Origin: Patescibacteria group bacterium
Lineage (GTDB): Bacteria; Patescibacteriota; Patescibacteriia; Patescibacteriales; GWC2-42-12
Direction of reading: 5' to 3'
Assembly: GCA_041662965.1 (NCBI GenBank)
Contig: JBAZRI010000001.1
Coordinates: 99,680-163,679 of the forward strand
Length of the DNA stretch: 64,000 nucleotides
The translations under genes were made by a program, and so were the position numbers. A model generated the notes under the pieces. It did no database searches, was not told the origin of the DNA, and saw only the letters and a list, made by a program, of their open reading frames with translations. Shown in pieces: positions 1 through 64,000 of this stretch. The stretch's first letter is position 1. Every line of letters starts with the position of its first letter.

Positions 1-1
1 G

Positions 2-1273
2 ATTTACGCGAAACTTTACGACGAAATTGAAACTCCCAGAAATGAAAATAGGCGATTTAGGGTTATGGCCGGCGCGACGAATAAGGAAAACTTAAATAAT
101 ATTTGTCGTTTATTTGAAGACGCTAAAAGCCAATGGCGGGATGTTTTTAAGGCCAATGACGAAATAGAAATTCCGGAAAACGTAGTCGTGCCGGCGGTTT
201 CTCTTCTGCAAAAATATCGGCTTTTCGGCTCAAACCTGCAGATTATAGACGATGCTTTTGAATATCTTATTAATTTGGACGCTAAGGGAGAAAAGGGCCA
301 ATATTTTACGCCGCGGCACGTAATTGATATGGCGGTAAAGATGCTAAATCCGACCTCAAAAGATTTTATTATTGATTCGGCGGCCGGCAGCTGCGGTTTT
401 TTGCTGCACGCCATGCAATATGTTTGGCAAAACGAACTGACTAAAGTTAAATATGGCGACAGTTATGATGTTAAGCAAAAAGATTATGCCGAAAAGCATT
501 TGTTCGGCATTGATTTTGATCCGCGCTCGGTTAAAATCGGCAAAGCCATGATGCTTATCGCCGGAGACGGGAAAACCAATGTAACTTATGCTAATTCTTT
601 AGATTCGGAAATTTGGAGCGAAGAAACGAAAGCGCGCTTCCGTCCGTTTTTGCGGACATTTAAAGATAGCGAAGAAAGTCGGAGAAATCAGGAAAAGATG
701 AGTGATTTTAATTTTGACATAGTTTTAACCAATCCGCCGTTTGCCGGAGAAATAAAAGGAGTTTTACTTAACCGGTATGATCTTGGCTTTAAATGGGATA
801 AAAATTTTGAAAAAACTTCAAAGCATCAAAATAAAGTTTCGCGCGACGTTTTATTTATTGAACGCAACTTAAATTTTTTAAAGCCGGGCGGGCGCATGGC
901 CATAGTTTTACCGCAAGGAGTATTAAATAATACCCAGATGGAATATGTCCGAAAATTTATTTTAACTAAAGCTAGGCTTTTAGCGGTCGTCGGTCTGCAC
1001 GGCAATACCTTTAAGCCTCATACCGGTACAAAAACTTCGGTAATATTTTTGCAAAAATTGAACGAGGGCGAAGAAGCACCGAAAGACTATCCGATTTTTA
1101 TGGCGGTTTCTAAAAAGGGCGGGAAAGATACATCCGGGGAATATATTTATAGAAAAGATAAAGATGGAAATGTTATGTTTAATATGGAAGGTAAGAAAAT
1201 TATTGACCATGATTTGGATGAGATTGCGGAGGAGTTTGAGAAGTTCGCGAAAGAGCAAAAAATTAATTTTTAA
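2..1273 (+). CDS. hsdM: Type I restriction-modification N6-adenine DNA methyltransferase subunit (HsdM-like), 5'-partial
   Basis: The frame is open from the window edge (IYAKLYDEIETP... precedes the listed Met), so the gene starts upstream. It has an AdoMet motif IIDSAAGSCGFL and the catalytic NPPF motif (VLTNPPFAG). An hsdS gene lies in the same operon. Confidence 0.85.
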   Translation: MYAKLYDEIETPRNENRRFRVMAGATNKENLNNICRLFEDAKSQWRDVFKANDEIEIPENVVVPAVSLLQKYRLFGSNLQIIDDAFEYLINLDAKGEKGQYFTPRHVIDMAVKMLNPTSKDFIIDSAAGSCGFLLHAMQYVWQNELTKVKYGDSYDVKQKDYAEKHLFGIDFDPRSVKIGKAMMLIAGDGKTNVTYANSLDSEIWSEETKARFRPFLRTFKDSEESRRNQEKMSDFNFDIVLTNPPFAGEIKGVLLNRYDLGFKWDKNFEKTSKHQNKVSRDVLFIERNLNFLKPGGRMAIVLPQGVLNNTQMEYVRKFILTKARLLAVVGLHGNTFKPHTGTKTSVIFLQKLNEGEEAPKDYPIFMAVSKKGGKDTSGEYIYRKDKDGNVMFNMEGKKIIDHDLDEIAEEFEKFAKEQKINF

Positions 1274-1275
1274 TT

Positions 1276-1851
1276 ATGACTGAATTAGTAAATATTTGGT
1301 TTTATACATTAAGTACATCTGCGCAGGTGCTAGCCGCCTTAGTTGGACTTTTTGCTGTATTTGTAGTTTATAAATTACAAGGGCTAAGCTCTTCCCTCGA
1401 GGATGTGCGGAATATTACCGTAAAAATTCTATCTCATTTTTCTCTTAATACAACGGATTTTACTAAATATAGCGAGGAAATGCTTGGCGTAAAATCTGAC
1501 AGAGAATTAATATTAGTATTCAATAAAATTTTAGAAGTGCGCGACAAAGAACCAGATAAACTGGGGATAAAATCTTACCCTATTAAAAGTAATTTATTTC
1601 AAGAAAAGTATTATAACTTAAATAATGAGACAAAAACTTATTATGAGAAAAAAGTGGAATTAAAAGAGGATATATATAAAAGACTTAAAGAAAGTCTTAT
1701 TTTTGGATTTATTTTAATTTCTGTTTGCATCCTTGAATTAAGTTTTACTAATTATTTGGTTAACTTTAAGGTTTTATTTTTTACTTCCATAGCTATTGTT
1801 TTGTATATGATATCAATTTTAAAAAATATTTATTTAATTTCTGCTTCCTAA
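1276..1851 (+). CDS. Hypothetical membrane protein embedded between hsdM and hsdS (1 N-terminal TM, about 100-aa soluble region, 2 C-terminal TMs)
   Basis: The ATG is 2 nt after the hsdM stop and the stop is 1 nt before the hsdS ATG. Hydrophobic segments are VLAALVGLFAVFVVY, LIFGFILISVCILEL and VLFFTSIAIVLYMISIL. It is very AT-rich and I recognise no family. Confidence 0.6.
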   Translation: MTELVNIWFYTLSTSAQVLAALVGLFAVFVVYKLQGLSSSLEDVRNITVKILSHFSLNTTDFTKYSEEMLGVKSDRELILVFNKILEVRDKEPDKLGIKSYPIKSNLFQEKYYNLNNETKTYYEKKVELKEDIYKRLKESLIFGFILISVCILELSFTNYLVNFKVLFFTSIAIVLYMISILKNIYLISAS

Positions 1852-1852
1852 A

Positions 1853-3217
1853 ATGATTATTTACTCAATAATCCAAAAATCAAAACTTGAAGGCGCTTTG
1901 CGGATTGATGCTGAATATTATCAGCCGGAATATTTAGAATTGGAGAAAAGGCTAAATTCATTAAAAACAAAAACTATAGATGAAATTTGCGAGTCTGTTA
2001 TTAGTTTTGGAGCGTATTCACTTACAAGTAATATAGTATGGAAAAATGATGGGGTGCCTTATATTAATGTTGGCGACATCCATAACGGATATATTAATTT
2101 TAGCAATGTTAAATATATTAGCGAAAAAGTTGATGGGATTTTGAATAAATCAAGGGTAAATAACGGCCAAGTTTTACTGACAATGGCAGGTACGATTGGC
2201 AATGCAGCCGTGGTACATAATATTCCTCGGCCAGCCAACGCTAACCAAGCGATAGCCAAGATTACTCCGCTCAAAGGTATTTCACCATACTATCTAGCGG
2301 CATTTTTAAATTCAAAATACGGCCGATTACAAACACAGCGAGAAATAGTCAGTAGCGTTCAGGCAAATATTTTTCTTGGAACTATTAAAAAATTCAAGAT
2401 TCCCGTTTTTAATAACGCGGAAACCAAGGAAGTGGAGCAAAAATATAAAAACTTTCTTAACGAGCTTGAAAACTTAAAAACTTTTTACGCGCAAGCCGAA
2501 AGAATACTTTTTGAGGAATTAGAATTAGTTGATTTTAAGGCAGATAAAAGCTTATTTTCCGTCGTGAATTTATCCGAGGTAGAAGATGCCGATCGAATAG
2601 ATGCCGAATATTTCCAGGAAAAATATAAAAAGTTGGTAAAAAAAATAAAATTAAATAACGCAAAAAGACTGGGAGATTTGGTTTCAATAAAAAAAGGTTT
2701 TGAGCCGGGAAGTGAACAATATTATGAAGAAGGAAAATTATTTATTAGGGTCAGCAGTTTATCTGTGAATGGAATTAATTTAACGGACGAAAAATATTTA
2801 AGTGAAAAATTGTATAATGAATTAAAAGATAATTATCAGCCCAAAGTCGGAGAAATTTTATTAACTAAAGATGCTACGCCCGGAATAGCTTATACCGTTA
2901 AAGAACCGGTTGAAGGGATAATGTCGGGCGGGATTTTAAGATTAAAAATAAAAGAAAATATCAATGCGGAATATTTAACCCTTTGCCTAAACTCTGTTAT
3001 TGGGAAAATGCAGGCGGAACGGGATTCCGGCGGATCGGTTATCGCTCATTGGAAACCTGAACAAATAAAAAACATGTTGATTCCAATTTTGCCGAAAGAA
3101 ATTCAAGAAAAAATTGCTGATTTAGTACGGCAGTCGCACGAAGCGAGAAAAAAGGCCAAAGAGTTATTGGAAGAGGCAAAATTAAAGGTTGAGGAAATGA
3201 TTGAGAATAAAAAATAA
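1853..3217 (+). CDS. hsdS: Type I restriction-modification specificity subunit (HsdS)
   Basis: Two-half architecture with a duplicated conserved spacer motif (LRIDAEYYQPEY and DRIDAEYFQEKY). Each copy is followed by a variable TRD-like region, and there is a C-terminal coiled coil. It is directly coupled to the methylase operon. Confidence 0.85.
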   Translation: MIIYSIIQKSKLEGALRIDAEYYQPEYLELEKRLNSLKTKTIDEICESVISFGAYSLTSNIVWKNDGVPYINVGDIHNGYINFSNVKYISEKVDGILNKSRVNNGQVLLTMAGTIGNAAVVHNIPRPANANQAIAKITPLKGISPYYLAAFLNSKYGRLQTQREIVSSVQANIFLGTIKKFKIPVFNNAETKEVEQKYKNFLNELENLKTFYAQAERILFEELELVDFKADKSLFSVVNLSEVEDADRIDAEYFQEKYKKLVKKIKLNNAKRLGDLVSIKKGFEPGSEQYYEEGKLFIRVSSLSVNGINLTDEKYLSEKLYNELKDNYQPKVGEILLTKDATPGIAYTVKEPVEGIMSGGILRLKIKENINAEYLTLCLNSVIGKMQAERDSGGSVIAHWKPEQIKNMLIPILPKEIQEKIADLVRQSHEARKKAKELLEEAKLKVEEMIENKK

Positions 3218-3450
3218 TTATTTATAAAATATGTTGAAAAAATTGAAATTAGAGAAAAAACATAAAGTTAGTTTAAAGTTAGAAAAAAAGGGTGAAGCAG
3301 TATCGCTAAATAATGAGCCAAAACACCCGATTAAACTCAAGCTTGAAAAAAAATAATTTTAACTAAGATAGAGCTTACGGAATGATTTGGAAGGGTGAGA
3401 GAGTTAATATTAATGAAATTTATCAATCCAATAGCGATCTTAAAATTATC

Positions 3451-3480
3451 AAAAACAGGTTAAATGGCCTGTTTTTGTTT
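3451..3480 (+). terminator. Candidate intrinsic terminator after the hsd operon
   Basis: Stem aaaaacagg / cctgttttt with an 8-nt loop, followed by a T-rich tail. Confidence 0.45.
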
Positions 3481-3573
3481 TACTTTTAATTTAAGCGAAA
3501 ATAAGGTATAATAGAAGTATGTTTTTAGATTTTATCCAAATTATTATTGGTAAATATGCAGTTATAAATTTTT

Positions 3574-4089
3574 ATGCCAACCGAAAATACCAATGAACCA
3601 ATAGTAGAAACCCCAACTCCGCCGGTTGAGCCTGCGGCAGAGCCTGCTATTCCGATCGTGGCACCTGTGCTAACTCCGGAAGCTCAACCGCCTGCGGCCG
3701 AAACTCCGCCGCCGCCGGCAGAGCCGGTTAACGCGACAAACACCTCACCCCCCGCCGACGCTGAAGCTATGGCGGGCGAGCAACCCTCTCCTTATCAAGG
3801 AGAGGGAGCAAAGCAAACCGGCCAACCCTCTGGAGAGGGAGCAAAGCAAACCGGCATAACCGCTTTGCTTATGAAAGCCAAAGAGAAAATTCAGTTTAGG
3901 AAGCGGGCGAAATTGGAAAAGATTATGGCGCTGGCGCAAAGCCGGGGAAAAATTACCAATAATGACGCGCAAAAACTTTTGCGCGTGTCTGACGCTACGG
4001 CTACGCGCTATTTAGCCGAACTGGTAAAACAGGGGAGATTAAGGCGGGTTGGGCCGGCCAATAACGCTTTTTATGAAATTAACGGCTAA
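3574..4089 (+). CDS. Pro/Ala-rich protein with C-terminal winged-helix DNA-binding domain
   Basis: The N-terminal half is low-complexity P/E/A-rich. It contains a tandem GEGAKQTG repeat. The C-terminus ITNNDAQKLLRVSDATATRYLAELVKQGRLRRVG looks like a DeoR/MarR-type wHTH. Confidence 0.55.
   Translation: MPTENTNEPIVETPTPPVEPAAEPAIPIVAPVLTPEAQPPAAETPPPPAEPVNATNTSPPADAEAMAGEQPSPYQGEGAKQTGQPSGEGAKQTGITALLMKAKEKIQFRKRAKLEKIMALAQSRGKITNNDAQKLLRVSDATATRYLAELVKQGRLRRVGPANNAFYEING
3781..3855 (+). repeat. In-frame tandem duplication with hairpin-forming units inside the wHTH protein gene
   Basis: caaccctct(ccttatcaa)ggagagggagcaaagcaaaccggc occurs twice. ccctctcc...ggagaggg is self-complementary. Confidence 0.75.
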
Positions 4090-4153
4090 TTCGCGGGTCA
4101 GTTGATCCGCGGCCGCGGCTCATTTCCACCATTTGAGCCTTAAACTTAAATAT

Positions 4154-4549
4154 ATGCCTAACTACGATTGGTATGCCCAGCTTATTAAGCCCGCCTGGTC
4201 GCCGCCGGCCTGGCTGTTCGGCCCGGTCTGGACTTTGCTCTATGTTTTAATCGCGGTTTCTTTCGGCAAAGTATTTTTAATGGCCTGGCAGAAGCAAGTC
4301 ACCCTGCTAGTGGCTTTGCCCTTCGCGCTTAATTTGCTGTTTAATTTTATTTTTACGCCCATCCAGTTCGGCTTGAAAAATAATCTTTTGGCGGCGGTTG
4401 ATATTCTTCTGGTTTTAGGCACTTTAATTTGGGCGATGATCGCGATTTGGCCGCATGCCAGATGGATCGCCTACGCGCAGATTCCGTATTTACTTTGGGT
4501 GTCGTTCGCCACGGTTTTACAGCTAACCATAACTTATTTAAATAAATAA
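4154..4549 (+). CDS. tspO: TspO/MBR family (tryptophan-rich sensory protein)-like, lacking the usual first TM helix
   Basis: Signature WYAQLIKPAWSPPAWLFGPVWTLLYVLIA and C-terminal IPYLLWVSFATVL. An in-frame TGA at 4103-4105 precludes a longer N-terminus. Confidence 0.7.
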   Translation: MPNYDWYAQLIKPAWSPPAWLFGPVWTLLYVLIAVSFGKVFLMAWQKQVTLLVALPFALNLLFNFIFTPIQFGLKNNLLAAVDILLVLGTLIWAMIAIWPHARWIAYAQIPYLLWVSFATVLQLTITYLNK

Positions 4550-4568
4550 TTTTTTTAAAAACAATTTT

Positions 4569-5519
4569 ATGCCAATGCAAAAGTATCTGAAAATCGCCGG
4601 GTTTATCGCGCTGGTTATTTTGGTTTCATATTTCGGCATCATGGCCATGCTTACGGGCATGGGCAATAAATCTTACAACACTTTGTCCGTGGAATCGGGT
4701 GCCGGCATGGGAATATTCCAAACCGCGGCGCCGTCAATGAAATCCGCTCCGATGTTTTCCGGCGAAAGCGCTAGGGATTCGGCCGCGACCATAGAGCAAG
4801 CGCTAAGCCCGAGCTCGGTGGTTCAGCCGATTGATAAAAAAATCATAAAAACCGGAGACTTAAGCTTAAAGGTTGAGCGCGCGGAAACCGCGGCCGAGAG
4901 CATCACCAATATCGCCAAAGTGAACAAAGGCGAAGTGGCCGGCTCCAATTTTTACGAATCCACCCGGGGCGTAAAATCCGGCTTTATTACCGTGCGCGTG
5001 CCGTACAATAATTTTGACGCCGCCTTTGCCGAAATAAAAAAAGTCGCCACTCAAGTCGTTTCCGAGTCAAGCAATTCCCAGGACATAACCGAGCAGTATA
5101 TTGACCTGGAAGCGCGGCTTAAAAATAAGCAAGCCGAGGAAGTGTCGTTTGCCGCGCTATTAAACCGCGCCGGCAAGCTTGAAGAAATAATTTCCGTAAC
5201 CAGAGAGCTGGCCAGGGTGCGCGGCGAAATTGAACAGCTTCAGGGCCAACTGCGCTATTTAAATTCCCAAACCGATATGTCAACCATCACGGCCAGCTTA
5301 AGCGAAGACGTGGAAATCGCGGCGGCCAGCCAAGATTGGCGGCCCTGGCAGGTAATTAAGCTTTCGGTTAAACAGCTTATAACCGCCGGCCAGAATTTCG
5401 TTGACGGCCTGATCGCTTTTTTGATTGTCGTTCTGCCCATGCTCATAATTTACGGCCTGATAATCTGGGCGCTTTACCTTATCGGCAAAAAAATTTATAA
5501 CCGGACTAAAGGCTTATAG
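4569..5519 (+). CDS. DUF4349-like membrane-anchored protein
   Basis: N-terminal TM, then IIKTGDLSLKVE...ITVRVP...DITEQYIDLEARLKNK...LQGQLRYLNSQTDMSTITASL, then a C-terminal TM. This is the typical DUF4349 layout as I recall it. Confidence 0.65.
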   Translation: MPMQKYLKIAGFIALVILVSYFGIMAMLTGMGNKSYNTLSVESGAGMGIFQTAAPSMKSAPMFSGESARDSAATIEQALSPSSVVQPIDKKIIKTGDLSLKVERAETAAESITNIAKVNKGEVAGSNFYESTRGVKSGFITVRVPYNNFDAAFAEIKKVATQVVSESSNSQDITEQYIDLEARLKNKQAEEVSFAALLNRAGKLEEIISVTRELARVRGEIEQLQGQLRYLNSQTDMSTITASLSEDVEIAAASQDWRPWQVIKLSVKQLITAGQNFVDGLIAFLIVVLPMLIIYGLIIWALYLIGKKIYNRTKGL

Positions 5520-5580
5520 TTGAAAAATAGAGAATCAGTACCGGCGATTTTATAATTTATTTTTTTAAGCATAAAATAAT

Positions 5581-6234
5581 ATGATCTATCTGCTTGACCT
5601 ATTGGGCACGCTGGCTTTTGCCGTGGGCGGAGCCTATAAAGCCAAAGGCAGAAAATTAAATTTATTCGGCGTGGTTTTTTTAGGCGCCATAACCGCGGTC
5701 GGCGGCGGCACGATCCGCGACTTAATCATCGGCCGGACGCCGCTATTCTACCTTAGAGATTCTAATTATCTCTTAATCTGCTTATTGGCCGGACTGGCGA
5801 CATATTTGCTCCCCAATTTTTTTAAAAAAACTTATTCCATTTTCCGCTTGATTGATTCAATCGGCTTGGCGGTTTTCGTGATCATCGGAGCTTCTATCTG
5901 CCAATCTTTTTTATTTAACGGCGCGATCCTGCCGACGGTTTTATCCTCTTTCGCCTGCGTATTCTTAGGCATGCTGACCGGTTTCGGCGGCGGGGTTTTG
6001 CGCGACGCTATCATGGGCGATACGCCCTTTGCTTTAAAGCCCGGGTCAAATTATGTTTCCAGCGCTTTTTTCGGAGCTTCCATTTATTATTTTTTAATGT
6101 TTTTCAATAACAATCTGGCGATATTCATATCAATTATTACTACTTTGGTTTTACGGGAAATCGTGTCAGAATACGGGATATATAAAAAGCTAGTAGTTAA
6201 AAAATCATTTTTTAATAAAATCTTTAATAAGTAG
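5581..6234 (+). CDS. Trimeric intracellular cation channel / UPF0126 (YadS/YicG-like) membrane protein
   Basis: The glycine-rich motif is duplicated (AVGGGTIRDLIIGRTP and GFGGGVLRDAIMGDTP) within a 7-TM-like profile. Confidence 0.8.
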   Translation: MIYLLDLLGTLAFAVGGAYKAKGRKLNLFGVVFLGAITAVGGGTIRDLIIGRTPLFYLRDSNYLLICLLAGLATYLLPNFFKKTYSIFRLIDSIGLAVFVIIGASICQSFLFNGAILPTVLSSFACVFLGMLTGFGGGVLRDAIMGDTPFALKPGSNYVSSAFFGASIYYFLMFFNNNLAIFISIITTLVLREIVSEYGIYKKLVVKKSFFNKIFNK

Positions 6235-6235
6235 C

Positions 6236-6517
6236 ATGGATAATCCAATTAACCTTATAAAATTTAAGGCGGCGCTCGAAAAAAATAAAGAAATTTATCT
6301 GCGGATTAAGGCGCGGCCGGGCGCGGCTAAAACCGGCCTTAAAGAGATTATGGCGGACCAGACCATTAAAATAGATATAGCGGCGCCGGCCGTTAAGAAT
6401 AAAGCCAATCAAGAATTAATAAAATTTTTAGCCGGACAATTTGCGGTAAATAAAAATAATGTTAAGATAATCAGCGGAGCGGGGGAGAGGGTTAAATTAG
6501 TAAAGATAGTAAAATAA
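6236..6517 (+). CDS. DUF167 (YggU) family protein
   Basis: About 93 aa with LRIKARPGAAKTGL...IKIDIAAPAVKNKANQELIKFLA...VKIISGAGERVKLVKI, the characteristic YggU pattern. Confidence 0.75.
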   Translation: MDNPINLIKFKAALEKNKEIYLRIKARPGAAKTGLKEIMADQTIKIDIAAPAVKNKANQELIKFLAGQFAVNKNNVKIISGAGERVKLVKIVK

Positions 6518-6528
6518 TAAAAGAAATG

Positions 6529-6608
6529 GATTGCGGATCAAGTCCGCAATGACAATAAATTGGAGATTGCTTCGTCGCCTCGTAGATGCGGGGCTCCTCG
6601 CAATGACA
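6529..6608. repeat. Family A palindromic repeat (GTCATTGCGAG...GAAGCAATCTC type): short variant plus full copy
   Basis: gattgcggatcaagtccgcaatgaca (6529-6554) and gagattgcttcgtcgcctcgtagatgcggggctcctcgcaatgaca (6563-6608). Confidence 0.8.
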
Positions 6609-6617
6609 AATAAAAAT

Positions 6618-7328
6618 ATGCCAGATAAAACCAATCAAAAAAATATTCCGCTTCATGTCGGTATCATCATGGACGGCAACCGGCGTTGGGCGCGGGAAAG
6701 GAATTTGCCGACTTTTGAGGGGCATCTTTTAGGCTATGAAAAAATGAAGCAGGCGCCGGAATGGTTTTTCTCCCGCGGCGTAAAAATTTTATCATTTTAC
6801 GCTTTTTCCACGGAAAATTGGAACCGCCAGCCGGTGGAAGTGAATTATTTAATGAAGTTACTCCAGAACGCGGTTGAAAATAATTTGCGCGCTTTGGCTA
6901 AAAAGAACGGCTATAAAATTTTAATCAGCGGGCGCTTGGAAGAATTGCCCGGAGATTTGCCGGCTAAATGCCTGGAAATAATCCAAGAAACCAAAGCCAA
7001 CAATCAGGGGACTGTTAACGTCTGCTTGAATTACGGCGGGCGGGCGGAAATAGTCGACGCGGCGCGCAAGCTGATAAAAAATAAAGTTGAGCTTGAACAG
7101 GTGCACGAAGGCATGATAAAAAAATATTTATACAGCCCCGATCTGCCGGATCCGGACATAATCGTGCGCACTTCGGGCGAACAGCGGTTATCCGGCTTTT
7201 TAACCTGGCAGTCGGTTTACAGCGAATTATTTTTTATGAAAAAATATTGGCCGGATTTTGAAGAGTCGGACGCCGAAGCTGTTATAAAAGAATATGAGAA
7301 TAGGAACAGAAGGCATGGAGCAAATTGA
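6618..7328 (+). CDS. uppS: Isoprenyl transferase (undecaprenyl-diphosphate synthase family)
   Basis: Motifs HVGIIMDGNRRWA, FSTENWNR and RTSGEQRLSGFLTWQS. The track start at 6531 reads through a repeat element, so ATG 6618 (or 6603) is the more plausible start. Confidence 0.9.
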   Translation: MPDKTNQKNIPLHVGIIMDGNRRWARERNLPTFEGHLLGYEKMKQAPEWFFSRGVKILSFYAFSTENWNRQPVEVNYLMKLLQNAVENNLRALAKKNGYKILISGRLEELPGDLPAKCLEIIQETKANNQGTVNVCLNYGGRAEIVDAARKLIKNKVELEQVHEGMIKKYLYSPDLPDPDIIVRTSGEQRLSGFLTWQSVYSELFFMKKYWPDFEESDAEAVIKEYENRNRRHGAN

Positions 7329-7408
7329 AATTCGCGGCTAAAATCCTTTCTATTTTCCGGAAGGGTTTTTTTGTTGAATAATTATGGTTATTTTGCTAAA
7401 CTTTGTTC

Positions 7409-8617
7409 ATGAATAATCAAGCTAAAACTTCGCCTTTGGCCGACCGGCTGCGGCCGGAAACTTTAGAGGAATTTTTAGGCCAGGAAGAGATTGTCGGCCA
7501 GGGGAAAATGCTTAGGCAGGCCATAGAAGCGGATAAGGCGCCGTCGATGATTTTTTGGGGGCCGCCGGGCTCGGGCAAAACCACCTTGGCTTATATTATC
7601 GCTAAACATACCAAAGCGGAATTTATCAGGTTCAGCGCGGTAACCAGCGGGGTGAAAGATTTAAAAGAGGTGATTAAAAAGGCCAGAGCCAACGCCATTG
7701 AAGACAGGAAAACCGTTTTATTCATTGACGAAATCCACCGCTGGAACAAAGCCCAGCAGGACGCGCTTTTGCCCCATGTGGAAAAAGGAGTAATAACTTT
7801 AATCGGCGCCACTACGGAAAATCCCAGCTTTGAAGTGCGCGGGGCTTTATTGTCGCGCTGCCGCGTGTTTGTTTTAAAGCAATTAAGCGCCGAGCAAATT
7901 GGAGAAATTATCAAGAATGCGCTTAAAGATAAATTAAAAGGGCTGGGCGAAGCGGCCGTAAAAATAAGCGCTGAAACCATAAATATGCTGGCGCTGATGT
8001 CTAACGGCGACGCGCGCACGGCCTTGAATGTTTTGGAATATGCGGCCGCGCTGGACGCCGATATCACCGCCGACATTATCAAGCAAGCTTTTCAAAAATC
8101 ATATTTGCTTTATGATAAAGACGGGGAAGAGCATTATAATATAATTTCAGCTTTGCATAAAGCCTTGCGCGGCTCGGACGCGGACGCGGCGCTGTATTGG
8201 CTGGCGCGCATGCTGGAAGCCGGCGAAGATCCGCTTTATATAGCGCGGCGCTTAGTGCGCTTCGCTTCCGAGGATATCGGCTTGGCTAATTCGCGCGCTT
8301 TAGAGCAAGCCGTGGCCGCCTATCAAGCCTGCCATTTCATCGGCCTGCCAGAATGCAATGTTATTTTAGCCCAGGCCGTTGTTTATCTGGCTAAGTGCGA
8401 AAAGTCTAATGAACTTTATACGGCTTACAATCAGGCGGCGCATGACGTCCATGAATTAGGCAATCTGCCCGTGCCTTTGCATATCCGCAACGCGCCGACC
8501 AAATTAATGAAAGATTTAAATTACGGCAAAGATTATAAATATTCGCCTGACTACGGCTATAAAGAAAAGCAGGAGTATTTGCCGGAAAAGCTGAAAAATA
8601 AAAAATATTTAAAATAA
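7409..8617 (+). CDS. rarA: Replication-associated recombination protein A (AAA+ ATPase RarA/MgsA)
   Basis: [21 protein letters not shown], Walker [10 protein letters not shown], Walker [12 protein letters not shown] and the MgsA C-terminal region [23 protein letters not shown]. The first ATG is at 7409; the track start at 7403 is TTG. Confidence 0.9.
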
Positions 8618-8621
8618 AATT

Positions 8622-9752
8622 ATGGATTATTCTAAACCATCAATCGCTCTGCATAAAAAATTCAGAGGGAAAATTGAAATCAAAGCGAAAATCAAGCTAA
8701 AAACCAAAGATGATTTGTCGCTGGCTTATACGCCGGGCGTGGCCGCGGTGTCTTCGGCTATCGGCCGGGATAAAAAATTATCCTGGCAATTAACCAACCG
8801 CGCCAATCAGGTCGCGATCGTTACTGACGGCACGGCGATTTTAGGCTTGGGCGATTTAGGGCCGGAAGCGGCCATGCCGGTTATGGAAGGCAAGTCGGCG
8901 ATTTTTAAAGAGTTTGCCGATATTGACGCGGTGCCGCTATGCATCAATACGACCGACACGGAAGAAATTATTAATTTTTGCAAGCAGATTGAGCCGAGCT
9001 TCGGCGGCATAAATCTAGAAGATATTTCGGCTCCGCGCTGTTTTGAAATTTTGGAGCGGCTGGAAAAAGAATTGTCCATTCCGGTTTTTCATGACGATCA
9101 GGACGGCACGGCCATCGTGGTTTTAGCCGCTTTGATTAATGCCTGTAAAGTCATGGGCAAAGCCATGAAAAATTTGCGGATCGTCATAAACGGCGCCGGC
9201 GCGGCCGGCATCGCGGCGGCGCGCTTGCTTTTAGCGGTTGGCGTTAGCGATTTGATTTTACTGGACAGCCAAGGCATAATTTGCGCCGGCAGAGAAAATT
9301 TAAATCCGATTAAATGCAAGTTCGCTTTAAAGACTAATAAGAAGAAAATTAACGGCGGTTTGGCCGACGCTTTGCTCGGCGCCGATGTTTTTATAGGCCT
9401 GTCCAAGCCGAATTTAGTGACCGCGGCCATGGTTAAATCAATGAACCCGGAGCCGATTATTTTCGCCATGGCTAATCCTACGCCGGAAATTATGCCCGAC
9501 TTGGCTATAAAAGCTGGAGCCGGCATAGTTGGCACCGGCCGATCGGATTTTCCCAATCAGATTAACAACGCTTTGGTTTTTCCCGGAATTTTCCGCGGCC
9601 TGCTAGACAACCGGGTAAAACAGGTAACGACTAAAATAAAAATTAAAGCGGCTCTGGCTTTGGCCGGCGTCATTAAGCCGAGTAAAAATCAGATTTTGCC
9701 TTTGATTACGGATAAGAAAGTGGTCAAAGCCATAGCTAAAGCGGTGAGATAA
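8622..9752 (+). CDS. NAD(P)-dependent malic enzyme (short form)
   Basis: LSLAYTPGVA, VAIVTDGTAILGLGDLGPEAAMPVMEGKSAIFKEFADIDA and the Rossmann motif INGAGAAGIA. Confidence 0.85.
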   Translation: MDYSKPSIALHKKFRGKIEIKAKIKLKTKDDLSLAYTPGVAAVSSAIGRDKKLSWQLTNRANQVAIVTDGTAILGLGDLGPEAAMPVMEGKSAIFKEFADIDAVPLCINTTDTEEIINFCKQIEPSFGGINLEDISAPRCFEILERLEKELSIPVFHDDQDGTAIVVLAALINACKVMGKAMKNLRIVINGAGAAGIAAARLLLAVGVSDLILLDSQGIICAGRENLNPIKCKFALKTNKKKINGGLADALLGADVFIGLSKPNLVTAAMVKSMNPEPIIFAMANPTPEIMPDLAIKAGAGIVGTGRSDFPNQINNALVFPGIFRGLLDNRVKQVTTKIKIKAALALAGVIKPSKNQILPLITDKKVVKAIAKAVR

Positions 9753-9760
9753 ACATAATT

Positions 9761-9788
9761 TGTCATTGCGGCCACCGAGCCGCAATCT
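9761..9788. repeat. Family A repeat, short variant
   Basis: tgtcattgcggccaccgagccgcaatct is the reverse orientation of the 6529 copy. Confidence 0.7.
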
Positions 9789-9897
9789 AGTAATTAGCCG
9801 CAGGAAGATGAAACCCAATCCAACCGATTTACCTATTACTCATTTGAACATTTATTTATGCCTGTTTATATATATTATCATCCTGTCGCTCCGCTAG

Positions 9898-9950
9898 GGT
9901 TACTTTCTTATAACTAAGAAAGTAACCAAACCTGCCTGCCGGTAGGCAGG
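9898..9950. repeat. Perfect 12-bp-stem hairpin followed by a family B 20-bp palindrome
   Basis: gttactttcttataactaagaaagtaac, then cctgcctgccggtaggcagg (9931-9950). Confidence 0.75.
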
Positions 9951-10067
9951 GAAGTTTTGGGGTGCCTCAATTGGCTATCACGCCAATTAATCTTCCTGCT
10001 GTAAGCCATGTCGCCAATTCGTCACCCCAAACCCCAAGGTGATTTTAATTTATTTATTGAATTATAT

Positions 10068-10607
10068 ATGGAAAAGCCCAAACTTCTGCTTCATATCTGC
10101 TGCGTCGGCTGCGGCGTTTATGTCAGCCGGCAGCTTAAGCAGGATTATGATGTAATACTGTTTTTTTATAATCCCAATATTTGGCCGGAAGAAGAATATA
10201 AAAAGAGATTGGCCGAAGCGGAAAAAATAGCCGAACAATTTAATTTGGAGTTGATTAAAGGCGAGTATGAACATGATAAATGGCTTAAGGCGGCGCGCGG
10301 GCATGAAAGCGATCCGGAAAAAGGCCAGCGCTGCTTAATCTGCTATAAGTTCAGATTAGGCGCGGCCGCGGCCATGGCTAAAAAAATAAACTGCGCTTAT
10401 CTGGCAACCACTCTGACCACCAGCCCGCATAAAGACGCTTCGGCTATAAATAAAATCGGCGAGCAGGCGGCCGGGGAATACGGCTTGAAATTTTTAGCCG
10501 GCGATTTTAAAAAGCAAGACGGCTTTAAAAAATCAGCCGCGCTCGCCAAAGAACTAAATTTATACCGCCAGAATTATTGCGGCTGTGAATTCAGCCGTAA
10601 GGAATAA
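10068..10607 (+). CDS. queH: Epoxyqueuosine reductase QueH (DUF208)
   Basis: LLLHICCVGCG, FFYNPNIWPEEEY, RCLICYKFRL, LTTSPHKD and YRQNYCGCEFS. The track start at 10008 runs through intergenic repeats. Confidence 0.85.
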   Translation: MEKPKLLLHICCVGCGVYVSRQLKQDYDVILFFYNPNIWPEEEYKKRLAEAEKIAEQFNLELIKGEYEHDKWLKAARGHESDPEKGQRCLICYKFRLGAAAAMAKKINCAYLATTLTTSPHKDASAINKIGEQAAGEYGLKFLAGDFKKQDGFKKSAALAKELNLYRQNYCGCEFSRKE

Positions 10608-10638
10608 TAAGTTATAATTTGTCTTTCAGCGGTTTTTT

Positions 10639-10648
10639 ATGTTATAAT
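10639..10648 (+). promoter_or_regulatory. Extended -10 box (TGtTATAAT) within the shared motif agcggttt..atgttataat
   Basis: The same ~20-nt motif recurs at 13656-13674. It lies upstream of the 10680 gene. Confidence 0.4.
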
Positions 10649-10679
10649 TTAAGGAGTTTTATATATAATACATAATTCT

Positions 10680-11009
10680 ATGCTACCAGAAAAATGGCAG
10701 GAAATAGTCGGCAACATTAAAGACAATTTTAAAGTTGAAGAGAGCGGCAGCGAGCATCTTAACGACGAAGGCGGCGCGGATGTTGAATATATAGTTTTTA
10801 ACGGCCCTTTGGGCAGAATGAGATTGGAGTTTGTTTCCAAACCGGTAATTTTAGATAAAAAAACCAAATATTCAAACCGCATCGGTTCGGAAACGGTAAT
10901 TGATTATATCTACAGCCCGGATGAAAAATCCCATAAATTAAAAGCCTATAAATGGGATGAGGCGGTAAACGATTGGCTGGAAATGGAAGCTAAAAAGTTT
11001 GATTTATAA
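10680..11009 (+). CDS. Hypothetical protein
   Basis: Clean 109-aa ORF with coding-like composition. I recognise no family. Confidence 0.5.
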   Translation: MLPEKWQEIVGNIKDNFKVEESGSEHLNDEGGADVEYIVFNGPLGRMRLEFVSKPVILDKKTKYSNRIGSETVIDYIYSPDEKSHKLKAYKWDEAVNDWLEMEAKKFDL

Positions 11010-11013
11010 AAGC

Positions 11014-11158
11014 TTTAAAAACTTTTTTAGAAAAAGTTTTTCCCCCTCCGGGGATAAATAATATTTTCAAAAAATATATTGTATCAAATAAAATTTTATA
11101 GCGGGCAAACCTGCCTGCCGGTAGGCAGGGCCCTACGGCCATAAAATTTTAATTTGAT
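11014..11158. repeat. Family C intergenic element, copy 1 (carries a nested family B palindrome at 11110-11129)
   Basis: Shares aaaaactttttt-agaaaaagtttt, ttcaaaaaatata, and the long hairpin atcaaataaaattttatagcgggcaaa...ccctacggccataaaattttaatttgat with copies 2 and 3. Confidence 0.8.
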
Positions 11159-11187
11159 GATTTCCGACTTTAAAAACTTTTTCCCCG

Positions 11188-11625
11188 ATGAGCGGGATAA
11201 ACAAAAAATATATGGACAAAAAACAAGTCACCTTGATTTTTCTGTTAGCGATTTTATTTGCACTGGTTTTGTATTTAATTTTTACTTCAGGATCAATCAA
11301 AGAGGCGGGTAAGCCCGCGGAGCAGACAAAGCAGGATAATTCCGCTTTGCTGGAAAACGATTATAAGCTAAAGGCTAAAGAATTTTTTACGGCTTTTGAA
11401 AATTTAATCAAGGACAGCAGTTTTACCGAAGAAAACATTACGGAATTGAAAAATAAATTGTTAAGCTTAAAAGTGCCGGTAAAATTTAAAGAGCTGCACA
11501 TACAATTTGTCTTGGCTTTGACTAAAATGGAAAATTATTTCAGGCAAAAAGACGAGCAGGAAAAAAGCAATAGCTTGCAGGCGGTTAACCAGCTAAAGGC
11601 TGACTATAGCTGGTTAAATAAATAA
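11188..11625 (+). CDS. Hypothetical membrane-anchored protein
   Basis: Single N-terminal TM (VTLIFLLAILFALVLYLIF) followed by a helical soluble domain. Confidence 0.5.
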   Translation: MSGINKKYMDKKQVTLIFLLAILFALVLYLIFTSGSIKEAGKPAEQTKQDNSALLENDYKLKAKEFFTAFENLIKDSSFTEENITELKNKLLSLKVPVKFKELHIQFVLALTKMENYFRQKDEQEKSNSLQAVNQLKADYSWLNK

Positions 11626-11657
11626 GCCATAAATTTTTTATTTGATAGAATATTTAC

Positions 11658-12419
11658 ATGAAATTAAATCGTCTTCTGCCATTAATTATACCTTTAGCGG
11701 TTTATGCTTTGGCTGAAATGTATTTTTTTTATCCCAAGCTGATTTATCTGGCCGTTGTTTTAATAAATTTGTTGATATTTTTCGCGGTTTGGCAGTTTTG
11801 CCGGGCGAGCCAAGTTGATAAAGAGTGGTGGAATTATTTAATCTTGCCGGCCGTTATGTCTACGGCCGTTATGGCCTACTCGGTTTTTTTAAGCTCTAAA
11901 GCGGCGATTCAGCTGCTGTTTATTTTAAATTTGGTGTTTTTGTATTTTTATTTGCGCTATATTTATTATTATCTTTTAAGCCCGAGCCAATACGAAATTT
12001 TCAGCATAGAGAATTTTTCTTCTTACGTTAGCTGGTTCAGTTTTTTTCTTTTTTCGGCCACGATATACGGCTTACAGTCATTTTTAAATTTACCGATTTT
12101 CCGCCTGGCGTTAATTATGCTAGCCGTAGCGGCTTTAATCGTTTATCAGGTTATCTGGGTGAATAAGATTGATTTTAAAAAAGGTTTGCCCTATATTTTA
12201 ATTAGTTGTTTTATTTTAGTTGAATTATGCTGGTCAATTTCTTTTTTGCCTTTTAATTATAATATTTCCGGGCTTTGCCTGGCTATTTGCTTTTACGTGA
12301 TTATCGGCCTGATTAAAAACCATTTGCTTGATAAATTGGATATGGCCAGAATAAAAATGTATTTAATTTTAGGGTCAGCCAGTTTATTATTAATATTATT
12401 CACGGCCCGGTGGCTTTAG
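11658..12419 (+). CDS. Hypothetical polytopic membrane protein
   Basis: About 8 hydrophobic segments across 253 aa. No recognisable motifs. Confidence 0.55.
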   Translation: MKLNRLLPLIIPLAVYALAEMYFFYPKLIYLAVVLINLLIFFAVWQFCRASQVDKEWWNYLILPAVMSTAVMAYSVFLSSKAAIQLLFILNLVFLYFYLRYIYYYLLSPSQYEIFSIENFSSYVSWFSFFLFSATIYGLQSFLNLPIFRLALIMLAVAALIVYQVIWVNKIDFKKGLPYILISCFILVELCWSISFLPFNYNISGLCLAICFYVIIGLIKNHLLDKLDMARIKMYLILGSASLLLILFTARWL

Positions 12420-12449
12420 CGCGTTTTAATAATTAATTTTTTTAAAGCT

Positions 12450-13601
12450 ATGAATTATATAAAAGAATTTTTTAAAAAACATAAATTTGTTTTTCTGGCG
12501 GTAATTATTTTAATTTTAGGAATTGGCGGCGGCTTATTCGGCGATATAATCGCTAAGTCTTATTTGTTCGACGCCTCGTCTGGTTTTTCTTTCGGTAATT
12601 TTGATTTTTCCCAGGGGCAATTCAGGGATCAGGGCATAGTAATCAGCAATGCTAAAAATGTTATCGTGCAAGAGGACGTAAAAATAGAAGAAACCATTAA
12701 TTCGGTTGGCGCCAGCCTGGCCGGCATTTATAAAAAGCAGAAACTTATTAAGTCAAGCAATGTTTTTTCTCCGAATAATTTTTATAAAATAAGCGACGCG
12801 GCCGGGCAGGGCTTTATCATAACTTCGGACGGCTGGATAGTAACTACCTTAGCGCTGGATAAAATCTACGCCGATTATGTGGTTATTACCAAAGATAAAA
12901 AAATATACCAGATTGACAAAGCCGTTAGCGACAGTGCTACCGGATTTAATTTTATTCATGTCGCGGCCAGAGATTTCCCGGTGAGGAAATTCGCGGCCAA
13001 GCAGGATATTAAGAGAGGCAATTCAACTGTTAGCGTAAATTGGCTGGAATTAAGCTGGGTTTCTTCAGTTCTCGGATTTAAAGAAAAAAGCGGGCTCGTA
13101 GAGTCAAGCGATAATTTTTCCACCAAGTTAATTTTAAATAATGGCGTGCCGGAGGAGTTTAAAGGTTCGGTTGTTTTTAATTTGGCCGGCGACGCTTTAG
13201 GAATAGTTGACGCCAAAGGAGAAATTGAGCCTATGGCGCATTTGGCGGCCGTGGTTAATAGTTTGTTTAAAAATAAAGCTATAATCAGGCCGAGTCTGGG
13301 AATTAATTATATTAATTTAGCGCTATTTGTCGCTATAGATGAGCAAAATAATTATTGGCAGAAGGGCGTAATTATCTATAAAGATCAAAAAGGCATCGCG
13401 GTTAAAAAAGGCAGTCCGGCGGCTTTGGCCGGTTTGCGCGAGCAGGATATTATAATTTCGGTTGATAATGTTAATCTTGATAAAAGCAACGGTTTGGCGG
13501 ATATTATTCAGAGCCGCGCGGCCGGAGATAAAATCAATTTAGTGATTATGCGCGATGGCGTTCAAAAAGAAGTTGAAGTTGTTTTAGCGGAGCAGAAATA
13601 G
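12450..13601 (+). CDS. HtrA/DegP-like protein with PDZ domain, catalytic motifs degenerate
   Basis: N-terminal TM, a trypsin-fold-like GQGFIITSDGWIVTT, and a C-terminal PDZ (GSPAALAGLREQDIIISVDNVNL). The expected TNxHV His and the GNSGGP Ser motifs are not recognisable. Confidence 0.6.
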   Translation: MNYIKEFFKKHKFVFLAVIILILGIGGGLFGDIIAKSYLFDASSGFSFGNFDFSQGQFRDQGIVISNAKNVIVQEDVKIEETINSVGASLAGIYKKQKLIKSSNVFSPNNFYKISDAAGQGFIITSDGWIVTTLALDKIYADYVVITKDKKIYQIDKAVSDSATGFNFIHVAARDFPVRKFAAKQDIKRGNSTVSVNWLELSWVSSVLGFKEKSGLVESSDNFSTKLILNNGVPEEFKGSVVFNLAGDALGIVDAKGEIEPMAHLAAVVNSLFKNKAIIRPSLGINYINLALFVAIDEQNNYWQKGVIIYKDQKGIAVKKGSPAALAGLREQDIIISVDNVNLDKSNGLADIIQSRAAGDKINLVIMRDGVQKEVEVVLAEQK

Positions 13602-13665
13602 AAAAAAGCGATAAATCACAGCCTGCTTAGCCTAAGTTACGCAGGTTTTTATTTTAAGCGGTTTA

Positions 13666-13674
13666 TGTTATAAT
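13666..13674 (+). promoter_or_regulatory. Extended -10 box (TGtTATAAT) within the shared motif aagcggtttatgttataat
   Basis: See 10639. It lies after a candidate terminator hairpin (13621-13650) and upstream of pgk. Confidence 0.4.
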
Positions 13675-13699
13675 AATGAGTATTAGATACGACATTTTA

Positions 13700-13819
13700 G
13701 CTTACACAAAATTTATTAAATTTTCTACTGCGCCTGCCTGCCGGTAGGCAGGGAACTCGTCCGCCTATTGGCGTCCTCAAACAGTCCTCGCACGAAAATT
13801 TAACAAATTTTGTGTAAGC
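13700..13819. repeat. Composite hairpin element E1 (conserved core + family B palindrome, copy-specific 26-bp closing stem)
   Basis: The arms gcttacacaaaatttattaaattttc and gaaaatttaacaaattttgtgtaagc pair with 1 mismatch. The core is tactgcg-[cctgcctgccggtaggcagg]-gaactcgtccg...ctcaaacagtcctcgcac. Confidence 0.85.
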
Positions 13820-13843
13820 AATCGATGGTAAGTAATAGTGTTT

Positions 13844-14995
13844 ATGAAGATAAAATCCATTAGAAATGTTAAAAATTTGGCGGGCAAGGCTGTTTTATTG
13901 CGCGCTGACTTGAACGTGCCGATGAAAAATCGCCTGATTAAGAGCGAATATAAAATTGTAGCGACGCTACCTACCATCCGCTATTTATTAAGGCATAACT
14001 CAAAAATAATCATCGCTACCCACATGGATAAGGATAATTCGGCTAAACCGGCGGCTAAAAGATTAGCCGAGCTTCTAAATAAGAAGATACTATTCCTTAA
14101 TGACTGCGCCGGCAGAAAAGCCAAAGAAGCCGCGGGGAAAATGGAAAATAGGGACATAATTTTTTTGGAAAATTTGCGCTTTAATCCGGGCGAGGAAGAA
14201 AATGATAAAAAATTCGCCAGGGAGCTGGCCGGCTTGGCTGATATTTACGTCAACGATTCTTTCGGCGTTGACCACCGCGACCACGCCTCGCTTAGCGCCA
14301 TTAAAAAATATCTGCCTAGTTACGCCGGCCTGCTTTTAGAAAAAGAAATTTTAAATTTGCATAAAATTTTAGAGCCTAAAGAGCCTTTGATTGCCATAAT
14401 CGGCGGCGCTAAAATCCAGACTAAAATTTCCTTGATAAAAAAATTAGCTAAAAAATCCTACCGGGTTTTAATCGGCGGCGCTTTGGCTAATAATTTTATC
14501 GCCGCCCATGGTTTTAAAATCGGCAAGTCGCTCGCCGATAAAGCCAGCATAAAAATAGCGGCCGAGCTGGCTAAAAAATATAAAAATATCCTTTTGCCGG
14601 TTGACGTTATCGTGGCTAAAAAAATTAACAGTAAAAACGCGGAAGTTAAGCCGGTCAACCAGGTAGCTAAAGACGATATTATTTTAGATATCGGGCCGCG
14701 GACGGTTAAATTATTCGTAAATTTTATCAGGCAGGCCAACACCATAATTTGGAACGGCCCGCTGGGCTATTTTGAAAATGAGCATTTTAAGCACGGCACT
14801 TTGTCCATCGCCCGCTTCGTGGCCGCCCGCTCCACCGGTTCGGCTTTCGGCGCGGTCGGCGGCGGCGAAACCATTGAAGCGCTGAAGCTTACTAAAATGG
14901 ATCATTATATTGACTGGATTTCCACCGGCGGGGGAGCCATGCTGGCTTATTTAAGCGGCGAGAAGATGCCCGGGCTCAAAGGGATTGTGAAATAA
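13844..14995 (+). CDS. pgk: Phosphoglycerate kinase
   Basis: LRADLNVP, FLENLRFNPGEE, YVNDSFGVDHRDHAS and GGGAMLAYL. The first ATG is at 13844; the track start at 13838 is GTG. Confidence 0.9.
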   Translation: MKIKSIRNVKNLAGKAVLLRADLNVPMKNRLIKSEYKIVATLPTIRYLLRHNSKIIIATHMDKDNSAKPAAKRLAELLNKKILFLNDCAGRKAKEAAGKMENRDIIFLENLRFNPGEEENDKKFARELAGLADIYVNDSFGVDHRDHASLSAIKKYLPSYAGLLLEKEILNLHKILEPKEPLIAIIGGAKIQTKISLIKKLAKKSYRVLIGGALANNFIAAHGFKIGKSLADKASIKIAAELAKKYKNILLPVDVIVAKKINSKNAEVKPVNQVAKDDIILDIGPRTVKLFVNFIRQANTIIWNGPLGYFENEHFKHGTLSIARFVAARSTGSAFGAVGGGETIEALKLTKMDHYIDWISTGGGAMLAYLSGEKMPGLKGIVK

Positions 14996-15030
14996 TTTTT
15001 TTTAAAATATTTATTAATTAAAAAAAGTTT

Positions 15031-17019
15031 ATGAAAAAATTAAAGTTCGGAAAAATGTTCGTGGCTATAACTTTTTTTATCATAACAAGCGTTGTTGGTA
15101 TTTTAAGCGTTTTGTCAGTTAAAGCGACCGATGATCTCTCTTGCGCTCAAGTTATTACTCCGGCTCAAAATTCCACAACCGGTGAATGTAAAGATTTTTC
15201 TACTCCTTGCGATGTACCGGTCGGATGGAACAAGGTAGAAAGTTGTCCGATTTCTTCGGATAAATTAACTATTACTGTCCTTTCGCCGAACGGCGGGGAA
15301 ACATGGGCAAAAGGAACAAAACAGACGATTAAGTGGCAAGACAACACGCCCACGCCGACATGTACCAACTCAACCTCTTCTGGTATTTCCTCAACTTGCG
15401 CTGATAATGCGCGTTTGTATGATATCAATCTAGTCACTTATTCCTCGCCTTGCCCGGCAGGTATGGCTTGCGTGCAATCTGCTTCCGCTATCTACAAAAT
15501 TGTTAAAAATATTTCTGTCAACTATTACAATTGGATTATTGGCGCGATTCAAGAACTATCCGACGGACTTGTTCCTGAAGGTTCTTATACCATTCAAGTT
15601 TGCCAGTCTGGCACTTCAACTTGCGACTCAAGCGATAGCTATTTTAAGATTGCCGATCAGCCGAAGGTATGTGCTGCTTGTGTCGGTGGAGCAGATACCG
15701 GGAAGACAGATGCAAATGGTTGCCCAATTTATTTATGTCCGGGGCAAACATGTGGTGTGCCTGTCTGCAAAGATGGTTCCAAACTTTATGATACCGGAAA
15801 AATAAACTCTTTTGGCTGTATAATTCATGAGTGCGTAAGCCAAACTTGCAGCAGGCCTGTCTGTGATGGCGGCAATTTTATCAATACAGGAAAAGTAGAT
15901 TCAAGCGGCTGTACGGTTTATTCATGCCAAGAAACTAATGTTATTTCCGAAAAGGTGAAATGTTGGTTTAAAGGCTCGCAAACCGAACAAAAGTGTTATG
16001 CCGCGGTTGATAATGATGGCCTTAGTTGCTCCGGCAAAGAATCTTGCATTATGGATGTTGTTAGAACTAAAGGAGAAAAAATAACCTGGAAAAGTTCTTG
16101 CGGCGGTTATGCCTATACGACGATGGATGGAACCGGCGGATATGATGGGCGCGGTGAGTATGCGGAATTTAATTGCGTCCCTGCCGCCATTCCCTCTGAT
16201 GTTTCTACCCTTCCTGCTACCACCAAAGTCCAGGCTCCAACCGCAACTCCTAAAATAACGGAAAATAAAGTAGAAATAATTGAAATGAAATATATAGCCA
16301 AAGACATGGCTGACGACAAATACGACTCTATTCTTTCCGAGCTTAAACAGCTTCGCAATATCGTTAAAGAACAGCAGAATGAAATTAAATATTTAAAATC
16401 ATTAGCCAGCGATTTAAAAGATTTATCGGAAAAAATGAAAAATGCGATTAATGATTTTATTACTTACGGCGTTGACGCTAATACGGTGAAGCTGGGCGCC
16501 GGCGAGAGGGCGGCGGTTATTAATTCTTATAAAGCGGCCTTCGCAAAATTACCGGAAACCGAAGCTGAATTAACCGATGCCATTAAAATCGCCAATGGCC
16601 GATTTCCGTCATTGATCAGCGATAAAGCCGAGAAAGCGGCTAAAGAGCAGTTTATTAAAATTTATAAGAGAGTTCCGGATTTAAATGATCCTAAAGATAA
16701 TGTCGCTATTAAAGTTATGGCTTACGGGCTAAGGCAGAAAGCGGAAAACAGGAATTTAAACAGCGAAAAGTCCGGCATTAAAACTTTCAAGAGTATCTAC
16801 GGCTATACGCCGAAAACCACCGAAGATTGGAACACCATGCAAGCCATTACTTATTCAGGCGCGGCTCGCGAGAAAGATTCTGACGGCGATTTATTGTCCG
16901 ACGAGATGGAAGCGCAATATGGAACTAATCCGAACAAAGCCGATACCGACGGCGACGGCTTTAAAGACGGCGCAGAAGTGAACGGCGGCTTTAATCCGAA
17001 AGGAGAAGGCAAGTTATAA
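15031..17019 (+). CDS. Secreted multidomain protein: Cys-rich triple repeat, coiled coil, C-terminal Ca-binding (thrombospondin type-3-like) D-x-D-G-D repeats
   Basis: Signal/TM at the N-terminus. Three units of about 29 aa follow the pattern C..C......TGK.D..GC....C. The C-terminal repeats are DSDGDLLSDEME and DTDGDGFKDGAE. Confidence 0.6.
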   Translation: MKKLKFGKMFVAITFFIITSVVGILSVLSVKATDDLSCAQVITPAQNSTTGECKDFSTPCDVPVGWNKVESCPISSDKLTITVLSPNGGETWAKGTKQTIKWQDNTPTPTCTNSTSSGISSTCADNARLYDINLVTYSSPCPAGMACVQSASAIYKIVKNISVNYYNWIIGAIQELSDGLVPEGSYTIQVCQSGTSTCDSSDSYFKIADQPKVCAACVGGADTGKTDANGCPIYLCPGQTCGVPVCKDGSKLYDTGKINSFGCIIHECVSQTCSRPVCDGGNFINTGKVDSSGCTVYSCQETNVISEKVKCWFKGSQTEQKCYAAVDNDGLSCSGKESCIMDVVRTKGEKITWKSSCGGYAYTTMDGTGGYDGRGEYAEFNCVPAAIPSDVSTLPATTKVQAPTATPKITENKVEIIEMKYIAKDMADDKYDSILSELKQLRNIVKEQQNEIKYLKSLASDLKDLSEKMKNAINDFITYGVDANTVKLGAGERAAVINSYKAAFAKLPETEAELTDAIKIANGRFPSLISDKAEKAAKEQFIKIYKRVPDLNDPKDNVAIKVMAYGLRQKAENRNLNSEKSGIKTFKSIYGYTPKTTEDWNTMQAITYSGAAREKDSDGDLLSDEMEAQYGTNPNKADTDGDGFKDGAEVNGGFNPKGEGKL

Positions 17020-17065
17020 TTTTAATGAATAATAATTAACGTGGGGCTAGCACCCCTTAAAATCT

Positions 17066-17824
17066 ATGATTCCCAACAAAATCGTAACAATTTTCATCGG
17101 CGTTTTTTTAACGCTCGGTACAATTTATCTGGGTATTTTAAGCTGGAACGCGGTTAAGTCCCATGATTATATCGGCGTCAGTCCTAAAGAAAGCCATTCT
17201 TTTTATATTACCGGCGAAGGCAAGGTGACCGGCGTGCCTGACATAGCTAAAATTCAGCTGGGCTACAGCGTGGAAAAACCGACCGTGGCCGCGGCGCAAA
17301 AAGATAACAGCGATAAAATGAACGCCATGATAGACAAGCTGAAAAAAGATTTTCAAATTGACGTTAAAGACATCCAGACCGCCAATTATTATATTTCGCC
17401 ACAGTATGACTGGAATGACAGCAAACAAACTTTAAGGAGCTATTTAGTCAGCCAGAGTTTAAATGTTAAATTAAGGCAGATGGATAAAGTTTCCAAAATC
17501 ATTGAAGCCGCCGGTTCAATCGGCTTAAACCAGGTTGGCAATCTAAGCTTTGAGATTGATAATCCGGAAAAATTAAAGCAAGAAGCCCGCGAGAAAGCTT
17601 TGGCGCAGGCCAAAGAAAAAGCCGAAGCTTTGGCTAAGGTGGTCGGCGTTAAACTGGGTAAAGTCATTTCTTTCAGCGAATCAGCCAACGACAGCCAGCC
17701 GGTGCCGCTCTACGCCATGGATAAAGCGGCGGCAGGCATGGGCGGCGGCGGAACCGCGCCCGCGGTTGAAGCCGGCAGCAATGAGATCACGATATTCGCT
17801 ACGGTGCAGTATGAGATATTATAA
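17066..17824 (+). CDS. SIMPL domain (DUF541) protein
   Basis: N-terminal TM, then ITGEGKVTGVPDIAKIQLG...LRSYLVSQSLNVKL...NLSFEIDNPEKLKQEAREKALAQAKEKAEALA, typical of SIMPL / 26-kDa periplasmic immunogenic proteins. Confidence 0.8.
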   Translation: MIPNKIVTIFIGVFLTLGTIYLGILSWNAVKSHDYIGVSPKESHSFYITGEGKVTGVPDIAKIQLGYSVEKPTVAAAQKDNSDKMNAMIDKLKKDFQIDVKDIQTANYYISPQYDWNDSKQTLRSYLVSQSLNVKLRQMDKVSKIIEAAGSIGLNQVGNLSFEIDNPEKLKQEAREKALAQAKEKAEALAKVVGVKLGKVISFSESANDSQPVPLYAMDKAAAGMGGGGTAPAVEAGSNEITIFATVQYEIL

Positions 17825-17826
17825 AC

Positions 17827-17935
17827 CTTTAAAAACTTTTTTTAAAAAAGTTTTTAATATTTTCAAAAAATATAAGGTATCAAATAAAAATTTTATAGCG
17901 TGCAAAGCCCTACGGCCATAAAATTTTTATTTGAT
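17827..17935. repeat. Family C intergenic element, copy 2
   Basis: Aligns along its full length with 11014-11158 once the nested inserts are removed. Confidence 0.8.
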
Positions 17936-17947
17936 TACAAATGATGT

Positions 17948-19207
17948 ATGCCTAAAATAAAAAAAATTACGGCCCGCGAAATTTTGGATTCGCGCGGCAA
18001 TCCGACGGTGGAAACTTGCGTCTGGCTGGATAATGGCGCGCGCCTTAAGGCTAGCGTGCCTTCGGGCGCTTCTACGGGCGCGCATGAAGCCGTGGAATTG
18101 CGCGACGGCGATAAGGCCAGATACGGCGGACTGGGAGTTTTAGACGCGGTTAAAAATGTTGAGCAGAAAATCGCGCCGAAATTAATCGGCCTGGAAGCCG
18201 GCGATCAGGAAAAAATTGATGATTTAATGGTAAAGCTGGACGGCACGGAAAATAAAAGCAAGCTGGGCGCTAACGCTATTTTATCCGTATCGCTGGCTTG
18301 CGCTCGCGCCGGCGCTTTGGCTTTGGACGTTGAGTTATATGAATATATAAGCAAAAGCTATGCCTTAGGCATAACACGCTATACTCTGCCCACGCCTTGC
18401 TTTAACATTTTTAACGGCGGCAAGCACGCGGATACTAATTTGGATTTTCAGGAGTTTATGATTATTCCGGTTTTGGACGCCAGCTTTAAGGAAAAGGTCA
18501 GAATCGGCGCGGAAATTTTTCACTCTTTGGGCCAGGTTTTAAAAAGGGCCGGTTTTGACACTGACGTCGGCAACGAAGGCGGCTACGCGCCTGACATAGT
18601 TTCTTCCATCCAGGCCATTGAATTAATCATGGCCGCGGCCCTAAAAGCCGGGTTTAAGCCGGGAAGCCAAATCGCTTTGGGCGTAGACGTCGGCTCGTCC
18701 CAGCTTTATAACAAAGCTGACGGCAAATATATTTTTAAATTAGACCGAGCCAGCTTTACCGCGGCTACCTTAACCGGCTTGTATTACGAGTGGTTCAGAA
18801 AATATCCGATTATTTACATTGAAGACGGTTTGGCCGAAGATGATTGGGCCGGCTGGCGGGAGTTAAATAAAGAGCTGGGATCAAACGTTATGCTGGTCGG
18901 CGATGATTTGTTCGTAACCAATCTTGAGCGTTTAAGGCAAGGGCTAAAAGAGCGCGCGGCCAACGCTATTTTAATCAAGCCCAATCAGGTCGGAACTTTA
19001 ACTGAAACCATTAATTGCGTTAAGCTGGCTAAAAAACATAATTATAAAATCATCGTCTCCCATAGAAGCGGCGAAACCACGGATGACTTTATCGCTGATT
19101 TGGCCGTGGCGGCCGGCGCTGATTATATTAAAGCCGGCTCGCTCGCTCGTGGCGAAAGAGTGGCGAAATACAATCGGCTGATGGAAATTGAAGATGGATT
19201 AAAATGA
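17948..19207 (+). CDS. eno: Enolase
   Basis: ITAREILDSRGNPTVE, SGASTGAHEAVELRDGD, VGDDLFVTN and IKPNQVGTLTET. Confidence 0.95.
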   Translation: MPKIKKITAREILDSRGNPTVETCVWLDNGARLKASVPSGASTGAHEAVELRDGDKARYGGLGVLDAVKNVEQKIAPKLIGLEAGDQEKIDDLMVKLDGTENKSKLGANAILSVSLACARAGALALDVELYEYISKSYALGITRYTLPTPCFNIFNGGKHADTNLDFQEFMIIPVLDASFKEKVRIGAEIFHSLGQVLKRAGFDTDVGNEGGYAPDIVSSIQAIELIMAAALKAGFKPGSQIALGVDVGSSQLYNKADGKYIFKLDRASFTAATLTGLYYEWFRKYPIIYIEDGLAEDDWAGWRELNKELGSNVMLVGDDLFVTNLERLRQGLKERAANAILIKPNQVGTLTETINCVKLAKKHNYKIIVSHRSGETTDDFIADLAVAAGADYIKAGSLARGERVAKYNRLMEIEDGLK

Positions 19208-19224
19208 CAAATAAATTCTATAAT

Positions 19225-19373
19225 TGTCATTGCGAGAAGCCCTGTACTCAGGGCGACGAAGCAATCTAACGTACTATTTATTATAATTACAGATTGTTTC
19301 TGCAATAAAGATTTATTTTATTTAAACTGTTTGTGAGATTGCTTCACCCCGAGTACGGGGTTCGCAATGACAG
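19225..19373. repeat. Inverted pair of family A repeats flanking ~65 bp of AT-rich DNA (MITE-like)
   Basis: tgtcattgcgagaagccctgtactcagggcgacgaagcaatct (19225-19267) and gtgagattgcttcaccccgagtacggggttcgcaatgacag (19333-19373). Confidence 0.8.
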
Positions 19374-19387
19374 ATTTTACGTTTTTT

Positions 19388-20971
19388 ATGCCTAAACAAG
19401 AAAAATCAGATAAACCGTTAAAAAATATCCTGCCCATGATTCTCGTCATCCTTGACGGCTGGGGCCTGGCCGCGGCGAATAAAGGCAATGCTATTTTTTT
19501 ATCTAAAACTCCGACCATGGACGGCCTAATAAAGAAGTATCCGAATACCAAGATTTACGCCCATGGCAAATACGTCGGACTGCCCGGATTCCAATCAGGC
19601 AACAGCGAAGCCGGCCATATGAATATCGGCGCCGGACGCGTAGTTGAGCAGGACGCGGTTAAAATTTCCAAGAGCATTAATGACGGCACTTTTTTAAAGA
19701 ATGCCGGTTTTATTGAGGCAATCAGGCATGTTAAAAAAAATAAAAGCCGGCTCCATTTAATGGGCATGATTTCCAACGGCATGAGCGCGCATAGCGATCC
19801 GGATCATTTATTGGCCTTAATGTCTTTAGCCAGAGAAAAAGGCGTGGGAGAAGTTTATCTGCATTTGTTTACCGATGGCCGGGATTCGCCGAAATATGTT
19901 TCGTTAAAATTGATCGCGGATATTCAAAAAGCCTTTAAAAACGGCGAAGCCATCGCTACGGTTATGGGCAGATTTTACGCCATGGACAGAAAAAAGGCTT
20001 GGGAAAGGACTAAAGAAGCTTATGATGCCCTGGTTGACGGCGCGGGCAGAAAAGCCGAAAGCGCCCAGGCGGCCATAACCGAGAGCTATAACAGGGGCGA
20101 AAGCGATGAGTTTGTTGAACCGTATATTATTATGAAAGACGGCCGGCCTTTGCCGAGGATAGCTTCGGGCGATAGCGTGATATTTTTTAATTTAAGGTCC
20201 GACCGGGCCAGGCAGTTAGCCAAATTTTTTGTGCAAAAAGACCTTTGCGAGCTTAATAAGTCCTGCTTTACCAGAAAAAAATTTCTTAAGGATTTATTGT
20301 TTGTGGCCATGACTGATTTTGGGCCGGATTTAGACAGCATTTTAACCGCTTTCCCGTCGGCTGATTTAAAAAAGACTTTGCCGATGCAGCTTAAGGATTT
20401 AAGGCAGCTGTATATCGCGGAAACGGAAAAATACGCCCATGTGACTTATTTTTTTAATGGCGGCTTTGCCGATCCGGTTAACGGCGAAGCCAGGCGGGTT
20501 ATTCCTTCGCCTGACGTAAAATCATATGATGCCACCCCGGCCATGAGTTCAAACGGCTTGACTAAAGAGATATTGGATAATTTAGCTAAAAAAAAGTACG
20601 ATTTTACGGTTTTGAATTTTGCTGCGCCGGATATGATCGGCCATACGGGTAATTTATCCGCCGGCATAGAATGCTGCCATGAGGTTGATAAATGTTTGGG
20701 AGAAATCGTGAAAGCTTATTTACGAGCGAGCGGCACTATTCTTATAACCGCGGATCATGGCAATATTGAAGAGATGGTTAATTTAAAAACTGGAGAAATA
20801 GATACCGAGCATTCAAGCAACCAAGTGCCGTTTATAGCGGTAAATAAAAATATGGCCGCTAAGGCTAAATTAAGAAGCAACGGAGTCTTGGCCGATGTCG
20901 CGCCGACAATATTAAAATTACTGGGTTTTGATCAGCCGGAAGAAATGACCGGACAGAGCTTAATAAAATAA
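19388..20971 (+). CDS. gpmI: 2,3-bisphosphoglycerate-independent phosphoglycerate mutase, copy 1
   Basis: LDGWG, GNSEAGHMNIGAGR, FTDGRDSP, ETEKYAHVTYFFNGG, PDMIGHTGN, TADHGN and TEHS. The track start at 19367 lies inside a repeat, so ATG 19388 is preferred. Confidence 0.9.
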   Translation: MPKQEKSDKPLKNILPMILVILDGWGLAAANKGNAIFLSKTPTMDGLIKKYPNTKIYAHGKYVGLPGFQSGNSEAGHMNIGAGRVVEQDAVKISKSINDGTFLKNAGFIEAIRHVKKNKSRLHLMGMISNGMSAHSDPDHLLALMSLAREKGVGEVYLHLFTDGRDSPKYVSLKLIADIQKAFKNGEAIATVMGRFYAMDRKKAWERTKEAYDALVDGAGRKAESAQAAITESYNRGESDEFVEPYIIMKDGRPLPRIASGDSVIFFNLRSDRARQLAKFFVQKDLCELNKSCFTRKKFLKDLLFVAMTDFGPDLDSILTAFPSADLKKTLPMQLKDLRQLYIAETEKYAHVTYFFNGGFADPVNGEARRVIPSPDVKSYDATPAMSSNGLTKEILDNLAKKKYDFTVLNFAAPDMIGHTGNLSAGIECCHEVDKCLGEIVKAYLRASGTILITADHGNIEEMVNLKTGEIDTEHSSNQVPFIAVNKNMAAKAKLRSNGVLADVAPTILKLLGFDQPEEMTGQSLIK

Positions 20972-20993
20972 TTTTCAATTTCAAAAAACATTT

Positions 20994-22583
20994 ATGGCAG
21001 AAAAAAAACAACAAGCGCGACCTAAACCGGTAGTTTTAATGGTTCTTGACGGCTGGGGCATAGCTAATCCCTATACCGGCAACGCTATCAGCCAAGCCAA
21101 TACACCAAATATAAAAAGTTACATCGCTAAGTATCCGGCCATGGCTTTAGTGGCTTCCGGCGAAGGAGTCGGTTTGCCATGGGGAGAGTCGGGCAATAGC
21201 GAAGTCGGCCATTTGAATTTAGGCTTAGGCAGAATTTTATACCAGAATCTTCCCAGGATCAATAAAGCTATCGCCGACCGCAATTTTTATAAAAATAAAA
21301 TTTTACTCAAGGCGATTGATCATGTTAAAAATAATAAATCAAAATTGCATTTTCTCGGCTTGGCTTCCAACGGCTGCGTTCATTCTTCGCTGGAGCATCT
21401 TCAGGCTTTAATCGCTTTAGCGGCGGAAAAGCAAGTTAATGAATTTTATGTTCATGCGATTTTAGACGGCAGAGACACGCAGTTTAATTCCGGTTTGAAT
21501 TTTATTAAAGAAGTGGAGGCGTCTCTAGCCGGAACTAAAGGCAAAATCGCTTCTCTCCATGGCCGGTTTTACGCTATGGATCGGGATAATCACTGGGATA
21601 GGACGATTAAATCGTATGAAGCTATGGCGCTAGGCGCGGGTGAAAAAAGCGAGTCGGCGGAGAAAGCGGTTGAAGCCAGTTATGAAAAAAAGATATATGA
21701 CGAGGAGTTTATGCCGACGGTCATAACCGCGGACGGCAAGCCGCTGGCTAAAATTGAAGACGGCGACGCGGTAATATTTTTTAATTACCGCCCTGACCGG
21801 GCGCGAGCGCTTACCAAAGCTTTTGTTTTGCCGGGCTTTGAAAAGTTTAAGCGTAAAAAATATTTGAATATTCTTTTCGCCACCTTCGCCGAATATGAAA
21901 AAAATTTGCCGGTGGAAGTGGTTTTCCCTCCGGAAGTTTTAAAAAATACTTTGGGCGAAGTTTTGTCCGGCGCCGGCTTAAAGCAGCTGCGGATCGCGGA
22001 AACGGAAAAATACGCCCACGTGACTTATTTTTTTAACGGCGGCCGCGAAACAAAGTCCGAAGGCGAGGACCAGATATTGGTTCCGTCCCCGGCCGTGCCG
22101 AGCTATGACCTTAAGCCGGAGATGTCGGCTTTGGAAGTGACCGATAAAGTGATTAAGGCGATTGAAGAGGACAATTACGATTTTATTTTATTGAATTTCG
22201 CCAATACCGACATGGTAGGGCATACGGGCAATTTAAACGCGACTATCAAGGCGGTTGAGGCGGTTGATAAATGCGTCGGCAAAATTGTTAATACGGTTTT
22301 AGGCAAAAGCGGCTTGTTGTTTATTACGGCTGATCATGGCAATGCTGAAGGACTGTTTAATATGCAAACCGGGCAAATTGATAAAGAGCATTCGGCCAAT
22401 CCGGTGCCGTTTTTGATTATCGGCAAAGATTACGAAGGTAAAAGCTTGTCTTTGCCCGACGCGCCCGGCGGCGATTTAAGCCTGCTTCAGCCCCAGGGCA
22501 TGCTGTCCGACGTGGCGCCGACGGTTCTTAAGGCCATGGGGTTGGAAAAACCAAGCGAGATGACAGGGAGAAGTTTAATATAA
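20994..22583 (+). CDS. gpmI: 2,3-bisphosphoglycerate-independent phosphoglycerate mutase, copy 2 (divergent tandem paralog)
   Basis: LDGWG, GNSEVGHLNLGLGR, LDGRDT, ETEKYAHVTYFFNGG, TDMVGHTGN, TADHGN and KEHS. All catalytic and metal motifs are present. Confidence 0.9.
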   Translation: MAEKKQQARPKPVVLMVLDGWGIANPYTGNAISQANTPNIKSYIAKYPAMALVASGEGVGLPWGESGNSEVGHLNLGLGRILYQNLPRINKAIADRNFYKNKILLKAIDHVKNNKSKLHFLGLASNGCVHSSLEHLQALIALAAEKQVNEFYVHAILDGRDTQFNSGLNFIKEVEASLAGTKGKIASLHGRFYAMDRDNHWDRTIKSYEAMALGAGEKSESAEKAVEASYEKKIYDEEFMPTVITADGKPLAKIEDGDAVIFFNYRPDRARALTKAFVLPGFEKFKRKKYLNILFATFAEYEKNLPVEVVFPPEVLKNTLGEVLSGAGLKQLRIAETEKYAHVTYFFNGGRETKSEGEDQILVPSPAVPSYDLKPEMSALEVTDKVIKAIEEDNYDFILLNFANTDMVGHTGNLNATIKAVEAVDKCVGKIVNTVLGKSGLLFITADHGNAEGLFNMQTGQIDKEHSANPVPFLIIGKDYEGKSLSLPDAPGGDLSLLQPQGMLSDVAPTVLKAMGLEKPSEMTGRSLI

Positions 22584-22588
22584 TTTTT

Positions 22589-23641
22589 ATGTCTATTTTA
22601 GTTATAAATTCCGGCTCAACCTCGGTTAAATATAAATTGTTCGCTGGCGATGAAACGGAAATTAAGCAGGGAGAAATCACCGGCGTTACCGATCATCAAG
22701 CGGCGTTAAAGCAAGTTTTAAGGGATGTCGGCGGGCTGCAGGATTTAGAGGCGGTCGGCCATCGGATAGTGCATGGCGGGCATAAATTTTTTAAACCGCT
22801 GGTAATAAACCAAGATAATTTTTTGGAATTAGAGCAGTTTAATAATCTGGCGCCTTTGCATAATCCTTATAATTTAGCCGGCATTAAAGCGGCGGTTGGA
22901 TATCTGCCGCAAATTAAGCAGGTGGCGGTTTTTGATACGGCTTTTTACGCTGATTTGCCGGAGATTTCCCGCCTTTACGCCCTGCCTAAAGAAATAAGCG
23001 AAAAATATAAAATTTATCGCTACGGCTTTCACGGCACTTCGCATAAATACGCTATGCAGGAAAGCGCTAAACTGCTTAAAACGGAAGTTAGTAAAATCAG
23101 TTTAATCAGCTGCCATTTGGGCGGCGGCTGGTCAATTACGGCCATAAAAAACGGCCGGCCGATTGACACTTCTATGGGCCTGACTCCGCTTGAGGGTTTA
23201 GTGATGATGACCAGGGCCGGAGATATTGACCCGGGAATAATTTTTAAGCTTTTGGAAGAAATGCCGGAAGAGATAAACCGGGATAAGCTAGCCATGGTTT
23301 ATGATTTATTGAATAAGCAGTCGGGCATCAAAGGCTTGTCCGGCGTTAATGATTTCCAGCAGTTGCTTAAAATGGTGTCGCTCGGCAGCCAAGAAGCTAA
23401 TCTGGCTTTTGATTTAGCTATTAACCGTTTAATAAAATATATCGGCGCTTACTGGACCGAGCTGGAAGGCAAAGCCCAGGCGATTGTTTTTACCGGGGCT
23501 ATAGGCGCCGGCAATCCGCTGACGCGCAACCAAGTGATGAAAAAAATAAAATGCTTGGGCAAATTGCCGATGCTGGCGGTTAAAACCAATGAGGAGCTGA
23601 TGATAATGAGAGAAGTAAAAGAATTGATTGGTAATCATTGA
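22589..23641 (+). CDS. ackA: Acetate kinase (short, about 350 aa)
   Basis: ILVINSGSTSVKYKLF, GHRIVHGG, LAPLHNP, VFDTAFY, YGFHGTSH and CHLGGGWSITAIKNGRPIDTSMG. Confidence 0.85.
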   Translation: MSILVINSGSTSVKYKLFAGDETEIKQGEITGVTDHQAALKQVLRDVGGLQDLEAVGHRIVHGGHKFFKPLVINQDNFLELEQFNNLAPLHNPYNLAGIKAAVGYLPQIKQVAVFDTAFYADLPEISRLYALPKEISEKYKIYRYGFHGTSHKYAMQESAKLLKTEVSKISLISCHLGGGWSITAIKNGRPIDTSMGLTPLEGLVMMTRAGDIDPGIIFKLLEEMPEEINRDKLAMVYDLLNKQSGIKGLSGVNDFQQLLKMVSLGSQEANLAFDLAINRLIKYIGAYWTELEGKAQAIVFTGAIGAGNPLTRNQVMKKIKCLGKLPMLAVKTNEELMIMREVKELIGNH

Positions 23642-23656
23642 TAATGGCAGTAGGCA

Positions 23657-23772
23657 AAGGTTTGGCTTTGTAATTTTTCTCGTTGCGGAACTCGCCCGAG
23701 ATTACTCGGGCTCAGACCTGCCTGCCGGCAGGCAGGCAGTCCTCACTTCAAAAAATGACAAAGCCAAACCTT
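23657..23772. repeat. Composite hairpin element E4
   Basis: The arms aaggtttggctttgtaattttt and aaaaaatgacaaagccaaacctt close the core. The core gaactcgcccgagattactcgggctcaga-[cctgcctgccggcaggcagg]-cagtcctcac has the palindrome at the second site. Confidence 0.8.
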
Positions 23773-23790
23773 GATGCATACACGATATTT

Positions 23791-25437
23791 ATGATAAAAA
23801 AATTATTCAGCGGTGAAATAAACAGCATTACCTTGGCCGCCTTGCTGGTCGGCGGGTCTTCTTTAGTTAGCCGCTTGCTGGGAATTTTTCGCGATCGTAT
23901 TTTGGCCGGGCAATTCGGCGCCGGCGATACCTTGGATATTTATTACGCCGCTTTCCGCATCCCGGATTTAATTTTTAATTTATTGGTTTTAGGCGCTTTG
24001 TCGGCCGGCTTTATCCCTATTTTTACCGCCTTGATTAAAAGCCCTTTGGAGAAAATAAAATCTTTGCTGGGAGGAGACGAACGTAAAGAAGCTTGGCAGT
24101 TGGCCAGTAATATTTTAAATATCCTGGGCCTCGGGCTTTTGCTTTTGTGCGGCTTGGGCGTGATTTTCGCGCCTGGGGTTATGCGCTTAATTACTCCGGG
24201 CTTTAGCCAAGAGAAAATGGATTTAACCGTAAGTCTATCCAGAATTATGTTTTTGTCGCCGATATTTTTAGGCATTTCCAGCGTTTTCGGCGGGATTCTG
24301 CAGTCGTTTAAAAGGTTTTTTGTCTATTCAATGTCGCCGATATTTTATAATATCGGCATAATCATCGGCGCGTTATATTTTGTTCCGCTTTGGGGGATCT
24401 ATGGTTTGGCCTGGGGCGTGGTTTTGGGCGCGGTTCTGCATATGGCGGTGCAGCTTCCGGCTTTGCTGGAGCTAGGTTTCAAATATAGTTTTAAATTTGA
24501 AATTAAAAATCCCAGGGTAATTAAAATTTGGCTGATGATGGTGCCGCGGACTATGAGTTTGGCTATTTCGCAGTTGAATCTCCTAGTTATTACCGTAATC
24601 GCCTCAACTTTAGCCTCGGGGTCGCTCGCGGTTTTTAATTTTGCCAATAATCTGCAGTCTTTTCCCGTGGGTATTTTCGGCATTTCTTTCGCCATAGCCG
24701 CTTTTCCCGCCTTAGCGGCTTCGGCTTTTGATAAAAAGAATTTAGTCAAAGATTTGTCTTTGACGGTCAGGCAGATATTATTTTTTATCATTCCGTCAAC
24801 GGTTATTTTATTGGCTTTGCGCGCGCAAATTATCAGGGTTATTTTAGGCACCGGCAAGTTTGACTGGCAGGATACGCTTTTAACTATTGATACTTTGGGT
24901 TTTTTCGCCATATCGCTTTTCGCCCAAGCCTTGATTCCGCTGTTAATCCGCGTTTTTTACGCGCGCCATGATTCTAAAACGCCTTTTTTTATCGGCTTCG
25001 GGTCGGCTTTGATTAATATTTTTCTCTCATTTAGATTTTCACAAAGCCTGGGCGTGGCCGGATTGGCTTTGGCTTTTTCCATAAGCAATGTATTAAATTT
25101 AATCTTGCTTTGGGCTTGGCTGAATCTTGAAATAGGCAGGATTGATGAGCTGAAAATTCTTATTTCAACAGTAAAATTTTCTTTAGCCGCTTTGGCCGCC
25201 GGCTTAGCGGTTCAGGGGGCTAAATTGGCGATCGGCAGCAAAATAGATTTGGATCGGTTTTGGGAAGTCGCGGTTCAAGGCTTGGCCGCCGGCTTGGCCG
25301 GACTGCTGGTTTATGTTTTGGTCTGCTATATTTTAAAAAGCGAAGAATTATTTAATTTTTGGTCGTCCTTAAAGCGCCGCCTGGCTGGCATTAAAAAAAT
25401 TGAAACTCCCGACCGGGGAGAAGCGCGGGGAATCTAA
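23791..25437 (+). CDS. murJ: Lipid II flippase MurJ
   Basis: SRLLGIFRDRILAGQFGAGDTLDIYYAAFRIPDLIFNL plus about 14 TMs. The track start at 23683 translates a repeat element (CLPAGRQ), so ATG 23791 is preferred. Confidence 0.85.
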   Translation: MIKKLFSGEINSITLAALLVGGSSLVSRLLGIFRDRILAGQFGAGDTLDIYYAAFRIPDLIFNLLVLGALSAGFIPIFTALIKSPLEKIKSLLGGDERKEAWQLASNILNILGLGLLLLCGLGVIFAPGVMRLITPGFSQEKMDLTVSLSRIMFLSPIFLGISSVFGGILQSFKRFFVYSMSPIFYNIGIIIGALYFVPLWGIYGLAWGVVLGAVLHMAVQLPALLELGFKYSFKFEIKNPRVIKIWLMMVPRTMSLAISQLNLLVITVIASTLASGSLAVFNFANNLQSFPVGIFGISFAIAAFPALAASAFDKKNLVKDLSLTVRQILFFIIPSTVILLALRAQIIRVILGTGKFDWQDTLLTIDTLGFFAISLFAQALIPLLIRVFYARHDSKTPFFIGFGSALINIFLSFRFSQSLGVAGLALAFSISNVLNLILLWAWLNLEIGRIDELKILISTVKFSLAALAAGLAVQGAKLAIGSKIDLDRFWEVAVQGLAAGLAGLLVYVLVCYILKSEELFNFWSSLKRRLAGIKKIETPDRGEARGI

Positions 25438-25444
25438 AAATTAG

Positions 25445-25472
25445 TTGACAATTTATTTTAATCGCATATAAT
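25445..25472 (+). promoter_or_regulatory. Near-consensus sigma70-type promoter (TTGACA-16 nt-TATAAT)
   Basis: TTGACA at 25445-25450 and TATAAT at 25467-25472, about 85 nt upstream of the ATP-grasp gene. Confidence 0.55.
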
Positions 25473-25556
25473 TAAAGGCAGAGAATTAAAATTTTATCAA
25501 ACGGGCGATTTTCGCGGAAAATATTTTTTATTTTTTTTATTCAACATATTCCATTT

Positions 25557-26936
25557 ATGTCAAACGATAAAAAACCGACCAACGGCGAAAACGGCAATCA
25601 TAAAAAAAACAACGGGGAAAGCCATGAATTAATTCCTAAAACCGTTGAGCCGAAAAAATTTTTGTTTGTTTCGCTGGAAAGCTTAAGCGGCGATTTGGCT
25701 TGGAGCTTGGTTAAAGAGGGGCATTCGGTTAAAGCTTATATTAAAGCTAAAAGCGATGCTGACGTTTACGACGGCTTTGTGGAAAAAGTTGATTCTTGGG
25801 AAGCTTATAAAGACTGGGCGGATGTCATATTGTTTGACGACGTCGGCTTCGGGCCGATCGCCGAGAGATTAAGGAAGCAGGGCAAATTAGTCATCGGCGG
25901 CAGCGCCTATACGGACAGATTGGAAATAGACCGCGAATTCGGCCAGGCCGAGATGAAAAGCCACGGCATTAATATCTTGCCCAGCTGGCAGTTTAATAAT
26001 TACGCCGAAGCCATTGAATTTATAAAAGCCAATCCCGCCCGCTATGTTTTTAAGCCTTCGGGCAATACGCCTTCCGGCGGCAAAGGCTTGTTATTTTTAG
26101 GCCAGGAAGAAGACGGTAAAGACTTGCTGGAGCTTTTAGAGCAGAATAAAGACGTTTGGCAGAAAAAAGCGCCTCTGTTTTTACTGCAAAAATATATTAC
26201 GGGCGTGGAAGTGGCCGTGGGCGCTTATTTTAACGGCCATGATTTTATTTATCCGATTAACGTGAATTTTGAGCATAAAAGGATTTACCCGGGCAACATC
26301 GGCCCGTTCGCCGGCGAGATGGGAACTTTAATGTATTGGAGCTCGCCCAATAATTTGTTCCGCGCCACTTTGGAAAAAATGCTGCCAGCTCTGAAAGAGT
26401 CCGGCTATGTCGGCTATGTTGATATAAATTGCATTGTTAACGGCCGGGGAATTTACCCTTTGGAGTTTACTACCAGATTCGGCTATCCGACGATTCAGAT
26501 TCAACTGGAAGGAATCTTAAATCCGACCGGCGAATGGCTGTATAAAATGGCTAAAGGCGAAGATTTTGAATTAAAGACCAAGCGCGGCTTCCAGATCGGC
26601 GTCAGAATTTTAGTGGAATCTTATTTTTCCAAAGACGATGGCTCTGATATCGTGGATTTATATCATGACCTGGCGATATCTTTTAAAAATCATCATAATC
26701 TTGAAGGCTTGCATATTGAAGACATTAAAAATGATAAGGGAATTTGGCGGGTAGCCGGAGTCTCCGGCTGCTTATTGGTGATAACCGGCAGCGGCACGAC
26801 CGTGGAAGACGCCCGCCATTTGGTTTATGGCCGGGTAAAAAATATAATTATTCCCAATATGATCTACCGCACCGATATCGGCTCGCGCTGGGCCGTGGAT
26901 TCTGACCGCCTGCATACTTGGGAATATTTGAGATAA
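25557..26936 (+). CDS. ATP-grasp protein, PurD-like (phosphoribosylamine-glycine ligase family)
   Basis: The overall order resembles PurD: an N-terminal Rossmann-like part, RLEIDREFGQAEMKSHGINILP, YVFKPSG, LLQKYITGVEVAVGAYFNG and FEHKRIYPGNIGPFAGEMG. No other pur genes lie nearby. Confidence 0.5.
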   Translation: MSNDKKPTNGENGNHKKNNGESHELIPKTVEPKKFLFVSLESLSGDLAWSLVKEGHSVKAYIKAKSDADVYDGFVEKVDSWEAYKDWADVILFDDVGFGPIAERLRKQGKLVIGGSAYTDRLEIDREFGQAEMKSHGINILPSWQFNNYAEAIEFIKANPARYVFKPSGNTPSGGKGLLFLGQEEDGKDLLELLEQNKDVWQKKAPLFLLQKYITGVEVAVGAYFNGHDFIYPINVNFEHKRIYPGNIGPFAGEMGTLMYWSSPNNLFRATLEKMLPALKESGYVGYVDINCIVNGRGIYPLEFTTRFGYPTIQIQLEGILNPTGEWLYKMAKGEDFELKTKRGFQIGVRILVESYFSKDDGSDIVDLYHDLAISFKNHHNLEGLHIEDIKNDKGIWRVAGVSGCLLVITGSGTTVEDARHLVYGRVKNIIIPNMIYRTDIGSRWAVDSDRLHTWEYLR

Positions 26937-26959
26937 TTTTTATTTTTTCAATAATAATT

Positions 26960-26995
26960 AACAAGAACTGATTATAGCTGGTTCTTGTTTTTATT
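26960..26995 (+). terminator. Intrinsic terminator
   Basis: Stem aacaagaac / gttcttgtt followed by a T-run. Confidence 0.6.
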
Positions 26996-27069
26996 TGACC
27001 AAACAGCAAAAAACTAGTAGGATTGAGAGTGTAGACGCAGGTTTTTAACCTGTTTTTGTATAATAAATT

Positions 27070-28887
27070 ATGGATAATATACGCAATTTTTGCATCATCG
27101 CCCATATTGACCACGGCAAATCAACCATGGCTGACCGCATGCTGGAAATTACCGGCACGATTGAAAAAAGAAAAATGAGAGATCAGGTATTGGATCGCAT
27201 GGATCTAGAAAGAGAAAGAGGCATCACGATTAAGCTGCAGCCGGTAAAAATGGATTACCAGGGATATGCTTTGAATTTAATTGATACGCCCGGGCATGTT
27301 GATTTTACTTATGAAGTTTCGCGCAGTTTGGCGGCGGTTGAAGGCGCGGTGCTGCTCGTGGACGCGTCGCAGGGCATCCAAGCGCAAACTTTGGCGAATT
27401 TGTATCTGGCCTTGGAGCAAAATTTAACCATAATCCCGGTAATCAATAAAATTGATTTGTCGGCCGCCAATGTAGAGAAAACCAAAAAAGAAATCATTCA
27501 GCTTTTAGGCTGTTCAGCCGAGGAAATTATTCTGGCTTCAGGCAAAACCGGCCAGGGCATAGAAGAAGTTTTAAAAGCGGTTATAGAGCATGTGCCGGCG
27601 CCCTCCTACGCTGAAGCTTCGGAGGGCAAGCCGATTATTGTGGCGGCTGAAAATGCACCTCTTAGGGCCCTGATTTTTGATTCAACTTATGATGAATATC
27701 GCGGCGTGGTGGCTTATATCAGAGTTTTTGACGGCCGGATTGAAAAGGGCGATAAAATAATGCTCTTGGCCACCAAAGCTAAGAGCGAAGCGTTGGACGT
27801 GGGGATTTTCAAGCCCGAATATAAATCTACCGGAGAATTAAAAACCGGCGAGATCGGCTATATCGTGACCGGCTTTAAAGATGTCGGCGAGTGCCGCGTC
27901 GGCGATACGGTCGCTTGGCTGAAATCGGAGAATAAAATTAATCCGCTTAAGGGCTATGATGAAGTAAAGCCCATGGTGTTCGCCGGAGTTTTTCCGCGCG
28001 AAGGCAATGAATTTGACGAGTTGAGGGAAGCGATTTCCAAATTAAAATTAAATGACGCGGCCCTGATTTACGAGCCGGAGCATTCCGAGGCTTTAGGCTT
28101 TGGCTTTAGGTGCGGTTTTTTAGGACTCTTGCATCTGGAAATTTTTCAAGAGCGCTTAAGCCGGGAATATAATTTAAATTTAACGGTTACCATTCCCAGC
28201 GTAGCTTACAAGGTTTATAAAAAAAATGGCGATAACGCGATTATCCGCAGCCCGCAAAAACTGCCCGACCCTTCGGCGATAGATAAAATTGAAGAGCCGT
28301 GGGTCAGTCTGGATATTATCGCGCCCAAAGAATATATCGGAGCGATTTTGAATTTAGTGCAAGAAAAACGCGGCGTTTATAAAAATACCGAATATATTGA
28401 CGAGAGCCGGGTGATTTTGCATTACGAAATTCCCATGGCGGCGATCTTAACGGATTTTTATGACAAGATTAAAAGCGCCAGCTCCGGCTATGCTTCCATA
28501 AATTATGAATTTAAAGGCTATCAGCCGGCCGATGTGGTTAAAATGGATATTTTAGTGGCCGAAGACGCGGTTGAGGCTTTAGCCATGATAGTTTATCGCG
28601 ACGATGCTTTTAAGCGGGGGAAAGACGTGGTTAATACTTTAAAAGAAACTTTGCCCAAACAAATGTTCGCTATTAAATTGCAGGCGGCGGTCGGCGGGAA
28701 AATTATCGCGGCCGAAAGGATTTCCGCCATGCGCAAAGACGTAACGGCTAAATTATACGGCGGCGATGTTTCGCGCAAAAGAAAATTATTGGAAAAGCAG
28801 AAAAAAGGCAAAAAGAAGATGGAAGCTCACGGCAAAGGCAAGGTGGAAATTCCCAGCGATACTTTTGTAAAATTGTTAAAAAGGTAA
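27070..28887 (+). CDS. lepA: Translation elongation factor 4 (LepA)
   Basis: IRNFCIIAHIDHGKSTMADR, DTPGHVDF, NKIDL and the LepA C-terminal domain. It contains a short in-frame palindromic insert (see findings). Confidence 0.95.
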   Translation: MDNIRNFCIIAHIDHGKSTMADRMLEITGTIEKRKMRDQVLDRMDLERERGITIKLQPVKMDYQGYALNLIDTPGHVDFTYEVSRSLAAVEGAVLLVDASQGIQAQTLANLYLALEQNLTIIPVINKIDLSAANVEKTKKEIIQLLGCSAEEIILASGKTGQGIEEVLKAVIEHVPAPSYAEASEGKPIIVAAENAPLRALIFDSTYDEYRGVVAYIRVFDGRIEKGDKIMLLATKAKSEALDVGIFKPEYKSTGELKTGEIGYIVTGFKDVGECRVGDTVAWLKSENKINPLKGYDEVKPMVFAGVFPREGNEFDELREAISKLKLNDAALIYEPEHSEALGFGFRCGFLGLLHLEIFQERLSREYNLNLTVTIPSVAYKVYKKNGDNAIIRSPQKLPDPSAIDKIEEPWVSLDIIAPKEYIGAILNLVQEKRGVYKNTEYIDESRVILHYEIPMAAILTDFYDKIKSASSGYASINYEFKGYQPADVVKMDILVAEDAVEALAMIVYRDDAFKRGKDVVNTLKETLPKQMFAIKLQAAVGGKIIAAERISAMRKDVTAKLYGGDVSRKRKLLEKQKKGKKKMEAHGKGKVEIPSDTFVKLLKR

Positions 28888-28898
28888 AACAACTAATC

Positions 28899-29026
28899 TG
28901 TCATTGCGAGCTTCTCTTAAGAAGCGAAGCAATCTCACGAAGATTAATGATTATTTTAAATAGCCACTTTAATTTAAATGTGTCATAAGTGAGATTGCTT
29001 CGTCGCGAATGCTCCTCGCAATGACA
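28899..29026. repeat. Inverted pair of family A repeats flanking ~50 bp (MITE-like)
   Basis: tgtcattgcgagcttctcttaagaagcgaagcaatctcac (28899-28938) and gtgagattgcttcgtcgcgaatgctcctcgcaatgaca (28989-29026). Confidence 0.8.
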
Positions 29027-29034
29027 ATAATATT

Positions 29035-29130
29035 ATGAAAAAAAAACCTTTCCAAAGAATAATCTGGACGATTATCAGCATCATGGTAATTTTTTCCATG
29101 CTGGCCTGGACCGTGGGCGTGTTTTTTTAA
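29035..29130 (+). CDS. Possible 31-aa single-TM peptide (not in the ORF track)
   Basis: MKKKPFQRIIWTIISIMVIFSMLAWTVGVFF has a basic N-terminus plus one clean TM. It lies between two repeat elements. There is no comparative support. Confidence 0.3.
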   Translation: MKKKPFQRIIWTIISIMVIFSMLAWTVGVFF

Positions 29131-29143
29131 TTTTGTTGAAATT

Positions 29144-29290
29144 AGGTTATTTGGAAAATTATTTTTATCGCGCATACGAAAATGTAGCAGTTTTTACGAA
29201 AATTATCACCTGAAAAATATACTGAAAAATAATTTTCGTAAAAACGCACAATTTTCGCCTAAGCAGGAAAAATAATTTTCCAAATAACCT
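29144..29290. repeat. Family E long hairpin, copy a (23-bp perfect outer stem plus inner stem)
   Basis: The outer arms are aggttatttggaaaattattttt (29144-29166) and aaaaataattttccaaataacct (29268-29290). The inner arms are cgaaaatgtagcagtttttacgaaaattat and ataattttcgtaaaaacgcacaattttcg. Confidence 0.8.
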
Positions 29291-29302
29291 TAGCATTTAA
29301 AT

Positions 29303-31105
29303 ATGTCTAGCAGATGGGAGCTTAAACCTGTTATAGATAATGATTTTATCAAAAAAAATCCTGAATATAATAAAATTATACTTCAGCTGCTTTTTAATAG
29401 GCGGTTAACCGATAAGCCGGAGATTGAATCATTTTTTCAGCCTGATAAAATCGGCTTGTCCGATCCGTTTTTGTTTAAGGATATGGAAGCGGCCGCGGCT
29501 TTAGCCATTAAGCATATTAAAGAGCAAAATTTAATAGTAGTTTACGGCGATTATGACGCTGACGGCGTAACAGCTACGGCCGCCTTAATTGAAATTTTAA
29601 ATATTTTTAAAGCGCGCGCCGGCGTTTATATCCCGGGCCGGGCCTCGGAAGGCTACGGCTTAAATAAGAAAGCGATTGACCAATTAATTAAAATCGGAGC
29701 TAAATTGATAATTACGGTGGATAACGGCATCCGCAATAAAGAAGAAGCCGCTTATGCTGAAAGTTTAGGCTTGGATATTATTATTACCGATCATCATGAG
29801 CCGCCGCCGGATAAAAATGATTGGCCTGATTGCCTGATCATTAATCCCAAGGCCGAAGATTACGCTTATAAAGATTTGGCCGGGGTGGGCGTGGCCTTTA
29901 AATTCATTCAAGGCTTAATTAAACTTTCCAAACTGGACGAACAATTAAAAAACAAATTGGCGGAAAAAGTTTTGGATTTGGTGGCTATCGGCACGGTGGC
30001 CGATATGGTAAGCCTGCTCGGCGAAAACAGGACGCTGGTCAGCCGAGGTCTAGAAATAATTAACCGGCGGAAACGGCTTGGCATAGACGAATTGATAAAA
30101 ATAGCGCAAACCAACGGCTATGGAAATAAAAAAATAAATTCATTCCATATCGGCTGGCAAATTTCCCCGAGGTTAAATTCGGCCGGCCGCTTAGACCATG
30201 CCAACACGGCTTATGAGCTTTTAATCACTAAAGATAAAGACGAGGCGCTGGCCATCGCTAAAAAGCTGAACATAAAAAACGGCGACCGGCAGAAAATAAC
30301 CGAAAATATAACCGCTTATTGCCGGGAGATTATTGAAGAAAAAATGTCCGGCGATAAAATTTTAATAGTCTGTTCGCCGAATATTGCCGATGCTTCGGCC
30401 GAGAGTTGGCCGGAAGGCGTAGTCGGGCTGGTAGCCGGACGCTTATGCGACGAGTATGCCAGGCCGGTTTTAGCAATTACTAAAATAAAAAATGAGATAA
30501 AGGGTTCGGGCCGAAGCATTGATGAATTTAATATTATGGAAGCGATTGAAGAGTCCGGCCGGTATTTGGAAAAATTCGGCGGCCACGCGGCGGCTTGCGG
30601 CTTTACCTTGAAAAATGAGGAAGTTTTGGAAGAATTTGCCGAAGAAATGAAAAAAATTGCCGGTAAAGCCTTGGCTAAAGTTGAATTGGTTTCTAAGATT
30701 TTGATTGAAGCGGAAATTAATTTGCCGGATATCAACGACGAGTTGTTGGAAGCTTTGGAAAAATTTGAACCGTTCGGCGAAGATAATGATAAGCCGAAAT
30801 TTTTAAGCAAAGGCCTGGAAATAGCCGATAAAATTAATATGGGAGCTAACGCCCAGCATATTAAATTCAGGTTTGGCTCAATCTGGGCCGTGGCTTTTTC
30901 CCAGGCGGAAAATTTAAAAGATTTAAAAATCGGCGATAAGGTTGACGCGGTTTATTATTTGGAATTTAATGAATTTAACGGCCGGCGGACGGCGCAGATG
31001 AAAATCGTGGATATTAGAAATGTTAGCTGTCATTGCGAGGAGCCGATAGGCGACGAAGCAATCTCACAAACAACTCGGCTGAAAAAAATTGTTTTTCCTG
31101 CTTAG
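29303..31105 (+). CDS. recJ: Single-stranded-DNA-specific exonuclease RecJ
   Basis: DHH motifs VYGDYDADGVTA and ITDHHEPP, and DHHA1 GGHAAACGF. The last ~25 codons (CHCEEPIGDEAISQ...) are contributed by a repeat element. Confidence 0.9.
   Translation: MSSRWELKPVIDNDFIKKNPEYNKIILQLLFNRRLTDKPEIESFFQPDKIGLSDPFLFKDMEAAAALAIKHIKEQNLIVVYGDYDADGVTATAALIEILNIFKARAGVYIPGRASEGYGLNKKAIDQLIKIGAKLIITVDNGIRNKEEAAYAESLGLDIIITDHHEPPPDKNDWPDCLIINPKAEDYAYKDLAGVGVAFKFIQGLIKLSKLDEQLKNKLAEKVLDLVAIGTVADMVSLLGENRTLVSRGLEIINRRKRLGIDELIKIAQTNGYGNKKINSFHIGWQISPRLNSAGRLDHANTAYELLITKDKDEALAIAKKLNIKNGDRQKITENITAYCREIIEEKMSGDKILIVCSPNIADASAESWPEGVVGLVAGRLCDEYARPVLAITKIKNEIKGSGRSIDEFNIMEAIEESGRYLEKFGGHAAACGFTLKNEEVLEEFAEEMKKIAGKALAKVELVSKILIEAEINLPDINDELLEALEKFEPFGEDNDKPKFLSKGLEIADKINMGANAQHIKFRFGSIWAVAFSQAENLKDLKIGDKVDAVYYLEFNEFNGRRTAQMKIVDIRNVSCHCEEPIGDEAISQTTRLKKIVFPA
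31028..31067. repeat. Family A repeat forming the 3' end of the recJ ORF
   Basis: tgtcattgcgaggagccgataggcgacgaagcaatctcac is translated as CHCEEPIGDEAIS. Confidence 0.8.
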
Positions 31106-31189
31106 ATGAAATTTGTGCGTTTTTGCAAAAATTATTTTATTTTAATATTTTGTAGTTATAATTTTTGCAAAAAATCGCTACAATTTCAT
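31106..31189. repeat. Family E hairpin, copy b (inverted relative to copy a)
   Basis: atgaaatttgtgcgtttttgcaaaaattat / ataatttttgcaaaaaatcgctacaatttcat shows the same tgtgcg versus gtagc(g)a asymmetric bubble as the inner stem of copy a. Confidence 0.7.
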
Positions 31190-31235
31190 ATGCGCGATCA
31201 AAACAATTTTTTTCAGCCCGGGAGATCATATTTAT

Positions 31236-31649
31236 ATGCAATACAATAAACTGACAATCTATACCGACGGCGGCGCGCGCGGCAATCCTGGTCCGGCCGG
31301 CATCGGCGCGGTTATTCTGGATGAAAAAGGGGATGCGGCGGCTGAAATTTCCGAATATATCGGCGAGGCTACTAATAATCAGGCCGAGTATAAAGCATTG
31401 GTTGCCGGGCTAGCTAAGGCTAAAGAATTGGGCGCTTTAGAATTGGAAGTTTTTTTGGATTCTGAATTAGTGGTAAAGCAATTAAATCGGGAATACAGAG
31501 TTAAAGACAAGCAGCTTGCGCCTTTGTTCGTCCAGGCGTATAATATTTCTTTAGGATTTAAAAAAATTGTTTTTAAGCATATCAGGCGGGAGAAAAATGA
31601 GCTGGCCGATAAGTTGGTTAATCAAGCTTTAGATAAGGCGGGAAAATAA
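31236..31649 (+). CDS. rnhA: Ribonuclease HI family protein
   Basis: IYTDGGARGNPGPAGIGAVI, TNNQAEYKALVAGL, FLDSELVVKQL and a C-terminal NELADKL. Confidence 0.85.
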   Translation: MQYNKLTIYTDGGARGNPGPAGIGAVILDEKGDAAAEISEYIGEATNNQAEYKALVAGLAKAKELGALELEVFLDSELVVKQLNREYRVKDKQLAPLFVQAYNISLGFKKIVFKHIRREKNELADKLVNQALDKAGK

Positions 31650-31654
31650 ATTAG

Positions 31655-31728
31655 GGACAATTAGCTCAGCTGGTTAGAGCGTTCCGTTCACATCGGAAAG
31701 GTCAGAGGTTCAAATCCTCTATTGTCCA
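31655..31728 (+). tRNA. tRNA-Val (anticodon CAC)
   Basis: Manually folded: acceptor GGACAAT/ATTGTCC, D-stem GCTC/GAGC, anticodon stem TTCCG/CGGAA with loop TTCACAT, T-arm AGAGG-TTCAAAT-CCTCT, discriminator A. CCA is not encoded. Confidence 0.9.
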
Positions 31729-31775
31729 CTGTCACTTAAAATTAAATAAAAATTTTAATTAAGGAGGGTGTGTCG

Positions 31776-32081
31776 ATGAAAAAAGAAGTTAGTATTGAAA
31801 AATTGGTTAAAGATGCTCGCCGTGTTTTGGAAACCCCTTTTTGGATGCCGGAACTTTCATCAGGTGAATCATATGAAAGATTGCATGATGACCATGATGG
31901 AACTGGTGAAGGCGTACTGAATGTAACTTTTCTGCCAGACGGTGATGCTACGATTAGTATAGATATCCGTACGCCCTTGAGATTTCGTAATTGGCTAGGA
32001 GGAGGAATGAGTCTGCGAGTTAGAAACGCACTAATGCTGTTGGCTTGGGCTATCAAGCTTGATAATCAGATGCGATTATGA
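31776..32081 (+). CDS. Hypothetical protein with strong Shine-Dalgarno, immediately downstream of tRNA-Val
   Basis: AAGGAGG at 31761-31767, 8 nt before ATG 31776. 101 aa with no recognisable family. Followed by a GC-stem terminator. Confidence 0.55.
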   Translation: MKKEVSIEKLVKDARRVLETPFWMPELSSGESYERLHDDHDGTGEGVLNVTFLPDGDATISIDIRTPLRFRNWLGGGMSLRVRNALMLLAWAIKLDNQMRL

Positions 32082-32115
32082 CCGTTGTCAGTTGAAAATT
32101 AAAAGATAACTTTAT

Positions 32116-32148
32116 GGCTACGACTAAATTACTCGTAGCCTATTTTTT
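32116..32148 (+). terminator. Intrinsic terminator
   Basis: Stem ggctacga / tcgtagcc, then tattttttaa. Confidence 0.7.
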
Positions 32149-32220
32149 AAAATTAAATTTTTCGTTTGACTTTTTCTTTATTTAATGTTAATATCTTAGT
32201 GTAATTTGTTCATTATATTT

Positions 32221-32680
32221 CGCTAATATCAAGGTAAGCGGATGATTACTCCGACGTTTATCGGAGAGGAAAGTCCGGACTCCAAAAGTGTTTTTACACT
32301 GGAAAAGGGCAGTGGATAACGTCCACCAAGAGTAATCTTAGGGAAAGTGCCACAGAGACAATACTAGTCCGCCTTTTCGGCGGACGAAAGGTGAAAAGTT
32401 TTCCGGTGTTTGCGTTATTTAGGATATCCGATTAACTCAAACTACGGGATTCGTCCTCCGGTGACGGAGAGACGTGGTAAACCCTGCCTGGAGCAAGAGC
32501 AAATCCACCTTCGCCGCACTATGCGCGGCTACGGAGGACAAGCCCTCGAAAGAGAAGCTTGTTCCACGAAGCTTCAGCGAAGTGGAAAAAAGTAGCTCGC
32601 TTGACTCTGGCGGCAACGCCAGGGCTAGATAGATGATCATTTAAACAGAATCCGGCTTATAGCTTGCCTTGATATTAGCG
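32221..32680 (+). ncRNA. rnpB: RNase P RNA, bacterial type A
   Basis: The P1 stem pairs cgctaatatcaaggtaagc (32221-) with gcttgccttgatattagcg (-32680). P4 strands are GAGGAAAGTCCGGACTCC and ACAGAATCCGGCTTAT. GGTAAACCCTGCCTGGAGCAAGAGCAAAT and GGCTAGATAGATGATCA match conserved E. coli M1 RNA blocks. Confidence 0.9.
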
Positions 32681-32734
32681 GAATATAAAATTTGCAAAAT
32701 TTATCTCGTAACGCATAACAAAAAAATATCAGTT

Positions 32735-34174
32735 ATGCGTTATTCGTTATTTATGAAACAAAGTGAATTATTTTTTTCATTTTTGCTCGTGCCGCTGGAT
32801 TTTTTAATGATTATTTTAGCCGGCATCTCGGCTTATTATTTGCGTTTTGCCAGCCTGGCCACGGAAATCAGGCCGGTGATTTTCAGTTTGCCGTTCGGCG
32901 ATTATTTCCAAATTTTATTGTTAATCGCTTTCGCCTGGCTGATTATTTTCGCTCTAGCCGGTTTATACAGCATAAAAGCCTCGCGCCGTTTAACCGCCGA
33001 AGTTTATCGGGTGATTTTAGCTTGTTCAACCGGGTTGATGCTGATAGTAATTATGATTTTCGCTTTTAGGGAGCTTTTTTCTTCCCGCTTCATAGTTTTA
33101 GCCGGCTGGCTGTTAGCCATAGTTTATATCAGCTTTGCCAGAATTATTATCAGATTGGTCCAAAGAATTTTATTAAGATACGGCATCGGCGTGCATAAAA
33201 TCGTTTTGGTTGGCGATAGCAATACCGCCGACGCCTTAATCCATGAATTTTCCGGCCGAAAAAATTCAGGCTATGAAGTTGTAAAGCGCTTGAAAAATTT
33301 CAGCCTGGAAGCGGGGGAGGATTTAGCCGAATTTTTAAAAGCCGGCGAAGTTGATGAAATCATACAGAGCGACCCGAATTTAAGCAAAGCCGAGGCCATC
33401 CGGCTATTTGACTTTGCCGATGAAAATCATATTATTTTTAAATATGCCGCCGATTTGCTTGGCGCTAAAGTATTAAAGACCGAAGTTTCGGAAATCGCCG
33501 GCATACCGGTAGTGGAAGTTAAAAAAACGCCCCTAGAGGGCTGGGGCAGAATTATAAAAAGAATTTTTGATATTATTTTATCTTTGTTGTTTATAGTAAT
33601 TTTCAGCCCGGTTTTTATTATTACCGCCGTTATAATCAAGCTTGATTCCCGCGGACCGGTTATTTATAAAAATGAGCGAGTTATAAAAAACGGCACTTTT
33701 AAATTATTTAAATTTAGGTCAATGATCTATCATTATTGCGTGGGCGAAGATTACGGCAACGACCAGGCTCTGGAGCTGGAAAAAAAATTAATTGAAGAAA
33801 AAAGCATTAAAACCGGCCCGGTTTATAAAATCGCCGATGATCCGCGCCTGACCGGCGCCGGTAAATTTATCAGGCGCTGGAGCATTGATGAACTGCCGCA
33901 ATTTTTTAATGTTTTGCGCGGCGACATGAGCTTAGTCGGACCGCGGCCGCATCAGCCCAGAGAAGTGGCTAAATACGAGCGCCACCATAAAAAAGTTTTA
34001 TCAATCAAGCCGGGCATCACCGGCCTGGCGCAGATTTCCGGCCGAAGCGACTTAAGCTTTGAAGACGAGGTTAAACTGGATATTTATTATATTGAAAATT
34101 GGTCTTTGTTATTTGATATCGCCATTATGTTAAGAACACCGTTAGCGGTTATAAGGGGCAGGAAAGTTGAATAA
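32735..34174 (+). CDS. Polyprenyl-phosphate sugar phosphotransferase (bacterial sugar transferase / WbaP-like)
   Basis: N-terminal TMs, then RIFDIILSLLFIVIFSPVFIITAVIIKLDSRGPVIY, FKFRSM, DELPQFFNVLRGDMSLVGPRP and KPGITGLAQISGR. The track start at 32669 overlaps the 3' end of rnpB, so ATG 32735 or 32753 is more likely. Confidence 0.85.
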   Translation: MRYSLFMKQSELFFSFLLVPLDFLMIILAGISAYYLRFASLATEIRPVIFSLPFGDYFQILLLIAFAWLIIFALAGLYSIKASRRLTAEVYRVILACSTGLMLIVIMIFAFRELFSSRFIVLAGWLLAIVYISFARIIIRLVQRILLRYGIGVHKIVLVGDSNTADALIHEFSGRKNSGYEVVKRLKNFSLEAGEDLAEFLKAGEVDEIIQSDPNLSKAEAIRLFDFADENHIIFKYAADLLGAKVLKTEVSEIAGIPVVEVKKTPLEGWGRIIKRIFDIILSLLFIVIFSPVFIITAVIIKLDSRGPVIYKNERVIKNGTFKLFKFRSMIYHYCVGEDYGNDQALELEKKLIEEKSIKTGPVYKIADDPRLTGAGKFIRRWSIDELPQFFNVLRGDMSLVGPRPHQPREVAKYERHHKKVLSIKPGITGLAQISGRSDLSFEDEVKLDIYYIENWSLLFDIAIMLRTPLAVIRGRKVE

Positions 34175-34198
34175 ACCATCAGAAAAAAGGAGGCAAAA

Positions 34199-34357
34199 AT
34201 GGCAGAAAAATGTAAATGTGGGCACGTACATTGTTGCCATGTACCGGTTATTGTAGAAATGGACATTGAAGATCGTTATGGCCGAAAAATTGGCAGAAGA
34301 ATGAAGCGCAGGCAGTGCTCTAAGTGTAGCGGGTGGCTGGGCGATGAGCCTATCTAA
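34199..34357 (+). CDS. 52-aa Cys/His-rich (zinc-ribbon-like) small protein, not in the ORF track
   Basis: AGGAGG 6 nt upstream of the ATG. MAEKCKCGHVHCCHVPVIVEMDIEDRYGRKIGRRMKRRQCSKCSGWLGDEPI contains CxC-H-H-CCH and CxxC. It has its own GC-stem terminator. Confidence 0.5.
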   Translation: MAEKCKCGHVHCCHVPVIVEMDIEDRYGRKIGRRMKRRQCSKCSGWLGDEPI

Positions 34358-34389
34358 GTAAGAAAAATTCTGACGCTATATGCGGAGGA

Positions 34390-34426
34390 GGGGCTGAAAC
34401 GACTATATTCAGCCCCAAATTTTTTA
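34390..34426 (+). terminator. Intrinsic terminator
   Basis: Stem ggggctgaa / ttcagcccc, then aaatttttt. Confidence 0.65.
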
Positions 34427-34442
34427 AATTAATTTTTTACAT

Positions 34443-35549
34443 ATGAAAGTAGCTTTAATCCATGATCATTTGGCGCAAGACGGCGGAGCGGAAAAAGTTT
34501 TAAAAATTTTAGCCGAGATGTTTCCCGAGGCGCCGATTTATACTCTGCTTTACGAAAAGAAAAACGCGGATAAATATTATCGCCATCGCCGGATAGAGAC
34601 TTCTATTATTCAAAGGCTTCCCGGCGGCGTTACGCATTATCAGTGGTATATGCCGTTTATGCCCATGGCCGTGGAATTTTTTGATTTAAGCGGTTATGAT
34701 TTGGTAATTTCCGACTCTAGCTCATTCGCTAAAGGCGTAATTACTTCCAGCCATACTCTGCATATCTGCTACTGCCATACGCCGACGCGCTACCTTTGGA
34801 GCGATACCCATCAGTATATTCAGGAATTAAAATATAATAAGTATTTTAAAAAGGTAATTTTTTTGGTGTTGAATTATATCAGAATGTGGGACAGGCTGGC
34901 CGCCGACAGAGTTGATGAATATATCGCCAATTCGCGGTTCGTGGCCAAAAGGATAAAAAAATATTACAAAAGGGAATCGTCCGTGATTTATCCGCCGGTG
35001 GAAACGGATAAGTTTAAAATTGCCGAGCGAGCCGGCGATTATTTTTTAATCGGCGGCAGATTGGCGCCTTATAAAAGGGTGGACTTGGTCGTTGAAGCCT
35101 GCAAAAAAACCGCTAAAAAATTAAAAGTTTTCGGCGACGGCGTTGATTTGGCCAGATTGAAACAAATCGCCAACGGCGATAAAAACATAGAATTTTTGGG
35201 CTGGGTTGACGACGCGGCTAAAGCCGAGCTGTATAGCCATTGTTTAGCCTTTATTTATCCTCAAGAAGAAGATTTCGGCATTACCGCGGTAGAAGCTATG
35301 GCCTCCGGCCGGCCGGTAATCGCTTATAAGCGGGGCGGAGCCACGGAAACGGTTATAGACGGCGTTAGCGGAGTATTTTTTAACGAGCAAACCGTTGCCA
35401 GCTTGGCCGAGGCGATAAATAGTTTTGACAGCGCGAAATTTAAACCGGAAATTATAAAACAGCATGCCGAGCAATTTTCCGTCGCTAGATTTAAAGATGA
35501 AATTACTAAATATATTGAAGCATCATGGGAAAATTATAAAAATAATTAG
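34443..35549 (+). CDS. Glycosyltransferase family 4 (GT-B, group 1)
   Basis: MKVALIHDHLAQDGGAEKV at the N-terminus and a C-terminal E-x7-E-like region (PQEEDFGITAVEAMASGRPVIA). Confidence 0.8.
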   Translation: MKVALIHDHLAQDGGAEKVLKILAEMFPEAPIYTLLYEKKNADKYYRHRRIETSIIQRLPGGVTHYQWYMPFMPMAVEFFDLSGYDLVISDSSSFAKGVITSSHTLHICYCHTPTRYLWSDTHQYIQELKYNKYFKKVIFLVLNYIRMWDRLAADRVDEYIANSRFVAKRIKKYYKRESSVIYPPVETDKFKIAERAGDYFLIGGRLAPYKRVDLVVEACKKTAKKLKVFGDGVDLARLKQIANGDKNIEFLGWVDDAAKAELYSHCLAFIYPQEEDFGITAVEAMASGRPVIAYKRGGATETVIDGVSGVFFNEQTVASLAEAINSFDSAKFKPEIIKQHAEQFSVARFKDEITKYIEASWENYKNN

Positions 35550-35550
35550 A

Positions 35551-35633
35551 TGAACCCCGTTAGAAATTTTGGTTTGAAATTTTTGGGTTCAAAAAATATG
35601 GAGCAACAAAATCAGAAAATTTCTAACGGGGTG
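35551..35633. repeat. Family D hairpin repeat (gaaccccgttagaaatt ... aaatttctaacggggt), copy 1
   Basis: Inverted arms at 35551-35570 and 35615-35633. A related copy lies at 38224-38309. Confidence 0.75.
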
Positions 35634-36788
35634 AAAGTCGCCATAGATATAAGAACTCTGATGGACGCGCGCTATAGCGGCGTGTCCGAATACGCGTTTA
35701 ATTTAATAAAGGAGATTTTAAGGCTGGATAATCGTAATGAATACCGGCTTTTTTATAATTGTTTCGGCGATTGCGCTAGCATGCCGGAGTTTGCCGGTAA
35801 AAACGTAGAAGTGATAAAATATAATTATCCCAATAAAATATTAAATTATTTATTTTTTAAATTTTTTAATTATCCTAAAATAGATAAAGAGCTGGAAGCT
35901 GATATTTTTTTTATGCCGCATATAAATTTTATCGGCATGTCTTCCGCCGGAAAAAGCTTAATTACTATTCATGATTTGTCATTTTTAAGATACCCGGAGT
36001 TTTTTAGCCGGCGCAAAAATTTTTGGCATAAAATGATTAATGTTAAAAAATTGATTAAGCGGTTTGATTATGTTATAGCCGTGAGCGAACATACTAAGCG
36101 GGATATAGTGGAATTGTGCGGCATAAGTCCGGATAAAATTAAAGTGATTTATCCCGGGCTGGGCGCTGAATTCACGGACATTAAAATAGCCGGCGATAAA
36201 TCGGCGGCTATTAAGCGGAAATACGATTTGCCGGATAAATATATATTGTATTTGGGCACGGTGGAACCGAGGAAGAATGTTGACGGGATTATCAGGGCGT
36301 ATAATCAATTACGAACCTGCCTACCGGACGGGCAGGGTTACGAGTTGCGAGATTATAAATTAGTAATAGTCGGCGGCAGAGGGTGGAAATCTGAAAAAAT
36401 CTATAAAGAGCTGGAGCAGTCGGAATTTAAGGCTGACATTAAATTTTTAGGCTATGTGGACGCTGAAGATAAGGCTTATCTTTATAATTCGGCGAGCGTG
36501 TTTATTTACCCTTCATTTTATGAAGGCTTTGGCTTTCCGCCGCTTGAAGCCATGGCTTCGGGCTTGCCGGTAATAGCCAGCTATGCCGCCAGCTTGCCGG
36601 AAGTTGCCGGCGGCGCGGCGCTGATGGTCAACCCTTATAATATCAGCGAGCTGGCGCTGGCGATGCGGGAAGTTTTAACCGATGAAAATTTAAGGAATAA
36701 ATTAATCAAAAGGGGATTAGAGCAGGCTAAAAAGTTCAGCTGGGAGAAAACGGCTAAAGAGTATTTGGAAATATTAAATAGTTTATAA
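35598..36788 (+). CDS. Glycosyltransferase family 4 (GT-B, group 1)
   Basis: VKVAIDIRTL..., YLGTVEPRKN, LVIVGGRGW and PSFYEGFGFPPLEAMASGLPVIAS. The track start at 35550 translates a hairpin repeat (MNPVRNF...ISNGV). Confidence 0.8.
   Translation: MEQQNQKISNGVKVAIDIRTLMDARYSGVSEYAFNLIKEILRLDNRNEYRLFYNCFGDCASMPEFAGKNVEVIKYNYPNKILNYLFFKFFNYPKIDKELEADIFFMPHINFIGMSSAGKSLITIHDLSFLRYPEFFSRRKNFWHKMINVKKLIKRFDYVIAVSEHTKRDIVELCGISPDKIKVIYPGLGAEFTDIKIAGDKSAAIKRKYDLPDKYILYLGTVEPRKNVDGIIRAYNQLRTCLPDGQGYELRDYKLVIVGGRGWKSEKIYKELEQSEFKADIKFLGYVDAEDKAYLYNSASVFIYPSFYEGFGFPPLEAMASGLPVIASYAASLPEVAGGAALMVNPYNISELALAMREVLTDENLRNKLIKRGLEQAKKFSWEKTAKEYLEILNSL
36316..36336. repeat. Degenerate family B palindrome inside the GT4 coding sequence (in frame)
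   Basis: cctgcctaccggacgggcagg versus the consensus cctgcctgccggtaggcagg. It is translated as TCLPDGQG. Confidence 0.55.
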
Positions 36789-36793
36789 ATTAA

Positions 36794-38221
36794 ATGGCGA
36801 GAAAAAATATTTTAATAATCAGGATTTTTTTGTGGCTGATATTAGCGGTAATTATCGGCTGGTTTGGCTATATGAAAATTGTCCCTAGCGGTCAGGTTAG
36901 CTATGACTATAATTTTCTTAGACCGAATTATTTTATCGGCAAGCTTACGCCGAGTGAGAGAGTTATAATTAATAAAACGGACGCGGAGATTAAAGGCGGA
37001 CCGGTTTATTTTTCCCTGAAGACGCCGCGGAGATTTGAGCGGGCTAAAGTGACTGTAACGTTTAAAAATACTACCGCTTTCCCGATTATGGAAATCGGCC
37101 TCTTAAACAATAAAGATGCCTGGAGCTACGACCTTAAGCCTCTGCAGAATAAAATTATTGACCAGCTGTCTTTGGCTTGGCCGGCCGCGCCCGGGGAAAA
37201 TGGAGCTAGCTTGTTTCAGCGCGAAAAAAAATATGATACGGTTGATAAATTTTTGAATAATTTGCCGCCGAGAGGTGAGATCGCTTTATATAATTATAGT
37301 ATAAAAGATAATTTTTTGCTTGACGGCTATGAGCCCGGCCCAAAAAATAATTTAATTGATTATAAATTTCGCGGCTCTTACCAATTTTATACTTATGTAA
37401 AAAATGAAGAGCTTGATTACGTTTTTAATTTTATTGATTTAAATATTAATTCAGCCAGCGACCAGATTGAAATTAAAGTTTATTCTAAAGATGGCGCGGT
37501 TTATTCCGCTTACGCGGCCGATAAAAAAGCCGGCGATAGCGAGCGCCAAGCTGTTGTTAAAATAGCCGATTTGCCCGAAGGCGTTTATCGCTTTAGCGTT
37601 ATCGCCAGCGATGATGTAATAACTAAAGGCATAACTACTAAGCAAAGCCGGTTCGCTTTAATCAATAAAGTCTGGCTGGCAGAGGGCAATAAAGCCAATC
37701 TGGCCCTGTTTACTAATAGCCGGTTAATCAACGCGCAAACCATTAATCCGGCCAGCCTGGGAAAGATTAAAGCAGGCGAAGTTTTTTTAGACGTTAATGA
37801 AACTTATAAGCAGCTGTCGGTAAAAATTTCAAACCGGCCGACTAAAATAGAGTTGCCTAAAAATGATATAATTATTTCCGGCGACGGCGTTTTTAGTTTT
37901 TTGGAAAATGGCTTATTTGACCCGAGATTTAAAAATATAGACGGCAATCTGGATATCAACGGGGAAGAAATAAATTATGTTTTAACGAATTATCAGGCGC
38001 CGGTTAGCTCCGGCGGCTGGCAAACCGCCGCGGCCGAATTTGATTTGACCAAAGCTTATCAAGAGAATGGCAAATATCAATTTTTAATTTCCATTCCTTC
38101 TCTTAAGGCCGAGGAACCGGCCGCGGGCGAAATAATTATAAAGGAGATTAAAGTTGACCTTTTAGGCACCTCATTGCGGCAAAAACTTAAAAAATATTTT
38201 AGCCGGCAGCCTGCCGAATAA
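36794..38221 (+). CDS. Hypothetical membrane-anchored protein in the glycan cluster
   Basis: Single N-terminal TM plus a ~440-aa beta-rich extracytoplasmic region. No family recognised. Confidence 0.55.
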   Translation: MARKNILIIRIFLWLILAVIIGWFGYMKIVPSGQVSYDYNFLRPNYFIGKLTPSERVIINKTDAEIKGGPVYFSLKTPRRFERAKVTVTFKNTTAFPIMEIGLLNNKDAWSYDLKPLQNKIIDQLSLAWPAAPGENGASLFQREKKYDTVDKFLNNLPPRGEIALYNYSIKDNFLLDGYEPGPKNNLIDYKFRGSYQFYTYVKNEELDYVFNFIDLNINSASDQIEIKVYSKDGAVYSAYAADKKAGDSERQAVVKIADLPEGVYRFSVIASDDVITKGITTKQSRFALINKVWLAEGNKANLALFTNSRLINAQTINPASLGKIKAGEVFLDVNETYKQLSVKISNRPTKIELPKNDIIISGDGVFSFLENGLFDPRFKNIDGNLDINGEEINYVLTNYQAPVSSGGWQTAAAEFDLTKAYQENGKYQFLISIPSLKAEEPAAGEIIIKEIKVDLLGTSLRQKLKKYFSRQPAE

Positions 38222-38223
38222 TA

Positions 38224-38309
38224 TGAACCCCGTTAGAAATTACGCGTTAGCAGTTTTTCTCGCGGGTAAAATTTTAAGAATTAATGATTATGAAAATTTC
38301 TAACGAGGT
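38224..38309. repeat. Family D hairpin repeat, copy 2
   Basis: tgaaccccgttagaaatt ... gaaaatttctaacgaggt. Confidence 0.75.
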
Positions 38310-38502
38310 AAACGAGATTAAACCCAGCGGTACGAAAAATTTCATCAATGATTTTTTTCATGAATTGTTTTATGTTCTGACCGGCGCCATATTGATTTTC
38401 GCCTGTTTGGAAATTATTTGGCCGGGAATTATTTTAGCTTATTTAAATTTAAACTATGCTTTGATATTTTGGCTGATTGTTGGTATAATAATATTGTCTT
38501 AG
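38284..38502 (+). CDS. Possible small 2-TM membrane protein
   Basis: The C-terminal 50 aa form two hydrophobic helices. The N-terminus overlaps a hairpin repeat, so the start is uncertain. Confidence 0.35.
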   Translation: MIMKISNEVNEIKPSGTKNFINDFFHELFYVLTGAILIFACLEIIWPGIILAYLNLNYALIFWLIVGIIILS

Positions 38503-38552
38503 CCATTTTTATAAAAATTAGGAAATAGAGAATAAAGTTTTAAAGCCCTATT

Positions 38553-38984
38553 ATGATGAATCGGCGCAAAAATAATTATTTTAAAAAAATATTTTTAAAT
38601 CAGAAATTTTTAACCTTGCTCGGCCTGGCGGCCATTATTTTAATAAGTTTTCCCTTTGCTAAAAATACGCTTAAGCAGTATAGGATTAATAAAGAAATAA
38701 GCGAGCTTAAGCAGGAAATTTCCGGTTTGCAGAATAAAAATGTTGATTTAAAAAATTTTGTTTCCTATTTGGAATCGGATCAATTCGCCGAAGAGCAGGC
38801 CAGGCTTAATCTAGGCCTGAAAAAGCCGGGCGAAGAATTAACGGTGATAAAGACGGATGCCGGCGATACTTCGGCCGGTACCTCTTCCGGCGTTTCAATC
38901 TTTAATATTCCCGGCTATGAAAAAACAAAACCGGAAGCCAAAAAGCTTAATCCGGAAAAATGGCTGAATTATTTTTTTAAATAA
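38553..38984 (+). CDS. Septum formation initiator family protein (FtsB/DivIC-like)
   Basis: N-terminal TM, a coiled coil (INKEISELKQEISGLQNKNVDLKN), then SDQFAEEQARLNLGLKKPGEELTVI, the typical DivIC/FtsB tail. Confidence 0.7.
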   Translation: MMNRRKNNYFKKIFLNQKFLTLLGLAAIILISFPFAKNTLKQYRINKEISELKQEISGLQNKNVDLKNFVSYLESDQFAEEQARLNLGLKKPGEELTVIKTDAGDTSAGTSSGVSIFNIPGYEKTKPEAKKLNPEKWLNYFFK

Positions 38985-38985
38985 C

Positions 38986-39095
38986 TTTTGAAAACTTTTT
39001 TAGAAAAAGTTTTCAATACTTTCAAAAATTATACGGTATTAAAGAAAATTTTTATAGCGGGCAAAGCCCTACGGCCATAAAAAATTTTCTTTAAT
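38986..39095. repeat. Family C intergenic element, copy 3 (stem with compensatory changes)
   Basis: Same core agcgggcaaagccctacggcc, but the hairpin arms are attaaagaaaattttta / taaaaaattttctttaat. Confidence 0.8.
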
Positions 39096-39109
39096 AGAAT
39101 CAAGTGTAT

Positions 39110-40606
39110 ATGGAAAAAAATTTAGATGGCATAAAAAAATTAAATCCGGAAGAAATAAAGAAAAATCGCAAGATAGTATTAAGTTATATCGGGGAAAAAG
39201 ATTCGGAATCCGCTAAAGAGCAAAAAGCTCCGGCCGCGGTTGCTTCGGCTTCTAACAAGGTTGACGGGATTAAATCAAATAGAATTTCTAACTTTAAATC
39301 AAAAGTTAAGAGTATGCTAGAGAGGCCGGCGCCGGCGTTAGATAATCAGGCGGATAAAATGGAAAAAATCAAGCAGGAAGAGTCAGTTAAAAAAGAGATA
39401 GCTGAAAAGGGCAAGCTCGAAGCCGAGGAAAAATTCAAGGCCGAAGAAGCCAGGCGTTTGGAAGAAGAAAAAGTAGGGCGGGAAAAAACCGAGCAAGAAG
39501 AATCGGCCAAGAAAGAAATGGCTAAAAAATCCAAACTTCTGGCCGAGGAAAAGGCTAAAGCTGAAGAAATTAAGCGGTTAGCCGAAGAAAAAGCCGGCCG
39601 GGAGAAAGCCAAGCAGGAAGAATCAGTTAAAAAAGAGATAGCTAAAAAGTCCAAGCTCGAAGCCGAGGAAAAAGCTAAGGCTGAAGAAGCCAAAAAGTGG
39701 AGCGAGAAATTAAGGCTGGAAGAAAAAATAAAAAATGAAGAAAGAATAATTGAAGATAATAAACGTTTGGAAAAAATAAAAAGAGATGAAGAAATAAAAA
39801 GAATAAAGCAAGAAATTAAATTATCCAAGATAGCGGCCGCGAAAAAAAGAAAAATAAAACGGCAGAAAGCCATAAAACTTTTCAGAAAGAATTTAAATAA
39901 AAAATTAGGTGAATTTTTTTCTATTGTTAAGCGGAATTTTGCTTACGGGATGTTATATTTATTTTTTTCTTTAATTATCGGCTACGCGGTTTTTTGCCTG
40001 CTGGTATTAAGATTTGATAATGATGATAATATTATCGGCAGAGCGGCGCGCGTTTTACCCGTGCCAGCGGTAATTACCAGCCAAGGTATAATAAATTATT
40101 ATGATTTCCGCGATATAAAAAATAATAATTATTCTAATCTAAGTTTAGCGGGAAAAAAGAATAGTTTAGCCAAATGGGTGATTTTAAAAAATTTAAGCGG
40201 AAAATATAGTTTGCCGATTAATTCGCCCAGCGAAGCTTTTGCCGTGGCCTTCGCCGCGGACGAAGATTTTAATCAAGTGGGGCTATCCAGGATAAAAAAA
40301 ATAAGCGAGCTTTTAAAAAACGTTGATAATTTAGAGCAATTGAACAAATACGCCGATGAATATAGCGAGGTAATTTATTATGACGGCGAGAGTGCGGCGG
40401 AAAAATTCGGGCCGGCGGTTTTTAATTTAAATTCCGGCCAGATCAGCGATATAATTTTTAGCGGCGACGGCTATTATATCGCGCAATTTATTGATAATGA
40501 AAACGGGCGGTTAGGCATAAAATATCTTTTTGTCGGAGCGAAAACTTTAGATCAATATGTCGGCGAGAAATTAGCCAAGATTAAAATTTTTATATTAGCC
40601 AATTAG
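39110..40606 (+). CDS. Membrane protein with K/E-rich 40-aa tandem repeats and a C-terminal parvulin/SurA-like region (weak)
   Basis: 3 x 120-bp repeats, a central TM (MLYLFFSLIIGYAVFCLLVL), and a C-terminal GQISDIIFSGDGYYIAQFID reminiscent of PpiC-type domains. ATG at 39110; the track start at 39104 is GTG. Confidence 0.5.
   Translation: MEKNLDGIKKLNPEEIKKNRKIVLSYIGEKDSESAKEQKAPAAVASASNKVDGIKSNRISNFKSKVKSMLERPAPALDNQADKMEKIKQEESVKKEIAEKGKLEAEEKFKAEEARRLEEEKVGREKTEQEESAKKEMAKKSKLLAEEKAKAEEIKRLAEEKAGREKAKQEESVKKEIAKKSKLEAEEKAKAEEAKKWSEKLRLEEKIKNEERIIEDNKRLEKIKRDEEIKRIKQEIKLSKIAAAKKRKIKRQKAIKLFRKNLNKKLGEFFSIVKRNFAYGMLYLFFSLIIGYAVFCLLVLRFDNDDNIIGRAARVLPVPAVITSQGIINYYDFRDIKNNNYSNLSLAGKKNSLAKWVILKNLSGKYSLPINSPSEAFAVAFAADEDFNQVGLSRIKKISELLKNVDNLEQLNKYADEYSEVIYYDGESAAEKFGPAVFNLNSGQISDIIFSGDGYYIAQFIDNENGRLGIKYLFVGAKTLDQYVGEKLAKIKIFILAN
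39365..39724 (+). repeat. In-frame tandem repeat, 3 x 120 bp (KxxQEESxKKExAxKxKLxAEEKxKAEExxR...)
   Basis: Units at 39365-39484, 39485-39604 and 39605-39724 align at both the DNA and the protein level. Confidence 0.85.
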
Positions 40607-40626
40607 GAAAATCGTTTCTAAAAATA

Positions 40627-40659
40627 AAAAACCAGCCCGGTTTATAGGGCTGTTTTTTA
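40627..40659 (+). terminator. Intrinsic terminator
   Basis: Stem cagccc / gggctg flanked by an A-run and a T-run. Confidence 0.65.
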
Positions 40660-40669
40660 TTGATTTATG

Positions 40670-40742
40670 AGCCGATGGTCGGGATTGAACCGACAACCTA
40701 TGGTTTACGATACCATTGCTCTACCAGTTGAGCTACATCGGC
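40670..40742 (-). tRNA. tRNA-Thr (anticodon CGT)
   Basis: Manual fold of the reverse complement: acceptor GCCGATG/CATCGGC, D-stem GCTC/GAGC, anticodon stem ATGGT/ACCAT with loop ATCGTAA, T-arm GTCGG-TTCAATC-CCGAC, discriminator T. No CCA. Confidence 0.9.
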
Positions 40743-40846
40743 GCTCTTTATCCGGAGCCTTATAGCGCGTAGTACGCGGCTCCAATATTTTACTTTATAA
40801 ATACTTGCCCCCGGAGCATAAGCGCAGGGGGAGCTACATCGGCGCT
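40730..40846. repeat. 16-nt direct repeats (gagctacatcggcgct) bracketing an 85-bp insert at the 5' end of tRNA-Thr
   Basis: The copies lie at 40730-40745 (part of the tRNA) and 40831-40846. The insert spans 40746-40830 and contains two GC hairpins. Confidence 0.85.
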
Positions 40847-40884
40847 TTTTATTTAAGCCTTATAAAATGCTATCTCGGCAAGTT

Positions 40885-41217
40885 TTAAACTATATCATAT
40901 CTGGGAATAATATCAATAGCCGGCTCTTCGTAAGGGTGGGCTTTTTTAATTTCAGCAACTGCTTTTTCCACTAGATTTTTACGGCAGATGACCTGGATTA
41001 ATTCTTCTTCAACTTTTTCAATCCGGCCGATTTTACCGATAGCCGGCCGCGCGCCCTTTATCGGCTTAAAGCGGCCGATCTGCCTGATGGAACCGCTGCA
41101 AAATTCATAATTTCCCTGGATGCCGGCGCCGGCGCGGCTTAAAGCTTGGCGGATTTTTTCCGCTGATGAAACCGGCACGCTGACTTGAATTTTTACATAT
41201 TTGGATTGTTTAAGCAT
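40885..41217 (-). CDS. Stand-alone NIF3/YqfO-type PII-like cap domain protein
   Basis: VKIQVSVP...IRQALSRAGAGIQGNYEFCSGS...GRFKPIKGARPAIGKIGRIEKVEEELIQVI...IKKAHPYEEPAIDIIP matches the insert domain of NIF3-family proteins as I recall it. Confidence 0.65.
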   Translation of the reverse strand: MLKQSKYVKIQVSVPVSSAEKIRQALSRAGAGIQGNYEFCSGSIRQIGRFKPIKGARPAIGKIGRIEKVEEELIQVICRKNLVEKAVAEIKKAHPYEEPAIDIIPRYDIV

Positions 41218-41219
41218 AT

Positions 41220-41339
41220 GAGCGGGTAACGGGAACCCGCCTGCGCGCGAGACTGCGGCGGGCGAGAGCCGGAATAATTGCGGCTTATCTAATATTTATC
41301 CTGCGGAGCATAAGCCAAACAGGGAGCGGGTAACGGGAA
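41220..41339. repeat. 16-nt direct repeats (gagcgggtaacgggaa) bracketing an 88-bp insert at the 3' end of tRNA-Gly
   Basis: The copies lie at 41220-41235 and 41324-41339 (part of the tRNA). The insert at 41236-41323 shares ggagcataagc...agg and a gagcc/ggctc hairpin with the tRNA-Thr insert. Confidence 0.85.
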
Positions 41340-41395
41340 TCGGACCCGTGCCTAAACCTTGGGAAGGTCTCGTACTGCCATTATACTATACCCGC
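41325..41395 (-). tRNA. tRNA-Gly (anticodon CCC)
   Basis: Manual fold: acceptor GCGGGTA/TACCCGC, anticodon stem AGACC/GGTTT with loop TTCCCAA, T-arm ACGGG-TCCGATT-CCCGT, discriminator T. No CCA. Confidence 0.85.
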
Positions 41396-41486
41396 AATGA
41401 TAATTTTCAAATCCCAATGACCAATTTTCAATGAATGATTAAATTAATAAATTTTCAATTGTTAGTCCTGCCTTGTGCAGGGAAAA

Positions 41487-41516
41487 TTGAAAATTCATCT
41501 TTAAGTATGCTATAAT
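41487..41516 (+). promoter_or_regulatory. Candidate promoter TTGAAA-18 nt-(TGc)TATAAT, 9 nt upstream of the ATG
   Basis: TTGAAA at 41487-41492 and TATAAT at 41511-41516 with an upstream TG. The ATG at 41526 implies a very short or absent leader. Confidence 0.45.
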
Positions 41517-41525
41517 TATATTTGT

Positions 41526-43130
41526 ATGTTGAAGCAAAGTCAAACGGCGAGAGTAATAACAATTTTTTTACTAACCTTAACGCTGACCGCCATGGCCGGT
41601 AGTTTTGTTTATGCGGCTGAAGCGGCCGAAATCACAGCCAATCGCTCTTATTTTATAAATTTGGACAAGCAGACGATCGCCAAAGGCTATACGGTCAGCG
41701 CTTTTGCAGAAACGATTAAGCTCTCTTTAACTCCCGGAATATTAAGCCAATCTACCGGAGTGGACGCGGTTGAATTAAATGAAGCCATCGACGATCCCTG
41801 GCAATTAGAAAGAATCAGCAAGGTTTATCAGTTTGAATTCAGAAACAAAGCCGCTTACGATAATAAGAAGCCCTTTTATATCCAATTATCTTATGATAAG
41901 ACCTCGGATTATTATAAGCAAGTTTATTATTATGATAAAAATTATTCTTCCTGGCGGCCTTTGCCCACGGTTGATTATCCGGATAAATCATTCGCGCGCT
42001 CTTTAATCCATCTGCCGTTCGCCCGCCTGGCGGTTTTCGCCAATCCGGAAGCTTTGGTCCAAGGCCGGGCCAGCTGGTATAAATATAAAGGCGGTTTATT
42101 CGCGGCTTCGCCGGATTTTCCCAAAGGTTCAAAACTGCGCGTTTTTAACACGGCTAACAATAAATTCGTTGACGTCATAATAAATGATTTCGGCCCGGAA
42201 AGAAAACTCCACCCGGACAGAGTTATTGATTTGGATTATGTAGCTTTTAAAAAAATAGCTTCTACCGGCGCGGGCATAATTAATATCAGAGTTCAGCCAA
42301 TCAGCATTGTTCCGGAAAATAATAAAATTTTGGATATTGCCGAGTCCGGAGCTAAGGCCGAGCTCTTAATTACGGCTAAATCGGCCATAGCCATGGATGA
42401 GCAAACCGGCGAAACACTCTGGCAGAAAAACGCCACCAGCACTTTGCCTTTGGCCAGTTTGACAAAACTGGTGGCCATAAAAGTTTTTTTAGATACCCGG
42501 CCGACTTTAAACAGCCAAGTGGCTTACAGCCTTAAAGATGAGGAATATAATTATGAATACGTTAATAAATGGGAATCGGCCAGGCTGAAATTGCAAGACG
42601 GCGACACTTTAACCATTGAAGATTTACTTTACGCGGCTTTAGTCGGCTCGGCCAATAACGCGGTTGAAACTTTAGTGCGCGTCAGCGGTCTTGAAAGAGA
42701 CGAATTTATATTAAAAATGAATCAGGAGGTTGCTCTCTGGGGCGCTACTGCCACGCATTTTATCGAGCCCACGGGATTATCCCCGGAGAATGTGAGCTCG
42801 GCGCTTGATTATGCTATAATAACTAAAGAAGTTTATACTCATCCGATTATCCAAAAAGCCAGCGTTATGCATCAGTATAAATTTGCCACGGTAAACACCA
42901 AAAAAGCTCATACCATAACCAATACGGATAAACTTTTAGGGGTAAGCAGTTTAGATATCACCGGCTCTAAAACCGGCTATCTTGACGAGGCCCAATATTG
43001 CTTGATGGCGCGGGCGAAAAATAAATCAGGCAGGCAAATAATCGCCGTAACCATGGGCGTAGACAGCCGGCAAAACAGTTTTGACCAGACCGAGCAATTA
43101 TTAAAGTACGCCCTGAAGATGATAAAATAA
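41526..43130 (+). CDS. Secreted fusion protein: RlpA-like double-psi beta-barrel + D-alanyl-D-alanine carboxypeptidase (peptidase S11)
   Basis: Signal peptide; DPBB GRASWYKYKGGLFAASPDFPKGSKLRVFN...VDVIINDFGP; S11 motifs SLTK (LASLTKL), SAN (VGSANNA) and KTG (SKTGYL). Confidence 0.8.
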   Translation: MLKQSQTARVITIFLLTLTLTAMAGSFVYAAEAAEITANRSYFINLDKQTIAKGYTVSAFAETIKLSLTPGILSQSTGVDAVELNEAIDDPWQLERISKVYQFEFRNKAAYDNKKPFYIQLSYDKTSDYYKQVYYYDKNYSSWRPLPTVDYPDKSFARSLIHLPFARLAVFANPEALVQGRASWYKYKGGLFAASPDFPKGSKLRVFNTANNKFVDVIINDFGPERKLHPDRVIDLDYVAFKKIASTGAGIINIRVQPISIVPENNKILDIAESGAKAELLITAKSAIAMDEQTGETLWQKNATSTLPLASLTKLVAIKVFLDTRPTLNSQVAYSLKDEEYNYEYVNKWESARLKLQDGDTLTIEDLLYAALVGSANNAVETLVRVSGLERDEFILKMNQEVALWGATATHFIEPTGLSPENVSSALDYAIITKEVYTHPIIQKASVMHQYKFATVNTKKAHTITNTDKLLGVSSLDITGSKTGYLDEAQYCLMARAKNKSGRQIIAVTMGVDSRQNSFDQTEQLLKYALKMIK

Positions 43131-43143
43131 AAAATAATAAATT

Positions 43144-43824
43144 ATGATCAAATTATCAAATATCACGAAAATTTACCCGCCGGACATTAAAGCGCTCCAT
43201 AAAGTAAATTTACATATTAAGCCCGGAGAATTCGTTTCCATCGTCGGGCAATCGGGCACAGGCAAAACCACTTTGGTTAAGCTTTTGATCAGCGAGGAAA
43301 AAGCCGATGAAGGAAAAATTGTTGTCGGCGGCTGGGATATTACCGATATCGGCCAAGCGGAAATTTCGGTTTTACGCCGGCAGATCGGGGTGGTTTTTCA
43401 GGATTTTAAATTATTGCATAAAAAAACGTTGTTTGAAAATGTCGCTTTCGCTCTCCAGGTTTGCGGCGAGCCGCAGCGCAAAATAAACAGCATCGTGCCT
43501 CAAGTTTTAAAAATCGTCGGGCTGGAGAATAAAATGCATCGCTATCCGCTGCAGATTTCCGGCGGCGAACAGCAGCGCGCCGTCATCGCCCGCGCCTTAG
43601 TGCATAGGCCGAAAATTCTTTTGGCCGACGAGCCGACCGGCAACCTTGATTCAATCAACGCCGATGAAATTATTGAAATTTTACAGAAAATCAATAAGTT
43701 CGGCACGACGGTTGTGCTCGTGACTCATAACCGAGAGGTGGTTAATAAATTGAGAAAAAGGGTAATTACCATAGAAAACGGATTAATCGTCGGCGACCAG
43801 GCGGTTGGAAAATATGTTTTATAG
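43144..43824 (+). CDS. ftsE: Cell division ATP-binding protein FtsE
   Basis: Walker [10 protein letters not shown], signature ISGGEQQR, Walker [12 protein letters not shown]. Directly upstream of ftsX. Confidence 0.85.
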
Positions 43825-43944
43825 CATCCCACAAATCAACAAATCGGCTACGAATATCACGAATAATAAATTTAAGAATTTATATAGTATCTGTAGATTT
43901 GCGGGAAAATTAACATTGTATCAAAAATAAAAAATTTAATTTGT

Positions 43945-44859
43945 ATGTTTTTACTGTCTTTTCTAAGAGTTATAAAATTCAGTTTTCAGGACATAGCCCG
44001 CAATATCTGGCTATCAATTATTACGGTGATAATTATCACCTTGGCTTTATTTTCCGTTAACTTGCTCTTGGCGGTTAAAATATTAACTTCGGCCACGGTC
44101 GGCGCGGTTAAGGAAAAAGTTGACATCAGCTTGTATTTAAAATCCGATGCCGCGGAAAATATTATTTTAGCTTTGCGTAGCCAGATTGAGAATCTTGATT
44201 CGGTTAAGGAAGTTAATTATGTCAATAAGCAATCCGCCATAGAAAGTTTCAGGGAAAAACATAAAAATGATCCGGAAATACTGCAGGCCTTATTGGAACT
44301 CGGTAAAAATCCGCTGTCGCCGAGCTTAATCATCAAGCCCAAAAATATTAATAATTACGATGAGCTGATTGTTGATTTGAATAAAATTGACAATGATATA
44401 ATCGAGTCAAGAAATTTTGACGACCATAAGGCCATACTCGCGAAGATTAATAATATCGCCGAAAAAGCCAGCGAGGCCGGCCTATTTATCAGCTCGCTGT
44501 TTATTTTAATAACAATACTGGTGGTTTACAACGCGGTGCGCGTGGCCATTTTTACCCATAAGCGGGAAATCGGCATTATGAAGCTGGTGGGCGCTTCCAC
44601 CTGGTTTATCCGCGCCCCTTATTTGATTTCCGGCATGATTTACGCCATGCTGGGAGTGATTATGATAATAATAATCATTTATCCTTTTTTAAGCCTGACT
44701 CGGCCTTATTTGGAAACATTTTTCTCCGGCTTTGAAGTTAATTTATTGGATTATTTTAATAATAATTTTTTGTTGATTTTCGGCTTGGAATTTTTGGCCG
44801 CGAGCCTGGTTAATGTTTTGGCCAGTTTAGTGGCGGTAGGGAAGTATTCTAAAGTTTAA
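43945..44859 (+). CDS. ftsX: Cell division permease-like protein FtsX
   Basis: TM1, a ~130-aa extracytoplasmic domain, then three C-terminal TMs with REIGIMKLVGAS, the FtsX hallmark. Confidence 0.8.
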   Translation: MFLLSFLRVIKFSFQDIARNIWLSIITVIIITLALFSVNLLLAVKILTSATVGAVKEKVDISLYLKSDAAENIILALRSQIENLDSVKEVNYVNKQSAIESFREKHKNDPEILQALLELGKNPLSPSLIIKPKNINNYDELIVDLNKIDNDIIESRNFDDHKAILAKINNIAEKASEAGLFISSLFILITILVVYNAVRVAIFTHKREIGIMKLVGASTWFIRAPYLISGMIYAMLGVIMIIIIIYPFLSLTRPYLETFFSGFEVNLLDYFNNNFLLIFGLEFLAASLVNVLASLVAVGKYSKV

Positions 44860-44865
44860 CAAATA

Positions 44866-44908
44866 AAAGCCTGATATAAAAAACAATTTTTTATATCAGG
44901 CTTTTTTT
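44866..44908. terminator. Bidirectional hairpin terminator between convergent genes
   Basis: A ~18-bp stem aaagcctgatataaaaaa / ttttttatatcaggcttt with A and T flanks. Confidence 0.7.
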
Positions 44909-46019
44909 ATTCAAATTTAATCCGCGCAATCTCCGGGTCGGCTAAAATTCTCATGGGCGGACCCCAGGTGCCGGCGCCCGAAGAAGTATAGACCGTGGTG
45001 GCGCCGGATTTTTTTAAGCCGTATTGAAAGCCGTCGTATAAGAAATACTCAATAATTTGTATGGGGAAAAGCTGGCCTTTATGGGCGTGGCCGCAAAGGA
45101 CTAGCGAAACGCCGAATTTAGGCGCCACCTCCATTTTATCCGGCACATGCCTTAATAAAATACTGGGCTTATTTTTATCTATTTTCAGATTAGCTAAAAT
45201 AGCTTCATAGTCGCTTTTGCTATAAGCGGATTTGTAATCAACGCCGATAATCTGCAAGCCGTTTATCTCCGCTAATTTATTATCTAAAACATTAATGCCG
45301 GCCTTGGTAATGGCATCAATGAATTTGGCGTTGTTGCCGAATTCTTCATGGTTGCCGGTAACAAAAAATTTACCCAGGGGCGTTTTTATGGTTGAAAAAA
45401 ATTGCGCTAACCTGTCTAAGTCAACGTTGGCCTGGCCGTCGAAAAAATCTCCGCCGATCAGAAGCAGATCCGGCCGTAGATCGTCAATCTGCCTGGTAAC
45501 GCGAGCCGCGAATTCATAATTATCAATCGCGCCTAAGTGCAAGTCGCTGATAAAAACCGCGGTTTTTCCCCGCCATTCGGCGGGCAGATTGGGCAGGGCG
45601 ATATTTAATTCTCTTATTTTAATATTTTGCGCCGCTATAATGCCGTAGATTATTACCGCGGCCGCGGCTAAAAATAAGCCGATGATTAAGGTTTTTTCAT
45701 TAAGGCTGAAAGAAAATAGTTTGCCTAAATATAAAATGAAATACGCTAACAGGCAAGCTAAAACGAGATAAAGCATAATACCGAACCAGCTGGCGCTGAT
45801 AGTATAGCAAAGGCGGACGAAAATATTGGCAAAGCGGTTGATTAAGATTGAAGCCAAAATAAAACTAATAGGCAATAAAATAAAAATAATTTTTAAAGCA
45901 TTTAAATAAATTTGTCCGGTGATATTAAAAAAATTGACCAAAGCTTGGAATAAAAAATAATGCGTTAAGAAAACGGCCGCTAAACTGGCGACGCCGGCCA
46001 GGATAAATATGTATATCAT
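44907..46019 (-). CDS. Membrane-bound metallophosphoesterase (calcineurin-like, YkuE-type)
   Basis: 4-5 N-terminal TMs, then ISDLHLG, GGDFFDG, GNHE and CGHAHKGQ. Confidence 0.8.
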   Translation of the reverse strand: MIYIFILAGVASLAAVFLTHYFLFQALVNFFNITGQIYLNALKIIFILLPISFILASILINRFANIFVRLCYTISASWFGIMLYLVLACLLAYFILYLGKLFSFSLNEKTLIIGLFLAAAAVIIYGIIAAQNIKIRELNIALPNLPAEWRGKTAVFISDLHLGAIDNYEFAARVTRQIDDLRPDLLLIGGDFFDGQANVDLDRLAQFFSTIKTPLGKFFVTGNHEEFGNNAKFIDAITKAGINVLDNKLAEINGLQIIGVDYKSAYSKSDYEAILANLKIDKNKPSILLRHVPDKMEVAPKFGVSLVLCGHAHKGQLFPIQIIEYFLYDGFQYGLKKSGATTVYTSSGAGTWGPPMRILADPEIARIKFE

Positions 46020-46063
46020 AAGCGATGGGTTATTGATTAATTTTAGTGGAAGTTATTCTCTCT

Positions 46064-46137
46064 TGGCTCGGGGACTTGGATTCGAACCAAGATAAACGGC
46101 TTCAAAGGCCGCTGTCTTACCATTGGACGATCCCCGA
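46064..46137 (-). tRNA. tRNA-Gln (anticodon TTG), CCA encoded
   Basis: Manual fold: U1-A72 acceptor TCGGGGA/TCCCCGA, anticodon stem GCGGC/GCCGT with loop CTTTGAA, T-arm CTTGG-TTCGAAT-CCAAG, discriminator G, 3' CCA. Confidence 0.85.
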
Positions 46138-46376
46138 AAAAACATGACATTTATAAATCATAAGCAAAATCCCGAAAATTCGGGACTATTGTTATCATAA
46201 AATATTTTTTGCTTTTTGTAAACCCTGTTGGATATTTTTAGCTATTGTTAGCTTGGCCGCGGCAGATAGGCGTTTTTTATGGTTAAAGGCCCGACATGAT
46301 TAAATATGCGCCGGGGTGTTGTTATGTTATGTTTTTTTTAGTATAATGATAGGGATAAATCAATTAAGAAAAAAAT

Positions 46377-46610
46377 ATGGCGGAAAGAATATTTACTCCT
46401 GGAGAGTTAAAAGAAATGCTAAAAGGCGCGCGGGAAAAAGAACGTGAAGAAGCTATTATAGCCGGCGATTTTATTCCTGATGATAACGGTAATTCGGAGC
46501 GGCCTGAAGATAAAACAGATTCAAAAAAACCGGTTATTAGAAAAAGTCAGCCGCCGGTGAAAAAGAGAAATGCCCCGGGCGATTTAAGCACTTGGCATGA
46601 TAAATTTTAG
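46377..46610 (+). CDS. Hypothetical highly charged small protein
   Basis: 77-aa ORF rich in K/E/P. No family recognised. Confidence 0.35.
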   Translation: MAERIFTPGELKEMLKGAREKEREEAIIAGDFIPDDNGNSERPEDKTDSKKPVIRKSQPPVKKRNAPGDLSTWHDKF

Positions 46611-46625
46611 TCATTAACTATCAAT

Positions 46626-47750
46626 ATGAAAATAAAAAAATATTTAATAAGCGGTTTGGTATTTGTAATCGCCGCCGCCGCGGCTTTGTCTGTTTATAAT
46701 TATAATCCGAATATCGCCAAAGTTATCGCCGATACTTTGCGCCTTGACGATCAGGAAGCGACGATCAGGGCGATTAAAAAAGTTATGCCGGCCGTAGTGA
46801 ATATTATCGTCATGGATAAGCAAATTACCGCTTCAATGAATTTAAGCGTCGGCGGGCAAATTCAAAGAAATGATATTGTGCAAAAAGGTTCGGGCACGGG
46901 ATTTTTAATTTCGGCTGATGGTTTGATTTTAACCAATAAGCATGTAGTCGGCTCGGTCGACGAAAAAACCGCTGAATTTAGAATTATTTTAAATACGGGC
47001 AAGCAATATTACGCCCAGCTGATCGGCAAAGATCCGATCAACGATTTGGCGGTGCTGAAAATTTTTGATAAAAATTTGCCTTATGTGCAGTTAGGCGACA
47101 GCGATAAATTGCAGATCGGCTCCACGGTTATCGCTATCGGCAATGCTTTGGGGCGATATCAGAACAGCGCGACCAAAGGCATAGTCAGCGGGCTGGGCAG
47201 AAGCATCCAGGCCTCGGACCAGACCGGAACTAACGCCGAAGCTTTGGATAATGTCATCCAGACTGACGCGGAAATCAACCCGGGTAATTCCGGCGGGCCG
47301 CTAGTCGACCTGGAAGGCAATATTATCGGCATTAATGTGGCGCTTGATCAGGCCGGGTCGTCTGTCGGCTTTGCCATTCCGGTAAATGACGCCAAACCGG
47401 TCATAAAAAGCGCGCGTGAAATCGGGCGCATTGTCCGACCGCGGCTGGGCCTTAGATATGTTATGCTGACTCCGGAAATAGCCCAAGCCAATAAATTAGC
47501 TCTTAACAGCGGCGCTTGGATATCAATCAGCCAGGATGGAACGCCATCGGTTTTGCCTGATTCTCCGGCGGCTAAAGCCGGACTGAAGGAAGGCGATATA
47601 ATTACGGAAATCAACGCCATTAAACTGCAGGGCCAGGCGACTTTGCTGTCGGTCGTGCAAAAGTATAAACCCGGGGATAAAATAGGCTTAAGAGTTTTTC
47701 GCGGCGGTAAATTTTTGGTTTTAGTCGCTATACTTGATGAATTTAGATGA
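46626..47750 (+). CDS. htrA: Serine protease HtrA/DegP family with PDZ domain (catalytically intact)
   Basis: N-terminal TM; GSGTGFLISADGLILTNKHVV (His), DLAVLKI (Asp), INPGNSGGPLVDLEGNIIGIN (Ser); PDZ PAAKAGLKEGDIITEINAIKL. Confidence 0.9.
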   Translation: MKIKKYLISGLVFVIAAAAALSVYNYNPNIAKVIADTLRLDDQEATIRAIKKVMPAVVNIIVMDKQITASMNLSVGGQIQRNDIVQKGSGTGFLISADGLILTNKHVVGSVDEKTAEFRIILNTGKQYYAQLIGKDPINDLAVLKIFDKNLPYVQLGDSDKLQIGSTVIAIGNALGRYQNSATKGIVSGLGRSIQASDQTGTNAEALDNVIQTDAEINPGNSGGPLVDLEGNIIGINVALDQAGSSVGFAIPVNDAKPVIKSAREIGRIVRPRLGLRYVMLTPEIAQANKLALNSGAWISISQDGTPSVLPDSPAAKAGLKEGDIITEINAIKLQGQATLLSVVQKYKPGDKIGLRVFRGGKFLVLVAILDEFR

Positions 47751-47795
47751 ATAATATAAAATATAAATTGTAACTTAATAGTTTGCGATTTTTTT

Positions 47796-48725
47796 ATGAT
47801 AGAAATAAAGAATTTAACGAAAAAATTCGGCCAGAATTCAGTTTTGGATGATATTAATTTTTCAGTCGCTAAAGGAGAAATTTTAGGTTTTTTAGGCCCG
47901 AACGGAGCCGGTAAAAGCACTACCATGAAGATTATTACTTCTTTTTGGGCGCCGACTTCCGGCCAAGTGCTGATTGACGGCTTGGATATGGCCAAGGATT
48001 CGCTGTCTGCCAGAAAAAAAATCGGCTATCTGCCGGAAACCGTGCCGCTTTACGAAGATATGAGAGTTTTTGAATATCTGAAATTTATCGCGGAAATTCG
48101 CGGGCTCGGCGAAGACGAGATTAAGGGCAGAGTGAAGGAAGTCGTGGCGATTTGCGGCTTAAGCAAAGTCCTGCGAGCGCCGATTGAGGAGCTTTCCAAG
48201 GGCTTTCGCCAGCGGGTCGGCTTGGCCCAGGCCATAATGCACCGGCCGGATATTTTAATATTGGATGAGCCGACAACGGGTTTAGACCCGAACCAAATAG
48301 TGGAAATACGCGATTTGATTAAAACCATCGGCCGGGAAAAAACCGTCATATTTTCCACGCATATTTTAAGCGAAGTAAGCGCTACTTGCGACCGGGTGAT
48401 TATTATTAATAACGGCAAGATTGTCGGGCAAGGCAGCCCGGCGGAGCTTATGAAAAAGTCCGGCGGCGCGGAAATAATTTACGTGAAAATCAGAGGCTTA
48501 AAGGGCGAGGTGGAGAAGAAGCTTAAAGAAATGGAAAATGTCGTCAATGTCAAAGTTAAAGATAAAGAAGCCGAGGATATTTACGGCTATGAAATTGAGC
48601 CGGCGGCCGGCGTGGATTTGCGCGAATATTTGTCTTTAACGGTCATGAAAAATAATTGGAGTATTTTGGAATTTTCTAAAAAAAGCGCCAGTCTGGAGAA
48701 TGCCTTCAGGGAGCTGACTAAATAA
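47796..48725 (+). CDS. ABC transporter ATP-binding protein (GldA-like)
   Basis: Walker A GPNGAGKST, signature LSKGFRQR, Walker B LILDEPTTGLD. Confidence 0.85.
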   Translation: MIEIKNLTKKFGQNSVLDDINFSVAKGEILGFLGPNGAGKSTTMKIITSFWAPTSGQVLIDGLDMAKDSLSARKKIGYLPETVPLYEDMRVFEYLKFIAEIRGLGEDEIKGRVKEVVAICGLSKVLRAPIEELSKGFRQRVGLAQAIMHRPDILILDEPTTGLDPNQIVEIRDLIKTIGREKTVIFSTHILSEVSATCDRVIIINNGKIVGQGSPAELMKKSGGAEIIYVKIRGLKGEVEKKLKEMENVVNVKVKDKEAEDIYGYEIEPAAGVDLREYLSLTVMKNNWSILEFSKKSASLENAFRELTK

Positions 48726-48738
48726 AATCATTCGCGTT

Positions 48739-49473
48739 ATGCAAAAATCACTGTATTTAAAAACTATCTACACTCTTTTTAAAAAAGAATTAATGTCATA
48801 TTTTAATTCGCCGATCGCTTATGTTTTTATCGGCGTTTTTTTAGTGGCCGGCAACTGGCTGTTTTTTAATGTTTTTTTCTTGGCGGCTCAAGCTTCAATG
48901 AGAAATTATTTCGCGCTTCTGCCTTGGATTTTTTTATTTTTGTCGCCGGCCATTACCATGCGCCTTTGGGCCGAAGAAAAGAAAAGCGGCACGATTGAGC
49001 TGCTCCTGACTCTGCCGGTAACCGACTGGCAGGTAGTTCTAGCTAAATTTTTCAGCGCCTTAACTTTTTTATCCGTTAGCTTATCGCTTTCTTTAACCAT
49101 ACCGTTAAGCATTGTTTTTTTAGGCAACTTGGATTTAGGGCCGGTTATCGGCGGTTATCTAGGCGCCTTGTTTTTAGGCGGCTCATATTTGGCTTTGGGC
49201 TTATTTATTTCCAGCCTGACAAAAAACCAGATTATCGCTTTTATTATCGGCTTAACGGCTTGTTTCGCCGCTTTTATCGTCGGCGCGGATTTTGTTTTAG
49301 CCGGCGCGCCTCAAGCTTTCGCTCCGGTTATGAAGTTTATCGGTCTGGGCAGCCATTTTAATAATATCGCCAGAGGCGTGATTGATACTAAAGATGTCAT
49401 ATATTATGTTTCTTTTATATTTTTGTTTTTATGGTTAAACGTTAGAGTGATAGAGAACAGGGCGTGGAAATAA
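48739..49473 (+). CDS. ABC-2 type permease (GldF-like)
   Basis: Six TMs and the WAEEKKSGTIELLLTLP motif typical of GldF/ABC-2 permeases. Confidence 0.75.
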   Translation: MQKSLYLKTIYTLFKKELMSYFNSPIAYVFIGVFLVAGNWLFFNVFFLAAQASMRNYFALLPWIFLFLSPAITMRLWAEEKKSGTIELLLTLPVTDWQVVLAKFFSALTFLSVSLSLSLTIPLSIVFLGNLDLGPVIGGYLGALFLGGSYLALGLFISSLTKNQIIAFIIGLTACFAAFIVGADFVLAGAPQAFAPVMKFIGLGSHFNNIARGVIDTKDVIYYVSFIFLFLWLNVRVIENRAWK

Positions 49474-49494
49474 GTATTGTATATATCGCATGAG

Positions 49495-49528
49495 GATTGG
49501 GCTAAATTTTACAAAATTTATCCCAATC
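49495..49528. repeat. Stand-alone AT-rich hairpin resembling the closing stems of the composite elements (no core)
   Basis: gattgggctaaatttt-ac-aaaatttatcccaatc forms a 16-bp stem with 1 mismatch. Confidence 0.7.
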
Positions 49529-49539
49529 AATTAATATAA

Positions 49540-51072
49540 ATGTTTATTATGAATTTAAATAATTTTTTTAAAAGAACTAACTTAAGCTTAACTGTCGTTA
49601 TAGTAATCGGCATTTTAATCGTGCTGAATTTTTTTTCATATAATATTTTCTATCGCTTTGATTTAACGCAAAATAAGGATTATTCGCTTTCTAAAGCCAG
49701 TAAAGCCGCCGCGGCCGGCGCCAAAGACATTATTAATATCAAGGTTTATTTTTCCGCCGACTTACCGTCGCAATTTTTAAATTTGCGCCAAGAAGTTGGC
49801 GATATTCTAGACGAATATGTTAATTATTCCGGCGGCAAGATTAAAGTGGAGTTTATTAACCCTCTGGACGACCAGGCAACCGAGCAAGAATTATATCTGG
49901 CCGGCATACCAAAATTGCAATTTAATGCTTTGGAAAAAGACAAATATCAAGTTATCAACGGTTATTTGGGCATGTTGATTAAATATGGGGAAAAATCCCA
50001 GGCCATTCCGGTGGTTGAGGACACTAAAGATTTGGAATATCAAATTACCTCGGCCGTTAAAAAGCTAACCAGCGCCAAGGTCGCTAATATCGGTTTTTGG
50101 CAGAGCAATGGCGCCGCCGATGTTGAAAAAGAAGTCAGCGCGGCTTATAAAAAGCTGGGAGAAATTTATAATGTCAGCGCGATTAATTATGCCGCGGATA
50201 AAAAAATCTCCGGCGATTTGGACACTTTAATAATTATCGGCCCTAAAGAAAAATTTAACGATGATGAGCTTAAGGCGATTGACGCTTTTTTGCTGCGCGG
50301 CGGTTCGCTGGTTATTATGGCCGACGGAGTTAAGGTAGGGCAAGGGCTAGTAGCCAATAAAAACGATATCGGTTTAAACAAAATTTTAGAGTCTTACGGC
50401 CTTAAGCTGAATGAAAATTTAGCGCTGGATATAAATAACGGCATGGCGTCATTCAGCCAAGGCTTTGTTACTTTTACTGTTAATTACCCTTACTGGCCTA
50501 AGGTTATAAAGCCGGGGTTTGACCAGAACAATCCGGCCGTCTCAAGGCTAGAAGGCTTGGTTTTACCTTGGGCGTCCACGATTGACGTTGTGCCTGATAA
50601 AATTAAGGATATAGCGGTTTCTTATTTAGCCCAGACTTCTAATCAGGCCATGGCCGTGGCTGATAATTTTAAACTAGATCCCCAGGCGCAAATTAATGAT
50701 GGAGTCAGAGGGAAATTCAATTTGGCCGTGGCTTTAACCGGCGACTTTAAGAGCCCGTTTAATAACGCGAGCTCTAAGGCCGGCCGTTTAATTTTAATGG
50801 GCGATAGTGATTTTATCAGGGATAATTTTTTGCAAAATTATCCGGACAATTTGGTATTTTTTCAAAATGTTATTGATGGCTTAAGCTTGGGCGGCGACTT
50901 GATTTCTATCCGCTCAAAAGGCGTAGCCGAGCGTCCGCTTAAAGAAATAAGCGAAGCGGTTAAAACGGCGGTTAGGTATGCCAATATTTTCGGCTTAACG
51001 ATTATCGTCGTGCTTTTCGGTATGGTTAGATATTTTTTAAGAAGAAAAGCCAGGTTTGAAGATCAAATATAA
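49540..51072 (+). CDS. GldG-like ABC-transport auxiliary protein
   Basis: N- and C-terminal TMs flank a large domain. It follows the ATPase and permease genes. YDLTQNKDYSLS near the N-terminus is typical of the GldG family. Confidence 0.7.
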   Translation: MFIMNLNNFFKRTNLSLTVVIVIGILIVLNFFSYNIFYRFDLTQNKDYSLSKASKAAAAGAKDIINIKVYFSADLPSQFLNLRQEVGDILDEYVNYSGGKIKVEFINPLDDQATEQELYLAGIPKLQFNALEKDKYQVINGYLGMLIKYGEKSQAIPVVEDTKDLEYQITSAVKKLTSAKVANIGFWQSNGAADVEKEVSAAYKKLGEIYNVSAINYAADKKISGDLDTLIIIGPKEKFNDDELKAIDAFLLRGGSLVIMADGVKVGQGLVANKNDIGLNKILESYGLKLNENLALDINNGMASFSQGFVTFTVNYPYWPKVIKPGFDQNNPAVSRLEGLVLPWASTIDVVPDKIKDIAVSYLAQTSNQAMAVADNFKLDPQAQINDGVRGKFNLAVALTGDFKSPFNNASSKAGRLILMGDSDFIRDNFLQNYPDNLVFFQNVIDGLSLGGDLISIRSKGVAERPLKEISEAVKTAVRYANIFGLTIIVVLFGMVRYFLRRKARFEDQI

Positions 51073-51091
51073 AAATTATTAATATTTTTTT

Positions 51092-52000
51092 ATGAATAAA
51101 AAGACTTTAATTTTAGGTGTTGTGCTGCTAGCGTTAATCGCCCTGGCTTACGCCTATCAGGGCCCTTTAAAAAAATGGCAGAATAATTTAGGCAAGCCGA
51201 AGAATATTTTAGCTAAAATAAATGTTGGCTTAATTGATAAAATAGAAATTATAGATCAGGGTAAAATTTTAACTCTGGCTAAGCAAGGCCAAAAATGGAA
51301 ATATGATAATAGCAAAGATTTTTATGTTGATGTCCCGGTTATGGCTAAGGTTTTCGATGAATTAAAAACGGCCGCCGATTCTGAAGTTGAGCTGGTTAGC
51401 AACAATCAAGATAGAAAAAGCGAATTTAAAACCGACGCTTCGGGCTTGGAAATAAAAATTTATCAGGCCGATAAGCAGTCCGCCGATTTTATTGTTGGCG
51501 CTAGGTCAAGCGATTACGTAAGCTCTTATATTTCTTTGCCCGGGTCGGCCGTTACTTACGCGGTTAAAGCCGATTTGCCCGGCGCTTTTAATCCGGTTGA
51601 TTGGCGCGATTCTACTATTTTTTCAACGCCAACGGAAAAAATTAATAAAATAAGATTTCAATATCCGAATAGGGAATTTACGGTAGAATTAAAAGATGGA
51701 AAATGGAACGGTATATTGCCTAATAAATTTTCCGTCAATCAGGAAAAAATTCAACCGGTTTTAGATATTATGTCAAATTTAAAGGCCGTAGAAATTCCGG
51801 CTCAAGTTTTTAACGATACCGGCTTGGATAAGCATTCTATAATTGTAGAAGCGTCGGGCGATGGGATAAAAAATGTTTTAATGATTGGCGGAGCCAGCAA
51901 CGCTTTGTATTATACTAAAAGAGGCGACAGCGATAATATTTATCTTATTTCTAAAACCGAGAGAGACGAACTGGATAAATGGAGTTGGCAGTTAAAATAA
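51092..52000 (+). CDS. DUF4340-like protein
   Basis: N-terminal TM plus a beta-rich domain. Its position directly after a gldG-like gene is the usual DUF4340 context. Confidence 0.55.
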   Translation: MNKKTLILGVVLLALIALAYAYQGPLKKWQNNLGKPKNILAKINVGLIDKIEIIDQGKILTLAKQGQKWKYDNSKDFYVDVPVMAKVFDELKTAADSEVELVSNNQDRKSEFKTDASGLEIKIYQADKQSADFIVGARSSDYVSSYISLPGSAVTYAVKADLPGAFNPVDWRDSTIFSTPTEKINKIRFQYPNREFTVELKDGKWNGILPNKFSVNQEKIQPVLDIMSNLKAVEIPAQVFNDTGLDKHSIIVEASGDGIKNVLMIGGASNALYYTKRGDSDNIYLISKTERDELDKWSWQLK

Positions 52001-52011
52001 AATTAAAATAT

Positions 52012-52047
52012 TAAAAAACACCCCGCAAATGCGGGGTGTTTTTTTTG
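52012..52047. terminator. Bidirectional intrinsic terminator
   Basis: aaaaaacaccccgc aaat gcggggtgtttttttt lies between convergent genes. Confidence 0.8.
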
Positions 52048-52051
52048 TTTA

Positions 52052-53380
52052 TTATTGTATTAAAAATTTGTATAACCCTTCCGAGTTGCCAATTTTTTCT
52101 GAAAAGTAAATAACGTCATTAGTTAATAAAAATGAATTAATAGCATCGAATTTTATTAATTCAGTACTGTTTCTTTTTTCTCTTTCATCCAGTTCAATGG
52201 CGTTGATTGTTCGCTCGGTTGAATAAATAATATAGTCTTTGCTTGGGTGCAAGATAGCGTTATTAATGGTATCGGAAATTCTGGTTATCAAAATTTTATT
52301 TTTTGTTTCCAAATTGTAAAGCCAAATTTCAAAATCATTGGCGTAGAGCAGGTTGCTGGAGTTTATCCAAAAGGTTGTTTTTATATTATTGATAATTTCC
52401 ACTAATGGCTGGTAGGCGGAAAAAGGGTCAATTAAATAAAGAATTTTATGGTCGTTATCGTAAATATTAAGCAAATTTTGTTTTTCATCAATAAAAGAGT
52501 AATTTGGAGCGGCCGGCAAGTTTATATTTTTTAGATTTTGGCCGGTCGCGGTATTTATAACTTCAAGATTAATCGCTTGGCCGGATTTAATAATCAAATA
52601 TAGATAATTATTTTTTACTAAGTAATCATTAAAAATTTTATCACTAATGATTTTTTTCGGCGAATTGGATGAATCCAGCCGGTAAATTGAATTTTTATCT
52701 TGATAGTACAGGATATTACCGCTCCATTTATAATTAAAGGAATTCGGCGTTAGTTTCTTTAAGTTTATGGCGTCGCTAGTATTAGCTAAATTATAGAGAT
52801 AATTATCAATTATTATTTTATTTTGGTCTTCGGACCAAAAAATATTTTTTCCGGGCAAGCCGTTTCGTTTAGTTGATTTTTCCGATTCGTCAGATAGATT
52901 TAAAAAGGTTATTAAATCGGCGGATAAAATAACCGCTTGATTTTTATCAGGCGCTAAGTTAATTGATCCGCTATCGGCCGAGGCAATTTGCACCGGCAGA
53001 TTATCTTTAAATAAATAAATGTTTTCGGCGAAAGTTGAAGCCCCGGGGTTAACGGTTAATTTTTTTTGCCAGCTCCAGTAGCCGTCTAGCTCAAGCCTTA
53101 AATTATATTCTCCGGGCAGTAAATTCTTTATTTTAGCCGGCGTGGCGATAAAATCATTTTTATTGAATATTGAGCTGGCAAAAGTTTCCTGGGGCTTTCC
53201 GTCTATGAATATTTTCGCCCCCTTGGGCTTGGAGTCAATGATAAACATGCCGGTTCTTTGGACGGAAAAGCCGTTTTTATTCAGCCGGTAGCCGGCCGCG
53301 TAAAGCATGATGGCCGGAGTCGCGATAATGAAAATTGATATGAAAATTATGCTTAAGATCCGCCTGGTGTTTAAAGTCAT
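52052..53380 (-). CDS. PEGA domain membrane-anchored protein with C-terminal beta-propeller-like region
   Basis: N-terminal TM, then IIDSKPKGAKIFIDGK...LLPGEYNLRLELDGYWSWQKKLTV (PEGA). AT-rich. Confidence 0.65.
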   Translation of the reverse strand: MTLNTRRILSIIFISIFIIATPAIMLYAAGYRLNKNGFSVQRTGMFIIDSKPKGAKIFIDGKPQETFASSIFNKNDFIATPAKIKNLLPGEYNLRLELDGYWSWQKKLTVNPGASTFAENIYLFKDNLPVQIASADSGSINLAPDKNQAVILSADLITFLNLSDESEKSTKRNGLPGKNIFWSEDQNKIIIDNYLYNLANTSDAINLKKLTPNSFNYKWSGNILYYQDKNSIYRLDSSNSPKKIISDKIFNDYLVKNNYLYLIIKSGQAINLEVINTATGQNLKNINLPAAPNYSFIDEKQNLLNIYDNDHKILYLIDPFSAYQPLVEIINNIKTTFWINSSNLLYANDFEIWLYNLETKNKILITRISDTINNAILHPSKDYIIYSTERTINAIELDEREKRNSTELIKFDAINSFLLTNDVIYFSEKIGNSEGLYKFLIQ

Positions 53381-53391
53381 TTAAAATTTAT

Positions 53392-54690
53392 TTAATTTAC
53401 TCTTTTAATGTCCGCGCCAAGCTTATTCAGCCGTTCGCAGATATTTTCATAGCCGCGGTCGATTGAATAAGAATTATAGAGGACGGACTTGCCTTTGGCG
53501 CCGAGCATGCAGATTAAAAGATTTATGGCCGGGCGCAAAGCCGGAGGGCAGATAATTTCGGCCGGCTTTAATTTAGTCGGCCCGGTGACGGTTACCCGAT
53601 GAGCGTCGTGGAGTATGACGTTGGCGCCGAGCTTATTGAGTTCAAGATAATAAACCGCCCGATTTTCATAAACCCAGTCGTGGACTAAAGTCTGCCCGTA
53701 AGTTTGGGTTAAGATGGGTAAAAACAAGGGTAAATTATCAATATTCAAGCCGGGGAAAGGGCGCCCGTAAATTTTATCCGGCAGAGCGCTTAACTTCGCG
53801 GGGATTATTTCCAGATCGGCCAGATCAAATCGGCCGTTAACCGATTTATAGGTTTTGCTGATTTTTATTTTTTGCCCCATGACTCTTAATTTTTCCAATT
53901 CCAAGCTTAAAAATTCCATGGGGCAGGCCGTGATTTTAAATCGTGAGGCCGTGGTGATGGCGATGGCGATAAAAGCCATGGATTCTATCGGGTCGGGCAT
54001 GATCGGATACTTAACGGGCTTAAGTTTTTTTACGCCGGTAATTTCCAGTTTGGTGGTGCCGATGCCTGTTATTTTCGCGCCGGCTCGGGCTAGAAAATAG
54101 CATAAATCCTGAACCATGTAATTTGATGAAGCCAGATTTATTTTTGTTTTGCCGGGGAGCGTAACCGCGGCTAAGATGGCGTTTTCGGTGGCCGTGTCGC
54201 CTGATTCATACATGGTGAAGCTTGAACCTTTGGCTCGGCCGCGGCTGATATGGAATAAGTTATTGGTTTTTTTCACCGCAATGCCTAAATGGTTTAAGGC
54301 GATGATATGCGGGCTGACCGTGCGCTTGCCTAGTTTACAGCCGCTGATTTTCGGCAGGGAAAATTTGTTAAAAATGGAAGACAAAGAGCCGATCAGCAAT
54401 ATGGCCGATCTGGTTTTTTCGTACGACTCTTTATTTATTTTGTTAAGGCTGATTTTACCGTCGTTGACGGCTTGTAAAGTATGCGGTCCGATCCAGCTTA
54501 TTTTCAGGCCGATAGAAGTCAAGATTTCAATTATCCGGTTTACTTCTTCAATGCGCGGCATATCGGTTAAAACCGTTTTTCCCTTAATCATGGGCAGGGC
54601 GCAAAGAATGGCTACGGCCGAATTTTTGGCCGAGTTGGTTTTTATCGTTCCTCTAAGTTTTTTACCGCCGTTGATTATGAAATTGGACAT
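53392..54690 (-). CDS. murA: UDP-N-acetylglucosamine 1-carboxyvinyltransferase
   Basis: FIINGGKKLRGTIKTNSAKNSAVAILCA and an active-site Cys loop LPKISGCKLGKRTVSPHI. Length is 432 aa. Confidence 0.9.
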   Translation of the reverse strand: MSNFIINGGKKLRGTIKTNSAKNSAVAILCALPMIKGKTVLTDMPRIEEVNRIIEILTSIGLKISWIGPHTLQAVNDGKISLNKINKESYEKTRSAILLIGSLSSIFNKFSLPKISGCKLGKRTVSPHIIALNHLGIAVKKTNNLFHISRGRAKGSSFTMYESGDTATENAILAAVTLPGKTKINLASSNYMVQDLCYFLARAGAKITGIGTTKLEITGVKKLKPVKYPIMPDPIESMAFIAIAITTASRFKITACPMEFLSLELEKLRVMGQKIKISKTYKSVNGRFDLADLEIIPAKLSALPDKIYGRPFPGLNIDNLPLFLPILTQTYGQTLVHDWVYENRAVYYLELNKLGANVILHDAHRVTVTGPTKLKPAEIICPPALRPAINLLICMLGAKGKSVLYNSYSIDRGYENICERLNKLGADIKRVN

Positions 54691-54730
54691 AAAAATTGAT
54701 ATATAGATTATACTTATTATTATCTATGAA

Positions 54731-54852
54731 AGCTTGCGCTAAATTTATTAAATTTTCTACTGCGCCTGCCTGCCGGTAGGCAGGGAACTCGGCCGAGATT
54801 ACTCGGCCTCAAACAGTCCTCGCTCGAAAATTAAATAAATTTAGCGCAAGCT
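54731..54852. repeat. Composite hairpin element E2
   Basis: The arms agcttgcgctaaatttattaaattttc and gaaaattaaataaatttagcgcaagct pair with 1 mismatch. Same core as E1. Confidence 0.85.
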
Positions 54853-54983
54853 ATTAATATAATCCATATTATTTATTATTATCATAGCCTAAATCCGCTT
54901 ATTTTTCAATGCCCGCGCCTAATTTGGCAAAACAAGCCGAGTTGTGATAATATGTAAGAGTAATGATTAAATGATTATTGTTT

Positions 54984-56270
54984 ATGGATAATATTAATTC
55001 ACCCGTAGCCGCGCCGGAGATTAAGAGGCGCAAGCGCTGGAAAATCGCCGGCGTTATTTTATTCGGCCTGATTTTGCTGGGGTCGGCTTTCGGCGCCGGC
55101 ATGATGTTAGCCCAAAAAAATGAATTTATTAAACGGGCGAGCGTAAAAGAGGCGGTTTACGCCGGCAAGCTTTATAATAAATACATTACCGCGCCGGCCA
55201 ATAAATTGACGGCTGATGTTGATTTTAATTTATTCTGGGACGTCTGGGACCAGCTTAAAGACAAATATGTTGATAAAGACAAGCTGGATGATAAAGCGAT
55301 GTTTTACGGCGCGCTTAGGGGCTTGGTTGAGTCAATCGGCGATCCTTACACCGTTTTTATGGAGCCTAAAGTAGCCAAGGAATTTTCCGATGATTTGGCC
55401 GGGACGTTTGAAGGCATCGGCGCGGAAATAGGGAAGAAGGATAATATTATAACCATTGTCGCGCCTTTGGCCGATATGCCGGCGGAAAAAGCCGGCCTGC
55501 AGTCCGGCGATAAGATTTACGCCATTAACGGCGAATCAACGGCCGGCTTGGAGATTGATGAAGCGGTTAATAAGATCCGCGGGCCGAAAGGCACGGAAGT
55601 CACTTTGACGATTTTTAGGGAGAGTTTTGAAAAAACCAAAGATTTTAAAATAATCAGGCAGCCGATCGTGGTTAAAAGCGTTAGGACAAAAATGGGCGAT
55701 GATAAAATATTTGTTATTACCATAACTAATTTTAATGATGACACCAGCGAGCTGTTTAAAAAAGCGGCCGCGGAAGCGGTGGAAAAGAATCCTAAAGGCC
55801 TTATTCTTGACTTAAGGAATAATCCGGGCGGATATTTGGAAACGGCGATTGACGTGGCCAGCGAATGGGTTGACCAAGGCGCGGTGGTAACCGAGCAATT
55901 CAGCCCGGAAAAAAAGAATGAATATTTGCACCGCGGCCGGGCCAGGCTGAAAGATTTTCCAACCGTAGTGCTGGTTAACCAGGGCAGCGCTTCGGCCTCG
56001 GAAATCGTTGCCGGAGCTTTAAAAGACAATGACAAAGCGACTGTCGTGGGCATGAAGACTTTCGGCAAAGGTTCGGTGCAGACTTTAGAGGATATGAAAG
56101 ACGGTTCGTCGGTGAAAATTACCGTGGCTAAATGGCTGACGCCCAAAGGTTATAATATTAATCATGAAGGCATAGCGCCCGACGTTGAAGTTGACCTTAC
56201 CGTGGAAGATTTTAATAAAGATATAGATCCGCAGATGGCTAAAGCGGCGGAAATATTAAATAAGAAGTAA
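54984..56270 (+). CDS. ctp: C-terminal processing peptidase (S41, Ctp/Prc family)
   Basis: GIGAEIG, PDZ PAEKAGLQSGDKIYAING, LDLRNNPGGYL, VLVNQGSASASEI and TFGKGSVQ. ATG at 54984; the track start at 54978 is TTG. Confidence 0.9.
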   Translation: MDNINSPVAAPEIKRRKRWKIAGVILFGLILLGSAFGAGMMLAQKNEFIKRASVKEAVYAGKLYNKYITAPANKLTADVDFNLFWDVWDQLKDKYVDKDKLDDKAMFYGALRGLVESIGDPYTVFMEPKVAKEFSDDLAGTFEGIGAEIGKKDNIITIVAPLADMPAEKAGLQSGDKIYAINGESTAGLEIDEAVNKIRGPKGTEVTLTIFRESFEKTKDFKIIRQPIVVKSVRTKMGDDKIFVITITNFNDDTSELFKKAAAEAVEKNPKGLILDLRNNPGGYLETAIDVASEWVDQGAVVTEQFSPEKKNEYLHRGRARLKDFPTVVLVNQGSASASEIVAGALKDNDKATVVGMKTFGKGSVQTLEDMKDGSSVKITVAKWLTPKGYNINHEGIAPDVEVDLTVEDFNKDIDPQMAKAAEILNKK

Positions 56271-56295
56271 ATAATTATTATTGTAAATTGCATGA

Positions 56296-56437
56296 TGTTT
56301 GGGATAAATTTATAAAATTTTCTACTGCGCCTGCCTGCCGGCAGGCAGAGAACTTGTCCGAGATTACTCGGGCTCAAACCTGCCTGCCGGCAGGCAGGCA
56401 GTCCTCGCACGAAAATTTTACAAATTTATCCCAAACA
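56296..56437. repeat. Composite hairpin element E3 (two family B palindromes)
   Basis: The arms tgtttgggataaatttataaaattttc and gaaaattttacaaatttatcccaaaca pair with 1 mismatch. The core carries palindromes at both sites (56330-56349 and 56379-56398). Confidence 0.85.
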
Positions 56438-56450
56438 AAACATAATTCAT

Positions 56451-58094
56451 ATGGCCAATAAAAAGAAAGGTAAAATAGCAAAATATATTTTCATCGTCGG
56501 CGGCGTTATGTCTTCCGTGGGCAAGGGCGTGGCGGCGGCTTCGGTAGGGAATATCCTGCAGTCGCGGGGCTACCGGGTGGCTAATATCAAGTGTGATATG
56601 TACGTTAATGTCGATGCCGGCACAATCCGGCCGGCGGAACACGGCGAGGTTTTTGTAGGCGAGGACGGAGTTGAAGCGGATCAGGATCTTGGAAATTACG
56701 AACGGTTCACCGGCAATGACTGTCTTAGGGATAATTATATTACCACCGGCCAGGTGTATCAGGAAGTGATCAGGCGCGAGCGGAATCTTGAATACGGAGG
56801 CGAGGACGTCGAGGTCGTTCCCGATATACCGAATGAGATTATCCGGCGGATAAAACTTTGCCAGGCCAAGAATAACGCGGAAATAACAGTAATTGAATTC
56901 GGCGGCACGGTCGGGGAATACCAGCTGCTATTATTTCTGGAAGCCGCCCGGATGATGAAAGCTAGAGATCCGCAGGGAGTATTTTTTATCATGGTGAGTT
57001 ATCTGCCCACTCCGAAACTTTTAGGCGAGCAGAAATCAAAACCGACTCAATTCGCGATCCGGACGCTTAATTCTTCCGGGATCGCGCCTGATTTCATCCT
57101 CTGCCGGGCCGATCGGCCGGTGGACCCAGGTATTAAGCGCACGATTAGCATAGTCTGCTCTTTGCCTGAAGAAAGGATTATTTCCGCTCCTGATATTTAT
57201 TCTATTTACGACGTGCCGGTTAATTTCGAGAAAGAGAATTTCGGTGAAATAGTATTGAAATCCATGGGTCTTAAGGCGCGAAAAAAGGATTTGCGGGCAT
57301 GGACCGGCCTTTCAAAGAAAATTAGAAAAATATCACGAACGGTTACCATCGGCATTGTCGGCAAATATTTTAATTTTAAATCCTGCCGCGATACTTATAT
57401 TTCCGTGATAGAATCAATTAATCATGCGGCCTGGGCAGAGAACCGCCGGCCGGAAATTTTATGGCTTGATGCGGAAAAATATGAAAAAGATAAAAAAAAT
57501 CTGAAAGAACTCGACAAACTGGACGGTATTATCGTGCCTGGCGGTTTCGGCCGGCGCGGCACCGAGGGCATGATCCTAGCGGCCGAATACGCGCGGAAAC
57601 GCAAAATTTCTTACTTTGGATTGTGTTTAGGCATGCAAATACTGACGATCTCGTTCGCCCGGTACGTTTTAGGCTTGAAAGACGCTAATTCCACTGAACT
57701 TGATTCTAAAACGAAAAATCCGGTTATTTGCACCATGGATGAGCAGAAAGACCTGATTAAAAATAAGCAGTACGGCGGCACTATGCGATTAGGCGCTTAT
57801 GCGGCGGAGCTAATTAAAAATTCCTTAAGCTATAAAGCGTATAAAACTCTAAATATATCGGAAAGACATAGACATCGTTATGAATTCAATAATGAATATA
57901 GGGAAAAATTAAAGGAGGCCGGGCTGAAAATAGCCGGAGTTAATAAAAAAAATGATTTGGTGGAAATCGTTGAAGTAGCCGATCATCCCTGGATGCTCGG
58001 CACTCAATTTCACCCGGAGTTTAAATCCCGGCCGCTGGACCCGCATCCGCTGTTTGTGGAGTTTATCAGAGCCTGCGTTAAATTAAAGAAGTAG
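56451..58094 (+). CDS. pyrG: CTP synthase
   Basis: KYIFIVGGVMSSVGKGVAAAS and the glutaminase triad region GLCLGMQ ... QFHPEF. Confidence 0.95.
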   Translation: MANKKKGKIAKYIFIVGGVMSSVGKGVAAASVGNILQSRGYRVANIKCDMYVNVDAGTIRPAEHGEVFVGEDGVEADQDLGNYERFTGNDCLRDNYITTGQVYQEVIRRERNLEYGGEDVEVVPDIPNEIIRRIKLCQAKNNAEITVIEFGGTVGEYQLLLFLEAARMMKARDPQGVFFIMVSYLPTPKLLGEQKSKPTQFAIRTLNSSGIAPDFILCRADRPVDPGIKRTISIVCSLPEERIISAPDIYSIYDVPVNFEKENFGEIVLKSMGLKARKKDLRAWTGLSKKIRKISRTVTIGIVGKYFNFKSCRDTYISVIESINHAAWAENRRPEILWLDAEKYEKDKKNLKELDKLDGIIVPGGFGRRGTEGMILAAEYARKRKISYFGLCLGMQILTISFARYVLGLKDANSTELDSKTKNPVICTMDEQKDLIKNKQYGGTMRLGAYAAELIKNSLSYKAYKTLNISERHRHRYEFNNEYREKLKEAGLKIAGVNKKNDLVEIVEVADHPWMLGTQFHPEFKSRPLDPHPLFVEFIRACVKLKK

Positions 58095-58192
58095 AATATT
58101 TATAAAAATTTCATCCCAATTTTGTACAATAATATGTAATAAATAAAAAGAGTAAAATAGCAATTGAAAGTTGCTATTATGCCAATAAAATT

Positions 58193-61100
58193 ATGCCTAA
58201 AAGCAATAAATTTGTTGCCAGCCCAGTATTTTTTATGCTGGTTTTTTTATTTATTTTTTCTTGGCCATGGCTGTCGTCTGCCGAAGATGGAGATCCTATG
58301 TATGGCTATGAAAGAGAAACTAATCAAGGTAAGTTAAATATTGAAACGGATTCGGCTACCGGCGCTTTTATTTTTAACTACCCGATTGTAGTTCCTCCCG
58401 GAAGAAACGGAATACAGCCGGATTTAAATTTATCATATAACAATCAATCGGAAGATCTTGACAGTCCATTTGGCTATGGTTGGTCGATCAATATTCCTTA
58501 CATTGAACGAATTAACCGCAAGGGATCTGAGGATTTATTTTCTACTGAATATTTTTATTCTTCAATGAGCGGTGAATTAAGAGCAAGCTCTACCGTTGAA
58601 GGAATGATTATGGCGAGTATGGGGAGAAGCGACACGCCAGCATTTTATGTATGGGATTTTAAAATTTCCATGACAACTCCGGAAAATATTATTGAGACTG
58701 AGCCGGAGTCATTTTCTGATTTGCTAATTGACACCCTCGAAGACATAAATAATCGAATAGACAAAACCGATATCCCGGAAGCATATCAACTGAAAGTGGA
58801 TAAAAAAGGCGATATTTTAGAGAGTAAGGAGATTGATTGGGTAGTTAAAAAAGAGGACGGGACGCTAGAGAACAAAGGTAAAATAATGGTGTATGATTAT
58901 ATCTCTGATAAAAAAGTAAGCCAAGGGAAAATAGAAAGAGATGGTAAATTTATTGAAGAAGATTTATCCAAAAGAACCGGCAATGCCCGCTTTTACAAAA
59001 CCGGGAAAAAGGTAGGAAGCGAAGAAGAGATAGTCGGACAGTTTTATTCAGGCACCCCTTTTATTAAAGTAGGTAATGAATGGCATCATTCTGAAACAGC
59101 CACGACTACTGTTGAAGCATTTAAAAAACAAACCGGAAATAATTTAATCGGGATGATATTCGGGGTTGGAGCAACTGCGGCTACAAGCACTATCTACTCT
59201 GGATCCGGAGACGGCAGGACAAATCAGGCTAACGCAGATTGGAATACATGCCGTAACGCTACGACAGGCAATGACGCAAGCTATACACAAAATTATCTTA
59301 CGCCAACCGTCAGTAAAGACGCTACTTTGTATTATATTGGAAGATCGAATATTCCCGCGGACACATCTTCTCTACCTGACGATACCACTATTTCCGAAGC
59401 TACTTTGCATGTTTATAAAGAAGGCGGCGCTGGCACAGGCACAACCAGTTTGGCCGTTGTTACTACTAGCCAGGCCAGCCCGATTTCATTAACAGCCGCT
59501 GATTATGATCAATATGGAAGCGCGGACTTAGGGAATTTTGAAGTTTCTACAAGCGATGCCAACGAAACGGAATATACCGCGAGTATTTCTGACCCGGAAG
59601 CTAATATTAGCAAGACCGGATATACAATGTTGGGGTTAAGAGATAAGACATATGACATGAATAATTTACCGCAAACAGGATATTATTATACTCATCTTCA
59701 CTCTTCCGAATACACGGGGACGGATTATGACCCTTATTATGAAATTACTTATACCATGCCTCTCGCGCCATCAACTCCCTCTGATTTATTAGTTGAAAAT
59801 TTAGCTAATCCATCCGCCGTATTTGATAATGCTCCTGAATTTTCAGCAATCTACAATGATCTTGATTCCGGCGATAACGCGGTTAATTATCAACTTCAGG
59901 TTTCAGCTTCAAACACGGATTGGACTAGTACGTTGTGGGATAGCGGTAAAACTTTTATGGCGACTACCACCGAGGGAAGCAGATGTAATGATATTTCTTA
60001 CGCTAGCTCTGCTCCCTTGCCTTTTAACGGAGCGACATACTATTGGCGCATCAAATTTTGGGACGACGAAAATAACGAAGGAGCATGGAGCGATGGCAAT
60101 AATTATTTTACTATGTCAGGTGAATACGGAGCAAAATCGGAAAATGGAGATTTTATTAAATATGAATATATAAATGCTGAAAAATGGACAGCCACAACTA
60201 AGGACGGCACTGTTTATAAATTCGGCCATGCTACCAGCACAAAGCAATTTGACTCCGCCACCTCAACTAATATATTTAAATGGATGCTGGAAGAAGTAAG
60301 AGACAGAAATAATAATTATATTAAATATGAATATTATAATGACAATGGACAAATTTATCCATATAAAATAATTTATACAGGCAATAATACAACTGATGGT
60401 ATATTTGAAGTTGAGTTTTTACGGGAATCAAGGGATGATGCTATCAAACAACATAATTCCGGATTTAAAGTTCAGACTGGCTATAGAATTTATGAAATAA
60501 AAGCGAATATTAATGGCGCGTGGGCGAGAAAATATGAGTTAGATTATATAACCGGAGATAATGATAAAAAGTCCTTACTAGATTCAATTACCGAATCGGG
60601 CATCAATGAACAGAATAGCACAATCACGCTTCCGAAAGATGAATTTGCTTATCAGGCTAAAACTAAAAGCTGGACGCATGATGATGGTTATACCATACCT
60701 ACGGATATTGTAAAAAGCGACGGTAAAGACGTTGGCGCCCGTTTTGCGGAGGTTAACGGTGATGGGCTGATTGATGTAATCACTGACCCTTACGTCTATA
60801 CAAACGACGGTGATGGAACAGGCTGGACCGTAACAGATTATAATATGCCTGTTTATTCTACTAACCAATACAGTAATGACCTGGGCGTTCGTATAGCCGA
60901 TGTTAACGGCGATGGTTTAGCGGACATACTCCAAAGCACGGAATCCGAGAATAAAGTTTACATTAAAAGCGGAAGCGATACGGGCTGGATTTATGACAGT
61001 AATTATACTATTCCTGAAGATTTTATTTTTTCCGGATATAAGGATGCCGGCGTTCGCTTGGTTGACGTAAACGGCGACGGTTTAACCGATATAATTTTTG

Positions 61101-64000
61101 CCAGAGACAATCAGACAAAAAAAGTTTATATTAACGACGGTGACGGAACGGGATGGACCGAAAATAATAACTATAAAATTCCAGGTTCGCATACATCGTT
61201 TGTCAGCTATAGGGGGGAAGATATGGGAGTTAGGCTTCTTGATGCCAATGGCGACGGGCTGGTTGATATTTTAAGAAGTATTAACGGTACCAGGGAAGTT
61301 TATATAAATAAAGGTGATGGGACCGGTTGGTTTTATGCGGGCATAGGCGGTTTTGCTCTAGACTTTGCATCAAACATAGGATATGACAACGGCGTTAGGT
61401 TTGCCGATGTTAATGGAGACGGTCTTATTGATATGTTAAGAAGCTATGATGGCTCATACGCTGTTTATATTAATCAAGGTGTGCTTTCGGGCAGCTGGGT
61501 TCTAGATGCCGGCTATATAATTCCTGTGGATTTTATTGGTGTTAACGCTTACGGCCGCTTTGATAATGGAGCTCGTTTGGCTGACGTAAACGGCGACGGC
61601 CTAGATGATATATTATATAGTAGAAACGGGCAAACAAAAAAGGTTTATATCTCTGATAATCATAAGGCGGATTTGCTTTCTCAAATAAATCATAGTAAAG
61701 GGGCGGAAACCAAAATTTATTACAAAGGATCTCCCGGATATCTTGATTCTTTTGGCAATATTTTAAATCCAAATTTACCAATAGTTATGCAGACAGTGAA
61801 AAATATTGCCGTGGATGACGGTTTAGGCAATATAGCGACTACTACTTATGAATATCAGGGAGGAGATTATTATTATAATAGCGAGTATGACAATAAGTTG
61901 GCCGGATTTAATAAAATTGTTAAAATTGACGGGAACAATAATATTACAAATATCTATTATCATCAGGGCAACGATACGGCTTCAACTACCGGAGAATTTA
62001 GCGATGATGTATCAAAAATAGGCAGGGTATATCGCACCGAAGTTTATAACAACGACGGCAAGCTTTATTCAAAGAGTATTAATAAATGGGAAAAATACGC
62101 TTTGGGCAATGAAAGAGATTTTGTAAAATTAACTCGTTCGGTTGATTATATTTACGATGGTGATTCCGACCACAAAGATAAGGCGACTACCTATGATTAT
62201 GATGACGCGTATGGCAATATTACTGAAAAAGTATTCTGGGGAGAGGTAACGGGCAGTGATGACGGCACATTCACGGACGCTGGCGCCGATAAAGCGTCGA
62301 CGATAATTTCTTATGCGGCAAGCACCACTCTTTATGTCGTCGGATTACCTTCGCAAGAAACAACGTATAACCAAAGCGACAGCAAAATAAAAGAAACAAA
62401 ATACTATTACGATAACCTATCGTCAGGAAATGTTGCTTACGGTAATTTAACCAAGGAAGAAAAATGGAAATCGGGAAACGATTATATTGATATTGAAAAA
62501 ACATACAATACTTACGGTTTGGTAACCCAGGAGAAAGATCCGCGCGACAAAGCGATTAATTATACATATGATGTTTATAATTTATATAAAGCAACCAGCA
62601 CTAATCCATTATCTCAATCCGCTGATTATTATTATGATTATTCCGCCGGAAAAATTAAAAAGACAGTAGATCCTAATAATCGGGTGTTTGAAGTTATCTA
62701 TGATGGCTTGGATAGGATCACCGAGGAGAGACAGCCTGATATTGGCTCGCCCTCATCCTTGGCTACAAAAACAAATTATATTTACTATCATTGGCTGTCT
62801 CCTCGTAGCGTCAAACAGGTTGACTATCTGGATGGCGCGACAAGTATAGAAAAATATACTTATATTGATGGTCTGGATAGGGTTGTGCAGGAGAGAAAAG
62901 AGGCTGAAGATTCAAATTTTTCCGTAAAAGATTTTACTTACAATGACGCGGGCCTCTTGGAAATTGAGACCTTGCCTTATTTTTCCACCGGGACTTCAAC
63001 TTCTGGCGTTACGAGCAATAGCGCTCTCTATATGGCTAATTATTATGATCCATTAGGAAGGGTGGCCACTTCGTCTAATGTAATTAGCACAACCACTTAT
63101 GCATATGACCAATGGCGAGTTACCATAACTGATGCTCTTAATAATACTAAAGATTTATATAAAGACGCGTATGACAATTTAATTCAGGTTGATGAGCACA
63201 GCGGCACGAGCACTTACTCAACGCTGTATGAGTATAATTTACTTGGTAATTTGACTAAAATCACTGACGCTTTAAGCAATGAAAGGAATTTTACTTACGA
63301 TAACTTAGGCAGGTTATTGAACAGCGAGGATCTGCATGCTCCTGGCGACTCGTATTTTTCTTCTGTAACTATGGCCTATGACGATTCAGGTAATTTAATT
63401 GAAAGGATTGATGGAAAAAATCAAACTGTAGACTACACCTATGATGATATAAATAGGATATCAACCGAAAATTATTTGGGATTAGCCGGAACAGAGGTTG
63501 AATATGGCTACGATAACTGCACCGAAGGAGTGGGAAGATTGTGCCATATTACTTCCTCCGAGGCGATTAGCAGTTACACGTATAATGCGCTCGGCTTAAT
63601 TAAAACAGAAACTCGTAATATAAATTCGGTGGATTATTCAACGGCATACGATTATGACAGGCGGGGACAGCAAACGCTGATTACTTACCCTGATAACTCC
63701 CAAGTCAGATATGCATACAATAACGCGGGCCTTATGGAAGCAGTCGACCAAAAAGAAAATGGCGAAGCATTTTCTGATATAGTTAGCGACTTTGATTATA
63801 ATCCGCAAGGTGACACAACCTATGAAGTCTTAGCGAACTATACTTCAAGCGCCTATACATATGATGAAAATAACTTATATCGCTTAATAAATAAATTAAC
63901 CGCCGGCCCGGAAGAATTTATTATGGCAAGCATGGGTAAAAGCGATAAGCCGGCGTTTTATATGGAGATTGAAAGTTATGACTTTAAAATATCTATGACA
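58193..64000 (+). CDS. Secreted giant SpvB/TcB-like + FG-GAP (TcdB mid) + YD/RHS-repeat protein, 3'-partial (at least 1,936 codons); absent from the ORF track
   Basis: I translated frame 2 codon by codon from ATG 58193 to 64000 and found no stop. Features:
- Signal peptide (…FIFSWPWLSSA/ED).
- SpvB motif GAFIFNYPIVVPPGRNGIQPDLNLSYNNQ…FGYGWSINIPYIERINRKG.
- Six (A/V)D(V/A)NGDGLxD repeats (60.7-61.6 kb).
- Many YD repeats (YDYDDAYGNITEK, YEYNLLGNLTKITDALSNERNFTYDNLGRLL, YTYDDINRISTE, YDYDRRGQQTLITY…). Confidence 0.9.
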   Translation, partial: MPKSNKFVASPVFFMLVFLFIFSWPWLSSAEDGDPMYGYERETNQGKLNIETDSATGAFIFNYPIVVPPGRNGIQPDLNLSYNNQSEDLDSPFGYGWSINIPYIERINRKGSEDLFSTEYFYSSMSGELRASSTVEGMIMASMGRSDTPAFYVWDFKISMTTPENIIETEPESFSDLLIDTLEDINNRIDKTDIPEAYQLKVDKKGDILESKEIDWVVKKEDGTLENKGKIMVYDYISDKKVSQGKIERDGKFIEEDLSKRTGNARFYKTGKKVGSEEEIVGQFYSGTPFIKVGNEWHHSETATTTVEAFKKQTGNNLIGMIFGVGATAATSTIYSGSGDGRTNQANADWNTCRNATTGNDASYTQNYLTPTVSKDATLYYIGRSNIPADTSSLPDDTTISEATLHVYKEGGAGTGTTSLAVVTTSQASPISLTAADYDQYGSADLGNFEVSTSDANETEYTASISDPEANISKTGYTMLGLRDKTYDMNNLPQTGYYYTHLHSSEYTGTDYDPYYEITYTMPLAPSTPSDLLVENLANPSAVFDNAPEFSAIYNDLDSGDNAVNYQLQVSASNTDWTSTLWDSGKTFMATTTEGSRCNDISYASSAPLPFNGATYYWRIKFWDDENNEGAWSDGNNYFTMSGEYGAKSENGDFIKYEYINAEKWTATTKDGTVYKFGHATSTKQFDSATSTNIFKWMLEEVRDRNNNYIKYEYYNDNGQIYPYKIIYTGNNTTDGIFEVEFLRESRDDAIKQHNSGFKVQTGYRIYEIKANINGAWARKYELDYITGDNDKKSLLDSITESGINEQNSTITLPKDEFAYQAKTKSWTHDDGYTIPTDIVKSDGKDVGARFAEVNGDGLIDVITDPYVYTNDGDGTGWTVTDYNMPVYSTNQYSNDLGVRIADVNGDGLADILQSTESENKVYIKSGSDTGWIYDSNYTIPEDFIFSGYKDAGVRLVDVNGDGLTDIIFARDNQTKKVYINDGDGTGWTENNNYKIPGSHTSFVSYRGEDMGVRLLDANGDGLVDILRSINGTREVYINKGDGTGWFYAGIGGFALDFASNIGYDNGVRFADVNGDGLIDMLRSYDGSYAVYINQGVLSGSWVLDAGYIIPVDFIGVNAYGRFDNGARLADVNGDGLDDILYSRNGQTKKVYISDNHKADLLSQINHSKGAETKIYYKGSPGYLDSFGNILNPNLPIVMQTVKNIAVDDGLGNIATTTYEYQGGDYYYNSEYDNKLAGFNKIVKIDGNNNITNIYYHQGNDTASTTGEFSDDVSKIGRVYRTEVYNNDGKLYSKSINKWEKYALGNERDFVKLTRSVDYIYDGDSDHKDKATTYDYDDAYGNITEKVFWGEVTGSDDGTFTDAGADKASTIISYAASTTLYVVGLPSQETTYNQSDSKIKETKYYYDNLSSGNVAYGNLTKEEKWKSGNDYIDIEKTYNTYGLVTQEKDPRDKAINYTYDVYNLYKATSTNPLSQSADYYYDYSAGKIKKTVDPNNRVFEVIYDGLDRITEERQPDIGSPSSLATKTNYIYYHWLSPRSVKQVDYLDGATSIEKYTYIDGLDRVVQERKEAEDSNFSVKDFTYNDAGLLEIETLPYFSTGTSTSGVTSNSALYMANYYDPLGRVATSSNVISTTTYAYDQWRVTITDALNNTKDLYKDAYDNLIQVDEHSGTSTYSTLYEYNLLGNLTKITDALSNERNFTYDNLGRLLNSEDLHAPGDSYFSSVTMAYDDSGNLIERIDGKNQTVDYTYDDINRISTENYLGLAGTEVEYGYDNCTEGVGRLCHITSSEAISSYTYNALGLIKTETRNINSVDYSTAYDYDRRGQQTLITYPDNSQVRYAYNNAGLMEAVDQKENGEAFSDIVSDFDYNPQGDTTYEVLANYTSSAYTYDENNLYRLINKLTAGPEEFIMASMGKSDKPAFYMEIESYDFKISMT

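Follow-up and report, generated by a model that had tools for sequence, protein, structure and literature searches.

A three-helix membrane protein family of Patescibacteria encoded next to hsdS in restriction-modification loci

We describe a real, conserved, and previously unannotated three-helix membrane protein of CPR bacteria (Patescibacteria), here called X, whose gene lies between those of a restriction-modification subunit (RM) and an HsdS-like specificity subunit at the start of a 64-kb stretch of DNA (the window). X probably serves restriction systems as a new membrane accessory. Judging from gene layout, it is a recurrent partner of hsdS, with translational coupling to hsdS predicted in seven loci.

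A four-gene cassette with a fused nuclease

The relevant features of the window are as follows.

2..1273, + strand: RM subunit, 3' two-thirds (aa 220-642 of 642 aa); ORF, Pfam N6_Mtase and Eco57I
1276..1851, + strand: X, 191-aa three-TM protein of an unannotated Patescibacteria/CPR family; ORF list, homologues, AF2 model
1853..3217, + strand: HsdS-like specificity subunit, 454 aa, two target-recognition domains; Pfam Methylase_S, PADLOC Specificity_I
3231..3356, + strand: 41-aa Lys-rich ORF with KLKLEKK repeats, between hsdS and the terminator; ORF list
3450..3477, + strand: hairpin resembling a terminator, with a stem of 12 bp and then a T run; consensus scan

From the ORF list and the raw sequence, the methylase ORF lies in frame 2, is truncated at its 5' end by the window start, and stops with TAA at 1271-1273. 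The X ORF runs from ATG at 1276 to TAA at 1849-1851, and the hsdS ORF from ATG at 1853 to its last position, 3217. The intergenic gaps are therefore 2 nt (methylase-X) and 1 nt (X-hsdS), confirming the single, tightly coupled unit proposed in the initial annotation. The gaps, together with starts of X and hsdS before which no Shine-Dalgarno sequence was visible in the raw sequence, fit termination-reinitiation, which would couple X translationally to both neighbors. X and hsdS were also correctly singled out as AT-rich: their GC contents are 27% and 34%, whereas the methylase gene has 39% and the window as a whole 41%.

The methylase ORF matched Pfam N6_Mtase (6e-36) and PADLOC MTase_I (PDLC03034, 433 bits), while the hsdS ORF matched Methylase_S (2e-22) in two stretches and Specificity_I (2e-58). 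The portion of RM in the window is the MTase part only, with motif I (DSAAGSCGF) at 374-400 and motif IV (NPPF) at 731-742. As had been recognized, this ORF is 5'-partial; the complete gene occupies 8070-9998 of the source-contig locus (L001), in which the window begins at 8726. The full 642-aa protein carries an HSDR_N_2 domain (83 bits, aa 60-168) in addition to N6_Mtase and Eco57I, and the PD-(D/E)xK residues E86, D101, and E117-x-K119 are invariant among five homologues. Its top PDB match is the type IIB enzyme RM.BsaXI (8w0p, 2e-28). By its domains, RM is predicted to be one chain combining an N-terminal PD-(D/E)xK nuclease with a gamma-type N6-adenine methyltransferase, and together with the HsdS-like subunit it appears to have the BcgI/BsaXI (type IIB) architecture. 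Since the nuclease domain is fused within RM in this architecture, HsdR is neither needed nor missing.

This assignment revises the earlier reading of the locus as a type I operon whose hsdR should lie upstream. The absence of hsdR downstream held (a tblastn search with two HsdR queries found none in the 64-kb window), but the 7 kb upstream on the source contig contained none either, and the gene 5' of the methylase encodes a lexA-like repressor behind the operon promoter. The name hsdM likewise could not be kept, given the N-terminal nuclease domain. In relatives of the fusion on Klebsiella and Trichormus plasmids, RM is followed directly by S in a two-gene arrangement with neither hsdR nor X; plasmid relatives of RM are either RM+S pairs or a single chain. 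We rejected a classical HsdM, as the HsdM_N domain is absent and the TIGR00497 hsdM model scored 43 bits against a cut-off of 243. A classical type I system was rejected as well, with no separate HsdR in the promoter-terminator-bounded operon, the window, or the 7 kb upstream; its HsdS feature, two target-recognition domains (Methylase_S, Specificity_I), is present. The case removes a pitfall of annotation: what looks like a "type I operon lacking hsdR" can in fact be complete and BcgI/BsaXI-like.

On the source contig, the gene order is lexA-like (213 aa), RM (642 aa), X, and S. A perfect sigma-70 promoter, TTGACA-17-TATAAT, lies upstream of the lexA-like gene and is conserved at the orthologous locus. 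The initial statement that only a terminator follows hsdS was roughly right: the nearest terminator-like hairpin (3450-3477), probably the 3' end of the lexA-like/RM/X/S operon, lies 233 nt past hsdS, but the 41-aa ORF intervenes. This ORF was called as a gene on two source contigs and had no match in a Pfam search; its status as a gene is uncertain. The S protein shares 62% identity with the S encoded downstream of the X orthologue in L014/L023. Homology between this cassette and L022 begins at the lexA promoter, and the flanks differ, which indicates a mobile unit. The lexA-like/RM/X/S genes thus appear to form a self-contained, mobile four-gene cassette extending from promoter to terminator. 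Having a lexA-like repressor as its first gene may hint at damage-responsive control of restriction.

Family, topology, and conservation of X

We detected 36 close homologues of X and, at E≤1e-3, 732 representative clusters, in which every taxonomically named match came from Patescibacteria/CPR. The homologues have the same length and topology and share a conserved motif. Three comparisons gave a dN/dS of ~0.18, pointing to purifying selection on a genuine gene. The initial annotation had allowed for a spurious AT-rich ORF in the hsdM-hsdS spacer, a view that would suit the 27% GC and the lack of database annotation. The dN/dS, the family size, and the hundreds of full-length homologues with the conserved motif, along with a pLDDT of 90, refute it and leave it a practically negligible probability.

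X had no relative in Pfam, NCBIfam, PADLOC, PHROG, PDB, or BFVD. Among 129 X-family members, no Pfam or PADLOC family was matched by more than four, all such matches being weak. The initial view that the middle ORF is foreign to canonical type I systems was borne out; it encodes a real membrane protein with no Pfam match. A known defense membrane effector (SLATT, PycTM, CBASS TM effectors, or others in PADLOC/Pfam) was considered and rejected, as X matched no profile.

The AF2 model of X (pLDDT 90.3) contains helices at residues 2-58, 67-71, and 75-91, short strands, and helices at 117-156 and 164-190. Together with the hydropathy scan, it places TM helices at approximately aa 8-33, 137-156, and 164-190, in agreement with the three helices and ~100-aa charged region (18 K/R, 17 D/E) originally described. 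The resulting segments are listed below.

1297..1374, + strand: TM1 of X, aa 8-33, WFYTLSTSAQVLAALVGLFAVFVVYK; column conservation, AF2
1375..1683, + strand: cytoplasmic region of X, aa 34-136; AF2 secondary structure, positive-inside rule
1684..1845, + strand: hairpin of TM2 (aa 137-156) and TM3 (aa 164-190) of X; hydropathy scan, AF2

The N-terminus and the TM2-TM3 loop contain no K/R, versus 18 in aa 34-136, and the positive-inside rule accordingly assigns the latter region to the cytoplasm. The modeled topology is N-out, with TM1, a ~100-aa cytoplasmic stalk and head, and the TM2-TM3 hairpin. In the model, two long helices prolonging TM1 and TM2 form the stalk, on top of which sits a small alpha/beta head (aa 59-116) that is variable. 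TM1 is the most conserved segment, with a column conservation of 0.92 in the close set and 0.67 across 129 distant members; the corresponding values for the cytoplasmic head are 0.43 and 0.18. One helical face of TM1 presents the polar or small residues Y10, S13, Q17, A20/A21, G24, and A27. In the 129-sequence alignment, Q17 is invariant, and Y10, S13, and F29 are at least 90% conserved. This pattern of conserved residues would favor an active over a passive membrane role for X.

Association with hsdS and candidate roles

In 7 of 27 distinct loci (L001, L022/L023, L004, L007, L034, L038, and L039), hsdS comes directly after X, at a spacing of -8 to +4 nt; the set of 27 is small, selected partly on the size of contigs, and phylogenetically non-independent. 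With an assumed (unmeasured) 1% hsdS background and lineage collapsing, the enrichment corresponds to a binomial P≤5e-6. X is always the last of the one to four genes between M and S (P~0.007), and conservation of the triad, a check proposed beforehand, was found as M-(0-3 genes)-X-S in six further loci. The nucleases of the seven loci fall into four arrangements, namely a fused domain or an HsdR of the T1RH-like_C, EcoEI_R_C, or EcoR124_C type; a full HsdR is encoded in five of the six loci other than L001, and L022/L023 has a fused nuclease as in L001. The M proteins belong to at least three families, and the S-linked members are dispersed across the X tree, deep branches included. The M-S interval contains unrelated accessory genes in every locus, and a 1.86-kb presence/absence polymorphism maps exactly to the RM-stop/X-start junction. 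A 72%-identical orthologue has three extra genes between the methylase stop and the X start, in keeping with the initial description of type I loci as landing pads.

X might be a membrane tether, that is, a non-catalytic structural subunit docking the S-containing methylase/nuclease complex at the cytoplasmic membrane. In one variant, docking would occur near DNA-entry sites, such as those of phage injection or of the competence and pilus pathways by which CPR bacteria are believed to import DNA, so that incoming DNA is scanned first. The strict X-then-S order and close spacing are typical of stoichiometric partners. The linkage also holds whichever nuclease is used, and the partner would therefore be the S/M core. 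The modeled stalk-plus-head shape would suit protein docking, stand-alone copies show X to be tolerated without S, and elsewhere X is found tightly 5' of other soluble enzymes (a glyoxalase, a RimK-like protein, Pyr_redox_2, and HEPN). E. coli type I enzymes, according to Holubova and co-workers, are reportedly membrane-associated, which we count in favor of a tether. However, a passive anchor needs hydrophobicity only, yet the polar, Y10/S13/Q17-faced TM1 is the most conserved part of X. We also know of no dedicated membrane anchor of an R-M enzyme, and RM+S members of this family in other phyla work without X, which counts against any S-coupled role. Weighing both sides, we consider a tether somewhat unlikely.

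No hsdS lies directly downstream in 19 of the 27 X loci; in L017, a displaced partial S-like ORF may be retained. Many loci contain X without any R-M gene: it is located between a Bro-N gene and a portal gene in a prophage of Minisyncoccus archaeiphilus, beside an integrase, and beside HEPN, AbiU2-like, and NYN genes. In X loci other than this one, the defense-type neighbors comprise RloA/RloB, PIN_12, a GHKL ATPase, an AbiU2-like HEPN, HEPN, NYN, type III R-M genes, an integrase, and a prophage. The copies without R-M genes, the unrelated genes in every M-S interval, and the junction polymorphism lend support to autonomous membrane defense, in which X would act alone, for example by blocking phage DNA entry in the manner of superinfection-exclusion proteins. 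X would then merely co-travel with hsdS, the M-S interval being an insertion hot spot and X+S moving as a cassette. Random insertion, however, leaves unexplained why X always touches hsdS and why X-S pairs reappear beside M proteins of at least three unrelated families, with S proteins highly diverged and X identities of 29-40%. Moreover, searches of 50,697 phage records, IMG/VR, and PHROGs returned no relative of X. We regard autonomous defense as unlikely.

Some X loci resemble housekeeping contexts, with X-glyoxalase and X-RimK-like pairs and a conserved 194-aa subfamily located by Pyr_redox_2 and DsbA, a context shared by both loci examined (L031, L032). These neighbors, the ordinary genes around X in many loci, and the large family of 732 clusters would be expected of a housekeeping CPR membrane protein with no tie to restriction, its R-M position being a by-product of compact genomes and frequent rearrangement. 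That hsdS follows immediately in 7 of the 27 loci, with different R-M families, and that X resides inside a mobile cassette argue the other way, as repeated carriage between M and S of transferable operons would not be expected; a housekeeping role is quite improbable.

The best explanation, which we adopt tentatively, is that X serves the S-containing complex as an accessory membrane module and couples the state of that complex to the membrane. The hsdS linkage, the conservation of TM1, the Ronin precedent described below, and the defense-type neighbors in other X loci favor it; the loci without an adjacent hsdS, the lack of similarity to any known effector in PADLOC, Pfam, PHROGs, PDB, or BFVD, and the RM+S relatives without X weigh against it. 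Accessory defense, as initially suggested, is still the preferred reading of X, and, with moderate-to-low confidence, X may act as a membrane effector or guard coupled to S, on the pattern of Ronin and PrrC. As such a module, X would use the near-invariant polar/small face of TM1 to assemble within the membrane and its fast-evolving cytoplasmic head to contact the methylase/specificity core, so that the membrane would respond to the condition of the restriction complex. A block of this complex, such as one imposed by an anti-restriction protein of a phage, would lead X to alter membrane permeability, and infection would be aborted, following the logic of RonA in Ronin and PrrC in EcoprrI. In loci lacking R-M genes, X would combine this conserved membrane part with different partners or work on its own; these stand-alone copies argue against X being a constitutively toxic effector that needs an M/S antidote.

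It is possible, rather than probable, that X represents a CPR-wide family of undescribed membrane subunits physically coupling HsdS-containing R-M complexes (of type I families whose HsdR is of three kinds, and of a type IIB-like fusion enzyme) to the membrane. Coupling would take the form of DNA-entry tethering or inhibition-triggered permeabilization, with the polar face of TM1 as the oligomeric active part. If true, R-M systems would have a fourth component, X, embedded in the membrane. Accessory "guard" genes (PrrC, RloC, RonA) are known from R-M operons, and the literature searched yielded no multi-pass membrane protein family tied to hsdS. The defense biology of CPR/Patescibacteria is almost unexplored. 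With at least 700 clusters, a confident unmatched fold, and a repeated position at the 5' end of hsdS across unrelated enzymes, X provides a concrete, clonable hypothesis, the alternatives being that restriction complexes can be wired to the membrane or that they are guarded by a new membrane effector.

Comparison with known systems

The enzyme part resembles BcgI/BsaXI in its N-terminal PD-(D/E)xK domain, gamma N6-adenine MTase, separate two-TRD S, and lack of a translocase, although the alignment with BsaXI covers the MTase region only. At the gene level, the type IIB features present here are the fused nuclease/MTase chain and the adjacent HsdS-like subunit. We know of no type IIB system in which a membrane protein is encoded between RM and S or in which a lexA-like gene comes first. 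The best NCBIfam models were those of MADS, MAD2 for the methylase (291 bits) and MAD5 for S (180 bits), and PADLOC mad2 and mad5 also matched. We rejected MADS because these scores compare with cut-offs of 720 and 400, respectively, and the four-gene operon is without other MADS components.

X shares with ExbB/TolQ the order TM1, large cytoplasmic domain, and TM2-TM3 hairpin, and, as in Zorya ZorAB, a membrane complex is linked to nucleases. An ExbB/TolQ/MotA stator was nevertheless rejected, as hhalign of the X profile with E. coli TolQ returned a probability of 0.3%. The Pfam MotA_ExbB family matched none of the 129 X members, and Foldseek with the X model gave no significant match (TolQRA at E=2). 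Separately, no TolR/ExbD/ZorB-like partner was noticed beside X.

Accessory genes inside type I operons are exemplified by PrrC in EcoprrI, RloC, and the 'rlo' genes of Campylobacter hsd loci. The R-M enzyme keeps PrrC latent, and inhibition of that enzyme by a phage peptide activates it; both PrrC and RloC are soluble anticodon nucleases of the ABC-ATPase type. X is similarly an accessory gene in an R-M locus, and the M-S interval of L004 carries RloA-like and RloB genes together with X. It differs in its membrane location and in having neither a nuclease nor an ATPase domain.

Ronin of E. coli ECOR55 is a decoy immunity system composed of RonA, HsdS, and HsdM, in which the TM effector RonA, tightly linked to hsdS/hsdM, is sequestered by HsdMS and freed by anti-restriction proteins (Silas et al., bioRxiv 10.1101/2023.04.06.535777). 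In the present locus, too, a small membrane protein is encoded in tight linkage with hsdS/hsdM, and a separate hsdR is absent. The proposed logic would also be alike, the M/S complex restraining a membrane effector that phage anti-restriction proteins release. The two are set apart by several features: RonA has 61 aa and one TM helix, whereas X has 191 aa, three TM helices, and a folded cytoplasmic domain; and the nuclease is lost in Ronin, whereas an intact PD-(D/E)xK domain is fused to the methylase here. Furthermore, ronA homologues are always linked to hsdS/hsdM, compared with only about a quarter of the sampled X loci, and RonA alone is lethal, whereas the stand-alone X genes suggest that X is non-lethal.

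The restriction enzyme and its cassette

The ORF list and the raw sequence bore out the coordinates and junctions that the initial annotation had given for the three genes at the left end of the window, with intergenic gaps of 2 nt (RM–X) and 1 nt (X–S).

Genes at the left end of the window
3' part of RM (5'-truncated ORF): stop codon TAA at 1271–1273; Pfam N6_Mtase
X: 1276–1851; 191 aa; no Pfam match
S: 1853–3217; 454 aa; Pfam Methylase_S

Inspection of the sequence revealed no Shine-Dalgarno sequence at the start of X or of S. The GC content is 27% in X and 34% in S, compared with 39% in the methylase gene and 41% in the window. A terminator-like hairpin is located 3' of S (3450–3477). Between hsdS and this hairpin lies a Lys-rich ORF of 41 aa (3231–3356) that contains KLKLEKK repeats. 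It is among the called genes in two source contigs; it has no family match and could be a repeat region instead of a gene. Elsewhere in the window, a 171-aa protein (3574–4089; GC 54%, against 41% for the window) combines a Pro/Ala-rich N-terminal half, containing a 33-nt tandem repeat, with a C-terminal winged HTH showing weak DeoR, AbiEi, and SoFic-like matches. At 32230–32675 lies an RNase P RNA of bacterial class A (196 bits), whose 3' end runs into the beginning of a 501-aa ORF from the mechanical listing (32669–34174); the TTG start of that ORF is therefore probably wrong.

The three genes had been read as a type I operon whose hsdR, if present, would lie upstream. Using an exact-protein look-up, we identified the source contig (L001, in which window position 1 corresponds to 8726). 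Its upstream region carries a lexA-like gene, two tRNAs, and housekeeping genes, and HsdR was found neither in the window nor in the 7 kb upstream. The full-length "hsdM" encodes 642 amino acids (RM), in which an HSDR_N_2 nuclease domain (83 bits) at the N-terminus precedes N6_Mtase/Eco57I. Residues E86, D101, and E117-x-K119 are invariant in five homologues, and the methyltransferase motifs DSAAGSCGF and NPPF are present. The nearest solved structure is that of RM.BsaXI, a type IIB enzyme (2e-28). Since "hsdM" bears its own nuclease domain and has this best solved relative, the reading of a type I operon with a missing hsdR was abandoned. The closest annotated relatives (43–46% identity) are plasmid-borne, and they have neither hsdR nor an intervening gene. 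The S gene directly follows the methylase gene in the Klebsiella and Trichormus plasmids, while the Picosynechococcus relative is a single 1179-aa annotated N-6 DNA methylase that may include the S part as well. The enzyme part is an ordinary BcgI/BsaXI-like RM+S member. Membership in MADS was rejected, as the best NCBIfam models, MAD2 and MAD5, scored far under their cut-offs.

The first gene of the cassette is the lexA-like gene, which ends 5 nt ahead of the RM start.

Features upstream of RM
tRNA-Ala(CGC): L001 6589–6662; directly upstream of the cassette
tRNA-Pro(CGG): L001 7146–7217; directly upstream of the cassette
lexA-like gene: L001 7337–8064 (662–1389 nt upstream of window position 1); 213 aa; LexA_DNA_bind and Peptidase_S24

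A perfect TTGACA-17-TATAAT promoter precedes the lexA-like gene. Its −10 box ends only 8 nt before the ATG, and the mRNA would therefore be nearly leaderless. The promoter holds two copies of the direct repeat AGTCATAT. Upstream of it lies the palindrome ATAGCT-N6-AGCTAT, which reads ATGGCT-N6-AGCCAT in the orthologous locus (L022/L023), a compensatory change. We suggest that the lexA-like protein is a self-cleaving repressor that would serve as the controller protein of the restriction system. The minus-strand ORF called at L001 6571–7017 (148 aa), which overlaps the tRNA-Ala, is probably spurious.

L001 and L022/L023 share 73% identity in LexA, 52% in RM, 72% in X, and 62% in S. Nucleotide homology between L001 and L022 begins at the lexA promoter, breaks off precisely at the stop codon of RM, and restarts at the X start. 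At this very point (window 1273/1276), L022 contains an extra 1.86 kb (4136–5995) with three genes, encoding a 160-aa protein, PRiA4_ORF3, and a 207-aa TM protein. The flanks upstream of the cassette are unrelated, with the two tRNAs on the L001 side. The homology boundary at the lexA promoter, together with the differing flanks, thus indicates that lexA-like/RM/X/S is a mobile cassette, and the internal break identifies the RM–X junction as an insertion point and a hot spot for insertions or deletions. Downstream, the tRNA-Pro 3' end does not recur as an att-like repeat, and no direct repeats were found around the cassette. Judged from its sequence, the cassette constitutes a complete type IIB-like R-M system.

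The X protein family

A word-indexed search yielded 36 X homologues (178–227 aa, identity down to 32%), and a profile search against 1.8 billion representatives yielded 732 clusters at E ≤ 1e-3, 114 of them at E ≤ 1e-10. Most of the matches listed are full-length, at about 160–260 aa; among all of those listed (79–295 aa), no Rosetta-stone fusions to S, M, or enzymes were found. The named matches all belong to Patescibacteria/CPR (Paceibacterota, Saccharibacteria, Parcubacteria, Peribacteraceae, and the cultured Minisyncoccus archaeiphilus).

Three hydrophobic helices (about residues 8–33, 137–156, and 164–190) surround a charged segment of ~100 aa, which the positive-inside rule places in the cytoplasm. 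The AF2 model based on the 36-sequence alignment (pLDDT 90.3, pTM 0.77) comprises a continuous helix 2–58 (TM1 and stalk), a small alpha/beta head, helix 117–156 (stalk and TM2), and helix 164–190 (TM3). A spurious ORF was excluded by this pLDDT, the hundreds of clusters, and a dN/dS of about 0.18 in three pairwise comparisons. X is therefore a real, widespread, unannotated, and conserved membrane protein.

Pfam, PADLOC, and NCBIfam searches with X gave no match, and Pfam, PADLOC, and PHROGs searches with 129 diverse members gave only scattered weak TM-type matches (DUF2207_C in 4, DUF6594 in 3, and DUF2721 in 3). The PDB profile search found nothing similar, and Foldseek found no like fold for the X model (best E 0.2 in PDB and 0.55 in BFVD). 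An ExbB/TolQ kinship, an idea drawn from the topology, was rejected at an hhalign probability of 0.3%. A phage or plasmid origin was likewise rejected, as neither tblastn on 50,697 phage records and 72,556 plasmid records nor either of two scans of IMG/VR gave a match. With neither a profile nor a structural relative in Pfam, NCBIfam, PADLOC, PHROGs, PDB, or BFVD, the X family appears to be new.

X is recurrently paired with hsdS

We collected 27 distinct X loci with a readable downstream neighbour. In 7 of these, the gene immediately 3' of X is hsdS, so that an M-(0–3 genes)-X-S order recurs at six further loci and the triad test suggested in the initial annotation is positive.

Loci with X immediately 5' of hsdS (gene order; X–S spacing)
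L001 (window): RM-X-S; 1 nt
L022/L023: RM-160-PRiA4-207-X-S; 1 nt
L004: hsdM-AAA_21-RloB-X-S-90aa-hsdR; 4 nt
L007: hsdM-207-X-S-GHKL/HSDR_N_2-hsdR; 3 nt
L034: hsdM-147-X-S-hsdR (EcoEI_R_C type); 8-nt overlaps on both sides of X, which is only 29% identical
L038: hsdM-X-S-167-328-hsdR (EcoR124_C type); 3 nt
L039: hsdM-118-120-X-S-PIN_12-277-hsdR; 4 nt

Assuming an hsdS background of 0.2–1% of genes, the adjacency (7/27 loci, or 5/25 with sister lineages collapsed) has a P of 1e-13 to 5e-6, and chance is an unlikely explanation. Furthermore, X is the last of the one to four genes between M and S in all seven loci (P about 0.007). The M proteins belong to at least three families. In a neighbour-joining tree, the X proteins linked to S are spread over the branches, deep ones included, indicating that the linkage is old or has been repeatedly re-formed. 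The pairing of X with hsdS is specific and recurrent.

The S proteins following X are highly divergent, and the idea that they have a feature in common was rejected. Also rejected was a second accessory gene shared by the M–X intervals, since the candidates (147, 160, 207, 207, 118, and 120 aa, RloA/B, and PRiA4_ORF3) are unrelated by BLAST. An eighth locus (L017, 1080–1760) reads hsdM-X-156aa-(partial S-like ORF). Its CxxC-rich 156-aa gene and the S-like ORF share the start MSKL(I/L)EQxN, which weakly points to an insertion that split an originally M-X-S arrangement, as if duplicating the hsdS 5' end. The CPR type I operons L004, L007, L038, and L039 are crowded with accessory genes in the hsdM–hsdS or hsdS–hsdR intervals, including AAA_21 with RloB, a GHKL ATPase with HSDR_N_2, PIN_12, a Lactamase_B-like gene (faint Pfam match), a Trypco2-like gene (below the Pfam cut-off), and several unknowns.

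Possible roles of X and comparison with known systems

TM1 is by far the most conserved part of X; its consensus reads W-(F/Y)-Y-T-(L/F)-S-T-x-A-Q-V-L-A-A-L-x-G-L-F-A-V-F-V-V. In the close set, the column conservation of TM1 reaches 0.92, against 0.43 for the head; in the distant set, the corresponding values are 0.67 and 0.18. Q17 does not vary among 129 sequences, and conservation is 90% or higher at Y10, S13, and F29. With 100 degrees per residue, a single side of the helix bears Y10, S13, Q17, A20/A21, G24, and A27. The near-invariant TM1 with its polar face would be the active membrane part, and the fast-evolving cytoplasmic head the partner- or signal-binding part. This pattern argues against a passive anchor and against an irrelevant passenger. 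A membrane tether of the R-M complex is an unlikely, second-ranked reading, and a housekeeping passenger, ranked fourth, is improbable.

The pattern and a Ronin-like logic are the reasons why we place first, tentatively and at somewhat less than even odds, a role of X as an S-coupled membrane effector or guard. The main counter-evidence is the many stand-alone X copies, from which it follows that X has no intrinsic toxicity. Linkage of X to R-M genes is not obligatory. The context is ordinary-looking at about ten loci (e.g., X-glyoxalase and X-RimK-like), and a tightly conserved 194-aa subfamily, which may be a housekeeping branch, lies upstream of a Pyr_redox_2/Rubredoxin_C oxidoreductase and a DsbA-like thioredoxin (L031 5001–7670, L032 4012–6839). 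A DsbB/VKOR-like role for this subfamily was rejected, as it has no conserved cysteines.

Further X loci have a defence-like or mobile character, and in them X occurs with a divergent type III mod/res system and a Schlafen-like gene, beside N6_N4 and Dam methylases, and in the arrangements XRE-X-AbiU2-like HEPN-SF1 helicase/nuclease, X-HEPN, X-155aa-NYN, and integrase-X. The only viral context found is a prophage-like region of the cultured M. archaeiphilus, where a 166-aa member (L033 5001–5501) lies between a Bro-N gene on one side and portal/Mu-F and capsid genes on the other. The third-ranked reading, in which X is an autonomous membrane defence travelling along with hsdS, is doubtful and stands just behind the tether.

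The closest documented logic for the guard model is that of Ronin, in which HsdMS neutralises the 61-aa TM protein RonA, and binding of Ocr or ArdA to the complex frees RonA (bioRxiv 10.1101/2023.04.06.535777). X itself is not a Ronin member, differing in size, topology, and nuclease status, and it belongs neither to PrrC/RloC nor to the known TM effectors. PrrC in EcoprrI follows a logic similar to that of Ronin, and accessory genes embedded in R-M operons are well known. The constant placement of X directly 5' of hsdS in loci with unrelated restriction enzymes appears to be new, and if X does physically couple restriction complexes to the membrane, it would represent a fourth type of R-M component.

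Follow-up and report, generated by a model that had tools for sequence, protein, structure and literature searches.

Hairpin-bearing inserts between 16-nt direct repeats at two tRNA genes of Patescibacteria may be copies of a small non-autonomous element

Mobile elements are poorly charted in Patescibacteria. The window analysed here, the whole of a 64 kb stretch of DNA from a Patescibacteria group bacterium, contains two neighbouring tRNA genes that are each accompanied by a short non-coding segment and, beyond it, by a second copy of one of their own ends. What could place a copy of a tRNA terminus on the far side of such a segment and leave both genes intact? The reading that we prefer, with a probability of roughly 40%, is that the segments are inserts of a non-autonomous element that integrates 3' of the tetranucleotide GCTC and duplicates 16 bp of its target.

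The features of this locus lie on the minus strand. In that direction it comprises tRNA-Gly(CCC) (41325-41395, its lower boundary placed at 41323 by ARAGORN and at 41325 by Rfam), a 110-aa ORF (40885-41217, start ATG at 41217) and tRNA-Thr(CGU) (40670-40742; 40669 by ARAGORN, 40670 by Rfam), and is closed by a bidirectional hairpin resembling an intrinsic terminator (40623-40652). Both tRNA genes are intact, with Rfam scores of 62.1 bits for tRNA-Gly and 69 bits for tRNA-Thr, and tRNA-Gly ends without an encoded CCA (..GCU-CC-C). The ORF is a homologue of the NIF3 cap domain (PDB 2gx8, residues 162-259, E=2e-20) with a weak CutA1 match besides, and its 159 homologues are mostly 110 aa long. 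The locus has its fixed point in this ORF, which lies outside the element. Judged from orthologous loci, the ancestral arrangement was a very compact unit of tRNA-Gly(CCC), the NIF3-cap ORF and tRNA-Thr(CGU). The gaps of this unit, which is conserved in many Patescibacteria, measure 0-2 nt on the Gly side and 2-11 nt on the Thr side, a distance that in many loci separates the stop codon from the tRNA start. Such tRNA-mRNA-tRNA packing is striking; it implies an mRNA whose two ends are both set by tRNA processing. An Rfam search of positions 40300-41700 at a permissive threshold returned the two tRNAs and nothing else, and a promoter and terminator scan inside both inserts gave nothing convincing. 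A tRNA intron, of the group I or BHB type, was rejected: both tRNAs are contiguous, their scores are those of full-length genes and Rfam finds no intron match.

The Gly repeat (GAGCGGGTAACGGGAA) occurs exactly twice in the window, at 41220 and 41324, and so does the Thr repeat (GAGCTACATCGGCGCT), at 40730 and 40831. The left Gly copy (TTCCCGTTACCCGCTC, an exact 16-mer at 41324-41339) belongs to the functional tRNA and spans nucleotides T59 to the discriminator U73, plus C74. The right copy (41220-41235) is followed by AT and then the ATG, so that it ends 2 nt before the ORF, and it occupies the position that the tRNA end holds in relatives without the insert. At tRNA-Thr it is the right copy (40730-40751, leader and tRNA nt 1-13) that belongs to the functional gene. 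The left copy (40831-40852) contains a perfect 16-nt core, AGCGCCGATGTAGCTC, at 40831-40846, and the repeat covers three leader nucleotides and tRNA-Thr nt 1-13. A first-pass annotation of the sequence had reported two 16-nt direct repeats that duplicate a tRNA terminus. Both exact 16-mers are present as described, and each overlaps the gene-proximal end of an intact tRNA. It had also given both duplications as exactly 16 bp. This is correct for the perfect cores, but the Thr repeat extends imperfectly: it runs through 22 nt, one of them mismatched, with degenerate similarity as far as about 40864, which makes it overall a 16-nt perfect core within an imperfect repeat of ~35 nt (by eye, TATAAGGCT[TAA/CCGG]ATAAA[A/G]AGCGCCGATGTAGCTC). 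Markov-shuffled windows give a chance expectation of 0.01 exact direct repeats that are 16 nt or longer and no more than 200 nt apart; the real window has five, two of them on tRNA ends. We consider an assembly artefact unlikely. The repeats fall well below the assembler k-mer length that the contig name implies (k141), and four independent assemblies (ENA, NCBI, JGI and Logan) have the same structure.

Between the Gly repeat copies lies insert A (41236-41323, 88 nt, non-coding; E_Gly below), which folds into a first hairpin (41300-41323, CCTG..GCTTATGCTCCG..CAGG), an AT-rich spacer (41264-41299) and a second hairpin (41236-41263, GCCCGCC..GGCGGG). Insert B (40746-40830, 85 nt) is composed of hairpin 1 (40808-40830, CCCC..GCTTATGCTCC..GGGG, then CAAG), an AT-rich spacer (40784-40807), hairpin 2 (40754-40783, GGAGCC..GGCTCC) and a leader-like tail. 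No ORF was found inside an insert. At two unrelated tRNA positions, the inserts share hairpin 1, a GCTC/C junction (the slash marking the point of insertion) and a perfect 16-nt repeat, and the exact 12-mer CGGAGCATAAGC stands at the same offset from the repeat in both. The first-pass annotation had called them homologous inserts of ~85 bp. For hairpin 1, with its shared 12-mer, homology holds; beyond it the claim loses its footing, as nhmmer searches of the window and all loci with either whole insert find that insert alone, a profile of four E_Gly copies matches insert B weakly (E=0.055), and the right ends of the two inserts are unrelated. Between hairpin 2 and the acceptor or T-stem of tRNA-Gly there is a resemblance of GC-rich motifs, from which derivation is unproven. 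Descent of the spacer from a decayed 5' part of tRNA-Gly, which has a similar length (55-57 nt), was rejected on the absence of sequence similarity.

Comparison with relatives shows that the inserts are derived, and are true insertions, not processing signals, since the compact unit is conserved and the nearest relative (L002, the sister of the window, with 83% aa identity in the ORF) has an empty tRNA-Gly site. Empty sites, in which ..CCCGCTC is followed after 0-2 nt by ATG, are also found in L003, L090, L004, L013 and L025; in L006, too, tRNA-Gly ends 0-2 nt before the ATG. No orthologous locus shows the 16-mer duplicated without an insert. Homologues of E_Gly occupy the same site in four further assemblies (L088, L093, L267 and L328). 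With empty sites and other copies both present, the observation passes the refutation check that the first-pass annotation had set for it. On the ORF tree the carriers are split among different clades, with empty relatives beside them. All copies share position, orientation and the two-hairpin architecture, and measure 87-94 nt. Their alignment is free of gaps over the first ~50 nt and has a single 1-nt gap (in L093) before an invariant TCTCGCCCGC block. In an alignment of four copies, overall pairing of the stems is 98% (all but one of 52 stem cells, a level reached in 0 of 500 shuffles), and three of the five hairpin-1 pairs are compensatory.

The repeat at tRNA-Gly also matches the local allele, reading TTCCCGTTACCCGCTC in the window and L088 and TTCTCGTATCCCGCTC in L093. 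Its length is fixed, and empty sites hold one copy of it. The duplication measures 16 nt in these three loci; in L267 and L328, 16 nt and a 2-nt spacer separate hairpin 2 from the ATG, a segment that has now diverged and would correspond to the 16-nt copy with its 2-nt spacer. The divergence of E_Gly does not seem to follow that of the ORF. Both L088 and L328 share 75% ORF aa identity with the window; the E_Gly copy of L328 is 76% identical to that of the window, and the copy in L088 is, by eye in the alignment, far more diverged. Among the window, L267 and L328, E_Gly identity is 69-80% versus 61-67% at third-codon positions of the ORF, and for this reason a long residence of E_Gly under constraint is possible.

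Across the window and ~330 fetched loci, E-type sites are confined to the orthologous tRNA-Gly site and the tRNA-Thr site of the window; no E-type copy lies outside a tRNA gene or at a non-orthologous tRNA, and neither dispersed copies of MITE type nor an autonomous parent were found. Searches of the same material by nhmmer, with each insert and with E_Gly profiles of two and four sequences, gave weak generic GC-hairpin matches and no further copies. The 12-mer GCTTATGCTCCG has one extra exact match, in L007, where it falls within a hairpin loop at an ORF's 3' end, which suggests a dispersed hairpin family and not an E element. Nor is a recombinase encoded nearby: the examined window ORFs of at least 110 aa (34 scanned directly with Pfam, the rest, at 34.4-49.5 kb, covered by precomputed Pfam lists) have no match to an integrase, transposase, Cas1 or reverse transcriptase, the one RVT_3/RNase_H match being a 137-aa RNase H.

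Insert B and the Thr repeat lie within an array of tRNA-Thr 5' fragments. Five nucleotides after the stop codon, an 11-nt fragment (GCCGAGATAGC, tRNA-Thr nt 1-11, at 40869-40879) of a different tRNA-Thr allele sits at the ancestral tRNA-Thr start, as located by comparison with L002 and L003, and is an older displaced fragment. An identical 73-nt tRNA-Thr gene is present in L267 and L084, both of which lack insert B. Related tRNA-Thr 5' duplications measure 13, 14, 15 and 17 nt and without exception end at tRNA position +1 or no more than 3 nt from it, and the tRNA-Thr element of L104 has a 14-nt repeat. The GCTC/C junction is found at both window inserts, in L088, L093, L267 and L328 and, at tRNA-Thr nt 13/14, in L028 and L104. 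Other structures were observed in the loci. Hairpin-armed cassettes containing a whole replacement tRNA, nested in a tRNA gene of the same identity, occur in L005, L088 and L102, and L055 has a tyrT-like tandem repeat of the 3' end of tRNA-Gly(GCC).

We propose that inserts A and B are copies of a non-coding insertion element of Patescibacteria, ~85-95 nt long, which would consist of one C, hairpin 1, an AT-rich spacer and a second GC-rich hairpin. The element would integrate in one orientation, directly 3' of GCTC, which corresponds to the acceptor end, discriminator and C74 in tRNA-Gly and to the 5' strand of the D-stem (nt 10-13) in tRNA-Thr. An enzyme acting in trans would cut with a 16-bp stagger, and gap repair would then duplicate the 16 bp upstream of the cut, one duplicate staying in the intact tRNA and the other joined to the neighbouring ORF. 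The tRNA would remain intact after insertion because the duplication reaches its terminus. As the tRNAs abut the ORF by 0-11 nt, survival at this locus would be limited to insertions that preserve the tRNA. We infer the staggered cut, the identity of the enzyme and current mobility from these patterns.

A tiny non-autonomous element was also the first of two scenarios in the first-pass annotation. It fits the insert at tRNA-Gly well, with its constant repeat length, its tracking of the allele and its fixed orientation 3' of GCTC. The empty sites, the patchy spread of the carriers, the hairpin 1 and GCTC/C junction common to A and B, and the divergence of E_Gly out of step with the ORF speak for it too. 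It is less certain at tRNA-Thr, where the repeat is longer and imperfect, and terminal inverted repeats are not detectable in window A (p=0.98) or window B (p=0.84), the signal being significant only in E_Gly of L088 and L328 and in the tRNA-Thr element of L104. The imperfect similarity over ~19 nt past the 16-nt Thr core (TATAAGGCT..ATAAA) counts against this reading, because a plain 16-bp target duplication predicts no such extension. The lack of a candidate transposase, and of copies off tRNA genes or at non-orthologous tRNAs in the window and ~330 loci, counts against it as well, as do the unrelated right ends of A and B and the possible long residence of E_Gly under constraint. The variable lengths of the tRNA-Thr duplications are what we would expect if identity were limited by tRNA conservation and not by a fixed stagger.

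Alternatively, the repeats could be of att type. Each insert would then be either a miniature integrative element that a site-specific recombinase moves in trans or what little is left as the scar of a larger element, with an attP that holds a copy of the tRNA end; integration would regenerate the tRNA and displace the old end as a 16-nt fragment. We consider this somewhat less likely than our preferred reading, of which it is the main competitor. For islands that integrate into tRNA genes, a regenerated target with a displaced fragment is the usual mark (PMC4383910). The tRNA-Gly segment A58-C75 forms att-like sites in the viral contigs L187 and L173, and in L187, where 11 nt separate the site from a large serine recombinase of 536 aa, it serves as a genuine recombinase att core. 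Like the L187 att sites, the Gly repeat has its start in the T-loop; the position of the Thr repeat, over the 5' end and D-stem, is atypical. To our knowledge, the tRNA 5' end is not among the locations used by integrases. Further in keeping with att-type recombination, the repeats stop at the tRNA terminus in all nine catalogued cases, the degenerate similarity past the Thr core resembles an attP arm from a tRNA-Thr leader, and the arrays of 5' and 3' tRNA-Thr fragments of other alleles, found at the window locus and in L002, L003, L004, L006, L097 and L327, resemble footprints of serial integrations.

Counter to this, no integrase was found in the insert or among the examined ORFs (at least 110 aa) of the window, and the junction of hairpin 2 with the core, which would be attP-like, has 0 matches in IMG/VR. 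In that database the 16-mer core is found mostly in tRNA-Gly genes of other phyla, besides the two true att-like sites; the hairpin-2 pattern yields only chance matches in GC-rich phages, and GCCGATGTAGCTCCC yields 57 raw matches. In addition, recombination on double-stranded DNA with a circle of only ~104 bp is implausible, a single element family would have to have at least three allele-matched cores plus a second core at the tRNA 5' end, and a constant 87-94 nt in five lineages is unlike the random decay of kb-sized elements. For the decayed att scars that the first-pass annotation had offered as its second scenario, the genuine att core beside a serine recombinase weighs in favour, and the absence of an integrase from the examined ORFs and of an attP-like junction from IMG/VR weighs against. 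Even if the inserts are att scars, the locus records frequent integration and replacement at tRNA genes.

A further explanation dispenses with a dedicated element altogether. The locus would be a hotspot at which foreign or duplicated tRNA genes replace tRNA alleles and leave old fragments behind, the hairpins would be independent dispersed GC-rich palindromic repeats filling the gaps, and gene conversion would keep the fragments identical to the live tRNA. Replacement is suggested by a single ORF clade (L267, L328 and L327, 81-84% aa identity) that has three tRNA-Gly(CCC) alleles, and likewise by several tRNA-Thr alleles. Fragments often come from another allele than the intact gene (window 40869-40879, L003, L002, L009, L104), with varied tRNA-Thr break points (10, 11, 12, 13, 15, 16 and 23). 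Hairpins similar to those of the inserts also occur elsewhere, the insert-B type in frame inside lepA (window 27601-27630) and others at window 3751, L002:11850 and L003:14571. We nevertheless find this account unlikely: it would not explain why E_Gly keeps one length, order and orientation across five lineages, why three of these have perfect 16-mers that match the allele, or why two different tRNAs have the identical GCTC/C junction.

We give hardly any weight to a functional RNA, that is, a leader maintained for RNase processing or for translation of the NIF3-cap mRNA in the manner of the E. coli tyrT distal repeats: the compensatory changes in hairpin 1, the slightly higher conservation of E_Gly than of third-codon positions, the 6-bp acceptor-like hairpin (GCGGGU/ACCCGC) into which the right Gly copy could fold just before the AUG and the tandem repeat in L055 would fit, but most relatives, the closest included, have the ORF 0-2 nt from the tRNA without an insert, which rejects a processing signal, other lineages carry unrelated insertions before the ATG that have no tRNA-end copy, L267 and L328 have not conserved the right copy, and Rfam gives no match.

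Returning to a non-autonomous element, its interest would lie in both its size and its target. If active, it would rank with the smallest known mobile DNAs that are site-specific, and no such elements would have been described before from tRNA genes of the candidate phyla radiation. The literature searched on tRNA intervening sequences, nested or split tRNAs and palindromic repeats in Patescibacteria yielded group I intron work only (PMC13011429), and a small tRNA-targeting mobile element is apparently undescribed. The unusually long target duplication would be a built-in form of damage control for an essential single-copy gene. Activity would also offer a handle on the exchange and overwriting of tRNA genes in streamlined episymbiotic genomes of ~1 Mb, and would point to an integration enzyme yet to be identified. 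It is a more doubtful proposition that the inserts represent a previously undescribed class of ~90-nt, two-hairpin, protein-less micro-elements that home to tRNA genes of Patescibacteria next to GCTC, with a fixed 16-bp duplication, and are moved by a Cas1-like, ISTde1-like or wholly new enzyme. Such micro-elements and the nested replacement-tRNA cassettes of L005, L088 and L102 may form one wider system, which, if real, would drive rapid turnover of tRNA alleles at this locus.

Several known systems share parts of this pattern. The tyrT distal repeats (rtT RNA) of E. coli have a second tRNA 3' end downstream of the gene, with ~100-160 nt of non-tRNA sequence bracketed by the copies, much as a tRNA 3' end copy downstream of the gene brackets such a segment here. 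However, tyrT is one locus at which a single unit is repeated in tandem, without empty/filled polymorphism across lineages, and the inserts have no sequence or Rfam similarity to it. PATEs derived from IS200/IS605 and REP-like elements share other features with the inserts, with two different subterminal hairpins, no inverted termini, and a fixed orientation directly 3' of a conserved tetranucleotide (GCTC here). These elements are not known to make a target duplication, whereas a 16-nt repeat flanks every well-preserved copy of the insert.

Islands and prophages that integrate into tRNA genes leave, as here, an intact regenerated tRNA and a short displaced fragment as direct repeats (PMC4383910), and the Gly repeat covers the classic segment from T-loop to 3' end that is the att core in L187. 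They differ in that the present inserts are ~90 nt and not kilobases long, come without an integrase, pair the same left arm with unrelated cores, have a tRNA 5' end as one target, and are flanked by a repeat whose sequence follows the host allele.

Casposons likewise make a long duplication of fixed length (14 bp), which may extend over the 3' part of a tRNA gene without loss of the intact tRNA, and one end of the target that they duplicate has a conserved tetranucleotide (PMC4779613). Unlike the inserts, they are large and carry Cas1, PolB and terminal inverted repeats, none of which is seen here; genes for a Cas1 casposase or PolB were not found among the examined ORFs of the window. We know of no report of casposons in Patescibacteria.

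MITEs and elements of the ISTde1 subgroup (IS1202 family) resemble the inserts in that these are short, non-coding and presumably mobilised in trans. The inserts differ in lacking TGT..ACA termini, in the absence of inverted repeats from the window copies, and in numbering two in 64 kb, both at tRNA genes. The judgement of the first-pass annotation that neither of its scenarios fits a standard class is fair; yet long duplications have precedents, in the 14-bp duplications that casposons make in tRNA-Leu genes (PMC4779613) and in the 15-17-bp duplications of the ISTde1 group of insertion sequences (bioRxiv 10.1101/2022.12.17.520857).

The paired inserts at this locus represent a small tRNA-end-associated insertion of CPR bacteria that is real, recurrent and apparently undescribed, and that we class as site-specific and tRNA-preserving. 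The window corresponds to ENA contig ERZ27249449:k141_996582, and every gene of the locus is encoded on the minus strand. Read 5' to 3' on that strand, tRNA-Gly(CCC) (41395-41325) precedes insert A (41323-41236), after which the final 16 nt of the tRNA-Gly region recur (41235-41220), followed by AT and a 110-aa ORF (41217-40885), a stand-alone homologue of the NIF3-family cap domain (PDB 2gx8, E=2e-20) whose length is kept in many Patescibacteria. After AACTT come 11 nt from the 5' end of another tRNA-Thr allele (40879-40869), a leader-like stretch of 22 nt, AGC plus tRNA-Thr nt 1-13 (40846-40831), insert B (40830-40746), AGC with the intact tRNA-Thr(CGU) (40745-40670) and a terminator-like hairpin (40652-40623). 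The window holds an additional, older tRNA-Thr fragment beyond the 16-nt repeat pair.

The first-pass annotation had reported a pair of 16-mers across each tRNA terminus, with both tRNAs intact. Both pairs are exact and occur solely at these places, and ARAGORN and Rfam recover both tRNAs at full length. Direct repeats that match exactly over 16 nt or more and lie no more than 200 nt apart number five in the window, two of them at tRNA ends, against 0.01 in shuffled windows. The claim that both duplications are exactly 16 bp stands for tRNA-Gly, but the tRNA-Thr repeat extends to 22 nt with one mismatch, and degenerate similarity runs further upstream (TATAAGGCT, an indel, ATAAA). Similarly, the proposed homology of the inserts comes down to a 12-nt exact match at the same offset, in the loop of the hairpin after the left repeat copy; outside this match no A/B homology is detectable.

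Genomes, metagenomes and read assemblies together supplied about 170 loci, fetched through homologues of the ORF. The order tRNA-Gly(CCC), ORF, tRNA-Thr(CGU) is kept from 83% down to ~51% amino acid identity; packing is extremely tight, the tRNA-Gly gene ending 0-2 nt before the ATG and tRNA-Thr starting 2-11 nt after the stop codon (for example in L002, L004, L006, L013, L025 and L090). Sites without the insert, which the first-pass annotation had suggested comparing, do exist in relatives. In the window's closest relative, the Candidatus Falkowbacteria MAG L002 (unit 3415-3899; window equivalent 40670-41395), the junction reads ..TTCCCGTTACCCGCTC-T-ATG, the repeat being present exactly once and the insert absent. 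Together with one of the two repeat copies, insert A is therefore a derived 104-nt insertion, which rules out the 16-mers as conserved processing signals. In many Patescibacteria the packed tRNA-ORF-tRNA units leave no room for a Shine-Dalgarno sequence, and the genome-encoded CCA of L006 overlaps with the ATG; such packing implies a nearly leaderless ORF mRNA whose two ends are both generated by tRNA processing.

A search for other copies recovered the structure of insert A, hereafter E_Gly, beside tRNA-Gly in four further assemblies. The repeat is perfect and identical to the window 16-mer in L088 (NCBI GCA_024449895.1; insert 87 nt), and perfect but fitted to its own, different tRNA-Gly allele (TTCTCGTATCCCGCTC) in L093 (JGI Ga0172379; 94 nt). 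It has diverged in L267 (Logan SRR7076692) and L328 (Logan SRR22388049), whose 87-nt inserts share 69% and 76% identity with that of the window; each keeps 16 + 2 nt, since diverged from the current tRNA sequence, between hairpin 2, the GC-rich hairpin at the far end, and the ATG. Every E_Gly copy starts with C right after GCTC and comprises a 5-bp-stem hairpin (hairpin 1), an AT-rich spacer, the invariant block TCTCGCCCGC and a closing GGCGGG-type arm. Among four aligned copies, 98% of stem cells are paired and compensatory changes affect three of the five pairs in hairpin 1; none of 500 shuffles reached the observed pairing or covariation, and RNAalifold independently gave the same two terminal hairpins. 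E_Gly recurs as a discrete unit. In neighbour-joining trees of the 110-aa protein, which are weak, carriers fall into separate clades next to empty-site relatives (the window with L002; L267 and L328 with empty L327; L088 with L005 and L091), a distribution that needs several gains or several exact losses. Elsewhere in the window (3751-3860), a 33-nt tandem repeat (GGAGAGGGAGCAAAGCAAACCGGC..) adjoins a hairpin resembling hairpin 2 (GCTCGCCCGCC-atagcttcagcgtc-GGCGGG).

The tRNA-Thr side is messier. At several loci a tRNA-Thr 5' fragment leads immediately into a GC-rich hairpin: nt 1-13 are retained in L028 and L104/L105 (exact repeats of 13 and 14 nt), nt 1-16 in L072 (17 nt), nt 1-15 with two mismatches in L096, nt 1-10 in L003 and nt 5-12 in L267. 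The window, L028 and L104 share a GCTC|C junction. Clear inverted termini mark the L104 insert (24/31 matches, p<0.002); tests of insert B revealed none. The tRNA-Thr genes of L267 and L084 match that of the window exactly and lack insert B. A hairpin of the type of B's first, CCCTCC-tacgctgaagcttc-GGAGGG-CAAG, lies in frame (27601-27630) within lepA (27070-28887), contributing roughly ten LepA residues (..SYAEASEGK..).

tRNA alleles at the locus turn over rapidly. 3' pieces of other tRNA-Thr alleles follow the intact gene at many loci, in arrays in L002, L003, L004, L006, L097 and L327; in the pieces from several genomes, the same conserved 38-39-nt stretch (..cgccccgttttgatatttccgaaataagcaccgaggagc) replaces the 5' strand of the T-stem. 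Nested tRNA genes also occur (L005:579-870; L088:~1105-1500; L102:1193-1382, Gly, and 1888-2070, Thr). A complete tRNA-Thr with complementary GC-rich arms (CCTGCCCGCC..GGCAGGCGGG) sits inside the D-stem (23/24) of another tRNA-Thr, a further one in an anticodon (35/36), and in L102 a tRNA-Gly at 35/36 of a tRNA-Gly. Most outer halves, joined in silico, fold as canonical cloverleaves; these are either freshly disrupted genes or a new type of bacterial tRNA intron. In relatives, the spacers that flank these tRNAs house unrelated MITE-like elements with clear inverted termini (L003:5260-5430, 5843-6008; L084:~2598-2686), so these spacers are general insertion hotspots. In a Saccharibacteria MAG (L055:1-330, 1864-2200), the first 14 nt of tRNA-Cys recur 122 nt upstream with a hairpin immediately after, and tRNA-Gly(GCC) is followed by a ~178-nt tandem repeat from the T-loop that takes in the 3' end and terminator, resembling E. 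coli tyrT. The palindrome CCTGCCT(A/G)CCGGCAGGCAGG occurs seven times in the window (9931, 11110, 13733, 23717, 54765, 56330, 56379), mostly within hairpin units of ~130-150 nt whose inner motifs are conserved and whose outer inverted arms vary by copy; these are either MITE-like elements or a structured-RNA family.

We tentatively favour target duplication by a staggered cut, at a probability of roughly 40%. E_Gly would have entered just outside tRNA-Gly, after C74, and B inside tRNA-Thr, after nt 13, where insertion would be viable solely because duplication of 13 nt or more restores the 5' end. In support, the repeat is 16 nt in B and every well-preserved E_Gly copy and follows the host tRNA allele, two unrelated tRNA positions share one target tetranucleotide and orientation, the empty site has a single repeat copy, and some family members have inverted termini. 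Against it, A and B lack inverted repeats when tested, their right ends are unrelated, and the Thr repeat continues imperfectly. The remaining tRNA-Thr duplications have other lengths, and every one of them ends at tRNA position +1 (+/-3), which would follow if tRNA conservation sets the limit of identity; this shared endpoint, like the L187 precedent, favours an att-type origin, which we consider possible but less likely. IMG/VR does contain bona fide att-like sites built of the same tRNA-Gly segment (A58 to C75), and the precedent is L187 (3300028032_000079, 4576-8552), with one such site 11 nt from the end of a 536-aa large serine recombinase gene. An AAA/OLD-like ATPase gene is enclosed by this site and a second, identical one 2.3 kb downstream; the host is a GC-rich organism outside the Patescibacteria, and the viral contig L173 also has such sites. 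The insert size, cores matched to the tRNA allele, a target at a tRNA 5' end and the lack of a recombinase speak against this origin. The inserts encode nothing; window ORFs of at least 110 aa examined for Pfam content gave no integrase, transposase, Cas1 or reverse-transcriptase match, the sole RVT_3/RNase_H match being a 137-aa RNase H, and IMG/VR yielded no junction between hairpin 2 and the core. That no dedicated element exists, only allele replacement plus unrelated hairpin repeats, is unlikely: it draws on the striking allele turnover, with three tRNA-Gly(CCC) alleles differing throughout acceptor, anticodon and T stems in one ORF clade of 81-84% amino acid identity (L267, L328, L327), but leaves the constancy of E_Gly unexplained. 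A functional RNA is very improbable.

As the first-pass annotation proposed, the inserts fit no standard class, belonging fully to none of tRNA-integrating islands, casposons, the ISTde1 group or PATEs. IS200/IS605-type PATEs have hairpin ends and tetranucleotide targeting in common with the inserts, but PATEs are not known to make a target duplication, whereas 16-nt direct repeats are present here. Full-text literature searches found no description of such inserts in Patescibacteria, where work on tRNA genes deals with group I introns (PMC13011429). In logic, the nearest known systems are tRNA-integrating islands (PMC4383910) and casposons, whose duplications in tRNA-Leu genes measure 14 bp (PMC4779613); among DDE transposons, ISTde1-group insertion sequences make duplications of 15-17 bp (bioRxiv 10.1101/2022.12.17.520857).
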